Positions 1 through 64,000 of a DNA stretch of 64,000 bases are shown piece after piece. Where the stretch lies: positions 930,001 through 994,000 of the forward strand of contig OZ218959.1 in the NCBI GenBank assembly GCA_965112735.1, written 5' to 3'. The translations under genes and the position numbers were made by a program. The notes under the pieces were generated by a model. The model worked only from the letters and a program-made list of their open reading frames with translations, made no database searches and was not told the origin of the DNA. Positions within the stretch are counted from its first letter, which is position 1. Every line of letters starts with the position of its first letter. The DNA comes from Phaeosaccion multiseriatum. Its lineage: Eukaryota > Protista > Ochrophyta, other classes.

Positions 1-188
1 GACATCACTGTCATCACCCCCATTTTCCAGGCCCGGGAAGGGGAAGGGGCTGCGAGTAACGGAGGGTGAGGACATGGAACATGCGCTTTCCTCACTCGCA
101 AGGGGTCGGAAGCGTCACACCCCCCCCCTCTGTCAATGTAATGTGTGCTGCCCCACCCCCCACCTCCTCCCTTCGCTGCCCTCTCTTC

Positions 189-231
<43 letters not shown>

Positions 232-3200
232 CCTCCCTCCAGTCCTCTCTTCTTCGTTGCGTCTCGGGGGCACCATGCCGACGTGGGAGGCATCGCTCCG
301 GGCTCCATGCCGCCCATGAGCAAGACCCTGGAGGAGGAGGGGGCAGCCATCAAGGCATTCAAGATCGTGCAGAATGGAGAGTTTCAGGTCAGGAAGGAGG
401 GAGGAGTGGAAGACTCAGGAGAGAGAGAGTGTGTGTGTGTAAGGGGGTAAGGGGCTGCGCAAGTCTCTTGGATGAAACACTGACTTTGAGCCTGGTGCCT
501 GCCTGTCCTTCCCCTCTTCTCTCAGGAGGAAGCCATCTCCCGTCTGCTGCGGCGCGAAGGGGCGTCTCTGCCGGAGGGGAATGTGGGCACGAGGAACCTC
601 AGCGATAACCTCAGCGACCTTCGAGCTCAAGTGGCGGCCAACACCAAGGGCAGGGGCTTACTGCAAGGCCTCATTAAGGAGTACGGACTCGCCGTCGTGC
701 AGGTAGGGGGGGTAAGGGAGGGAGTAGCGATCACGCCACACCACACCACAGCGCTCCGCACCACACCAGTCCACACCACACCACACACCACACCACAGCC
801 TGCTGTTGAATGGCCAACTACTCTGTTCTCCAACTGCTGCTGTATGATCACCAACTGCCGCTGCCTCACCAACTGCTGCACAGGCGTACATGGGGCACAT
901 TCAGGAGAACGCGGAGACGGCCGTGAGGGCCATGCTCAAGGACTTCGCCAGGCGACAGGTGAGGAGCTGAGAGGGGAGGGGACAGTGCTAGCTAGGAGGA
1001 GGAGGAGGAGGAGGAGGAGGAGGAGGAGCAGAAGGAGGAGGAGGAGCAGCAGCAGCATGAGGAGGAGGAGGAGGAGGAGGAGGAGGAGGAGGAGCAGCAG
1101 CAGCAGCATGAGGAGGAGGACGGCGAATAGACACTCAGCAAGGCTGTGAGCGTGGTCCTCCCTTCTCTCTTGCCTCAAATGCGATGCATCAGATCATTCC
1201 ATCGATCGATCCATCCATCCACGCCATTGTATTGTGCTCCCCTGAGGAGCGAGGACGAGAAGGAGAGGGCTCTATCTATACCCTGTGTGTGCTCTGTGCT
1301 GAGGAAGAGAAGGAGAGAGCTATCACATCTGTGCTACTCCGTTCCCTCTCGCCTGCCCCCCCGGGCTCTGTCCAGGGCTAAGAATTGAAATTCTTTATCT
1401 CTCTGTGTGTGTGCGTGTGTGCAGGGCCTGGGTTCTGTAGGCACGGTGCGCGCTGTGGACTACCTCGACGACGGGTCGCCCATCCGCCTCGCTGTCACCG
1501 TGGACAGCACAGACGGAAGCGCCATCTTCGACTTCGAAGGCACCGGCCCTGAGGTACGTCAGCACTAAGGGTCTCCTCCCCCTCCTCCTCCTCCTTGAGC
1601 AGATACGACGAGAACCCCCTTTACCTCCCTCTCTTTTCACGGGCCTAAATCAAGCTCTTTCTTCACCCCCATCCCTCATTTCTTCTCTTTAGATGTACGG
1701 CAACTTGAACGCCCCCCCCGCTGTGACGGCCTCGGCCATCATCTACGCTCTGCGCTGCCTTGTACCGGACGCAGATATACCCCTCAACCAGGTAAGGGTA
1801 GAAAAGGGTACATAAGGGTTCATAAGGGTACATGCGAGTACTTGAAATATGAGTGAAGCTCTCCTCTGGCCTGCCCGTGCCCTCACTGCGTGTCTCACTG
1901 CCTCACTGCCTCACTGCATCACTGCCTCACTACCTCACTGCCTCACTGCCTCATTGCCTCACTGCATCACTGCATCACTGCCTCCCTGCCTCAATGCATC
2001 ACTGCCTCACTGCCTCACTGCCTCACTGCATCACTGCCTCATTGCCTCACTGCCTCACTGCATCACTGCATCACTGCCTCCCTGCCTCACTGCATCACTG
2101 CCTCACTGCCTCACTGCCTCACTGCATCACTGCCTCATTGCCTCACTGCCTCACTGCCTCACTGCATCACTGCATCACTGCCTCATTGCCTCACTGCCTC
2201 ACTGCATCACTGCATCACTGCCTCCCTGCCTCACTGCATCACTGCCTCACTGCCTCACTGCCTCACTGCATCACTGCCTCATTGCCTCACTGCCTCACTG
2301 CCTCACTGCATCACTGCATCACTGCCTCATTGCCTCACTGCATCACTGCATCACTGCCCTACTGCCCCACTGCCCCACTGCCCCACTGCCTCACTGCCTC
2401 ACTGCCTAACTGCGTCTCTGCATCACCGCTCCTAATGTCCCCTGTGCAGGGCTGCCTCGCCCCTGTGACAATCAAGATCCCCCCGGGGAGTCTGCTCAAC
2501 CCCTCAGACGGTATGACCCCATTGCTACTGCTGACAGAAAAGGAGTCGTGACCTGACACTCATTACTATTGCTGACATAGGCGAGGTCGTGACCTGACAC
2601 TCATTGCTATTGCTGACATAGGAGAGGTCGTGGCCTGACACTTACTGCTATTGCTGACAGAGGAGAGGTCATGGCCTGACACTCATACTATTGCTGACAG
2701 AGGAGAGGTCATGGCCTGACACTCATTACTATTGCTGACATAGGAGAGGGAGACTCTCAAGGGAAGGCTCGAGGTCGAGCAGGGCATGCCTGTCGCTCGT
2801 GACCTTAGCCTACGCTCTTGACCTCCCTCCTTTCAGGTGCGGCCGTGGTGGGGGGCAACGTGCTGACCTCCCAGAGAGTGACAGACGTGATCCTCCGGGC
2901 CTTCAGCGCCTGCGCCGCGAGTCAGGGCTGCATGAACAACCTCACCTTCGGCGACGAAAGCATGGGATACTAGTAAGTGCTACTGAGTGTAGTGAGTGTA
3001 CCAGTGATGTTCTACTGCTTGCAGTGAATGGGATATGACACAGTGAGTAGGATGCAGTGAGCATGATACAGTGGAGGGCGCTGTTTGTGAACACAATTAG
3101 TCACATGACGAGTACATGACGAGTGCATCTGAGCGTCGTCTTTCTCCCTCGGCTGCCCCCCTTGCCTGCCTGTCTCCCTCCCCCTTCGCTCAGTGAGACC

Positions 3201-3537
3201 ATCGCCGGAGGGGGGGGTGCAGGCCCCACCTGGGACGGGTGCAGCGGGGTGCACACGCATATGACCAACACGAGAATCACAGGTACGATGTGTGGAGTGA
3301 GCCTTAAACCTTAAACCTTCTTCGGCCGACTATGCTGGACCCCTTCCCCCCCGCGCCGGAGCAAAATTGCCACTGCCCCTGACTTTCTGACTGTCCTTTG
3401 ACTGCCATCCCCTCAGACCCCGAGGTGCTGGAGCGACGTAACCCCGTGCTGCTGAGGGGCTTCCAACTCAGGGAGGGCTCCGGGGGGGGAGGGCGGCACC
3501 CCGGGGGGGAGGGCGTCCGGAGAGAACTCGTCTTCAG

Positions 3538-3588
<51 letters not shown>

Positions 3589-4386
3589 CTGTGGGCAGAG
3601 GGGAGGATTAGGAAGGGGCCCTTTTCTGTTCATGCTCTATTTCTCACCCCACCCTGCATGTGACATGGTCACCAGCAGCAAGCAGCAGCAGCAGCAGCAG
3701 TTAGTGATACAGCAGGAGGAGGAAGAGGGCTGAGGGGATGAAAGGAGAGGCGTCCTTCTTATCGAACATACTCACTGACTTACTGCGTTGTTGTACCCCT
3801 TACAGGAAGCCGCTGACGGTGAGCATCCTGAGCGAGAGGAGGGCCTTCCAACCCTACGGCATGAAGGGAGGCCTGCCCGGAGAGAGGTGAGCACGGAGCA
3901 GGAGCAGCAGCAGCAGCAGCAGCAGCAGGAGGAGCAGGAGGGGAGGGGGGGTGCTTTGCTTTGGTCATTGTCGTCGCTCTTCGTCGCTCTTGTCACTCGC
4001 CCTTCTTTCTCTCGCTCATGCCCTCTCCCGTCTAATGTCTGTTGACTCTTTCCATATACTGTGTGATGTACAGGGGTGTGAACCTGCTGACCTTCATGGG
4101 CGGGCGGGTGGTGAGCCTGGGGGGCAAGAACACCGTCCAAGTCAAGGAAGGAGACGCTCTGACAGTGCTCAGCCCCGGGGGGGGGGGCTATGGAGAGCCG
4201 ACTGTCACAGCAGCGGGAGGAGAGGGAGGAGAGGCAGCCGAGGAAAGGGGGGCGGGGGAGGAGGAGGAGGAGGAGGAGGAGGAGGAGGAGAAAGAGAAGG
4301 GGCGTCACACCTCCTCTGCGGCCCAAAGTCGGCTGAGGCTCGGGGGCTCGGTCAACGCCTATCAACTGGCACAAGAGCAGGCGTAG
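1..4386 (+). CDS. OPLAH: 5-oxoprolinase (ATP-hydrolysing), hydantoinase B half; multi-exon, 5' end outside window
   Basis: Spliced exons (approx. 1-65, 243-387, 527-702, 884-958, 1425-1553, 1693-1791, 2450-2510, 2837-2972, 3195-3282, 3418-3537, 3806-3886, 4074-4386) give [112 protein letters not shown] and SPGGGGYG, all characteristic of OPLAH. Confidence 0.95.
1880..2405. repeat. Intronic octamer tandem repeat (CCTCACTG/CATCACTG)n
   Basis: About 520 bp of 8-mer units inside the OPLAH intron 1792-2449. Confidence 0.95.
2519..2748. repeat. Intronic minisatellite, ~43-44 bp unit, ~5 copies
   Basis: Unit approx. CATTACTATTGCTGACATAGGAGAGGTCGTGACCTGACACT repeated head-to-tail in intron 2511-2836. 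Confidence 0.9.
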
Positions 4387-4809
4387 GGGGAGGTAGGGGT
4401 AGCCGTCAATGAGAACAAGAGCAAGAGCAGGCTTGATTGCACAATGCAGCCTTGAGGGTGATGCTTGAGTGCTTGAACAGTGAGTGCTTGGTGGTCTTGC
4501 GTGAGCGTGGGCAATGGTCTTGGGCGCCTTATCGTACTACTACGATACGATAGTGTTGAATGGGCATTGTTGTCGGTGCGATAGTAAATAGAAATAGTCC
4601 ATTTATGTTGGACTTACGATGATGATAAATGGGTGCAGCTGAAGTGTACAACCAACTGCTTCGGGGTAGGAGTTCTAGTGACAAGCATAGAGAAGCAGAA
4701 AGCGATTGCTCCTCCCCGTGCCACACGGCCGAGGATGGAGCCGAAAGCGCTGCCCCTTCCATCCATCCCCTCCCCTCCCCTCCCTCTCCTCCTCCTGTAT
4801 GCGTTTCGC

Positions 4810-5575
4810 TCATCTGCCCACCTTAAAGGCCGGCCTCGACCCGCTGCTGCCTGACACCAAGTAGGCGCTGCTCGAGATGCTTCTTGGAATTAGGCCCTGC
4901 CCACCGCCTCGGCCCTTGTCCTTGCGAGAGACCGACATGTTCTCAGCCGCCGACGACAGAAAGGTCCTCCATCGCCCCCCACGAGGACCAGCAGCACCAG
5001 CAGCAGTTGGTGATACGGAAGCCTTCTTGGCGGTGGCCCAAGCAGGAGGAGGACTCCGAGGGCCCGTGTTCTCCTTCCCCCCTCGGGTGGCGGCACACCC
5101 ACAAACACACGCACACGCGGGGCAGCGCTGAACACGTTGCGGCCCGCTGGCTCCTCCTCCTCCCCTTTGACCGGCGCCGGTGCTACCATACGTAGGAGCA
5201 GGCGCGTTTGGTGGTACAGCAGTGGAATCACAGACGGCGGCAGGTCCGTAGACGAGGCGCTGGAGCTTGTTAAGGGCCTGCTCAAGGTGCAAACGCTGCT
5301 CTGTCCACGCTACGCTTGAGGCCTCGAGCAGAGACACTTGCTGCTGAGCCACCTGCAGCATCGAAGATGGGGGGGGAGGCCGCGTGTATGGAATGAGTGA
5401 AGGGTGCTTGGTACTCATGCATGTGCCGAGAGAAAGAGAGGGAGAGGGAGAGGGGGGTCGCCACCCCACCCCACCCCAACGCACTGAGTCCTCCTCTCTC
5501 CGCAAGGAAGAACGGACATGATATATCTACACGAGCACGAACGCCCACCGGCCCCGCGCGTACAACCCGCATACA

Positions 5576-5606
<31 letters not shown>

Positions 5607-8600
5607 TCGCACGCTCGCACGCAGGCACGCACCTGCAGCGCCTGATCTGCCGCCGCCATGTCCCTCTTGTGCCTGCCTGCGTCCCTCTCCGCCGCTGCCC
5701 TGCCCGCCAAGGCCTCTCTGAGCTGCCTCCTGAGCTCCTTACTCTCCGCCCTCTCCAAGCGCCGCTCCTCCCCGACTTGCTTGAGCTCGCCCCGCATGCT
5801 CCCCTCCCTCGTTAGGGCGTCCTCCTCCCTGGCCTTGGCGGTATGCACGGCGCGTGAGATGCGCTTCAGCTCCTCCACTTGGGACTGTGCCGCCAGACGC
5901 TCCTCCTCCTGAGCGCTCCTGACCGCCGTCGCGTCTGTGTTGGTTGGTTGGTTGGTTAGGTGAGTGGTTGGTTGAGTGGTTGGTTGGTTGTTGAGTGGTT
6001 GGTTGGTCGTTGTTTGTTGTTTTGATTGAGGTTGGCTAGTTGGATGCAGGCGTCTTGCTTGCTTGCTTGCACCCCCCCCTCTGTGACTCACCCGCCGCCC
6101 TGGCCATCTTGACGGCGGCAAGCTCCCTCATGCCCTGTGCGTGTCTGCCCCTCTCCTCAGTGAGGAGCTCCTCCAAGCGCCGAACCCTCTTGGCGTGCAG
6201 ACCCCTGAGCTTCTCCACCTGCCTGCCATGCTCCTGCGCCTCCTCCGTCATTCGCCGCATCTCCTTCTGTAGCCTTCGCCTCTCTTGCTCCGAGGCCCGC
6301 AGCTCCTCCTCCTTCCCCGCCCTCCCCTCCCTCACCACCGCCTGCCCCTGCCTCTCCTTCAGCAACACCTCCTGGACCCTCCTCTCCACTTGCCGCTCTG
6401 CCCTTGCCTGCAGTTCCTCCTTCTCGAGCTCTGCCCTACCCACGGCCTCTGCCAAGGCTGCCTGATGCCTCTCCCTGAGCCCGGCCGCCACATCCGCCAC
6501 CTCCCTCGCCCCTCGCTCGGCACTCTGCTGCAGCTCTACCTCCAGCCGTGCCTTGTGGGCCGCAAGCCCCTCGTTCTCGGCCTCTAACAGCCGCACACGC
6601 CTCTGGTGCTCTGTCGCCTGTGCCTCCAGGCGGGCCTGCCAGTGCGCCTCCCAATCGCATTGGGCCTGTCGATTTGCCTCCTGCTCCTCGCCTTGTACTC
6701 CTGCCGCCGCCGCCGCTACCGCAGCAGCCTGCCTCCGCTCTGCCTTTCTCTGTGCCTGCCCTTCCCGCCGAAGGGCGTCCTCGAGGTCCTGCTTCACACG
6801 ATGCAGTTCACTCCTCAGCAGCTCGCTCTGCTGCGACTGGCGAGGGACGCACGCAGAGAGGACGAAGAGTAAAGGGGGAGAGGAGCAAAGGGAGAGAGGG
6901 AGAGAGGGAGAGAGGGAGAGAAGGGTCTGAGTGGATGACCAGTCTGTCCTGCACCTCCTGCACCTCCCTCCCGTCCCCTCCAAGTGAAGGCACCCGCCTG
7001 AGAAGTGGGTATCCCCAACCCCTCGCCCCCCCACTCTCACTCACCTCCAGCAGCGCATCACTCGTCCTCCTCGCCTGCCGCGTCTGCAGCTCTGCATGGG
7101 GAGCTTCGCCAGAATCCTCTCGCCCCTGCCTGTCTTCTCGCCCACCACCAATGCTTGTGCGGTCTTCTTCCATGCGTGCATCTCCTCCTCCTCCTCCTCC
7201 TCCTCCTCCTCCTCTTGCCGCAGCCGCTGGGGGAGGGGGCAGTGAGGAGGCGGCCACCGATGCACGCGAATCTTCTAAATCGTGTGTAGGTGAGGAAGGT
7301 TGGGGGGAAGGTTGGGGATCCACAAGGGGGGGGGGTGCTGACACGCTCATGCTGCTTCTGCTTCTTCTGCGTCTGCCCCCCCCGCCTCCTGCAGCTGTAG
7401 GAGCAGCAGCACCAGCAGCAGCAGCAGTTACAGAAGAAGTCACAGAAGCAGCAGGAGGACGAGGAGGAGGGGCACTTGCTGAAGCAGACTCAGCCTCGCC
7501 GCCGCTCCTGCGACTTTTGCCGTGCGCCTCCCCATTGGAGCTGCGCTGGGAAGCCACAGAGCCTCTTCTGCGGCGTATGTACGTCGGGGCATCGCCAGGA
7601 AGGGGCTGTTTCACCAACTGTTGTTGCTGCTGCTGCTGCTGCCATGAGTGCGACTCATGCCGCCGGTAAGAGGCGCTTTGCTGCCCCCCCCGGCTGTGCG
7701 AGGCCCCTTCGTCCTCTGCCGTCCCCCTGCGCTGCTCCTGCTGCTGTTGCTGCAGCCGCTGCTTCTCATACGAAGCAGATAATGACCTTTTCCGACGGTA
7801 GCCGGATGTAGGCAGCCGGTCTTGGTCCTCCATGTGTACATCCTCCTCCTCCTCCTCCTCCTCCTCCTCCTCCTCCTCCTCCTCCTCCTCCTCCTCCTCC
7901 TCCCTCCCTGACACGCTCCGCCGTGGCTGTGGCCCTGATGTATCGGCCGTCGCCATGGAAAGGTACAGGGGCGAAGAAGACGCCAGCGATACCGCTGAGA
8001 TGTTGCCTCGCGGCGAGGAGGAGGACGAGGAGGACGAGGAGGAAGAGGGAGGTGGACACGAGCCGTCCGAGGAGGCTATGTAGGAATGTGCCTCTCTCTC
8101 CTCAGCAGCTCCTCCCGCATCCCCTTGTCGGGAAACGCTGCTCTCAAGTAGGGCTCCGCTGTAGGAGCGAGTGGAGCCAGAGGCGTCCGCAGTAGGGGCA
8201 TTTGGCTTCCTCCCTGGGAAGCCTCCGTCTTCGTCTCCCCCAGCAGCAGCATGGACTGACCTTCCCTCCTCTCTCCTGCCCGCCCCCTCCTCCACCACAT
8301 GTCTCCTATAAAACCCACCAACCGCTCCCGCTCCGTCGGTAGTGCCCCCCCCTCCCAGGGTCGTGTCGTGAGTCGAATGGAACAGCTCAGAGGCCCTTAC
8401 AATTTCCGTGGCGGGCGTCAAGCCTACGCCTCGAGTGTGAGCTTTAGCAGCGACATGGTTCGCCGTGACGGGTGTACCAGCATTCAGGACGCTGCTGCTA
8501 CTGCCGCTCCGGTCCAGCTGGCGCGTCTCTTGGCTGAAGGGGGGCTCTCCCTCTCGTCCTCCTCGGACGACGGCGTTTATTTCCTCCACCCATTGATTGC

Positions 8601-8859
8601 ATGAGCTTGCGCTGTCGGCGAGCAGGGAAACCACTCGACCGCTCACCCACACAAGGTCAAAGCCGCAGCCGTTGAAAGAAGCTAGCCCGCTCCAGGCCAG
8701 GGCGCATCTCAATCCCACGAGTGAGCTCACCTCAGCATCACCGCCAGAGGCATCCCTAAAGTGTATCGACTTGTCCGCACCGTGCAGAGAAACACGGCGC
8801 GTGTGCCAACCGTACAGTCCGTCACTCCCTTGGAACTTCTGCTTCAGCAAACCCTCCAT
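4810..8859 (-). CDS. PH-like domain plus long coiled-coil protein, multi-exon
   Basis: N-terminal MEGLLKQKFQG..GWHTRRV...FDLVW...SLLADSASSCNQWVEEINAV fits the PH pattern (GxL, W in strand 2, W in terminal helix). E/R/Q-rich heptad exons lie at 6.1-6.85 kb and 5.6-5.9 kb, with GT-AG introns. Start codon is uncertain. Confidence 0.65.
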
Positions 8860-9137
8860 AGCTACCCCACTTGGCGGACAAATCAATTGGTGACCGTTGC
8901 CGGATTTCTGCCAAATGTTTCTTGGACGCAATATCGCCCAGAGATCATGGCTGGAAATCACGTGCGGCGTCCTTGGCAGAGAACATTAAAGAAGGATGCA
9001 GTGAGAGGCGTTGGGGGAGTGTAGACGGGTAGAAGGGTAGTGTGAGAAGGAGAAAGTGGAGGAAAGGGAGGAGGAAATTGGGAGGAGAGTTGGTCCGTTG
9101 TGGACCCACAGTTGGCGATTACTGTGTCTCGAGGTCT

Positions 9138-9419
9138 CTTTCAGTTTCTTAGGTGATTCCTATTAAGTCAATAAAGTCGCCCCTCGTGTCTCGAGGTCTC
9201 GAGGTGACGAGGTCGGAGGTCGACCCTTGACCAGGTTATCTGATTACTGATTATGACCGGCGCTAGCCGGCCTGATTACTGATTATTGGCGCCAGCCGGC
9301 CTGATTACTGAACCGGCGCACACTGTAACCTTGTCCAGGGTCGATCGAGGGGCCGGTTACTCTCCCTCTTGGGCGGGGAGGGGAAGTGCAGGACCAGCTC
9401 CGCGGTTGAGCCGACCCAG
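9138..9419. mobile_element. Composite interspersed repeat: 40-bp AT-rich module, TCGA-flanked miniature inverted-repeat element, 75-bp hairpin module
   Basis: Modules recur at 47960-48384. TIRs at 9224-9238 and 9326-9340 (13/15 match) are flanked by TCGA on both sides. Confidence 0.65.
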
Positions 9420-9636
9420 AAACTCTCTCTCCTCCCAGAAGGGAGGGTCTCTGGGCTGCAAGACACCCTTATGTTAAACTCGCATGGCCCTTACTTGACT
9501 CTTGCCCTCGCTCGCTGGCCGGGGCCTACGAAGCCTTTCATCCGCACAGAGAACAGCCCCTCACTATATAACAACTTGCGCTGATCACCTATCCACCCGC
9601 GCCCCCGAGGCCTCTAAACAAGGCCCTCACAAGTCG

Positions 9637-11196
9637 CTATGTGCCGAAGGCCCTCCACGTGTCCTCGTCCTTTGCGTCCTCAATGGCCGTCTCCCCGTAG
9701 CGATTCTCTGCCGCAAAGTTGGCCCCTCTCTCTAGCAGCAGCGCCACGAGGCGGGCGTGGCCCCTCCGAGACGCGTAGAACAGCGGAGTGTCTCCGTACT
9801 CGTTGGCGGCCTCCATGTCTGCCCCTGCCCCAAGCAACACCTGCGCCGCTCGGTAGTGATCCCCATACACAGCGAGGTGCAGAGGCGTCTCCGCGGACTT
9901 GTTGGTGACTTCGGTGGACGCCCCCGCCGCCAAGAGCAGCCGCAACACGCCGGAGAAGCCCCCTCGGGCGGCGTGGTGCTGGGGAGTGGCGTTCGACGCG
10001 CCGCGACAGTCGTCCGGCCGGAGTCTCTGCCTCTCGCGCTTCCTCCATCGGCCGCTGCTGCTACTGCTACTGCTGCTGTTGCTGGTGTACCTCCTCTGGC
10101 TAGTGTAGACGCTGCTGCTGTTTTTGCTACTGCTACTGTTGCTGCTGCTGCTGCTGCTGCTGCTGTTGTTGTTGGTGTTGTGGTCGCTGCTGAGGTTTCG
10201 GTTAGTGCTAGTGCTGTTGCTCTTCGTACCCTGGCTACTGCTGCTAACGCTGCTGCTACAGCTGCTGACGCTACTACAACTGCTCACGCTACTACTGCTG
10301 CTCACGTTACTACTATTACTCGTTCTTCTTCTACGGACATGCTCCTTCAACCTATTGATACTTCCCTCTCCTCCCTCCTCCTCTTCACCTTCCTCCTCCT
10401 CCTGTTCCTCCTCCCCCCGCTCATCCTTTCCCTCTTCCTCCTTATCGCCGCTGCCTTTCTCTACCTCCAGCCCCTCCTCCCGACGCGACCGCTGCCCGAT
10501 GAAAGTCTCTTCCTGCTGCTGCGGCTGATTCCCCCTGCCGTGGCTGCCCCGCTTCCTCCTCCTCCTCAGCAGCTTCCTGACCTCGGCCTCGTTACCCTGC
10601 GCCGCCGCTGTGAGAAGCCGGTCTCTCCTGGCGGCGGTCTCCTTGTGCAGGACGCTGAGCATGGCGTCTCCACACACGCTGGAGTGCAGGGTAGAGCGTG
10701 TCAGAGCCTCTGCCGCAGCCCTCCTGGCGGTGCTGGACAGCCCCTCGGACCACTCGGCCTGTAAATCGGCCCGCAACCTGGCTGCGGCAGTTGCAGCGCT
10801 GTACGTGGTGTTGATGCTGATGCTCAGGCCCACGAGGCTGTCCGTCTCCCCGCTACTGCACGAGCGAGACGAGGACACCGGAGAGAGCAGGGCCGCGGTA
10901 GAAACAGACGCCGTTGACGCACAACCCCCCCCCTCTTCCGCTCCTGCTGCTACTGCTCCTCCCCCAAGCGCAAGCGGAGCCCCCTTGCCGAATGCTGGTC
11001 CGCCGCTGCTGCCCCATGCCAGGGAAGGGACGGGAGGAGCATAGGCCCGAGGGACTGTGGCGGGCTCCTTGCCGTCGCCGTCACTAATGACCGCTCCGAG
11101 GCGCTCCAGAGTCGCCATGGAGCTGCGCGTGTCGAGGATGCGAGCACGGGCCCGGCTAACACCACCCGCGGATGCAGCAGGTGTCGGACCCTCCAT
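9637..11196 (-). CDS. Ankyrin repeat protein
   Basis: C-terminal ankyrin repeats TPQHHAARGG, ETPLHLAVYG, GDTPLFYASRRGH and GETA, plus a degenerate repeat LLTAAAQGNEAEVRKLL before a long low-complexity insert. Confidence 0.85.
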   Translation of the reverse strand: MEGPTPAASAGGVSRARARILDTRSSMATLERLGAVISDGDGKEPATVPRAYAPPVPSLAWGSSGGPAFGKGAPLALGGGAVAAGAEEGGGCASTASVSTAALLSPVSSSRSCSSGETDSLVGLSISINTTYSAATAAARLRADLQAEWSEGLSSTARRAAAEALTRSTLHSSVCGDAMLSVLHKETAARRDRLLTAAAQGNEAEVRKLLRRRRKRGSHGRGNQPQQQEETFIGQRSRREEGLEVEKGSGDKEEEGKDERGEEEQEEEEGEEEEGGEGSINRLKEHVRRRRTSNSSNVSSSSSVSSCSSVSSCSSSVSSSSQGTKSNSTSTNRNLSSDHNTNNNSSSSSSSSNSSSSKNSSSVYTSQRRYTSNSSSSSSSSGRWRKRERQRLRPDDCRGASNATPQHHAARGGFSGVLRLLLAAGASTEVTNKSAETPLHLAVYGDHYRAAQVLLGAGADMEAANEYGDTPLFYASRRGHARLVALLLERGANFAAENRYGETAIEDAKDEDTWRAFGT

Positions 11197-11613
11197 CCTC
11201 TCTCTATTTTGTTGCGCTCTTTGTGTACTCGTCTCGCTCTCAAACCTCCTCCGTTCGAAGGCAGTCTAGTGCTCTGCCCTCTATGGCTACTTTAGCTCAT
11301 AAGCAACGAGCCATTCACAGCAGCTCAAGCCCCCTCTACACACGTCCCTTCCGTGTCGACATCGTCAACTGCTTCGTAAGGTCCTCATAACCTTACGTAA
11401 TCTTGCTGACTTTCAGGAGGATGGCACTTCACAGCCTCTCTTTGAAAGCCTTCATTTCTACGGTTAAAACAACTAAACTGCGGCTTTGCTGCTGAGCCCA
11501 CGTTACTTGCATTGCATCCCTCGCCTGACTCAGTCGTCTGAGAAGGTGTGCCAGCAGCAGCAGGGGAGGATGAGCAGTAGCCGCAACAAAACTCCTATAA
11601 AAATTGGCGGCAA

Positions 11614-14600
11614 ATGACCAGGACCGAGGGAACGGAGAGCATGTGTCAGGATGAGGACACTGCTGAGTGGCTGGAAGCGTTGGAGAGAGCCGAAGAGGAA
11701 GGCAGGGCAGAACTGCTGAGGAAATCGGCGGCCAGAGAGGCGGAGGGGCGAGAGATGAAGAAGGGTGAATGTCCCTCTGTTTCTGCTGAAGCTTCCCTTC
11801 GCGGGCAGCCGCCAACGCGGCTGCGGAGTATCGTGCTGTTTGCCGATGCGGCTGAGCGTAGCGAGGAGGGTAGAGGTTGTGGCGGGGAGCCGGTGGGACA
11901 GGGCATTTTGGAGATGCTGGACGACGAGCTCGCTCTGACTGTGAGGGGTGGGGAGGAGGAAGGGGGCAGCACTGTGGCTCTCATCCCCCTGCACGAGATT
12001 GCAAACCTTGAGGTGGTGGACGGGGGCGGGGATCTTAGCCTCGTGCTGCATCTGCACGCGGGCTGCACCCTTTGCCTAGACTTCGAGGGCGGGTATGAGA
12101 GCGAGACACTCCAGCGTGAGGCACTCGAGCGGCTCGCAGCCAAGGTGGAGCAAGCAGCAGCAGGAGGAGGAGGAGAAGGAGGAGGAGGAGGAGGAGGAGG
12201 AGGAGAGGATGCTGGCGAGAAGGGAAGGGGTGGTCGCAAGGGGAGGAGGAGGGCGAGGGCGAGCTCAACACCATCAGGAGAGTGCGTCGACGAAGGCAAT
12301 GGGAGGGGGCTGTGGGAGGGAGAAGAGGAGGAGGAAGGGGGAGGTCGGGAAGGAGAGGAGCGGAGCGGTAGTCCATGGAGGCGTCATGTCGCCCCTTCCC
12401 GGAGTATAAAACGTCCAAAGAGGAAGATTGGTATCCGAAAGCCTGAGCACATTCTGGTATCTGAGACCAATGGTAGTGGTATTGGCAGCAACACCACCAC
12501 CACCACCACCACCACCAGCAGCAGCAGAAGTAGCAGCAGCAGCAGCAGCAGCAGCAGTAGAGGCAGCAGCAGCAAGATTGACGAGCAGCAGGGCAGCAGC
12601 CAAGCGAGCGGGGTCGCGTCACCCCCCACGAACAAGGCCTTCCTCAGCTTCATGGCCAAGCTGCGAGAGCGCCTCCAAGCGGAGCATAACTCCAGGGGGG
12701 CAGGACGGCCCAGCCTCGCGCAGGCGGAGCAGACCGTGCAGGGCATGTATAAGCATATCGGCAGCGTGTTCTTCCGCCAGGATGAGGCCTTTCGCCACCT
12801 CGACGAGGCGCGGCAGGGGCGGCGGGGGGGGGGTATTGCGGAGGGAGATGGAGCAGCAGCAGTAGCAGCACCAGCAGTTGGTGATATAGCGGCGGGGGCG
12901 GATGGCGGCGATACGCTCGCAGCGATGGCATTCGAGGTGGATGGGAAGGGCAAGAGGCGCTATCTGGTGGCGGGACTGCGGCGGCTGCTCAAGGCGCATC
13001 TGACCATGGAGCCGCGCGCCAACCATCTGTATGAAATTATCAGGGAGGGTGAGGTGAGAGGCAGGCACATGCGCGCACACAAACATATCATATACAGAGA
13101 GAGAGAGAGAGAGAAGGGAGGAGAGGTGCCATATGCCTACATGGGTGTGTGCAGCTGTGCAGCTTTCTCCTCTTCGGGGCTCGCTAATCTGCCACTCGGC
13201 GGTCCAAAGGCGCACTTCAGCCCGTCCTGTCCCATTGAGCAGCTGCACGCACGCACGCACGCACGCACTCACTCACTCACTCACTCACTCACTCACCCAC
13301 TCACTCACTCATGCACTTCCTCAGCTCACTCCCTCGTCCACCCACTTGCTTTCTCCCTCACGCACTCACTCGCTCACTTGACTCCCTGCCTACGGCAATA
13401 CTCGGAAACGGACATCTGTCGACGTCTGTCGCCTGACAACCAACCTCACCCCCCTCACCAAAGCCGTGCCGCTTCTACTCCGACCTCGAGTTCTCCAAGG
13501 CGCACAACCCCGGCGTGGACGGCGCTCTGCTGGTGCGTGCGTGGGTCAGCCTCGTGTGCGCCAAACTGCTGAGGGACTTCGGCCTCCTCGTGGGGCAAGC
13601 AGCCTTCCTGGACCTGGACGTAAGTAGGATGGCATGTCGTTGGTTGTAGACTCTTGTCTCACAGATGGCAGGCCGTTCTACTCTCAGTGTTATCGAGCAG
13701 TGCAATGCGCCTGCCCCCCCCCTGCCTTGAGCCCTTCACACTCCCGTGGGGTATGTTCTACGTCGCTTCTGTGGGCCTCGGTGTGCCGCTACTGGCGGAT
13801 GGATACCCTCTACCTTGCTCACTGTCCCCTCCTCACCGCTTCCCTTCTGATCCTCCTCCTCTCTCCTCTCTCCTCTCCCTGCCCATACACCTCTCTTTGC
13901 AGTCTTCTACGGAGACCAAGTTTTCGAGGCATCTCGTGCTGCACCTCCCCGGGGGAAGGCTCTTCCAAGACAACTCCGCTGTCGGGAGGTTCGTGAGTGA
14001 ACTCGAGGACCAGCTCAGGAGGGACCGGTTAACAGCACGGCAACAGCAGCGGCAGCAGCAGCGGCAGCAGCAGCAGCAGCAGCAGCGACGGCAGCAGGGT
14101 GGAGAGGCCACAGGAGAGGCAGCGACAGGGACAGAGACAGAGACAGCGGTAGAGGCAGTGGCAATAGCGCCAACAGGAGGAGAGCTTGGCCCGGGGTCGG
14201 CAGAGGGTGTCCAGGGGAGTGTCCAAGAGAGTGTCCAAGAGACGATCCCCCTTTTGCCAGAGGCAAAGGACGGTGCGAACGCAGCTCCGGTGGGGACTTT
14301 GCGAGGGAGTAGGGGAGGCCCTTGCGATGCGGCGGCGTCCCTTTCTTCGTCTTTGTCACTGTGGGTGAGCACCGGCCCCGGCCGAGAGGAGGCCTTATTC
14401 GTAGACACGAGCGTGTACTCGAGGAACCGCTGCTTCCGCTTGCCGCACAGCTGCAAGTTCGGCAAGGATGCCGTGCTCACGCTCGCACCGGGCTGCATTT
14501 GGCCGCCCCCGGACCGACCCATAGGACAGGGAGGGCAGGGAGGGCAGGGAGAGAACATTGACCCGCGAGAGGCGCTGCTGCTCGACGCTCTCGTCGTGCC

Positions 14601-15235
14601 GCTGCAAGTGCACGCCGCAGCAGCAGAAGCGGCCGCCGCACTTGGTAAAGGAGCAGTTGGTGGTACAGCGGTGCCCATGAGTCAGGACAGCGACGCAGGG
14701 CCTCCGCCAGAGGGCGCGGCTACCACTGCTGCTACTGCCCCATCCTTTCCACCGGGCGGTGCTTTGCTCACCGTGGGAGAGCGTTGGTCCTCCAACAGAC
14801 TCCCTCGCTCCTCCTCCCCACCCCCGCTGCTGTCGTCACAGCTTTCAAGCAGCAACAAGGTCAGCAGGAGCAGCAGCCAGCCCGGGATGGGAGAGCAGCA
14901 GCCGCATACGCATGTGTACGTGGGTGCGTGTGCGGAGGAGGATGATGATGCTGTAGATACATCGCTGTCGGTGAGCGGCTATCGGGCGTCCCCGTTTCCG
15001 CTTTTGGACTCTTTTGTAACTGACCACATGTGCAAGGGCGGCACACCGGGCAGGATTAGAAAATGGGACTGGCAGATTGACGAGCGCTTCAGCCGCCTCA
15101 CTTACCAAATATGCGACAATCGGTGAGTGCGCGAGGAAGCAGGGAAGGGAGAGAGGAAGAGAAGAGGGGGTAAAGGAGCTGTTGTCGCGCGCTCTCGCGC
15201 CGATGTCCCTCTTCTGAAGCGCGCCACCCCCCCCC

Positions 15236-15270
<35 letters not shown>

Positions 15271-15865
15271 GCGCGGCGCTGTCTACAGATATTGCGCGAA
15301 TATTGGCAGAGCACACCGCTCGAACAACATCTACATTGTCGTTGACTTACGGAAGGGACTCGCGTTCCAGAAGTGCCATGACCCCGTGTGTCGCCGCCTG
15401 GGCTTCGCGTCCAGGGAGCGCCTGCCCCCCGGAGTTGTGCCCTCTCCTCAAGAGGTACGACGGATAGTAACAGTGATTGTGATATTGATGGTGATGGTGA
15501 TGGTGATGGTGATGGTGGAGCGAGTGAGCAAACGGGGCAGGAGTGGAAGGCAGCAGGCAGGACTTCCACAGTGTTACACATTGTTGGCTCTGCCTTTCCC
15601 CTTCCCTCCCCCGACGATGTCTGCCGTTGTGTCTGACTGTGTGTCTGCCTGCGTGTCTGACTGTGTGTCTGCCGTTGTGTCTGACTGACGGGTTGTGGTG
15701 CAGGTGCATGACTTGCAAATGGACTTGGCCATCGAGCAGACTCTGCAGAGAGAGTCACTCCTCTCATCGCCGCGGTGTTCCCAGCCCCTCTCTCAGCAGC
15801 TCTCTCAGCAGCTCTCGCAGCAGTCGCAGCAGTCGCAGTGGTCGCAGCGGGAGGGGCTTGGGTAG
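11614..15865 (+). CDS. PRIMPOL: DNA-directed primase/polymerase PrimPol (AEP family with UL52-like zinc finger)
   Basis: Exons 11614-13053, 13464-13619, 13903-15122, 15289-15454, 15704-15865 give HLYEIIREG-EPCRFYSDLEF (motif I, DxE), KFSRH (motif II, SxH), LFVDTSVYSRNRCFRL (motif III) and RYCANIGRAHRSN...QKCHDPVC (C-H-C-C zinc finger). Start and last exon are less certain. Confidence 0.92.
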
Positions 15866-16143
15866 GAAGGAGGAGGAGAATCGGTGCTCGTCGGGCGAAG
15901 CGCAAGGGCGAAGGGGAAGGGAAGGGAAGGGGAGGGTAGGGAAGCGCCTGGAGGGGAAGAGTGAAGTGGCCGATTCCCTCCAAACATTGCACAGCGACGC
16001 TCTGGTCATGGAGCCTGTGTACTCAGTAGATTTGTATGTATATTGCGCACCACCAAAGTTAAATCAAATATTAAGTCTACAGTACAGTAAGCCAGAGCCA
16101 AGCCACAGCAAGGCCCCTCCCCCTCCCCCTCCTCCCAACCGCA

Positions 16144-18985
16144 CTACCTCGACCTGCTGGTGCCCAGGCCCATCTTGCCTGCGATGAGCCACTTGACGAG
16201 CTTGGGCCCCTCTCTCCGATCCGCCTCTCCGATCCTCGCCTTGAGGTTCCTCTTCTTCTCCGCCTTCTTCTTCATCTTGCGCTCCTTGGCGACCTGTGCG
16301 TCGTCCTTCAGCCCCATGTCCCCGGCGGTCCTGACCTTGCTGTGGCTGCGCTTGGCCGAAGAGGCCGCCCGTAGCCGCTTGGCCGCCGCCCCCTTGTCGC
16401 TCGCCTCCGTCCCTCCCATGTCCACATCCCCGTCGTCGCCAGCCCCGCCTTCTCCTCCTGCGTGCTCGGCAAGGGCCTTGCGAGAGAGTGACCGACCCCT
16501 CTTCCTTGTACCTCTATTGGCAAAGCCCTCCGTGTCCACCCCAAGCTCCTCCAGGTGCTTGACACCCCTCGAGATGGAGCGGCCGCGATCGGCATGGCGC
16601 GGCATGATGGCGCTGTTCTTACTCGACTTGAGGCGGGAGGCGCCCTTCATGATCTTGACCTTGCTGCGGATGGCATTCGACAGCACCAACTCCTCCTCCC
16701 CCACGTCGCTCTCATCGTCCCGCATGTCCTTTTCGGCCTGCGCCTCCTCCACGAGTTGGTCCTCCTCCTTCTCAAGCCTCTCCAACAGGGCCTCGATTTC
16801 CGGGTCGACAAAGTCCGCCACGTTCTTGCCGTCCATAATCTCGGGGATGCGGTCGAACTTAATCTCCTCGGGCAGGTCGTAGTACTTGCGGTAGTCGCAA
16901 TTGTACACCCCGGCCCCTCCATTCTCCACCATGAGTTCCTTCTCCGTCTTGCGAGGAGCCCCACTCCCACCGTCCACTGCCATCCCCCCCCCCCCTGCCG
17001 CCTTCGCCCGCTCCTGCGCCTCAAGTACGCTGGCAGGGATGCTCGCCCCACGTGTCTTTCCGTCCCTTGACTTCGGCATGGCCACAGTTAGACGGTTCAT
17101 CACGTCGCCCACCTTCTTGCCGGCCATCCTCGCGTCCACTCGGGCCTGCAGGAGGAGGTCGCAGGCCGTGTTCTTGGCGTCCGTTACGCCCTCCTCGCTG
17201 ACGTTGCTCATGGTAATGAGGCGGATATTCGCCTCCTCGGCGAGCTTCTCCATGGCCTCACGGTACTGCGGGGTGGTTGCGAGTGGATAGAGTGGTTTGA
17301 GTGGTAGAGAGGTAGAGGGGTGAGGGGAGGGGTAAGTTGCAACAGTGGCAGAGAGGCAGGCAGAGAAATAGAGAGAGAGAGAGGGAGAGCGAGTAGGCTC
17401 AGACATGCGTGCCAAAAGTGTCAAGCGCTTCTCTGGCCTGCCTCAGCCCCGTAGCACATGACATGCGCCCCTCCCTCCCTCACTGACCTCGGGCTTGATG
17501 TCCTCGAACTTGATGACGTCGGTCTTGTTGGCGATGAGGATCAGCTGCTTGTTGGCGAACAGCGGCTTGATATTGTCGAACAGACTCAGCTGCTGCGCCA
17601 GCGTGTAGCCGCACTGCTCGCTGATGTCCATGAAGTACAGCACGCAGCACTGCAGATGCGCAAGGGCCGTGACCGCCTGCATCTCGATTGTGTTTCTCTC
17701 CTCGAGGGGGTGGTCCAGAATACCGGGCGTGTCCACCACCTGCTCGCACGCACGCACGCACCCACGCACGCACGACAGGCCCGCCACATGAAAACAGCAG
17801 AACAAATGATCAGTACAAGAGAGTATAGAAGATGGGCTGATGACAAGAGCCCCTATCACACAAGTACAAGCAGACAGCCAGACCGCCAGACAACCAATGC
17901 CCTTCCTCACCTGCCAGCGCAAGTAGCGGTAGTCCATGTGCCCCACGTACAGCGACTTCGTGGTGAAGGCGTAGGGCTGCACGTCCACGTTGGCGCGGGT
18001 AACCTGAGGTCATACAGAGGCCATATAGAGGGAGGGAGACTTTGGTGTGAGAACACTCCTTCTCAAAGCTCATGTGTCTGTTCCAATCTAGTCCCCTTCT
18101 TCCACCTCCCGCCAGCCCACTCTCTCCTTTCTCCTCGCTAGTTTAGTTTCCTCCAACTGGCCCAACCCTTCCTCCTTCACGACTGCTCCAGCGTGCAAGT
18201 CTCCTCCTGCCTCTGTCCCCCCCTCCCTCCCTCCCTTGGGCCCACCTTACCTTGTTCATGAAGCTACTCTTGCCTACGTTGGGGAAGCCCGTGAGCAGCA
18301 GCGTGCGGGTGGTGGGGTCAAGCGCCGGCAGACGAGCCAAATGCTTGCGCACCTCCTCAAGGTAGAGAAGCGACGCCTTTTGCCGCTTGAGCAAAGTGCA
18401 CATGCGCCCCAGGGCCGCTCGCTTGAGCTGCTTGCAGCGGTACAGGCTATCACCATACTTGATCAGCCGCACGTAGTCTCTGCTCAGCGCCTCGGATAGC
18501 TTCTTTGCCATGTTAATCTAACGAGAGAGGAGGAAGGTTGGGGTTGGGGAGTCGGCACCGTGGTCATGGTTCCGGGCGCGGTGTGAGGAGGGTTTCGGGG
18601 ATGCTTTCGCACAACGTACACCCTCCCGCCCTCCCCCCTCTCGTCCTCATTCAGAAGCACTGAATACATCTCTTCCCCCTCTCCTTCGTACCTGCCCCAG
18701 GGCGAGCTTGTAGTGGTCCCTGTCGTACAGGATGTTGAGCAGGTCCGCGTAGAACGGGTGGAGATCGTCCAGCCGTGGAAAGTCACTCAGCAGCCCGCCG
18801 AGCCTCTCCGAAATGGTCTCCGAGGTGAACTTGACCTTCCTCATGTAGAACTGGCGGATCCGGTTGATCTTGAAGCCCGGATGGACCACTGTGGGGGTTC
18901 GGCGCTGCGTCCTGATCAAGATAATGTCGATGAAGTCCTCGGCGGCTGGCACCGGGGCCATTTTCTTAAAATTATAGACCACCAT
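16144..18985 (-). CDS. NOG1: Nucleolar GTP-binding protein 1 (NOG1/GTPBP4)
   Basis: [54 protein letters not shown] (G1), [23 protein letters not shown] and the NOGCT motif [16 protein letters not shown]. Confidence 0.97.
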
Positions 18986-19817
18986 CCTGCCCTCTCGGCG
19001 CTCAGCGAATGGGGAAAAGGGTGTTCAGGTTGGCCAGCCCCCTCCTCCTCCTCCTCCTCCTCCTCCTTCTCCTCCTCCTCTTCCTCTTCCTCCCTTCTCC
19101 TCCTGCTGCTGCTTCTGCTGCTGCGTCAAGGAGGACACGAGGCTGCTGGTGGAGAGCTTCCGAGCCGCCCCCACAGCCTCCTCCTCTCTCTCCTCCTGCT
19201 GCTCTTGTTCCTTCTGCTGGTGCTCCTCCTGCTGCTGCTGTGTCGGCAAAGGACGAGAGTATACCGCTCCTCCTGCTGCAGTTCCTAGGTTCTTTCTTTT
19301 ATCTTTGATCTGATTGTACCTTTCGCCAAGCCACCCAACTTTCCAACCACTCTACCCGGCTTGGAAACCATTGCGCGCACGCACCCACGCGCTTGCTTCA
19401 TTGCTCCTCATTTTCCCTCGTGATTTGCCTCCCCAGCGCAGAGGCTCAATACGGGAGAGGGAAGGGACGAGGGATAGAAAGGGGGGTGAAGGGAGAGGGA
19501 GTTGGGGGCGGAGCGTCGGCTGTTCCCGCCGGCAATCACCCAAGGCAAAGAAATTAGTAGTAGTTGAGGCTTCCAGAGGAGGGAGGGAGGGAGGAGAACA
19601 AGAAAAGTGGAGGAGTAGAGCCGCGATCTACGGTAGGACTGGCAGCGAGTGGGCAAGACAAATTATTTTTTATCGCACGCAGATACATCGCGCAAGTGTT
19701 TGCGATGAACTGATGCACATCAAGCATTTTGCTAGAGCGGTTCAGCCCCAGCACCAGTGACAGAAAACCTGCTTTGAACGGGACTCACTCAACCTGCAAG
19801 GCCCGCTGCACACCACA

Positions 19818-26968
<7,151 letters not shown>

Positions 26969-27753
26969 GCACCTCCCCTCTCCCCTCCTCCCTTCCTCCT
27001 CCGATCCTGTCCTCCGGTCTGTCAGTCGCACAGGAGGGGGCCGCAGGGGGGGGGGGAGGGGGAGGGACGGAAGGAGGGAGGGAGGGACGGTCTGGGGGAG
27101 TGGACACCGAGAGGAGCGGAGGACGGGACACACACACGTACTTCCATGTACACGCTCAGGACATACCACACATAGAGAAAGACGTTACAGAAAACAGGAT
27201 ATACCACACATGGAGAAAGACGTCATAGAAAACATGTTATTTAGAGTTACGGGGTGAGGGGAAATGCACTGGTCAGTGCCTTCCCCTCGCATTCTTGGGG
27301 AGGGGATGGACGGGGGGAGGGTCCTGGCACAAGTGGGAAGGGGCTGTGTGGTGTGTGTCGTGAGTGTCGTGTGGACTCTCTCTCGTCTGTAAATAAAGAG
27401 AAAATCAGAGCGTGGGCTGCTCCCTGGTGGAGAGCCTGCGGCCATGCCACCCACTTCCCTTCCCTTCCCTCCCACCCCCCTCCCGCTGTGCGCGACGACC
27501 AGCGTGGGTGGGTGGGGAATCATTCGCACTGTATGCCCACCAGACCGATCCACAACGGCGACACGCCGCGTGGGTGGGTATTCAGTCGCATGCCCCTCAA
27601 GAGGCCTGGACGGGCTGGACGGGGCCCAGGCCGTATCCATGGGATGGGTGCTCGCGTGCTTTTGTCTGTGTCTCTCTCACAGGCGGCAGAACATTCAGCG
27701 ACTGACTGACTGCCTGGCCGACATGACAGCCTGTGTGACTGCCTGGCCCGTCT

Positions 27754-29206
27754 CTACTTGGTCTTTTTTGAGTCCTTCTTCTTGCCCTTGGCCTTGCCCC
27801 TGCCGCCCTTCTTGCCCCCTGAGGAGGACAGGGCATCATCGGAGGCTGCTGCGTCTGCATCGCCCACCACCGCCCCTGTGTCCACGCCTGCGTCTACGCT
27901 TGTACCTGAGCTGTCCTCATCCTCCGTCTCCCCCTTCCACCGCCGAATGCCTCGCTCCAGCAGAAGCCGAACAATCTGAGACAAGTGCGAGAGGCCGGAC
28001 CGTGTCGGAGACGGAGCCCAGAGAGATTCGCACGCATCCACAAAGAGAGGAAGATGGTGGGGGGGGGGGGGGGGTAAGAGGTGGAGGCGAGGAAGGAAAG
28101 AGGTGCATGACACACCCTAGCGAAGGCCAGTCAGTCCCTACCCCACCCTCACCCTCACCCTCAGGCGTAGCCCAACTTGACTCTCACGCTGAGCTCAGCC
28201 TCACACGCAGCCCATCTTACCTTGACGACAGCGCTGGCGATGATCACACCAAACACGCCGATGATGTTCTTCTTGTGCTTGAGAAGGAAGGGCGGCGCCT
28301 CTGGCAGAGGGATGTCGAGCTTACTGGCGAAGGCAAGGGCAAAGTCCTCCTCTTCCCCCTCGTCCTTCCCGCTCCCGTCCGGGGAGATGCGAGCCGCTAC
28401 CACAGCGAGACCCGGGGGCGCGTACTTGCGGGGGTCGAACTCGAGGTGAGCGTCGTAACGGCTCGTGTGCTCCTCGTCAACCACGGAGATGGACAGCACC
28501 ATTGGGAACCACGCCTGAGGAGGGGGGGGTGAGGGAGTGAGGAAGAGATCCGGGAGGGGGGAGCGGAGAGAGGAGGCACGTGTGACTGCTCCTTCCGTAT
28601 GCCTCCACTGCCAAGCCTCAAAGGATACGATTCGCTTGGAGCCGGTCCATCCCTTGCCCGAGACCTCATTCCACCCCAACGCAGTGAGTGCGGTCCTGCC
28701 TTACGCAATGAAGCACCTTCTCAGCCCTCGTGGCGGCCAGCTCCTTGTCCAGTTTGGAGGCCTCAACCCTGGAGAGGGTCCCGTAGGCGTAGCCGTTCTC
28801 AGACAGCCTGTCGTGCACGTATTTGCCCACAGAGAGAAAGTTCGACATGGCGGGGTTCAGCTCCGCCAGCTGCGCCACATTGGGGGGGGGGGGGCGAAGG
28901 AGAGGCAGAGTGAGTGTCGGCGCAGGAACTCCCAACTCAATGAATAGACCCGTCTCTTAGCCGCGCATCAAGCAGACCCGCCTCCTCTCAAGCACGGTCC
29001 GCGACTGCCCCCGTCCCCTCTCCCATAGACAACCAGCGAAGTCCCTCCCGTACCTCGTAGTCTTCATAGATCTCTCCGTCGATCACGACTTGGCCCCTTG
29101 TGGTGACCGTGAGGGGGGCCGGTATCCTCGCTTCCACGAGCACGCCGAGCGGCGCCAAAGCCAGGACCACCACCATCACCCAAGCCAGCGTGGCTGCTGG
29201 AGTCAT
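27754..29206 (-). CDS. Putative type I membrane protein of unknown function with C-terminal KKxx
   Basis: Four spliceable exons encode a hydrophobic signal peptide (LAWVMVVVLALAPLGVLVEA), a TM segment (IIGVFGVIIASAVVKIV) and a C-terminus ...KKDSKKTK*. Confidence 0.6.
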
Positions 29207-29406
29207 AGCCGCTCATAAACGCCTGAGCTAAGTTATATATAGCGGCTGCAGCAGGACTTTTGCCAGGGAGGGGGGGGGGCGAGGCGAATCGCTGACTTAC
29301 TGTATGCGACAACCCTCTCCCACTCTTCACTCTTCGGCTTGCCCGGCGCCAAAGGCGATGGAGCCTGTCATCTAAAGACCAGGAGCAGTAGTAGGAGGTA
29401 GACACT

Positions 29407-32400
29407 ATGAACTCGGTGGCTTTCCCTGTGCGGGCCCTCAAAGCCCGACTGGAGCAACAGCTGCAGGACGAGCTGGAGAGGGAGGAACAGCTCAATGAGC
29501 AGCTCAAGAACTTGCTCATGCGAGAGGTGAGGGACAGCACACCGTTGGGAGCTTTGCTGCTGCTCCCGCGGCGATTTTCTATGTGGTGCTGGCATTGCTC
29601 CATTGAGCAGGAACAAATCCAAAAATCCTTTTGCTCCCTCTCACCTCTTTTTCCCTCTATGCGCTCTTCTTCCTGTCACGGGCTGCAAACACACACCACC
29701 ACCCTCTCGCCCCCTCTCTTTGCTGCAGCATGATCAAGAAGTCGGCGACGGCGTCAACGGCGAGAGAAGTGGAGAGCACCCCAATGGACAAACCTCATTA
29801 GGCACCAGCGGCGGCCATGCCCCTAACGACGACGAGGACCAAGAAGGCGGCGCCCAGGTGGTGCTCTTCTCCCAGCACCTGGAGGAGCTGCGGCGAAGCA
29901 TGCCCGACTTTGCAGAGCTCGCGGACGATGCCAAAGGACTTGCAGCGCAGGTTAGTGCCCCCCTAAGGCGTTGGGTGCCTGGCGCTCCGCCCCAAGCCCC
30001 AAGCAGAGCCCAGGTTAAAATCCCTCCCCTCCCTCTCTGCTCTACTCTGCTCTACTCTGCTCCTCTCTCCTGTAGATCGAGGACGGGCACACCATGGCGG
30101 AGCGCGTGAGCAGCGCAGTGCGGAGGCTGGACGAGACGCAGATGAAGGTCCAGAGCTCGCTGGCCCTCGTGGAGGACATCATCAACCTGCGCGGCTGTCT
30201 GCAGGGGCTGCAGGGCGCCATGGAGGGGGGTGACTTGCAGGCGGCGGTGGGCTTCGTGCGCCAGTTCGAGCAGATCGACGGGCAGCACCAGCTCCTGCAG
30301 AAGCAGCAGCGGCAGCAGCGCCGGCAGGAGCAGCAGCAACGGAAGGACAGAGGTAGGGCAGCATCAGGAGCCGCAGCAGTAGTAGCAGTGGATGAGGATG
30401 GAACAGAAGGAGGAGGGGGGGGGGGAGGGGAGGGCGCCATCGTGGACCGCCAGGCCATGACGGAGGCGCACGAGAGCCTCTGCCGGGCGGTGCTGGAGCG
30501 CTTCGACGCCGCCGTGTTGGACATGGACACTCGCGCCATCTGTGAGTACTGCCCCCTGCTGGCCCCTCTGGGGCTGGCTGAGAGCGGCACAGAGCGGTTC
30601 CTTGCATTTGCGCAGCGCTTTCTCGAGCAGGAGCTGACACGGCTTGAGGAGGAGGCGGCAGGGGGAGGGGGAGGGGGAGAGGGAGGAGGAGGGGGGGGGG
30701 CGGGGGTGGACGCGGGACACATGCAGGAGCAGCTGTCGACGGTGTACAACGTGTGTGCGCAGTTCCTAGAGGAGCAGCTTCCCGTCGCCATGGGAGGCCT
30801 CGCCCCTGCAGCGGGGGACGTGGAGGTCCTGCGCCAGGTGCACACGACGTGCGGAAACCACGCCAGCGCCATCCTGCAGCGCTTCCTCACGGCCGCGGGG
30901 GTGGCGGATAGGGTAAAGAGGGCGGCGGAAGTGGCGGATGCAGCGGTGGCGCAGAGTCAGCAGTGTCAGGACTCACAGGGGGCGGGGAGCGACGCGGCGG
31001 CGCTGCTCTCCTCGCAGGGAGGAGGTGCTTCCAAGGCGGAAGAGGACGGGGCGGCGTCTTTGCTCTCTTCGTGGGACTCTTTGTTGGACCAACTGGCGCT
31101 GTTCCTGCAGCACACGGAGAGGTACGAGCGTTTCATGCAGCACCTTGTCAAGGAGCTCGAGCCGCTGCACACGCCCACACCCCAAGGGCAAGAGCAAGTG
31201 CTGCAGGGGCAAGAGCAAGTGCTGCAGGGGAAGCCGCTGACCGAGGCGATGCTGCCCAACCGGACGGAGCTCGAGCTGCTCTCTGCGGAGATGTGCGCGC
31301 ACTACTCCCGCTTAGAGCTTCAGCTCATGCGCACGAGCGTGGCCAAGTCGCTGCGCATAAGTGAGGTGGTGCAAGTCGGGGGCGCCAGTGACAGCAGCGA
31401 CGGGGGCATCGGCAGCGGCATGGGCATTGGCAGCAGCGACAGCGACAGCGAGGCCGCGTACCTGGTGTCAAGCTGTGTGGACGACGCCTTCTACGTGGCC
31501 CAGCGCTGCGCGAGGCGCTCTCTGGCGACGGGGCACGTGGGCAGTGCCTCCGCAGTGGTGAATCACTTGTGCAACACCTTGGAGGGGGAGGACTTGCTCG
31601 GGGCGCTGGCCACACGAGTCAAGGCCTCGCTGGGGTCGCTGCCCGCGGGGGGAGGCACACTCGACCTTGCCATGGCGCAGCTCGGGCAGATAGATATGAA
31701 CTCGCTGGCGGGCATCAGGGAGACCTTTTTGCAGGCGGACAACTGGGAGGGGGTGGTGGGGGGCATCACCAGCGACTTTCGGGGCCTCAGCACGAATCTG
31801 ACAACCTCCGCAGTCAAGGGCATCAGCAGGGCCGCCAGGGGGGAACGATTCGCCGACGACCAAAGCAAAGCAGGGGGCTCTGGGGTAGGCGGGGGCGGAG
31901 GTGGAGGTGGAGGGGGAGGGGGAGGGGGAGGGGGAGGAGGGGGAGGGGCGGGAGGGGAAGGCGCGGGGGGCGGCGCGAGGGGCGGGGCAGGAGGGGGGCG
32001 GGGCAGAAGCATGTGTCTGGTGCATGTCAACGACTTGTCTTGCTGCTCGCGCTACTCACTGCGCCTGCGGGACGACCTTAGCGCAGAGGTGGGGCTCGTG
32101 TTCGAGGCGGGGTCCCACGAAGCAGAGCAGCTCCAGACCTGTCTGCAGGGGCTCAAGGGAGTGGCAGAGGCCTTCCAGCAGGCAGGGGCGGAGGCGGTGG
32201 AGGAGGTGTTCGGCAGGGGACTCCGCCCCGTCATACGCGCCATGGTGGCCGCGCACCTGGGGGAGCGCTCTGTGGTGTCGTATCAGCTCTCAGAGGCGGA
32301 GTACGCCATGAACGAGGCTTCCGACCCCTTTGCCCATGCCATGGCGGAGGACCTGTCCATGCTGCTGTCGCCCTACTACGCCTCGCCCACCGGCCTGGTG

Positions 32401-32844
32401 GGGGCTGCATTTGCTCAACTGCTGCGTCTGGTGGCCGAGTTTTTGAGCAAGCGGATGGAGCTGGCGTTACGGAAAAGGCGCTTCTCGCAGCTGGGGGGCC
32501 TGCAGCTCGACAAGGACCTTCGCACGCTCATGGCCTACCTCACCAAAGTGGGCGATGAGGCAGGGGCAGGGGCAGGGGCAGGAGCCGTGGCGGGGGCAGG
32601 GCCATCGGGAGCGGGGTTGTCGGGGGCGGGGGCGGCGGGCGGGCGAGGCATGGTGCGCGACTGCTTCGGGCGGCTCGTGCAAATGGTGCATCTGCTCAAC
32701 TACGAGACGCCCAGAGATGCAGAGGACGACTGGCGGCCTGGCTCCAAGCTGCAGGCACAGCTCAGCGCGGAGGAGGTGAAGGCCATCCTCTCGCAGAGAG
32801 ACGACTTCCTGCCCTCCGATATCGAGCTCATCAAAATGCAGTGA
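29407..32844 (+). CDS. COG4: Conserved oligomeric Golgi complex subunit 4
   Basis: AERVSSAVRRLD, SCVDDAFYV, FSQLGGLQLDKDLR, RDCFGRLVQMVHLLN and LSAEEVKAILSQRDDF; N-terminal coiled-coil exons start at 29407. Confidence 0.9.
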
Positions 32845-33073
32845 GGGACAGTCTGTCCTTCATTTATGTATCGTACTGTACCAGCCAAAACTTTTGCCTA
32901 TCAACACAAGACGGACGTAGGGTCTTTTGCTGTGTGCTGCTTGTATGTACATGCCGAGCGGCCCCCTCCCTCGACGCTCCAAGCGCGAGCAAGGAGGGCC
33001 CTCTCCGCAGCGACACCCAACGCCTCAGACACTGCCTACATGCCCCTAACCAACCCCCTAGGCCCCTACCCCG

Positions 33074-34952
33074 TCAGGCTCTCCTCGTGTTGCACACAGC
33101 GCACCGCGTGAGGAGGGGCGCGTTGCCCAGAAAGGTGCACTTGTGGCAGCCCCACTGCCCACCGCCGCGAGAGGGGCCTTGAGGAGTGCATTCAACTTCA
33201 ACAACGTCATCGTCGCCGCTGTCGCTGTCGCTCGCCAGGTCGATGACGCCCTCTGCCCTTTCAATGCCCTTTCCCTTGCCCTTGTCTGTTGCGCCCCCCG
33301 GGGTGTTGCCACCCGCCATAGCCTCAGCCCTCGCTGGTGCCGCCGTGCTCGCCCCCCGGGGTCTCTTGCTTGCCCCCCCTCCTCCCGCCCCTGCCGCCCG
33401 GTCCTTCTCCTCGGAGTCGCCCTTCCCACCGTCACCGTTGCCACTGTCATTGTCATCATCATCATCATCGTCATCCGAGCTGTCCCAAATCGAGCGCCGC
33501 TGCTTCTGGTTCTGCTGTTTCTGTTTCTCTTGCTGTTCCTTCTTCTGCCGCTCCTTGAACCAGTGCTCCTGCTCCTCCCGCTGCCTCTGCCGCCGCCGTT
33601 CCTGCTGGAGCGACTCCTCCTCTCGCTGTCTCTGCCGCCGTGTAGCCTCGCGCTCTGCGACTGCCCTCTCTGCTGCATTTGCTGCATCTGCACCTGCACC
33701 TACTGCTGCTGCTGCTGCTGCTGCTGCTTCCACTGCGCGCCCTTGCCGCACCCCACCCCCCTCGCCGCCCCCCCCCCCAGCGGTCTGACGGTTGAGGTTA
33801 GCCTGCAGCCTGGCGACGCGCTGTCTCCTCTGGGCCTCCTTCTCCTCGTGGGTTTCTGGCTGGTGATCTCGCTTTACCGCCACCTGCAGGCAGCAAGTTG
33901 TTCCAACAAGCAAGTTGTTCCTAGCAGCATCAGGATCCAGAATAAGGGGAGGGACCCCCCCCTTGCCTGCTCCCCTCACCTTTCTCCCCCTGGTCCCCTG
34001 CAGTCTCCCTCCTGAGGCCCCGGAGAGGGTCTGGCGAGGCCTGGACAAAGCATAGGGGGGGGAGGGGGGTGTTGTTGTCCGACAGAGGTGGATAGAACAG
34101 AGAGAGAAAGAGAGTGAGGGAAAGGAGAAGGGGGGGGGGGTTGTGAGAGGGCACCCTCTGGGGCGGAGGGAATACAGCGAGGGAGAGAGGGGGAAGGGGG
34201 AGAAAGGGAGGCATAGAAAGAGATCTGGCCTGCACCCCTCTTTGGTCTTCCTGCCCTGCATTATACCTGCGGGGTGCCCCTCTCCGTCCCCCGCCCCCCT
34301 CCTCCTCCTGCTCCTCATCGTCGTGGTGGAACTGAGGCGGACAGAAGAGAGACAGCGTGTGTGTGAGAGAGAGAGGCAGCACAGGCGTATGGGCACAGGC
34401 ACAGGGAAAGGGGGCAGGAGGAGCGCCTGACCGAGGGTTTGCGAGAGAGCAACACGGGGGTGAGGGACATACACGGGGAGAGAGAGTGGGAGAGGACGGG
34501 CACAGGGAATGGGGGGGGAATGGGGAGCGCCGGACCGAGGGCTCGAGAGAGAGAGCAGTATGGAAGCTGAGGGATACACATGTCTCGTACCTCGAGCCCG
34601 TGCTGGTATTCATGTTGATATTGGCAGGCCTGAAGGGGGGAAGGAGGAAGGCGTCAATTTGGTTGAATTCCTTCCCCACCCTTGTCTCCCTCATACCCAC
34701 CTTCCCATCTGGACATCGCTTCTTCCCCCTCTTGTTGTTCCGTGTCTAGTGACGGAGAGAGGAGGAGAGAGAGGGGATTAGACTTGGAGGCTCTCGAGGG
34801 CGGGGGCGGCAAACTGGCAAATTGGGGGGAAACGAGGAAAAAGTGATGGATCGAGTCTTTGGGAATACCACATCCTCTTCAGCAGCCCTTACTTGAAGTC
34901 CTCGGATAGTCTGCGTCCCCCCTCCTCTCCCTCCTCTTCCTCTTCCCGCCAT
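33074..34952 (-). CDS. Hypothetical protein with coiled coil and C-terminal RanBP2/NZF-type zinc finger
   Basis: C-terminus WGCHKCTFLGNAPLLTRCAVC (W-x-C-x2-C-TF...C-x2-C). First exon MAGRGRGGRGG ends at a GTAAG donor; middle exons are uncertain. Confidence 0.6.
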
Positions 34953-35113
34953 GTCTGATATCGTCGTTGTGGAGGTGTCAAGCGACAAATATGTCAGCGG
35001 CCCAGTCCCATGCACCCGCCCCTCTCTGAATCACACCCCACGCAAAAAAAAAAAGACCGCCCTCTCCTCCAAGGACAGCAAGGAACCCAATCATCCTCCA
35101 GCTGTTTGAATCA

Positions 35114-36833
35114 ATGCCTCCTCGGCAGCGACTCGTTACCGCCGCTGGCATTGGTGAGCACGCTTCTTGCTCCTTCTCGTCCTTTGTGACCTTGGTCTCT
35201 GGTTGCCCCTTCGGCCCGCCCCCTTTCCCACCCTTACCCGCCCTTGCAATCTCCTTATCACTCTCTAATCCTTTCCCTTGTTCATATGCCTTTCCGTCTC
35301 CCCAACCTCTCCCTTCATCCCCTGCTGCTCAATCTCATCTCACCTCCTGGCCTTCCCTCTTCTCCACCTCCCCCCTTCATTTCCTCCACGCCTTCTCTCC
35401 TTCTCCTCATCCGTGCGCCTTCCTCCCCCGATCCTGTCCATGCAGCCGTGCTGGCGGCTGTCGCGTCTACACACGCCTTCTCGACCTGCCCGGCTGTTGT
35501 CGCTCGAGCCTTCTCGGGCATTGGCGCCGCGCCCGCCTCGACCTCGACAGCCTCCTCCTTCACCCCCTCCTCGGGCTCGAGGGCTGCGTTCGCTGCCCCT
35601 TCAAAGCTTAAGATGTTGTTCGGAGGGCTGGACCCCTTCAAGAAGAAGACCTTTGACTATGGCACACTGAGCGGCGCCGCTGCCGAGGCGGGTCGAGGTG
35701 CGTGAAGAGGCACCACGGCAAGGCAGAGGCGGAGCTCGAGCGAAAGGAACGTTGCCTCTCCAAGTGTGCTTACCCCTTCAGCCCCCCCCCCCCTCCCTCC
35801 CTGCCGCTCCTCCTCCCCTCCCAGCTGCTATGAAGGGGGAGGTGCCCGTGAAGAGCGAGGAGGGCTACGACATTGGCACCTTCGCGGGGGGCTGCTTCTG
35901 GGGTATTGAGCTGCACATGCAGCGGCTGGAGGGCGTCGTGTAAGTCGCTCTCTTGTGCTTATGCGGTACCTTAGGTGGTGCTGGTGCCCTCTGAATGTGG
36001 AGCGCGCGTGATTGCACGTCTCCTTCCTACCGCTCGAGCCTGAGTCTCCTTCGTCTCCTTCGTCTCCCCCTCTTGCCCCCCCCCTCTCTCGGTTTCTACC
36101 TCATCCCATGGTGGTGCGGGCCCACAGCGGTACCTCCGTGGGCTACACGCAGGGGAAAGTGGAGCAGCCCGTGTACTCGGATGTGTGCAGCGGAGCCACG
36201 GGCCACACCGAGGCCATCCAGGTGTACTTTAAGCCTGATGAGGTCAGCTACGCCCAGGTGGTCAGGCACTTCCTCGACCGCATCAACCCCACCACGGTGA
36301 GTAGTGAAAGAGTGAGTGCGTGGTGGGGTGGGAAGTTATTGAAGCATGTCTCGCACGGCAGGCACTTGCCGCGCGAAGTAATGGGGACAAGAGACGTGAA
36401 ACTCACGCACGCACGCACGCACGCACGCACAGGTGAACGGGCAAGGAAACGATTTCGGCACGCAGTACCGCACCGGCATTTACCCGCACACGCCCGAGCA
36501 GGATAAGATTGCTCGGCAGGCCCTGGCGGACGAGGCCCCCAAGTACGACAAGCCCATCGCCATGGAGATTGAGCCCGCAGCCGTGTACTGGCCCGCCGAG
36601 GACTACCACCAGCAGGTAAAGAGGGCTGTGGCTGCAATCGTGCGAGAAGGCTTTGCTTCTGTCTCTGTTTTCCCTTTTGTGCCTCATCATCACCCTTCTC
36701 CTTTCGTTCCTTCGTTCCCCTCCTTTGTTGGTGCGTGCTGCGCTGTGCCGTCCCGCCGCTCGGGCAGTACTTGGAGAAGGGAAACCAGAGCGCGGCCAAG
36801 GGCTCCACGGAGACCATCAGGTGCTACGGGTAG
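35114..36833 (+). CDS. msrA: Peptide methionine sulfoxide reductase A, probably plastid-targeted
   Basis: FAGGCFWG, VGYTQG, TGHTEAIQV, QGNDFGTQYRTGIY, AEDYHQQYLEKG and IRCYG*. The N-terminus has a signal peptide ending ASTHA-F followed by an S/A-rich transit peptide. Confidence 0.95.
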
Positions 36834-37448
36834 GAGAGAGGCTGACCACTTAGTGCTCTGCCAACCGGAGCAATGCATGTAGGTAGACAAGAAGGAGAGT
36901 TTGGGAAAGGTGACGGGGCCGGGCCGGGCGGGGCGGGGCTCCCTTGTTCCGATAAATAAACGAAGCGAAGGAGCAAGTCTCCACTTTGCCTCGTTATTGT
37001 GACGAGTTTACTGCAAGCCGGCCGTAAAGCGCCTTTATTTCCTTTTATTGCATGTGGGGGAGGGGCCAAGCAAAGTGCTCCTTCCCTCTTCTTGGATCAG
37101 TGCGACTATTGTTACACCAAAGACTCTGGGGGTCTTATTGCACTCCCCTTGCCCACCGCTACCCGGGACGCGAAACAAAACTGCTCAACTCAGCCATAAA
37201 GGCACTTTCACTTTGGGGGGGGGGCGGGGAGTCGAGGGGAGGGCCTTGCAGACACCCTGCCTGGCCCTTACGTGAGGAACAAGAGTTTCCTAGGCTTATG
37301 GGGGGTACAGGAGCCAATGAGGCAGGCATTCAACTTGTCTTTTAAAAAAAAACGTGCTTCTCTTCTCATTCAGTCCCCCCCTCTCTCTCTCTCTCGCACC
37401 CCCCGACCCAAAACCCAAAGGCCCTGGCCTGCTATTGACATCCGAATG

Positions 37449-37919
37449 TCGGCCCCATGCACGCCTAGCGGCCTAGGCCTATTTGGGAAAATTGCCCGGC
37501 CTAGCGAGAGCCGTAGGCCCGCGCGGCCTAGGGCAGACACCAGACACCAGCCAACTTGCTTAGTGGGTGAATGGGAGTGCCCAGAGTGCAAAGAGTAGTC
37601 AGTTTTCATTGCATGGGATTGGAAGTGAGGAGTAGACTTGGTTCGTGTTGTCACTTCCGCCTCGCTGGCCCTACGAGGAGTGCAGACCTACATGTGTGCT
37701 GCTACGCTGCTACCCACTGGCTGGGCGGCACCACGCACGCGCCCACGGTCACTGGGAGGCTGCCTAGAGGCGGGCTATATAGGCCGCCTAGGACTGAAAA
37801 GTGAGCGGGCTAGAGCGGCCGGAGGCCGCCGGCCTAGGCCTAGATTGGCCGAAGGCCCCCCCCCCCGAGCGGCCTAGCGGCCTAGAGCAAAACCGCTAGG
37901 CGTGCATGGGCGGGGCCGA
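37449..37919. mobile_element. MITE-like non-autonomous element
   Basis: Perfect 18-bp inverted repeat CCCATGCACGCCTAGCGG (37454-37471 / 37893-37910), extended by TCGGCCCC/GGGGCCGA. Flanking direct repeat CGAATG; many subterminal CGGCCTAG(G) repeats; no recognisable ORF. Confidence 0.75.
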
Positions 37920-38474
37920 CGAATGTACATGCCAAATCTTAAAACCTTCCTTCAAGCCAGTAAACACATTTATTTTGCCACGCTCCCCTCTTTGCTCCTG
38001 CTGCTGCTTCATCCCCGACTTGCACAGACTGAGTAATGGAAGGGGTGAGAAGAAGAGGAAGAAGGGAAGAAGGGAAAAAGAGCCAGTTGCTGGTTTCCGT
38101 CGATGGATAGTGTACCACAAACACCCCGGGGGGCAGTTGAGCCAAAATCATCTCGGGTGGCACGTTGAACTGAAATTATGAAAGGCAATCGTGTCGTGGA
38201 CTTTAACGCTAGGATAATCCTCACAGCACAGGCACAGGCAGAGAGAGGAGGGACCGAAGAAATTATATCTCATTGCTTCACTCTCTCTTCTCCACCTCGT
38301 CTCTGATCCTGCTGGACGCTGCCGCATTTGTTGAGGGATCTAGGAACCAAGCCACCTTCCTTCCCAACGAGAAGGAGCACACGCTTACGAGGCAAAAAAA
38401 GCCTCAACTCGTCAGCAGCCGGTTGCAGTTCTTCGCAGAGAGCCTCTTTTGTCAGTAGGAGCACACACAGCAGG

Positions 38475-39352
38475 ATGGTGCACAAGGGAGCATTGGTTGC
38501 CAGCGGATTGGCACTCCTGGCAGGAGCTGATGCCTTCACAACAGGTCGACCATCAGCACTTGTGCAACGGAGTAGCAGTAGCAGCAGCGCCCGTGCGACG
38601 CGTCAAGTAGTACGAATGGTGTCTACCGTTCCACAGTCAGCAGGTGAGGAGCAGGCACGGCTTGATGGACTGGTAGTTGTGCCACTGCGTGTACGAAAGC
38701 ACGAGGGTGCCCTGTATCGCCTTGCCGTCTACACGCCCTGCCAGGATCTTTAGAGTCAATTGCATAGTCTTTCTTTTCTTCTTTTCTGTTCTGGTGGAGT
38801 GCTCTTTACGTTACTCTGTCCTCGCTCGTCCTCCATGCTTTGACTGGGGATAACTATTTATCTCGCCTCTGCTAGACTCCATGGTGGTGTGTTAGAGCTT
38901 CCTCCCTCCTCGCGGCCTTGGATGGTCTTTGACCTCTCAAGCTGGCGCCTGTGAAGCCTCTGCATAGCGCCCGTCTTGCCACCGAGACACGCCACCAGCG
39001 TCACTAATTCCCTTATGTTCTCAGAACCTCTCCCTATACCCAAACACGAACAAACTCGTCCATGTGGTGTTTTTCTCTAATCCTCCGATGACTTACCCCC
39101 GCCCCTTCACAGTACCCCGGTCCAAGCCGCAACAGCAGCAGCAGCAGCGACGAGTGAAGGCCCCTGCGCCTGCCAAGGTGGAGGTGGTTTACTCCAGCAG
39201 CACCACGACCAGCACCAACACAAGGGTGCGCACCACCATTCCCAACGCTCGGGGAGGTGAGGTGATGGGCACTTGGCAGTTCAAGGTCCTCAACTCATTG
39301 ATCAGGTGAGGCTCAGTTATTAACCTTCTCCGTGTTCAGGGTAAGGAGCATG

Positions 39353-39412
<60 letters not shown>

Positions 39413-40649
39413 CACTCACCTTACCTTCAAACCCTTCCCTCCCTTGTGACCCGTTTCTACCGTGTCCTGCTTGTGCCCCCTCTTGCTCTGCTGCTGTCAG
39501 CTTCCCCCTGTTTAACGCCATTCTGTTCGGAGTGTACCGGAAACAAATGGTCCAGAAGGCGGAGGGCATGGGCATCAAGTGGACGGCCTTCCTCACAGAC
39601 CTGAAGGAGAAGCTGCCCAAGCTGCAACAAATGGCGAAGGACATGAAAAACCCTGCCCTCACCATCCCCGACTATTACTACGCCCCCATCCACGCCTACG
39701 CCGACGGGAACTTGTGCTGGGACTCAGCCATGGAGGAGGACTTGTGGAGCAAGCTCATGATCGCTCCCCTCTACGACAACTCGGTGAGTGAGTGAGTGAG
39801 TGAGTGAGTGAGTGAGTGAGTGACTGCGGCCTTGTGCTCGCTTTAGTGATGTCGTGATGTCGTGTCTTACGTGCGTCGTTTCCCTTTCCCTACAGTCCCT
39901 TCATCCTCTTAACCACTCTAACACTCAACATCATGCCATGGACGTTCTTGAACAACTCAGGTGCACGGAGACGTCTTGATGCGCCGCGACTGGCTGGACA
40001 CGTGCAAGAAGTACATTGGCGTGGACGAGGTGAAGAACGTCATCGACCTCGGCTGTGGCACGGGCCTTTCCATGTACATGATCCAGAGCACCTGGCACAA
40101 GGCAGAGCTGCTGGGGGTGGACATGAGCACCTACAAGCTGGCCATCTCGCAGGAGAAGCTCAGCAAGAAGAGCCAGGACGTGCAGAACAAGGTGCAGCTC
40201 AAGCACATGCCCGCGGAGGCCACAGAGGAGCCCGACGCCAAGTACGACTTGGCCACCATCTGCCTGGTGAACCACGAGAGCCCCGAGCAGGTGTCCAAGG
40301 ACATGTTCAAGGAGGCCTACCGAGTGCTCCGACCCGGGGGGGTGTTCACTGTGTTGGACTTGGACAAGAACAACCTCGAGGTGCGTCAGCTGTGGCGTGC
40401 TCCCCTCCTTACTCTCGCCACTTACTCTTGCCACCTCCCGCCCCACCCCCATGCTCTCCACCATTACAGATCCTGCTGGAGAACCCTTTCGTGGCTGCCA
40501 TTTACGCTCAGACGGAGCCTTACATGGAGGAATATCTCAAACTCAACATGCCGAAGGCCCTGGAGGAGACGGGCTTCCAACTACTGGAGGTTCGCAGTTC
40601 GTCGCCCTCTCATATCTCGCTCATAGCACGCAAGCCCCTGGAGGCATGA
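38475..40649 (+). CDS. Class I SAM-dependent methyltransferase (Methyltransf_11/UbiE-like), probably plastid-targeted
   Basis: Motif I VIDLGCGTG, post-I GVDMS, YDLATICLVNHE, EAYRVLRPGG and PDYYYAPIHAYADGNLCW. N-terminus LALLAGADA-FTT resembles a bipartite targeting signal. Confidence 0.85.
39356..39411. repeat. (TA)n microsatellite, intronic
   Basis: Uninterrupted TA run. Confidence 0.95.
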
Positions 40650-41096
40650 GCTTGGACGGCTGAAGGAGCCGATATACAGGGTAAAGAGAACGCGCCGGGG
40701 GAGGGGGATTTGAGGCCGTACTCCTCCGTAACAATTTTTTACGGCTAATGATGGCTCGTCCGGCCCACTTGTTTATAATGTTTTACGCCCGGCCAGAGGT
40801 GATGGTCCGGAAGATGGGAGGTCATCATGAAATGATGGTTTACTTACATAATGGAAGCGTCTATTTTAATTAAAATAAAAGAAGAACAAAAAAAAAAAGA
40901 ACAAAAAATCGCCCCCAAAAAATCCGTTTATTAATTCGAGAGGGAAAACGCGATGAAAGCCGAAAGGCTATGATCGAAAAGCATCTCAAGCGCTTCTCAC
41001 TGAAAAGGAAATTTCGAAATTTCGAAGAGCTACACGAAGAGTTACAGTACGATTTAGACACAAATCAAAGGGGGCCAGACACAATAAGAAAGAAGC

Positions 41097-41143
41097 TCAA
41101 GCCTCCACCCACCGCAGCTGAGGCGACAAGAACGTGGCCGGAC

Positions 41144-41182
<39 letters not shown>

Positions 41183-44080
41183 CCTCCGAGCCGAGGCGGT
41201 GGAGAAGGTTTGTAGCCCAGCGAAGTGTGTCCCCTCCTGAGTGGCCCTTGAAGCGGAGGGAGGGCCCGCCCATGAGGCCGCGAGGCGCCAGAAGGATGCT
41301 CACGTCGCTGCTGGAGTGTGACTGGTGCTCGGGCCCGCTGCTGTGGAGCGCAGAGCCATCGGCCGCACTGTCATTGGCGTTGGCCTGGTCTGAGCCCTCA
41401 GTATCAGACACCTCTCCTCCTCGTGCAGCTGCCCTCGCTGTCTCCACAACAAGTTGGCCGCACACGCCCCCCTCAGCCTTCAGCTTCAGAGGGGCCATCG
41501 TGCTGTCAGAGATGGCATTGAACAAATCAAGAGAGGGGGTGAGGAGTGAGGAGTGGCGAACAGCGACCGATTGCACTTACTGCTCAAGTCAATTAAAATA
41601 AATCTATCCATCAATCCTCGTACCTGCCCGACTCTCCGACGTAGAACGTGTCTCCGCTCTCCGGCAAACACACCCACCGCCTCTTCCAGCTCGTTAGGGA
41701 GGGCAAGGCGCCGCTCGTGGTGCTGCTCGTGCTGCTGCCAATGCCGTCCAGCGAGAGGCCAAACGTGTCCATTGCAGGCTTCACCGCTGCCCTTCCCTCG
41801 CAACTCCCCACGAGTCCTTCGCCGAAGAATGCATCCTCGCAGGCCACTTCACTGCTGCTGCCGATATGGGTACTGCTGTCACCGCCGATACTTGTGCCGT
41901 TGATGAGATGAAGGGCCCTCGGGAAGACGAGGCGCCTCTTTGCCCCGCTGCGGCTGCGCGTGGCCAAGGTCACGATGACATCCACAGAGGCCACAGAGGC
42001 ATCAGACGCGCTGCTGCTGCCGCTGCCCGAGTCGCTGAAGAAGGGAGGCAGCGCAAAGGAGGCGTAGGCAAAGCCCTTGACGCTCCTCCCGAGGCTCTGC
42101 AGCTGCAGCACCTCAACCTCCGTACCTTGCCCCTCACCCCTGCCCACGCAAACACGCTCCACTCTCTCTCCATCTCTATCTACACCTCCCACACACAGCT
42201 GAATCAGAGGCCCGCTGGAGCGCGCGTGTGCAGCCGCTGCTGATTGCACTGGGGGGGGGGGGGGCACCGCCATATTGGGCACCAGACAGAGCGCGGGCGC
42301 CAGGCGCTCCACCATCCTACTGCTACTGCTCCGCCGCTTCCTTCCGTTCCCTTCGCCGCGCCTGCCCGCCGTCAGATGGCCTCCCCTCTCTCCCGATGCC
42401 GTGGCAGGTGCTGTTGCAGGGCCTTGCACGGAAGATCCCTCCCCCTCCCTCCCCCTCTCTGCGGCCGCCGCTTTAGATCGGTTGATGATGGCCATGAGCA
42501 CCTCCCTGCGACGCACGCACGCACAAGACGCACCAACATAAGACCTGTAAGTGCCAAACCAAGTACATACCCGTAGTGCACGTGTACAGACATACATACC
42601 CCCCCACTCATACAGACACCCATTCATTCCTAGCGCCCCTTCCCCTTCACCGACCACCTCACGCACCTCTCCGACGGACGCTCTCTCTCGCGCTCCTCCC
42701 GCTCCTCCTCTCCCCCCCCCCCCTCCTCCTCCTCCTGCTGCTGCTGCCTCTTGGCGCTCTCGAGAAAGGCCCTGTGCTGGCGCAGCGTCTTGCCCCCGTA
42801 CTGCACCTCTGCGGAGGCCTCCACTGCGGCACTCCATTCCCTTGCGTAGTGTAAGCGCCCCTCCTCGGACATGGTCCTAGACCCGCTCAAGCCGTCGTTC
42901 CCTTCACTCTTCACCCCCTCCTCTCCGTCCCCCCCATCCTTCTCTAGTGCCACTTGCAGACCTCTCCTCCTCGCCCCCGCCTCCTCTGCCCTCTCGACCT
43001 CCCTCTCTGCGCTCTGTCGGGCCCACCGCTCCTTCTCCTCCAGTCTCTGCAGGAAGGCTCTCCGCTGGGCCTCACTCATTGCGAGGGCCCTTTGCTCGGC
43101 TTGTTGACGCTTTTGCTCGCGCCTCTCCCTCAGCTCCTCCCCAGTCACAGCAAGCCCAACCCCAAGCAAGGGGCCACTCGCACGTAGAGAAGGGCCGCTA
43201 AAGTCTTCCCACTCGTCCCTTTCCTCACCACCTTCCTCTCCTCTTCCTCCTCCTCCTTCCTCTCCTCCTCCTTGTTCTTCTTCTTCTTCTTCTTCTTCTC
43301 TTCCTCCTCCTCCTCCTTCTCCTCCTCGTTCCCCTTCCTCCGACACTGCGCCTGCCCTGACGACGCTGTCCTCCGAGGACTCCAAAGATGCGTCGCTGTC
43401 CTCCCTCGCCTCCCATAGCTCCTCCTCTTCTTCCTCTTCCTCTTCCTCCTCATGCGGTGTATCCACGGCGCCGCCAGCCCTGCCAGGCCCGTGCCCCTCC
43501 GTCCCTCCTTCTCCTGCTCCTCCGCCTGCCCCTGCCATACCCGACCCGTCTGACGTCACTACCGAAGTCGGCGTCCCCCCGGCGGAGGCGGCACTGAGAG
43601 TCGGGTCCTGCTCAAGCATCTGCTCAAGCAGTACCCACTCCCCGCTCCCTTCACGCTGCTCCGCCCCGCTGTCTTGAGCATTACCGTGTTCACAATCACC
43701 ACCACCACCACCACCACCACCATCATCATCGTGGTGGTCATTCGCGGCATGAGGTCCCTGTATCTGCTCGTCCTGCTGCTCGGAGCCATCAATCCCCTCT
43801 GATGCCGGGAGTCCGAGAAAGGCGAGCAGCGAGCCCTTCCTTGGCATGTGGGCGGGTGACTGCTGCTCCCGACCTTCATCTTCACTCTCCCCCTCACTGC
43901 TGTCCAGCCCCATGCCCATGCCGCTCTCGCCCTCCGTGTCCGAGCTTTCTCTCTCCTCCCCCTCCTCCCCCTCTACCTGTAGGCCATGCACACACACACA
44001 CACACACACCACATACGGTGAGTCACAGCCAATGCCAATCGGTCCACTTTTGGGGGAGGGACGGACCGGCCAGCCTGGCA

Positions 44081-44119
<39 letters not shown>

Positions 44120-44587
44120 CATTTCATAGTGCCGTGTACCTTTGTTACACTGCACAGGTACAACTTCACTTCACTGCCACTTGACTTGTGTCAGCGCCCA
44201 CGCTTTGCCTTGCTTGCCTTTCTCTGCCGCTCTTCCTCCTTCTCTGCGTCCGTCTTCAAGCCGAGCATGGACATGAGAGAGCTCGTCCCCGTCCGGCTGG
44301 CGCTCTTGGTAGCAGACGACGTCTCCTCGCTGCTCGGACCAGGCGTGGACTGTCCCTTGTCCTTGTCCTTGTCCTTCTCGGCGGTGCCTGTCATTCTGTC
44401 CCACCAACTCCCCCGCCGCCCCCCCGTGCCAGCCCCCCCCTCTGTGGTGTTCGAATCTGCACCGCCGCTCGTCCCCTTGGCTGGCGTTTTTAGACTCTCT
44501 TGGGCTGCTGCTGCTGGCGCTGCCACTGCTGCTTGCGCCGGAGGGGCGGGAGCTTGCTTCGAGGCCTTCACATGGGCCGCTGCTGGC

Positions 44588-44629
<42 letters not shown>

Positions 44630-45729
44630 TGGGCCGGAGGGGCGGAAGCTTCCTTCTTCAAAGGTTGCTCCACAGCATCCGTGCTGCCGCTGCTAGCAAT
44701 TGAGGACGAAGAGCTGCTTTTCCCTTCTCGAGCCGTCCATCTCGACGCCACGCTTCCGCTACTCGTGCTCCTCGCGGCGCTGGGCACGGCGGGTGGAGCA
44801 GCAGCAGAGGATGAGGCAGACTCGAACACCGAGGCCATATCGCGCACAGAGCGGGGCCGGGGTTGGGCCGCAAGAGGCGTGGGGGCCGAGGCAGGGGGGG
44901 GCACATCGGCCCCCGCAGTTGCTGCTACTGCTGCTGGTGCTGCTCCGTCACTCGCAGTCCTCACAGGCACTCCTTTGAAGGAAGGGGGCCGAGCAGCAGC
45001 GGTGGAAGCGTTCCATCTAGACGCCACCCCCCCCCCTACACTCTGTTTCTGGTTCACCGGTACTGCTGCTGAGGCTGGGGCCGGCGCTGACTTTACGCCT
45101 TGTCTCGCCGGTGCCGGCACCGGTGTTGTGGCCGACTTCGCTGGACCCCCTCTCGCAGGGGCGGGTGCCGAAGCGGGAGCAGCTGCAGCACCACCGGGCA
45201 GCACAAGCCTGGCTCGGAGGTCGGGAGGGAGGAACTCGGCGAGGTACTCATTGACTCTGTCCTCCCTCTGCGCCTTGAGGAGGCCCGATAGGTCCTAAGT
45301 ACAGGGCATTAAGGGAACAATACAGAGAAGGTGAAAAGACCATTCCAACACAGAAATTGTGAGTGTTTGCCTGAGTTATTGCTCAGCACGTCCAAGACAA
45401 GCCAGAGCACGTCCAAGACAAGCCAGAGCAGAGACATGAGGGAGGGAGAAAAAAGACGGAAAAAAATTCCCAAGCCGAGTGAGCGGTGGCAAGGCGCAAA
45501 GGAAAGCCGCCCCCCCCCCCGGATAGCCACGTAGAGAAGAAGGACAGAGGGGGAGAAAGCTCCTTGCCATCCAGGGAGCGTCGCCTCGGCTGCTACCTAC
45601 TCACACCTCCTCAACCGCTTTCCCGGCCTCTCCCCGTCCTTCTCAAGCGTCTCTTACCTTCTTCTTGCGCTCGTTCAGCACTCTGCCCAGCGCCCGCTGC
45701 ACCTCTGCGGGGTCGTTCTTCTTCGCCAT
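41097..45729 (-). CDS. Large low-complexity hypothetical protein, multi-exon
   Basis: Exon 1 MAKKNDPAEVQRALGRVLNERKKK ends at a GTAAG donor and splices in frame to DLSGLLKAQRED... A phase-0 GC-AG join (44217-43977) links it to acidic/coiled-coil exons. The 3' exons are uncertain and this could be two genes. Confidence 0.5.
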
Positions 45730-46082
45730 GACCCACCCTCTTCGCTCACTCACGCAGAGCGAGTAGGAGGAGGCGCAGGGGGGGCAGGATGAGCGAGAAA
45801 AGGCAAAATTACAACACCCCCCCCCCTCCTCTCCCCCTTCTTCCTTCGGGAGGCAAGCGGTTTAAGTTACGGAAGGTTCTTGGTGTGACTTCGTCGTGGG
45901 TAGACGCTCTATGGCTCGTTAGTCCCCCTGTTGTAGGTGGGGGAAGGGATGGAAATGGGGCGTTCAAGCGAGCACAGTTGGAGTTCCAATTTCCGGCTCC
46001 CTCCTTAACATATCGGCCGTCTCACACAGGAAAGAGAGAGATCAAAGAGGGAAAAAAAGGAAACATCAGGGAGGGGAGCAAC

Positions 46083-47244
46083 ATGTTCGCATCTGCCGCG
46101 AGGGTGGCAGGGAGGGGGGCGGTGAGGAGATGCACAGCGATGGCGCCCCCAGCAGCCGTGAGAAGAATGTCGTCATTAGAAGAGGCTACGGTGAAAGTTA
46201 CCTTCATTAATATTGCGGTAAGAGGGGGAGCGGGGCAGAGACGGTCTCTGAGAAAGATATGCTCGTGGTGCTGCTCTTGCAAGACACCTGAGGGGTTGGG
46301 AGAAGGCAGGCAACAAAGCAAACGAGGGCGGATCCTCTTCCCTCTTCCCCTCTTCCCTCCTCCCTCTCTCTCCGCCCCCTCTCTCTTGGCACTGCACGGC
46401 CCCCTGTGCTCCTGCTGTGCTGTTGACTGTCTCTCTGACTCGCGGCGCCACTTGGCACGTGCACTGCCTGATCTGACGTCGTCGTGCCGTTCATCCTCCA
46501 ACAGGGAGAGCGCAAGACTGTCAGGGGCTTCCCAGGACAGAGCGTGCTGGAGGTTGCGAAACAAAACAAGGTGCGCTGGAAGAGCGAGGCGGCTCTTCTA
46601 TATCTCTGCTTCTGTCTTTGATCTCCCTCGCGGCGTCTGGCGCCGTACGCAATTTCTTTCTTACGTACTGGCGAACGTCCCTCGTTCGGCACCCCCTTTG
46701 CTGCTGCTGCTGCTGCTTTTTGTGCTGCCGCCAAACACGCCCCATGCCTGTCCATCCGATGGTCCGACTGTCCTTCCATCGTCCGTGCAACGCTCAATTC
46801 AGATCGACATTGACGGCATGTGCCGAGGAGGGGGCGACCACTCCAAAGTGCGCCGCTCAGAGAATTGGGAGGAGCACCAGTACGGATTCGGGCCCGCCTG
46901 CTACGACTGCCACGTGCTCATCCCCAGGGACTGGTCGGACAAGGTGAGCGCGGCGGGGTAGGCAGGCTGTGATACATGGGGCGGTGTGCATCTTCCTGCC
47001 CCCTTGGCCCCCTCGCCTGTCTCTCACACACATGCACAATGTCTCTCTCTCTTTTCTCGCAACCTCGCCCCCTCAGGTGGGCAAGGCGGGGCAGGTGGAG
47101 ACGGACATAATGAAGGTGTACCTGGACGAGCTGTACTCCCCAAGGGCCAGCCGCTTATGCTGCCAGATAGAGGTCACCAAGGATCTGGATGGGCTCACGG
47201 TCTTTGTACCCGATAACCCGCCCTCCATGGCCGGCTCAGCATAG
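46083..47244 (+). CDS. Mitochondrial adrenodoxin-like 2Fe-2S ferredoxin with loop insertion
   Basis: Arg/Ala-rich presequence, then VKVTFINIA-GERKTVRGFPGQSVLEVA, IDGMC...ACYDCHV and SRLCCQIEVTKDLDGLTV across 4 exons. Confidence 0.85.
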
Positions 47245-47959
47245 AGGAAGGGGAGCTTCGGAGGGGAGGGGCGAGGGAGAGGAGTGACTCCTGCCCTGCC
47301 GGAAGGGAAGAGGGCAGCGCAGCCATTGGACATTTGCGAAGTGCCAATGCCTGCTTCTGATAGGAAGAAAGCGGTGTGTGTGTGCTTGTGCTTGGAAAGT
47401 GTCGAGTTTAGTCGCAGTGGGAGCGGAGCAAGGAGGAGGAGGGTACGAGCAGCACGCGAGGAGAGGAGAGGAGAGGAGGAGGAGGGGCGGTGTGACAGGA
47501 GCGCCTGACGGGGGGAGGATGATGATTGTAACGTCGAATTCATAGCTTACTTACTACTGACTTGCTACTCGTAAACCATCTTGTTGACTCACTCCCCAAT
47601 GGAGATGTTTCCCATCGCTCAAGACATCGCGTCTCGCGCTACCGCCCCTAACAGTAAAGAGGGTAAGCCACTATCAGTTGTCCCCCCCGTCAGAGAGGCT
47701 CAGGCGCGTCAGCATCGCCCTCATTGAGCCAATCGAAGGCGACTCTCTCCACATCACTGCCCGGGAGTCTGTGTCTGAAGCCCGCACCTTCATTCACCCT
47801 TGCTTTGGTTGCAAGATGGTGCATGGTGCACCTTGTTGGGTATCTGCCGTATGCCTGCACCACCCATCTTTGCCAAGCTTTCAGCCCCCACCTGGGTCGG
47901 TGTATTTATATTCCCTTATGCAGAATTGTGTTCGACGAGCGACGACAGAGAGCCCGTGG

Positions 47960-48252
47960 TCGACCCCTGACACGCTATCCGCTATCACCGGCGCCAGCCG
48001 GCGCCGCACTATCCGCTATCGCGGGCGCCAGCCGGCCTTGGTAGGGTCGAGGGGGGGGGTTGTGACGGCGTGCTATCCGCTGTCGCCGGCGCCAGCCGAT
48101 CCGCTATCCGCTATCGGCCGGTGGCCGATAGCGCGCTATCGGGGGCGGGGGGGGGCGATAGCGCGCTATCGCGAATGTGGGCGATCATGCATAGCGCGTC
48201 AGGGGGAACTTTATTGACTTAATAGGAATCACCTAAGAAACTGAAAGTGTGA

Positions 48253-48286
<34 letters not shown>

Positions 48287-48384
48287 GTGTCGCTGTGTCT
48301 CCGGGGCCCTCGAGGGGCCGGTTACTCCCCCTCTAGGGCGGGGAGGGGGAGTGCGGGACCGGCTCCGCGGTTGAGCCGACCCAG
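47960..48384. mobile_element. Composite interspersed repeat related to 9138-9419
   Basis: Inverted repeat CCCCTGACACGCTAT (47964-47978) / ATAGCGCGTCAGGGG (48191-48205) with internal CGCTATC and GGCGCCAGCCGG repeats. The 40-bp module at 48208-48247 is the exact reverse complement of 9138-9177. The hairpin module at 48310-48384 is near-identical to 9345-9419. Confidence 0.65.
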
Positions 48385-48751
48385 GAAGGCGCGCTCCCGC
48401 TCCGAGAGCCACATCTGGTGGCTGCAGCTGACGAGGCGGCGTAGTCGTGTCAGGACGTGGCCCTTGGTGGTGGAGGAGCCCGTGCGGCCAGTGCGGGTGA
48501 CCACGTGCTCGGCGAGTGCGTGCAGGAGCGATTGCGCCTGTGCGCCGAGTCGGCCGTGGGTCTCGATGGCGAAGGTGGAGAGGCGAACACGCTCTCGGTC
48601 GTAGGTGCCCCTGTAGCTAGCGCGTCAGGGGTCGGAAGGTGGTCACAGTTGGCTTCAACAGTTGGTGCTCTGCAGGCTCTCCTCCCTTTAGTGCTTTATC
48701 CTTGGATGCTGTGGGGATAACAAAGCGCCTTGTGCTGCAAGTGGGTATAGC

Positions 48752-51271
48752 ATGATGCCCTTGGCGAGACGCTTCCTCAAGAGGCCAAGATCTGTGGGCA
48801 GCGGCAGCTTTGCGATCAGTGCGGGCCGGATTGCTGTGCCTCGCTCTCCATTCTCGTCCTCCCCTCCTCCTTCTCTCCTCGCTGCCTTTCCCTTCAAGAG
48901 GGAAAGTACCAATAGACATGAACCCAAGCAAGTAGAAGAAACAGCTGCAGTGGTAGTAGCACCAGGATGCAGCATGAGCAGGCGGTTCATCAGCTCCAAC
49001 GCCGCTTCCGATTACGAAGGGGGGAGGGGCGGCAGCAGTCACAGTAGCAGCAGTAGCAACAGTAGCAGCAGCGCCAGCACCCGCACCCGCACCAGCACCA
49101 GCACCAGTAGTACGAGGAAACACACGAAAGCAAGAGAAGGGGTCGTGTACGGCAGTACCATCACCCCCGTGTTCGAGTGCGCTGAGGATACCCACGACCT
49201 CATCGACCTTCTGCTGCGCGACATTGGACCGGGCCCAAGCAAGCGGCGGGGTGAGCTCGGCATGGCCTTCTTCGACCTCGACGAGACGCTGGTCATGAGA
49301 GACACAAGCCTCATCGACGGCCTGCACAGCACCACGTACGTGTCTCCAGTGGTGCTGTGAGGTGCAATGTGACGTGCCGGTGTGAGGCGCCAGGGTGGCG
49401 GTGACGTCTCAGTGTGCGCTGTCGTCTGTGTCAGGACCTGACTTGAAACGATGTCCTTCCGTACTCATGTCTTTCCGTAACTTCTTCCTCCTCTAATCTC
49501 TCCCCTCTCCTCTCCCCTCCTCTCCCCTTCTCTCCCTCCCCTTCTCTGCCGCCTTCTCTCTCCCTTACTCTCTCCCCCCTTCCCCTTCCTCGTCCTCCAC
49601 GACACACATAGGTCCATCTTCGCATCTGTGGGTCGCTTCGTGCCCAAGCATATCATGGCCCTTGTCCTCACTGAGGCCACTAAAGACTATTACCAAGCCC
49701 CCCTTCGCCTCGTGGACCCCTTACTTGCCCGCGTGATCCGCTCGCTCAAGCTACAGGGGAACCTTGTGTACGGGCTCACCTCCAACCCCCTCGACGCACA
49801 CGCCCACGCCATCGTACAGACCCTAAAGCGCTATCAAATCAGGTGCGGTGTGGTGGGAGGGAGGAAGGGAGGGAGGGGGGCAGGGAGGGAGGGAGGGAGG
49901 GAGGGATTGGAAATTGAACTGGGCATTTGATATTCGGTCCGGGAGGAGAATTGAGGAGCTCGACTTGAGCGGGAACTGGCGCGGGGATCCATGCTGCTGT
50001 ATCACCAACTGCAGCAGCTGCATCACATCACCGGCTGTTGCTGCATCCCTCAGTAAATGTGGCTGCTTCCCCTCCCCCTTGCGTACTCGCCTCCTCTCAT
50101 CGTCTCTCTCCGCTCCTCTCCACCCCCACCTCCTCACCCCTCTTCTCTCTCCGGCGCTCGCCCTCCTCTCCATGCGCTCTGTCTCGACCGCGGCGTGTGT
50201 CGTTCGTCATTTGTCTTGTGATGCGCCGATCTAAATGGGATGATTGGATGAACTGGATGCGGTGAATGGGATGGACACACACGCGCACACACACACACAC
50301 ACACACACAGGTTCTCTGTACCCTTGGTGAAGGGCGAGCTGCCGAGGTGCGGTGCGCTGGTGATGGACCATCCAATCACACACGGTATCGTGTTCACTGA
50401 CAACTTCCAAAAGCACCCGTGCGACAAGGGGGAGGTCATCGCGGAGTTCGTCGCACAGACCATCGCCAAACTCGAGGAGGAGGAGGAGGAGGAGGAGGAG
50501 GAGGAGGAGGAGGAGGAGGAGGAGGAGGAGGAGGAGGAGGGGGAGGAGGAGCAGGAGGAGGAGGAGGAGGAGGAGGAGGAGGAGGAGAAGGAGGAGGAGG
50601 AGGAGGAGGAGGAGGAGGCTTTCCGAGGCGAGGAGGCGGCTGAGGCTGCTGTCCCAGGGGGAGCGGTCCCCGGGGAGGGATGGCGAGAAACATTGGAGGC
50701 AGGGCGAGAGGTGCAGCGCGGGCGCAAGGAAGAACGCGCAGACGGCAAGGAATGTACGGAACAAGAAAAGGAAGACAAGGAAGCAGAGGTTAGAAGGGCC
50801 AATCGCAATAGGAGCATCCGCATCTGCCTCGTGGACAACACCCTGCTCAAGTGCGAGAAGGCACTGGCGAGCTTCTACATCCTCGTCAACGAACAGGAGC
50901 ACGCGGCGGCCCAGACAGTGGCGGGCAGGGGCAAGGCGCACCACTGCAAGGGGATGGTGACAGGGGTCACCATCATCAACTACACCGAGGCAGACAACGC
51001 CGTAGACGAGCTCAGCTGCTGTAAACAGCTGAGTGACATATTCAGGCGCCTGCAAGTGAGTGAACAGAGGGCAGGGGCAGGGAGGGGCGGCGGGAGGAAC
51101 GGGGAAGGGTGACCTGCGCGCTCTGGCCCCTGCTTACAGAGAGAGAATTCACGGGACGGCTCAGCCCCGGAGCAGACGGCTCACTCACGGCTCACTCACG
51201 GCTCATTCACGCCTCACTCATGGCTCATCTCTACTGCGTGTCTGAACGCCACATTTGTCCCTCCCTTCCGT

Positions 51272-51316
<45 letters not shown>

Positions 51317-51467
51317 GCGTGTGCGTGTTGCGTGTGTGTGCGCACAGGGCCGCGGTGTGGTGGGCATCGAGGAGGACTGGCTCAACCCCCTCGCGCTTCT
51401 GAACCGCAGCCGTGACACTCTCTCGCCACCCCTCTCCGCACCCTTGACAAGGCTTGACAAGGCTTGA
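48752..51467 (+). CDS. HAD-superfamily, DUF2608-like protein with poly-Glu insertion
   Basis: Motif I FFDLDETLV, LVDPLLARVIRSLKLQGNLVYGLTS (motif II), HGIVFT..DKGEVI (motif III Lys), ICLVDN (motif IV-like) and VTGVTIINY. Exons approx. 48752-49335, 49612-49842, 50310-51056, 51347-51467. Confidence 0.7.
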
Positions 51468-52649
51468 CAAGGCTTGACAAGGGGAGTCCCTTCTGTCCTT
51501 AGTTTGACCTTTTATTCCAAGAGCGAGCAATCAGTCTCCATTACATCCTTGTGAAGAAAGAGAGCAACAAGGGGGGTACCACCCACTTACCCACCCACCC
51601 ACCCACCCACTCCGCTCATCAGAGAGAGGGGTGCTCATTGGGGCGATCAAGGGCGGAGACGCCCATCGGTATGGAGGGTCAGGAGGGGGAGAAGAAGGCA
51701 TGCAATGCCTCCATCGAAAGATAAATACGTGGCTTCAATTTCGTACACTTACGGTATGCCGCGCCCAGGGCCAGCGCTTCACTCCACACGAGCAGACTGG
51801 ACTTACCATATTCTTCCTTGCTGATCCCCTTTCCCCCTTGACTTGCTGGTGCTAGTACACTTGCCATAGACTTGCTATTGCTAGTAGTACCTTATAGACT
51901 TGCTATTGCTAGTACACATGTACACATACCCCCCCCCTCCTCCCGCCCACATGCTTGCCTCCAACCCTTGACACCAAGCTCGATAAGGAAGTTGGTGCGG
52001 ATTTGACAAGCACGACAAGAACGACAAAACTGACAGATGCAATGCAATGCAATGCAATCCTGGTAACAAAAAAAAGGACGACAAATGTCCCGACCTTGGT
52101 TACTCACCCTCCGCCTTGCTCCCCTCCGAAGCAACGGAGGCACACGACACCCTCCAAGAGCCCCGAGTGCCCCCCTGCCCCCCTCCCCTGAGTCTGATAT
52201 ACCTCTCTCGTGTCTCCACTCTCCTCTCCTCTCCTCTCCTCTCCCCCACCTACCCACCCACCCATACACAGGCCGCTCCTCTCTCCTCTCTCCTCTCTGC
52301 CCTTTCGAGCGGGAGAGGAGAGGAGAGGAGGGGGAAGGCGAGTGCTGGAAGGAAAGAATGGGTCCTTACTGCATGGCACGCACGCACGCACGCACCGCCT
52401 GCCATCTACTGCCATCCGTTGTTGCCCGGCCCATCCCCATGCCCCCCCACTGCTCTTCCACCAGGGCAGGGCCCCATGCGTCCTCCCATCATGACTCCAC
52501 TCACTCACTCACTCACTCACTCACTCACTCACTCACTCACTCATCACTCACTCACTCACTCACTCACTTATTCCAGCCAAGCCAATCCATGCCAACCAAT
52601 CAATCACTGCATCCTTTCCCCCCTTCTTCCCTCCCGATCGCCGCTCCGC

Positions 52650-53930
52650 TCACTCCAACTCATCGGCCCAGGCCAACAAGGCGAGGCTTTCGGAGGCGTC
52701 GAGTCTGTCGAAGGGCCCCTCCAGCCCTTGTTCAGCAGCAACCCCTCCTCCTCCGTCCATCCGATTTTCGATGCCTGAGGACTGTCCTTCGGGGATCTGC
52801 AGCTGCGGATGCTGCTGTATCACCAACTTCTCCTGCCGCTGCCGCTGCATCACGAACTGCTGCCGCTGCTGTTGCATCACGAACTGCTGCTGCTGCCGCA
52901 TCTCCTGCATCTGTATCTGCTGCTGCATCTCCTGCTGCTGCTGTTGCTGCTGCGGAATCACCAACTGCTGCTGCTGCTGCTGCTGCTGTCGCTGCTGCTC
53001 TTGCAGCATGCGCAGCTCCCGCATGTGATACACCTGCCTCCTCCTCCACTGCTCCTGTTGCCACAGCAGAAGCTTCGCATGTTTCTCCCCCTGCTTCCTT
53101 ATCAGACACGAGCAACCCCCCGCCTCGCACCCCTTCTGTCCCTGCCCGCCGCTGTTGCTGGAGGAGGAGGATGAGGAGGAAGAGGAGGGGGGGGGCAATC
53201 CACTGAAGTTGGGCGTGTTGAAGTTCGGCGTGTTGAAGTTGGACGTGTTGAAGTTGGACGTGTTGAAGTTGGACGTGTTGAAGTTGGGCGTGCTGGAGGT
53301 GGCACTCTGCCCCGTGGGGAAGCTCTGTCCGCCCTCACGGCCATAAGCCATCGATGGAGGTGTTGGTGGTATGGCGTGAGTGTTCGCGAATGTCTCCTTC
53401 TCTTCCTCGTGCGCACATAAAGGCCTCCGCTTCTTGCGCACCCTCCCTCCCGTCCCTCCCGTCCCTCCGGCGGCGGCCGTTGCGCTGCTACAATGATTGT
53501 ATGCGAAGAGATGGGGGGGAGGAGAAGGGGAAGGGGAGGGGGAAGGGGAAGGGGAAGGGGAAGAGGAGGGGGAAGAAGAAGGGGAAGGGGAAGGGGAAGG
53601 GGAAGGGGAAGGGGAAGGGGAAGGGGAAGGGGAAGGGGAAGGGGAAGGGGAAGAGGAAGAGGAAGAGGAAGGGGAAGGGGAAGGGGAAGGGGAAGGGGAA
53701 GGGGAAGGGGAAGGGAAGGGAAGGGGAAGGGAAGGGGAAGGGGAAGGGGAAAGGGAAATGAGGACGTCTGCTGGAGTGCTCGGAGGAAGTCTGCGTATCG
53801 ATCGCGTTTCCAACACTGGGAGGGCCTCCTCTCAGCCTCTTGGACACCCCTTCGGAAACCCTCTCGTACCTTTCAGCCGCGGGGGATGCAGGCTCTGGCT
53901 GGGCGGGGAGCGTCCGCTCGTCACCCTGGC

Positions 53931-53969
<39 letters not shown>

Positions 53970-54069
53970 TGCCAGTGTCCGCCTCCCGAACGTTCTCCGT
54001 CTCGTCGCCGCGGCCGCCATCATGCAGAGGGGCCGGAAGCCGCTCGCCACACGCCTGGGGGGACGTACA

Positions 54070-54101
<32 letters not shown>

Positions 54102-55243
54102 GTGTTACTGCTCCTGCTGCTGGTGTTGGTGCTGCTGCCCATGCTGGTGCTGGGGGTGTCGACGGCACTTCTCCTGCCCCACTGGCACTCCCACTGGCAC
54201 TCCCACTGGCACAGGCATTCGCCTTGCTCACGGCCCAAGAGGGGGTTTCCTGCTCCGTGCGGCGTCTCCAATACTCCAAGAGGCTCCGCAGCTGCTGGGC
54301 CTTGTCCACGTAGTAGGAGTGCGAGTAGGCGGAGGCGTGACCGTCCTCCAGGGGTCTGGCCTGGAGGCGCTGGGCCTGCGAGGTGAGGCCCTTAATCTGG
54401 CGGTCGAGCTTGGACACCCACCAGCAGGCGCGAGAGAAGGCGGGCACGTGCATGAGCGCTTCAGTGTCGAAGTCTGTGAGGGGCCTGTCTTCGGGCGGCG
54501 TCCACTGCGTCGGTGGCCTCGCCTCAGGCGGAGGACGAGGGGGAGGGAGAAGCGAAGAAGGAGGGGGGGGGTTACTTCCGACCCTGGGGGCTGCGGTGCA
54601 GAGGGCTGACACACCGGCGGCGCGAGAGCATCCGCGAGAGCTTTTCTTTGTGCGTCTGGTGCCATTGCTTTGCCTGCCCTGCCTTCCCTGCCTGCCCGCT
54701 TTCAAGGAGCTGCTGTCAGAGATGGCCATCACGCTGCTGCTGTTGTTGTTATTGTTGTTGTTGCTACTGATCCTGTTGGAGCTCCTGCCGCCAGACCTCC
54801 GGCAAGGGTTGTGCTTCATGTCCGTGGAAAGAGGGGGAGGAGAGAGCACGCTGGGAGGCGGAGAGAGGGAGGGGGAGGGGGAGAGGGTGGGACGGCAAAG
54901 GTGAGACAAGCCGGGCCGGAGGGCTGGCAGGAGACACTCTTGTAGTGCGGTGCTGGTGTGAAGAAGGAGCGAGCCGGGGGGGGTACAGGAAGGAGAAGGA
55001 GAGAAAGAGAAAGAAGAGAGGACCAAAATTTACCGACATGCTGGAGTAAGAAACACGAAAGAGAGAGAGAGCCCTCCTCGTTTCCCACCTTGAGTTCCCT
55101 GAGTTCTGTTGCTTGTGCGCAAGAGGTTCGGTCTCGCCCCCACTCCCAACCATGCTGCTTGCGGGGGGTGGGCCGGAAGCAGCGGCCTTGTCTGGGGTGG
55201 GGGGAGTGAAAGTCACGCACGGTGTCGTGTCGCCTCCCGCCAT
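52650..55243 (-). CDS. Hypothetical Q-rich protein, multi-exon
   Basis: A globular-looking segment (WTPPEDRPLTDFDTEALMHVPAFSRACWWVSKLDRQIKGL...LLEYWRRR) and a Q/M-rich terminal exon. Exon boundaries and start are uncertain. Confidence 0.4.
53517..53757. repeat. (GGGGAA)n polypurine tandem repeat
   Basis: About 240 bp, almost purely purine on the + strand. Confidence 0.95.
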
Positions 55244-55806
55244 GTCTTCTTCCCCCTTATCTGCTGAATTTGTCTTCTCTTCTTTCCTCCATTTTTTTTG
55301 GACACAGTGGCCTTCCGGCGAGGAAGGATGGGAGACAAGGGGAGATGACGGCAGACGTTCACAGCTGGTGGTGCGGAGGCCCTGCTTTCCTGATCCCGAG
55401 TCTCTCGCGAGTCTGTCGGTCTCTTCTTCTCTTTTCCTTTTATTTTTTTTCAATCGGCTGCGTCGCCATCTGTGAATCTTGGGAGCACCAACGTGTGCAC
55501 ATTCATCGGGCATTTCATCGCATTTCGATTTTTCACTCCTTCCCCCCCTTCATTCCCTAATTCTTTTCAGGAACATCGTGAAAATAAACATTGCAAGGGA
55601 ATAGAGGCAGTAGGGAGCAGCACCATTCCCTTCATCAAGCATCTCAACCTCAAACAAGGGGGGGGAATGTGCTTTTCTTCCCTCCTTTCCTCGTTCCCGC
55701 GAGCCCAAGGCCCCCTTGACTGCTTCAACGAAGGGCGAGGGACACTACGCGAGACACGGAATTGAATTAAACAGCAGTAGCGCAGCAGCAGTAGCGGGAC
55801 TTAAAG

Positions 55807-56542
55807 ATGGCAATGTCTAAAGCGGAGGCGTCGTCGACTCTGGCTTTCGATGTCGGGCTGGTGGTGATGGGCGCGAGTATGCTGGAAAAACATCTGAGAG
55901 AGAAGCTTAACGGGCAGGGCAACGGCATCAACGAATGTCTCGCCTCCATCTCCGGCGACTATTCACACAGACTCCCGAACCACGTCATTCGCAGACTGAG
56001 GAGCGTCGCGAGGTAAGACCGAAGGAAGGGTCCCTCCCTTGATTGGATTGGGAGAGAGACGCTTGGAATGGTCTTTTCTATTGGCGGTCAGAGCTTTGAA
56101 TCTCCGCCCCTGCTTCGAAAAGTGCGGACGACCACAGGCCCCACCACTGCCGTGCTCAATGCCCAATGTACCTACTCCCCCCCCCGCCCGCCCCCCGCTC
56201 AGCCTCCGCAACCGGTGCGCACACAGCATGTGCGGACACAGCATGGAGACAGAAGCCTTCACTGGCGAGGACGATCGGCAGCGCTTCAAGGAAGAGGTGG
56301 ACGACCTCATACTGGAGCTCAAAGAGCACGAAGAGAAGGTGCGGTGTGAGTGGGTGTGGTGTGGATGGGGGGGAGGGGGACGGACAAGCCTCGGCCTCGC
56401 TGTGTTGTTTACTTGACGTTTTAGCTCAGCAAGGCTCAGCAAACGGAAGAGGTCCCTTTCTTCTCATGTGGACAGCCACTGCCACTGCCCCCCCCGAGAG
56501 TCCCGACTTATTCTCAGTGCAATGCTATAATCTTCTGCTGAC

Positions 56543-56578
<36 letters not shown>

Positions 56579-56913
56579 GTGTGTGTGTATGTTCGGGCAC
56601 GCGACTGGCCATGCGTACCTCTGTGCAGCTGGCTAGAATGGAGGCGAAGAGACAGAACTTGAGCCCCGAGGAGACCCTGAAGCAGAACATGCACACCCCC
56701 TCCCCCGAAGCCCCCCCGCCTCCTCCGCGCCAGCAGCAGAGGGTGCCCCCCCCACCCCCCCCGCCCCCTCCTCCCCCTCCTCCTGCTCCTTCTCCCCCGT
56801 ACAGCTTCGGCTCCTCTGGACGAGGGGGTGGGGGGCGAGGAGGCACGGGAGCAGCTTCGGTCTCGCCCCTCTCGTACTCGCAGCAAGCCGGCCTCGGATC
56901 TCCCCCGGGCCCT

Positions 56914-56945
<32 letters not shown>

Positions 56946-57144
56946 ACAGCCGCATGTTTTGACGGCTCCCTCGAGGCTAAACCCCAACTCGGCGCCGTTT
57001 GTGGCGTCGAACTACGGCTTTGGGGGAGAGCGGGGCACAGGAGGGGGGGGGCTTGCGGCCAACAGCTTCCCCTCTCCTGCCGCGGCTCTGGGCATGGTTG
57101 GGCCCCCTTCGATACCCATGCACAGCCAGCAGCAGCAGCAGCAC

Positions 57145-57182
<38 letters not shown>

Positions 57183-58583
57183 CAGGCCCCCCTCCTCCCC
57201 CGTGCCGCAAGAGGAGCCGAAGCAGGGCTACTCTGCCTCCTTCCCCACTCTCGACGGCGCCATGTACGCCAAGAAAGGCAAGGCCAAGGGAGGCAGCATT
57301 CAGCCCCCCCCCCCACCGGCCCGTGTCGAGGATGAGCCCCCCCGCAAGGGCATCGTGGTGTCGGGGCGAGGTGTGACGGTGGACTCAGCGGAGCAGAACC
57401 GTATCAACAGAGCCTCCCGGATCGAGGCTATGAAGAAGGCCAACGCCTACGCCGCCTCCGAGGAGAAGAAGAAACGCATCGAAGAGGCGAGGGTGGCGGC
57501 GGCGGCTGCGGCGGCAGCGGCACCCAAGCAAGTCATGTACGATGGACGAGGAAGGACCATGCAGGAGCAGTACCCTTCTATGAAGCGACAGGTGCTGGGG
57601 GGCAGGGAGCTCTCCCCAGCAAGCCGGGCCAGAGAGCGGGCAGAGAAGCGACGCAAAGCCAAAGCGGAGACGTCTTGGAAGACAGCGGGGTCGTCACGGT
57701 CCAGCAAACTCCCGCACTGGCAGCTGCCGGGGGCCACCTTCAACTCTCTGCAGTGCAGGGGATGGTTCCCTACGGCCACGGCCTTTACGCGACACGCCGT
57801 GCCCTCCTTCGAGTTCTCAGTCATGCAGGACACATCGCATGCCGCAGAGAGGAGGGGCCTGGGCAGGGGAGGAGGAGGAGGAGGAGGAGGAGGAGGGGGG
57901 GGGGAGGGGGAGCGGGTGGAAGGAGTCAAGCAGTGAGACGGGGGCCTTCCTTGGGTATGTGGATGACGACGCCATCATGGCTCGAGCGGTGCAGCTCAGC
58001 AAGGACTCAGCGGAGATTTCAGATGCCGCCTTCCTCAAGGCCGCCATGGCGAGGAGCGCAGAGGAGTTTGAGCTGTACATGGAGGGGAAGAGGGGCTGGA
58101 GAGGGGGAGGGGTGGGGTTAGGCGCAGCCGACGCTTTACAGACCACCATAGCGCGCTCTATGGGGGATGTGGGGGGTCAGCGGGGCATGGGCGGGGCGGG
58201 GCAGGGGGGGGGGGACGACGACGAGGACGTGCAGCGCGCTTTGGAGGCGTCTCTGACAGGTCATGCAGAGAGAGGAGGTGGGGGGGAGGGGGATGAGGAT
58301 GAGGCGCTGAAGCAAGTGTTGGAGGCCTCGCGTCGGGAGAACGAGGAAAAGCAGCGCCTGAGGAGGATGGCGCAGCAGCAGTGGCGCAGGCCCGGCGGGA
58401 ACCCCTCATCACCATCACCATCACCATCTGCAGGACCTGCTCCTGTTTCCAATCAAAGCGGTGGTTCGGACGACGAAGCCCTGGCCCATGCCAGAGCGGA
58501 GTCTCTCAAGGAGCAGCGCCGCCAGGCATACCTCGCTGAGCTCGCGGCTGCTCAGAAGGGGCCCCTGGCCAGGCAGCGCGAGT

Positions 58584-58651
<68 letters not shown>

Positions 58652-59347
58652 GGGGGAGGAGGCGGGAGCTTGGGTGGAGCTGTGGTAGCTGGGGCGGGGG
58701 TTGCAGAGGCAGAGACGGAGGATGCCTCTCTGCGCTGGGCTATGGAGGCGTCTCTCTCGGCGGAGGCCCTCTCTTCGTCCGCCGCCGCGGCGCAGAGCGA
58801 GGACGAGGAGCTTGCCAAGGTCTTGGCACTCTCAATGGGAGGTGTAGGCGGGGCAGGGGGGGGGGATGGAGATGAACTGCCCGACGAGATCAAGGCCATT
58901 ATGGAGCAGTCCGAGAGGGAGGAGGAGGAGCGCAGGCAGAGGAGGAAGGCAGAGGAGGAAGCGGAGGCGGCGGAGCTGGAGAGGGCGATGCAGGCCTCCG
59001 TGGAGTGGGGGGCAGGGGCGGGCTTCGGCGGCCTGGGAGGGCAGCTTGGGGGCAGCGGGAGCAGCAGGGGGGGCGGGAGGGAGGTGCAGCTTAGGGTGGG
59101 CGACGACAGCGACGATGACGAGGAGGAGGACGAGGACGAGGAGGGGGACGAGGACGAGGAGGGGGTGTATGCACTACCGCCCCGGCGAACTCCGCAGCAG
59201 ATGCTGCCCATGATGCAGCAGCAGCAGCAACAGCAACAGCAACATCACTTCCCGGCCGGGGTGGGGGCCCCTCCGACGCAGCCCGCATGGTGGCTGCAGG
59301 TCCTCGAGCAGCAGGGGCAGCAGGGGCAGCAGGGGCAGCAGCCGTAG
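55807..59347 (+). CDS. HEPN-like domain, PAM2-like motif and multiple UIM protein
   Basis: Exons 55807-56012, 56203-56338 and 56629 onward. The spliced product reads LEKHLREK...LPNHVIRRLRSVASLRNRCAH (R-x4-H), then SRLNPNSAPFV (PAM2-like) and UIMs such as DEDVQRALEASL, EDEALKQVLEASR, EDEELAKVLALSM and EAAELERAMQASV. There is a 1-nt frame break in a G10 run near 57895-57904. Confidence 0.7.
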
Positions 59348-59547
59348 AACAGGCAGCAGGGCTAGCCCCAGGAGGGGCAGGAGGGGGCAGAGAGGCGAGG
59401 CGAGGACAGCAGAGGCGCATCATGCATGTTTGTAAAAGAGGAATCGGTAGTGAATGGAGAGTAGCAAAGTTAAAAAGTTTTGTTTTGGTATCGCATTCGT
59501 AGTGGAAAAGAGGATAGGGAGAAGAAATCGCAATTCCTTCGAGCAAG

Positions 59548-62500
59548 CTATGCTCTCTCCTTTTTGGCCTTTCCTTTCCCCTTCTTCGCCTTTTTGCCTC
59601 CTCCCCCTCCTGCTGCATCGTCCACCGCCGCATCACCAACTGCCCCCCCAAGTCCGATGGGCGGCACCACGTGCAGAGCATCTCTGCGCATCTGCCTGCG
59701 ATCGGCGGCAAGCTTCCGACGCATCACGAGGTCCAAGGCTGGGTCCTGACCCCCTGTACCCCCCGATGTTGTTGCCTCTCCGCCGCCTCCCCTCTTGCGG
59801 GCGGCAAGTTCCTGCTTCGTCACGAGCGCCTCTTCCTCCATGCGCTGCTTCCACAGCTTCAACCGCCGCATGTACTCGTCGGGGTCGCTGGGTGGGAGCG
59901 GGCGGCAGTGGATGGCAGTGGATGGAGGGGTGAGGGATAGAAGATGGCAGTGGATGGATGGGCAAGGCAGCAGACCGTGGAAGGTGGAGCGTAGCAGGAG
60001 GTGGGGGTGGTCAGCTCCCTGCAGTCGACAAGTGAAGGTATGGAGGCATACATGGATGGCGCTGGACGTCCCCCTGTCCCCCCTTACCTGTCCGCCAGCA
60101 CGTTTAGCTCTGCCTGCTCCTGCGCGTCTGCTGCCTTCTTCTCCTCCTGGACGCGCAGTGCGTCCTCCTTGTCCTTGATCCTCCTCTCCTCGTCCTCCAC
60201 AGCTTTGGCTTCCTCCGCCTTTTTCCTCGCCTCGGCGCTGGCCTTGTTGCGTGCCGCCTCCTCCGCTCGCTTCTCCACTGAAAAGAGGAGAGGAAGGGAA
60301 CGGTAAGGGGAAGAGGGGTGAGATCGACACCGAAATTGAATCAGCAAGTCGTTGCCATGTGTCTGTTGTCGACTAACGTCAGTACATACCCAAGTACATA
60401 CGTAACGTCTACGTAAGTAAGTCCTCCCCTCACCTACTCTGCGCTGGTACTCGTCGGGGTCCTCTGCGAGGAGGCGGTGCAGCTCCGTCGCCTCCCGTTC
60501 TGCGCTCCTCGCGTCCTGCCACAGTGAGATACAGGCATTGTCACAGATGGTCCCAGATGGTCCCAGATGGTCCCAGATGGTCACATGGCACAGTGAGATG
60601 AGATGTAAGATGGTCTCAGTGTGCGGTGGTCACCAAAGGTCAGGCCATGGCTTGCTGGGGATATTTGGTGAAATTATGCGCCAACAACAACCCTTTGGAA
60701 GCACATGAACACACAAACGCACACACACACACATACACACACACGCACGCACACACACACATGCAACACACACACTTACCTCCTCCCGCTGAGCCTTCTC
60801 CTTGTCAGCCTTGGCTTGCTCCTCCCTCTCCCGCAGCACATCTGCCGACAGCGCAGTGTCCTGCTCCTCGTCCGCCCACACGCACGCCACCTTTAGGAAA
60901 CACGCTTCTTCCAAGGCACTGCGAGCGATGGCCACGAACAAATCCAGCGACCCCACGGCCTCCTCTTGCACCTAATTAGGGGAGGGGGGGCGGTGGGCTC
61001 TGCTGTGAGTGCGTGGGTGTGTGGTATGTGTGAGATGATAGTGCCCTGCCCCTATCCTTAAGAGTTCAAAACTGCCCCCACCCCCATCCTCTCACCTCTG
61101 GAAAGGCCTTGATGAGAACAAAGTCGAGCACGAGCAGGTCTGGCACAAAGGCCATACCCTCCCGCACCACTCTCGGCAGCCACATGTACGCCTCGAGGAG
61201 AGCTGCTTTGACCTTGGCCTGCAGCACCGCGGGCTTGCTTATGTCAACAGTGCGCAGCTCGGGGGGACGGCTTGCGTCAGAGAGACAGTGTGCTTCGTAG
61301 AGACGAGACAGCTCCTCGAAGAGGCCGTCGTCGGATTGGAGGAAGGAGCGCGCCTGCTGCGTTTCCTCGTACTCCATGCTGGCGGGGGGGGGGGGGGGGG
61401 GATGGCAGTGGATGGACGAGCGGGGTAGGGAGAGGAAAGGAGAGGAGGGGAGGGGTGAGGCGATGGCGACACATACGCGGGAAGTAACGCGGGGGGAAGA
61501 GCAGCAGAGCAGCAGTCGTCGGTACAGTCCCCACTCACCCCTTGAGGTAGACCGAATCCTCAAACAGCACAACCCTGTGCCCAAGGCAGCGATGCGGCCA
61601 CCAAGGAGGAGGCAGCGTGTACTCATCCACCGAGTGTGCCTCTTGCGCCACCCCTGCATGCACAAGCCGTGCGTCCGCCACGCCGATGGGTCCGTGAGAG
61701 TCACTCTCTCCGATGAGGTCCAGCAGGGCATAGCTGCGGTGGACGGTGAGGGAGTGCGTGAAGCGCATAGGCTCGAACTTGCCCTCTTCCTGCCCCTGTG
61801 TCACCAACTGCTGCCCCTCAGGGCTCTGTGCCTGCCCCTGCTTACTTGCACGGCGGCCGCCGAGGGGGTCCCCAAGCCACGCCCCCATCTGAGCGATGTC
61901 ACTCGGGACCTCCAGCGATCTGCACGGAAAGGAAGGGAAGGGAGGTGAAAGACGGAGAGAGGGAGAGAAGGGGGTGGGCAGAGGTGGGAAGGAGTCAGAG
62001 TCAGCGGCAGCTCTCCCTCCCCCCCAACCCCCCCTCAGGCACTCACCCCGTGGTCTTGAAGGGTATGTTGCCGTCCTGCGTGCTCTCCGAAGGCGCGTAC
62101 GTATTTGCCGTGATGGGTCCAGCCACAATCTGAGTCAAGTACCCCTCCACTGACTGCCTGGCCGCGCGTTTCACACCCCCATCAAAGCTGAAGGGGTCTT
62201 CATCCGCATCGTCGTCATCCATGAGTCCACCGGCGGTGCTGCTCCTGCCCTTGGCCTTGGTGCTGGGCTTAGGCTTGGTGCTGCTTCTCTTGTTGAGCTT
62301 GTCATTGTCTTTGTCAAGGTCCTTGTCTTCCTCCGCCCACACCTTGGGGAGCATTTTGTAAGACGTCAGAGTCTTGATGCCTGGGGAGAGTGAGGGGGGT
62401 TGGGGGGAGGACGACCAGGACATGGGGAGTCAGAGTGTCAGGACATGGAGTCAGAGTGTCAGGAGTCAGAGCGTCACGTCTCCCCTACCCCGTCGAAGCA

Positions 62501-64000
62501 CTGCACTCCGTCAGCTGCCATCTGCACTTCCCTTCCCGTTGAGCAAGCAGCAAGCCTTCATCACCCCACCCCTCATCCCCCCATCGGACAAAGGCACAAG
62601 GGCACATGTTGGACACACGCTTGGCGCACATCGTCGCCATGCTGTGACTCACCGCAGCAGACCCCGGAGCCCGTGCCTGCGACGAGCAACACCTCTCTGC
62701 CCGGCACCTCCATCTTCCAAGCCAAGAGTCGCTTCAGCAGCGCCACTTGCTGCCGAGGCCTTCTCGCCCATGCATCTCGCACCACGTCCTCCTGATCGTG
62801 CTCTCCTCCCAGCCCCCCTCCCGCAACGCCACCTTCGACCCCTGCTGCTGACCCAGGCCTTGGGCTAGATGCTTTCTTCCTATCAGATGTGTTGGGTCTA
62901 CTGCCCCCCTTCGCCTCCCTCGCCTCCTGCTGTATCACCAACTGTTCCTCCTGCCACAGGCGCTCCTCCTCCTCCTCCTCCCTCCGCTGCTGCAAGGCCC
63001 GCTCGAACCCTTCATGATCGTGATACACCAGCGGCAGCTCGGACGCCACCACGAGCGTCGCCAAGTCCGGCCCACACTTGTCCAGGGCAAGGCTCAGCAC
63101 CCGCCACTGCTCCTCGCTAAGCAGGGGGTTGTCTGAGGCCTGGCTCTCCACCCCACTGCCCGCCTCGGGCCCCGCAGCAGCAGAGGCGGAGGTGCCCGGG
63201 CGGGAAGAGGTGCCGGGCCTGGAGGAGCTTGACGTGCCCGGGGGGGAGGAAGCGGTCGTGCCGGGTGTTGAGGCCGCCCCTCTGTGGAACGAAGAGAAGA
63301 GAGAAGGACAGGACGGGGAGGGGGGAGAGAATGTGAGTTGAAAGTGTCGTATCAGCCTATGGTTATATTCCACACCACACGTACGTAATTCTTAGGTTGA
63401 TTCCTGTAAGTTAAAGAAAAGGTCCCCGCTGCCCGGAGCACGCCCTCTCAAAGACACACAGACACGTACCAAGACATAAGGACACATATTCGCCCACCCA
63501 CGCACCCACCCACCCACCCACCCACCCATCCACACGCACACACGCACACACGCACACACAGCCCTTGCTCCTCACCCGGGCTGTACCGCCCCGCTCCCTC
63601 CCGCCGCCACCCCCCCGCCCCTGCCTCCATCCATGTGCACGCCCTGCCGAGGTCTGAGGAGCTCCCTCGCATCCAGACACAGAAGCCCCACGGCCTCCCC
63701 TCGAAGGAGGCGGAAGTGTGCCTCATGCTGCTCCAACTCGAAGGGAGTGCCCCACTGTGTGTCCCAGAGCTGTCTCTGATACTCGCGATAGACCTCCCTG
63801 GCCAGCCGGAGCAGCAATCGGCCGTGTGGTGAGGCGCGTAGTGAGGAGTCAGACGCGTTGAAGCCCTGACACGCGTCGCCCTGACCCCACAGCATGAGCT
63901 GCTGAGAGGTGGCCAGGACCTTGGGAGGGGGGGGGGGATGGCAGTGGATGGACGGCAGTGGATGGACAGGGATGAGAGAATAGCAGCACTACGTAACCTG
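59548..64000 (-). CDS. PhoD-like (alkaline phosphatase D fold) protein with C-terminal coiled coil; 5' end outside window
   Basis: AREVYREYQRQLWD, GLLCLDAR, PLLSEEQW..L..AL, LVVASELPLV, DAW, EVLLVAG and TQIVAGPITA follow the PhoD-like motif order, with many GT-AG introns. Catalytic competence is unknown. Confidence 0.6.

Follow-up and report, generated by a model that had tools for sequence, protein, structure and literature searches.

The locus at positions 55807-59347 of the window (64,000 nucleotides of contig OZ218959.1 from the alga Phaeosaccion multiseriatum, to which all positions refer) raises the question whether an algal gene encodes a ubiquitin-sensing endonuclease of mRNA. A first-pass annotation of this DNA had proposed such a protein, composed of a HEPN head, a PAM2-like peptide and an array of ubiquitin-interacting motifs (UIMs). 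The reading that we favour, with modest confidence, is that the locus constitutes a single lineage-restricted gene on the + strand, whose product of ~1,000 aa is mostly disordered and would act as an orphan ubiquitin-binding adaptor, probably docking on poly(A)-binding protein (PABP). This grading applies to the explanation as a whole: one gene, ubiquitin-binding adaptor, PABP docking and a HEPN-compatible head.

Gene structure and the frame break

The coding gene is real: codon-position GC periodicity is seen in every exon, and introns 1 and 2 are flat. GC at the three codon positions is 0.56/0.43/0.72 in exon 1 and 0.67/0.31/0.78 in exon 2. Both introns are of the GT-AG type (Table 1); among the four sequencing runs on record, which belong to one study, none is listed as RNA. 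The only strong donor for intron 1 is GAG/GTAAGA at 56013, and the acceptor at 56202 is the first AG beyond a long C-rich tract. Use of the alternative acceptors at 56226 or 56241 would keep the frame and lose the RNxxxH motif of the head. Joining exon 1 to exon 2 as the first-pass annotation had done yields exactly the peptide that it quoted, and the peptide of either exon agrees at 100% identity with the spliced peptide of the later analyses. The spliced head peptide is 129 aa long; the helical head encoded by exons 1-3 comprises ~120 aa.

Exon 3 completes the helical head; it also encodes tracts of poly-P, poly-Q and Gly-rich sequence, the PAM2-like peptide, an FPTL tetrapeptide and a basic/Ala-rich stretch. 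The C-terminal coding part contains poly-E, nine UIM-type helices, poly-Q and an acidic tract. A CUE or J-domain reading of FPTL or of the head was rejected, as neither an MFP/LL nor an HPD context was seen and Pfam gave no match.

Table 1. Features of the locus in window coordinates
Feature	Position	Strand	Remarks
Exon 1	55807..56012	+	residues 1-68 plus 2 nt of codon 69; starts at the first ATG of the open frame
E27-K-H-L-R31	55885..55899	+	Ex3[KR]-type acidic motif, first long helix
Intron 1 (predicted)	56013..56202	+	190 nt; GTAAGA...C-rich tract...CAG
Exon 2	56203..56338	+	last nt of codon 69, then residues 70-114
R71-N72-R73-C74-A75-H76	56207..56224	+	Rx4H, polar residue after R
Intron 2 (predicted)	56339..56628	+	290 nt; GTGCGG...GCAG; with (CT)n/(GT)n microsatellites
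Exon 3, frame 1	56629..57850 (3' limit approximate)	+	GC3 0.8-0.85 until about 57830
PAM2-like peptide SRLNPNSAPFVA	56971..57006	+	L3, N4, F10 kept; A7S, E9P, P12A
FPTL tetrapeptide	57241..57252	+	read from the sequence
Frame break (+1)	57830..57870	+	coding periodicity shifts from frame 1 to frame 2
C-terminal coding part, frame 2	57851..59347 (5' limit approximate)	+	stop TAG 59345-59347
UIM 1 DDDAIMARAVQLS	57965..58000	+	strict
UIM 2 SDAAFLKAAMARS	58022..58057	+	loose
UIM 3 DDDEDVQRALEAS	58217..58252	+	strict
UIM 4 DEDEALKQVLEAS	58295..58330	+	Val at Ala position
UIM 5 SDDEALAHARAES	58469..58504	+	strict
UIM 6 TEDASLRWAMEAS	58718..58753	+	strict
UIM 7 SEDEELAKVLALS	58799..58834	+	best Pfam UIM stretch
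UIM 8 PDEIKAIMEQS	58883..58912	+	Ile at Ala position
UIM 9 EAAELERAMQAS	58964..58999	+	UIM-type core
TGTAA	59431..59435	+	candidate poly(A) signal, 85 nt beyond the final stop

The first-pass annotation placed the head, the PAM2-like peptide and the UIMs in one protein. All three features are present, but a +1 frame break between them had been missed. The GC3 periodicity switches frame at about 57830-57870, leaving the UIM part (frame 2) out of frame with exon 3 (frame 1), and frame 1 of exon 3 ends at a TGA (57934-57936). Reading the locus as a single protein therefore needs a correction at this place: an indel may lie in the G-runs of the assembly, where long reads are typically prone to such errors, or a short intron (~49-52 nt) may be present; given the break, we join the head/PAM2 part to the UIM part by inference. 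A 229-nt intron (57592-57820) was considered as a repair of the frame and rejected, because this stretch carries frame-1 coding periodicity.

Alternatively, the gene model may be wrong. The stop at 57934-57936 would then be real and would terminate a 550-aa protein having the head and the PAM2-like peptide and lacking UIMs, whereas the UIM frame would be a separate gene or a decaying remnant. The +1 break and the in-frame TGA are indeed present in the assembly, and no canonical intron of 190-290 nt, the size usual in this gene, fits the periodicity switch. We nevertheless judge this interpretation improbable: the UIM frame is open for ~500 codons, its nine motifs are intact and its GC3 periodicity is strong (0.72-0.80), the two parts lie too close together for a promoter or UTRs, and the switch point carries G-runs of the error-prone kind. 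Moreover, TGTAA, a candidate poly(A) signal of the green-algal type, has one + strand copy only in the interval 55000-60500; it comes after the second stop, and none follows the internal one.

No relatives of the single gene preferred here were recovered. Exon 1 had no match in a phmmer search of 1.84 billion representative proteins, and it is single copy in the genome of the alga, where no paralogues were found. Exon 3, its residues 196-405 and the UIM half (query to 59305) had no homologue among targets of 0.55-1.75x query length, in searches dominated by low-complexity words. With no homologue of any part in these searches, the gene appears to be an alga-specific orphan.

The UIM array and the PAM2-like peptide

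The first-pass annotation had counted ~8-10 UIMs in the C-terminal part, and this estimate held. Nine distinct cores, many of them paired, lie between 57965 and 58999. An acidic run and Phi-xx-A-xxx-S-xx-acidic on one helix are found in strictly canonical form in four of them, and in loose form in all nine. The loose pattern gave 19 matches, far above the expectation from 2000 shuffles (mean 0.22, maximum 4); the mean for the strict pattern in shuffles was 0.07. The Pfam UIM model (PF02809) recognized three stretches with 15 bits (E 0.023), below its gathering score of 21 bits, and such sub-threshold scores are usual because the motif is so short. Nine predicted helices of this type are characteristic of a multivalent receptor for ubiquitin or polyubiquitin.

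The known multi-UIM ubiquitin receptors include ataxin-3, RAP80/UIMC1, ANKRD13, the epsins and Rpn10/S5a. The algal array resembles them in its Acidic-Phi-xx-A-xxx-S helices, which are partly arranged in tandem pairs and embedded in low-complexity/poly-Q sequence. It differs from them in the unusually high number of copies and in the absence of Josephin, ENTH, VWA and ankyrin domains.

The PAM2 consensus is LNxxAxEFxP, in which Phe10 is the chief determinant and position 7 holds a small residue (PMC7356810). The PAM2-like peptide named in the first-pass annotation was found in frame in a coding exon, within a disordered stretch. Like the PAM2-motif proteins (Paip1/2, eRF3, ataxin-2, Tob, LARP4, plant CID/ERD15), it has an LNPN..F core in a disordered region; unlike them, it departs from the consensus at three positions (7, 9 and 12, Table 1). 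A degenerate PAM2-like DNA pattern occurred in 4 copies in the 67-Mb genome, versus 1 copy for a control pattern; as a sequence pattern, the PAM2-like motif is well above chance.

A potential partner is encoded in the same genome, which has one canonical MLLE/PABP gene: a single PF00658 match (E 4e-30) with the KITGMLLEMD signature. The modelled complex of this MLLE domain with a 40-mer containing the PAM2-like peptide had a score of 0.29 (mark 0.34), which is no evidence either way. The PAM2-like peptide is probably a docking motif for the poly(A)-binding protein.

The helical head and the HEPN families

The HEPN fold has been described as a four-helix up-down core of 100-120 aa in which an insert separates helices 2 and 3. 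Its hallmark is Rx4-6H with a polar residue after R, located at the end of core helix 3 and the start of the following loop, and an acidic Ex3[KR] motif is typically found in core helix 2; many HEPN domains are non-catalytic (PMC3710099). The upstream E and the R-[N/D/H]-x3-H signature reported in the first-pass annotation are both present, as E27-x3-R31 and R71-N-R-C-A-H76. In the AF2 model of the head, which is all-helical and of low confidence (pLDDT 58.8), the predicted helices span residues 5-34, 40-52, 58-79 and 90-124. The R71-H76 motif occupies the C-terminal end of helix 58-79, the third core helix of this low-confidence model, and is followed by a low-confidence loop (80-89). Taken by itself, the R-[NDH]-x3-H string carries little weight: from typical residue frequencies, ~0.02 chance occurrences are estimated per 110-aa domain. 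E27x3R31 is a weak criterion, because motifs of this kind are frequent in charged helices. In global hhalign, E27-x3-R31 was aligned with LE of DUF4145 helix 2.

The closest resemblance is to the DUF4145-like assemblage of HEPN domains (DUF4145 PF13643, MtlR and DUF6548-like N-terminal domains), which are likewise all-helical and about 115 aa long. Shared features are Ex3[KR] in an early helix, R-N-x3-H ending the third core helix and followed by a loop, and, in the prediction, a short helix that separates core helices 2 and 3. The predicted head helices parallel those of a true DUF4145 domain modelled by the same route and are close to them in predicted length. The conserved Arg of DUF4145 (R..GN.AAH), in contrast, is Ala in the head, where the Arg directly precedes Asn, as in HepT. 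Other differences from the assemblage are the lack of a significant sequence match, the eukaryotic host, the introns and the absence of relatives. Moreover, the head is fused to PAM2-like and UIM motifs, whereas DUF4145-like domains are fused to restriction or defence modules.

Where the first-pass annotation anticipated a HEPN fold in an AlphaFold model, the low-confidence model has a HEPN-compatible helix layout. The fold search with the head model returned generic four-helix bundles only (Z <= 10.8, within noise for helical models). The true DUF4145 control, modelled by the same route (pLDDT 60.3), likewise recovered no HEPN structure; because of this failure of the control, the fold test was without power.

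Sequence searches gave a divided picture of the HEPN assignment: the hallmarks are in place and home-built profiles align at p ~1e-3, but curated libraries and large databases yielded no match. The spliced head matched no Pfam family at E<=10, had no match in PADLOC, and found no HEPN match among PDB sequences even at E<=10; the PDB matches of its coiled-coil-like helix 90-124 were to Rrp7 and SerRS (E 0.16-1.5). The DUF4145 model had no match at E<=10 in the six-frame translation of the genome, and the Pfam DUF6548 model matched CBS-like genome regions only, none of them in the window. Against a home-built DUF4145 profile (52 members) the head scored 5.4 bits; the gathering cut-off of Pfam's own model is 23.1 bits. 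Neither Pfam, PADLOC nor the home-built profiles thus provided a significant match to a HEPN family.

The home-built DUF4145, HepT and DUF6548-like profiles aligned to the head with p 0.001-0.003 and in register, the head motif lying over their N..AH / R[DN]xxxH motifs. The DUF6548-like profile was built from two members only, both of which contain LRNAIVH. The profile signal was carried by the 24-aa motif helix alone, and exon 1 alone had p ~0.1. The hhalign probabilities against HEPN-type profiles were 5-12%. Global hhalign of the head against DUF4145 scored 15.1, compared with a best score of 10.5 among 200 shuffles and of 11.9 among 448 real-protein windows; circularly rotated head peptides (residues moved end to end) scored almost as high. 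A Smith-Waterman alignment to one DUF6548-like protein had p ~2e-4 over 52 residues, but the match was lost with the 51%-identical relative (p 0.17). The language-model look-alikes of exon 1 alone, which is devoid of the Rx4H motif, were DUF6548, MtlR and DUF4145; the Atlas scores of these look-alikes were below 0.9, which counts as a lead only. In summary, helix layout, motif position and look-alikes make the head compatible with a HEPN domain.

Two other interpretations of the head have to be weighed against these data. In the first, the head would cleave RNA as a metal-independent HEPN endoribonuclease, which the PAM2-like peptide would dock on PABP-bound mRNA and polyubiquitin would recruit or dimerise through the UIMs, with collided ribosomes, stress or antiviral shut-off as possible settings. 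The Rx4H motif, which has N after R and ends the third core helix, and the upstream Ex3R, both exactly as PMC3710099 defines them for catalytic HEPN domains, argue for it, as do the in-register profile alignments, the Smith-Waterman match, the HEPN-type look-alikes of exon 1 and the presence of a PAM2-like motif with nine UIMs. We regard it as unlikely all the same, considering that significant database matches are lacking, that the pairwise match does not extend to the 51%-identical relative, that the signal rests on one helix, that the model is of low confidence and the fold search non-specific, and that catalysis is absent from many HEPN domains.

In the second interpretation, the head would be a plain helical bundle or coiled-coil serving in oligomerisation or as a scaffold, RNxxxH occurs by chance, and the protein is a low-complexity ubiquitin-binding scaffold. 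This is a serious contender, to which we assign a little less than an even chance. The generic bundles among the structural neighbours, the coiled-coil resemblance of helix 90-124 and the blank result of every curated family search speak for it, as does the motif string taken by itself (~0.02 chance occurrences per domain). It does not readily explain why both HEPN hallmarks are combined, each in the appropriate helix, why the layout matches DUF4145, or why exon 1 finds HEPN-type look-alikes even without the motif.

Relation to known ubiquitin-binding nucleases and possible function

Cue2, NONU-1 and N4BP2 combine CUE and Smr domains and are ubiquitin-binding endoribonucleases of mRNA surveillance. 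N4BP1 and KHNYN consist of an NYN and a ubiquitin-binding domain, and plant CID7 of PAM2, a CUE-like domain and Smr. The logic proposed for the algal protein, ubiquitin-binding modules plus a small endonuclease domain, is that of Cue2/NONU-1/N4BP2, N4BP1 and KHNYN, and CID7 has a PAM2 motif too. This is resemblance and not membership: Pfam detected no Smr, NYN, PIN, CUE or UBA domains, the only matches being weak UIM and low-complexity ones, and the Smr nuclease with CUE domains that marks the Cue2 / NONU-1 / N4BP2 group is not seen. In contrast to Cue2-type proteins, ubiquitin would be bound by UIMs, and the nuclease, if there is one, would be HEPN.

As the adaptor that we consider the best explanation, the protein would sit on poly(A)-mRNPs via PABP and may recognise ubiquitin marks, such as those carried by ribosomes or RNA-binding proteins. 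Its head would be compatible with a divergent HEPN domain by virtue of E27x3R31, R71-N-x3-H76 and the DUF4145-like helix layout.

A more far-reaching proposal, which we hold to be doubtful, is that the gene encodes a eukaryotic HEPN endoribonuclease of new architecture, in which an N-terminal DUF4145/DUF6548-like head is joined to nine UIMs and a PAM2-like anchor for PABP, and which would cut poly(A) mRNAs where polyubiquitin accumulates. HEPN nucleases have otherwise been described in bacterial defence, RNase L/Ire1 and Las1. If the proposal were true, algae would couple ubiquitin marks to mRNA cleavage by a HEPN-type nuclease, and this would be a third, independent coupling of ubiquitin signals to mRNA cutting, after those based on Smr (Cue2/NONU-1) and NYN (N4BP1). 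We know of no other protein combining HEPN, PAM2 and UIMs, and the algal one would be the first if its head were active; a full-text literature search for HEPN together with 'ubiquitin-interacting motif' retrieved a single, unrelated paper. Should the head be no more than a helical scaffold, the gene would still encode an orphan adaptor with unusually many UIMs, which would probably connect PABP-mRNPs with ubiquitin, and its interest would be local only.

Gene model and reading frame

The window DNA is GC-rich and eukaryotic (algal), and its source assembly comprises 67 Mb in 22 contigs. Joining exon 1 (55807-56012) to exon 2 (56203-56338) reproduced exactly the peptide given by the first-pass annotation, and on alignment both exon peptides were 100% identical to the matching parts of the spliced 129-aa head peptide. 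GAG/GTAAGA at the end of exon 1 is the sole strong donor, and the first AG downstream of a long C-rich tract is the acceptor, at 56202; with the alternative AGs at 56226 and 56241 the frame is kept and the motif is lost. Exon 2 is joined to 56629 in phase 0 across an intron of the form GTGCGG...GCAG. In exon 1 (0.56/0.43/0.72) and exon 2 (0.67/0.31/0.78) the GC content of the three codon positions has a coding-like profile; in both introns it is flat. Judged by donor, acceptor, phase and codon-position GC, the predicted splice model is the best that the sequence allows.

The original reading of 55807-59347 as a single protein had missed a frame break between the head/PAM2 part and the UIM part. 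Exon 3 is open in frame 1 up to TGA 57934-57936; the UIM-bearing frame is frame 2. Because GC3 periodicity favours frame 1 (0.8-0.85) until ~57830 and frame 2 (0.75-0.95) after ~57840, the switch (+1 break) falls within 57830-57870, a segment of G-runs and GGA/GAG repeats in an otherwise continuous coding region. It is probably due to a one-base assembly error (long-read homopolymer indel) or to a 49-52-nt intron with weak sites; a 229-nt intron, formally fitting to mend the frame, was ruled out by the frame-1 periodicity inside it. The break would also be expected of a broken or split gene, which we regard as quite improbable. One transcription unit appears likelier, because the second frame is long (open for ~500 codons) and strongly periodic, the two parts leave no space between them for a promoter or UTRs, and TGTAA occurs only after the final stop (a single plus-strand copy in 55000-60500, 85 nt past it).

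The neighbouring minus-strand open frame did not match Pfam, and is either a low-complexity gene or a (GAAAAG)-type repeat read through.

Features in the window, in the alga's own genome (G000; C, contig) and at bacterial loci L205 and L211
Feature	Location	Strand	Remarks
512-codon open frame	window 53488-55026	-	ends in long PF/FP dipeptide repeat, poly-N and poly-Q
Microsatellites	window 56537-56592		intron 2; (CT)n then (GT)n
PAM2-like peptide	window 56971-57006	+	
UIM array	window 57965-58999	+	
CAG/GGG-rich tail	window 59306-59343		tail of coding region
LNPNAKSF (L206)	G000:C1:1041263-1041286	-	candidate PAM2 protein; fully canonical
LNPNSSVF (L207)	G000:C1:6437684-6437707	-	candidate PAM2 protein
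LNPNSPCF (L209)	G000:C12:1718697-1718720	+	candidate PAM2 protein
MLLE/PABC domain (L210)	G000:C4:1894001-1894198	-	sole one in genome; E 4e-30; KITGMLLEMD
DUF6548-like protein (PF20185)	L205:1024-1791	-	bacterial
DUF6548-like protein (PF20185)	L211:301-1041	+	bacterial
Weak DUF6548-model matches (examples)	G000 C1:4199022, C11:1468945, C6:3274993		C-terminal half of model (positions ~105-163)

UIM array and PAM2-like peptide

Both the UIM array and the PAM2-like peptide of the first-pass annotation were recovered. Nine cores of UIM type lie in the C-terminal half, and four of these are strictly canonical; shuffled sequences gave mean matches of 0.07 with the strict and 0.22 with the loose pattern, and the Pfam UIM model gave a sub-threshold match to this half. 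Of the LNxxAxEFxP consensus, the PAM2-like peptide, SRLNPNSAPFVA, retains L3, N4 and F10, the key residue; it departs from the consensus at position 7, which takes a small residue (here Ser), at 9 (Pro) and at 12 (Ala). In the genome, LNPN[AS]xxF searched as a degenerate DNA pattern occurs four times, versus once for the reversed control. A 385-codon open frame carries the MLLE/PABC domain at its C-terminal end.

No paralogues were found in the alga's own genome. The gene looks real, is present in single copy and is an orphan; its predicted product carries both a UIM array and a PAM2-like peptide. Their presence in one product favours an adaptor that binds ubiquitin and sits on PABP-bound mRNPs, a reading to which we give a slightly better than even chance. 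Cue2/NONU-1/N4BP2, N4BP1 and plant CID7 follow a similar logic, but because none of their domains is present here the likeness may be described, at most, as "works like". The literature search found no paper on the HEPN + UIM combination, or on PAM2 + UIM + MLLE.

The helical head and HEPN domains

The first-pass annotation had proposed the head as a candidate HEPN domain. R71-H76 and E27x3R31 fit the HEPN hallmark description in PMC3710099. In sequence searches the head matched no Pfam family at E<=10, nothing in PADLOC and only coiled-coil noise among PDB sequences; the DUF4145 model had no match in the whole alga genome. A phmmer search of 1.84 billion cluster representatives with exon 1 as the query returned no match at E<=0.001, the self match also being absent.

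The HEPN idea was tested with two local profiles, one of 52 bacterial DUF4145 domains and one of 29 HepT domains. Against the head, the DUF4145 profile gave 5.4 bits (p 0.001) in hmmsearch and P 0.0076 (probability 5%) in local hhalign, and the HepT profile p 0.003 (probability 11.5%), with LRNRCAH of the head in register with the N..AH / R[DN]xxxH motif. Global hhalign with DUF4145 was colinear over 103 columns and scored 15.1, against control maxima of 10.5 (200 shuffles) and 11.9 (448 windows of real bacterial proteins) and a score of 3.1 for the reversed peptide. Since circular rotations of the head scored 7.5-15.8 and exon 1 alone gave p ~0.1, the signal is essentially that of the 24-residue motif helix. 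For a feature chosen from a whole-genome scan it is far below significance, and is suggestive.

AlphaFold2, run without homologues, predicted helices at 5-34, 40-52, 58-79 and 90-124 (pLDDT 58.8, pTM 0.44). Foldseek returned nothing at E<=0.001, and the exhaustive aligner only generic four-helix bundles, Csx28 tied among them, with Z<=10.8, which is within the noise range stated for helical models. As a power control, a DUF4145 domain that is genuine (68 bits against the Pfam model) was modelled likewise (pLDDT 60.3, pTM 0.44); its 50 best matches included no HEPN structure (best Z 7.0). Because the genuine domain also found none, the absence of a HEPN-fold match for the head carries no weight for or against HEPN. 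The two predicted models closely resemble each other in helix layout: an N-terminal pair (fused in the head), a middle helix of 13 residues, the helix that bears the motif, a low-confidence loop of 10-14 residues and, last, a long helix.

Motif and layout agree with the HEPN assignment, statistical significance does not (Pfam and PADLOC blank, local profiles p 0.001-0.003), and membership is not established. The features of the head are consistent with a divergent HEPN domain; a HEPN fold is possible if doubtful, and an active RNase unlikely. The main rival, a plain helical scaffold carrying the motif by chance, is a serious possibility that falls short of even. These likelihoods, with those for the adaptor and the split gene, concern overlapping claims and need not sum to one; the adaptor reading holds for RNase and scaffold alike, which differ only in the head.

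DUF6548-like proteins

As an independent lead, exon 1 by itself, which lacks RNxxxH, had as its language-model look-alikes DUF6548 (0.88), MtlR (0.85) and DUF4145 (0.79), all under the 0.9 from which such scores count. MtlR and DUF4145 belong to one HEPN assemblage (PMC3710099). Smith-Waterman alignment of the head with the first DUF6548-like protein covered 52 residues, from LEKHLREKLN to LRNRCAH (p ~2e-4); a 51%-identical relative of that protein gave p 0.17, and a two-sequence profile p 0.003. In both of the two proteins fetched, LRNAIVH is followed by CBS domains. Their N-terminal half, which carries this conserved Rx4H motif, resembles a HEPN domain that has gone unrecognised, in fusion with CBS domains. 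It is a rare family, present in 1 of 201 sampled genomes of Bacillota. The weak matches of the DUF6548 model in the alga genome, 16 in all, are most likely ordinary CBS domains.
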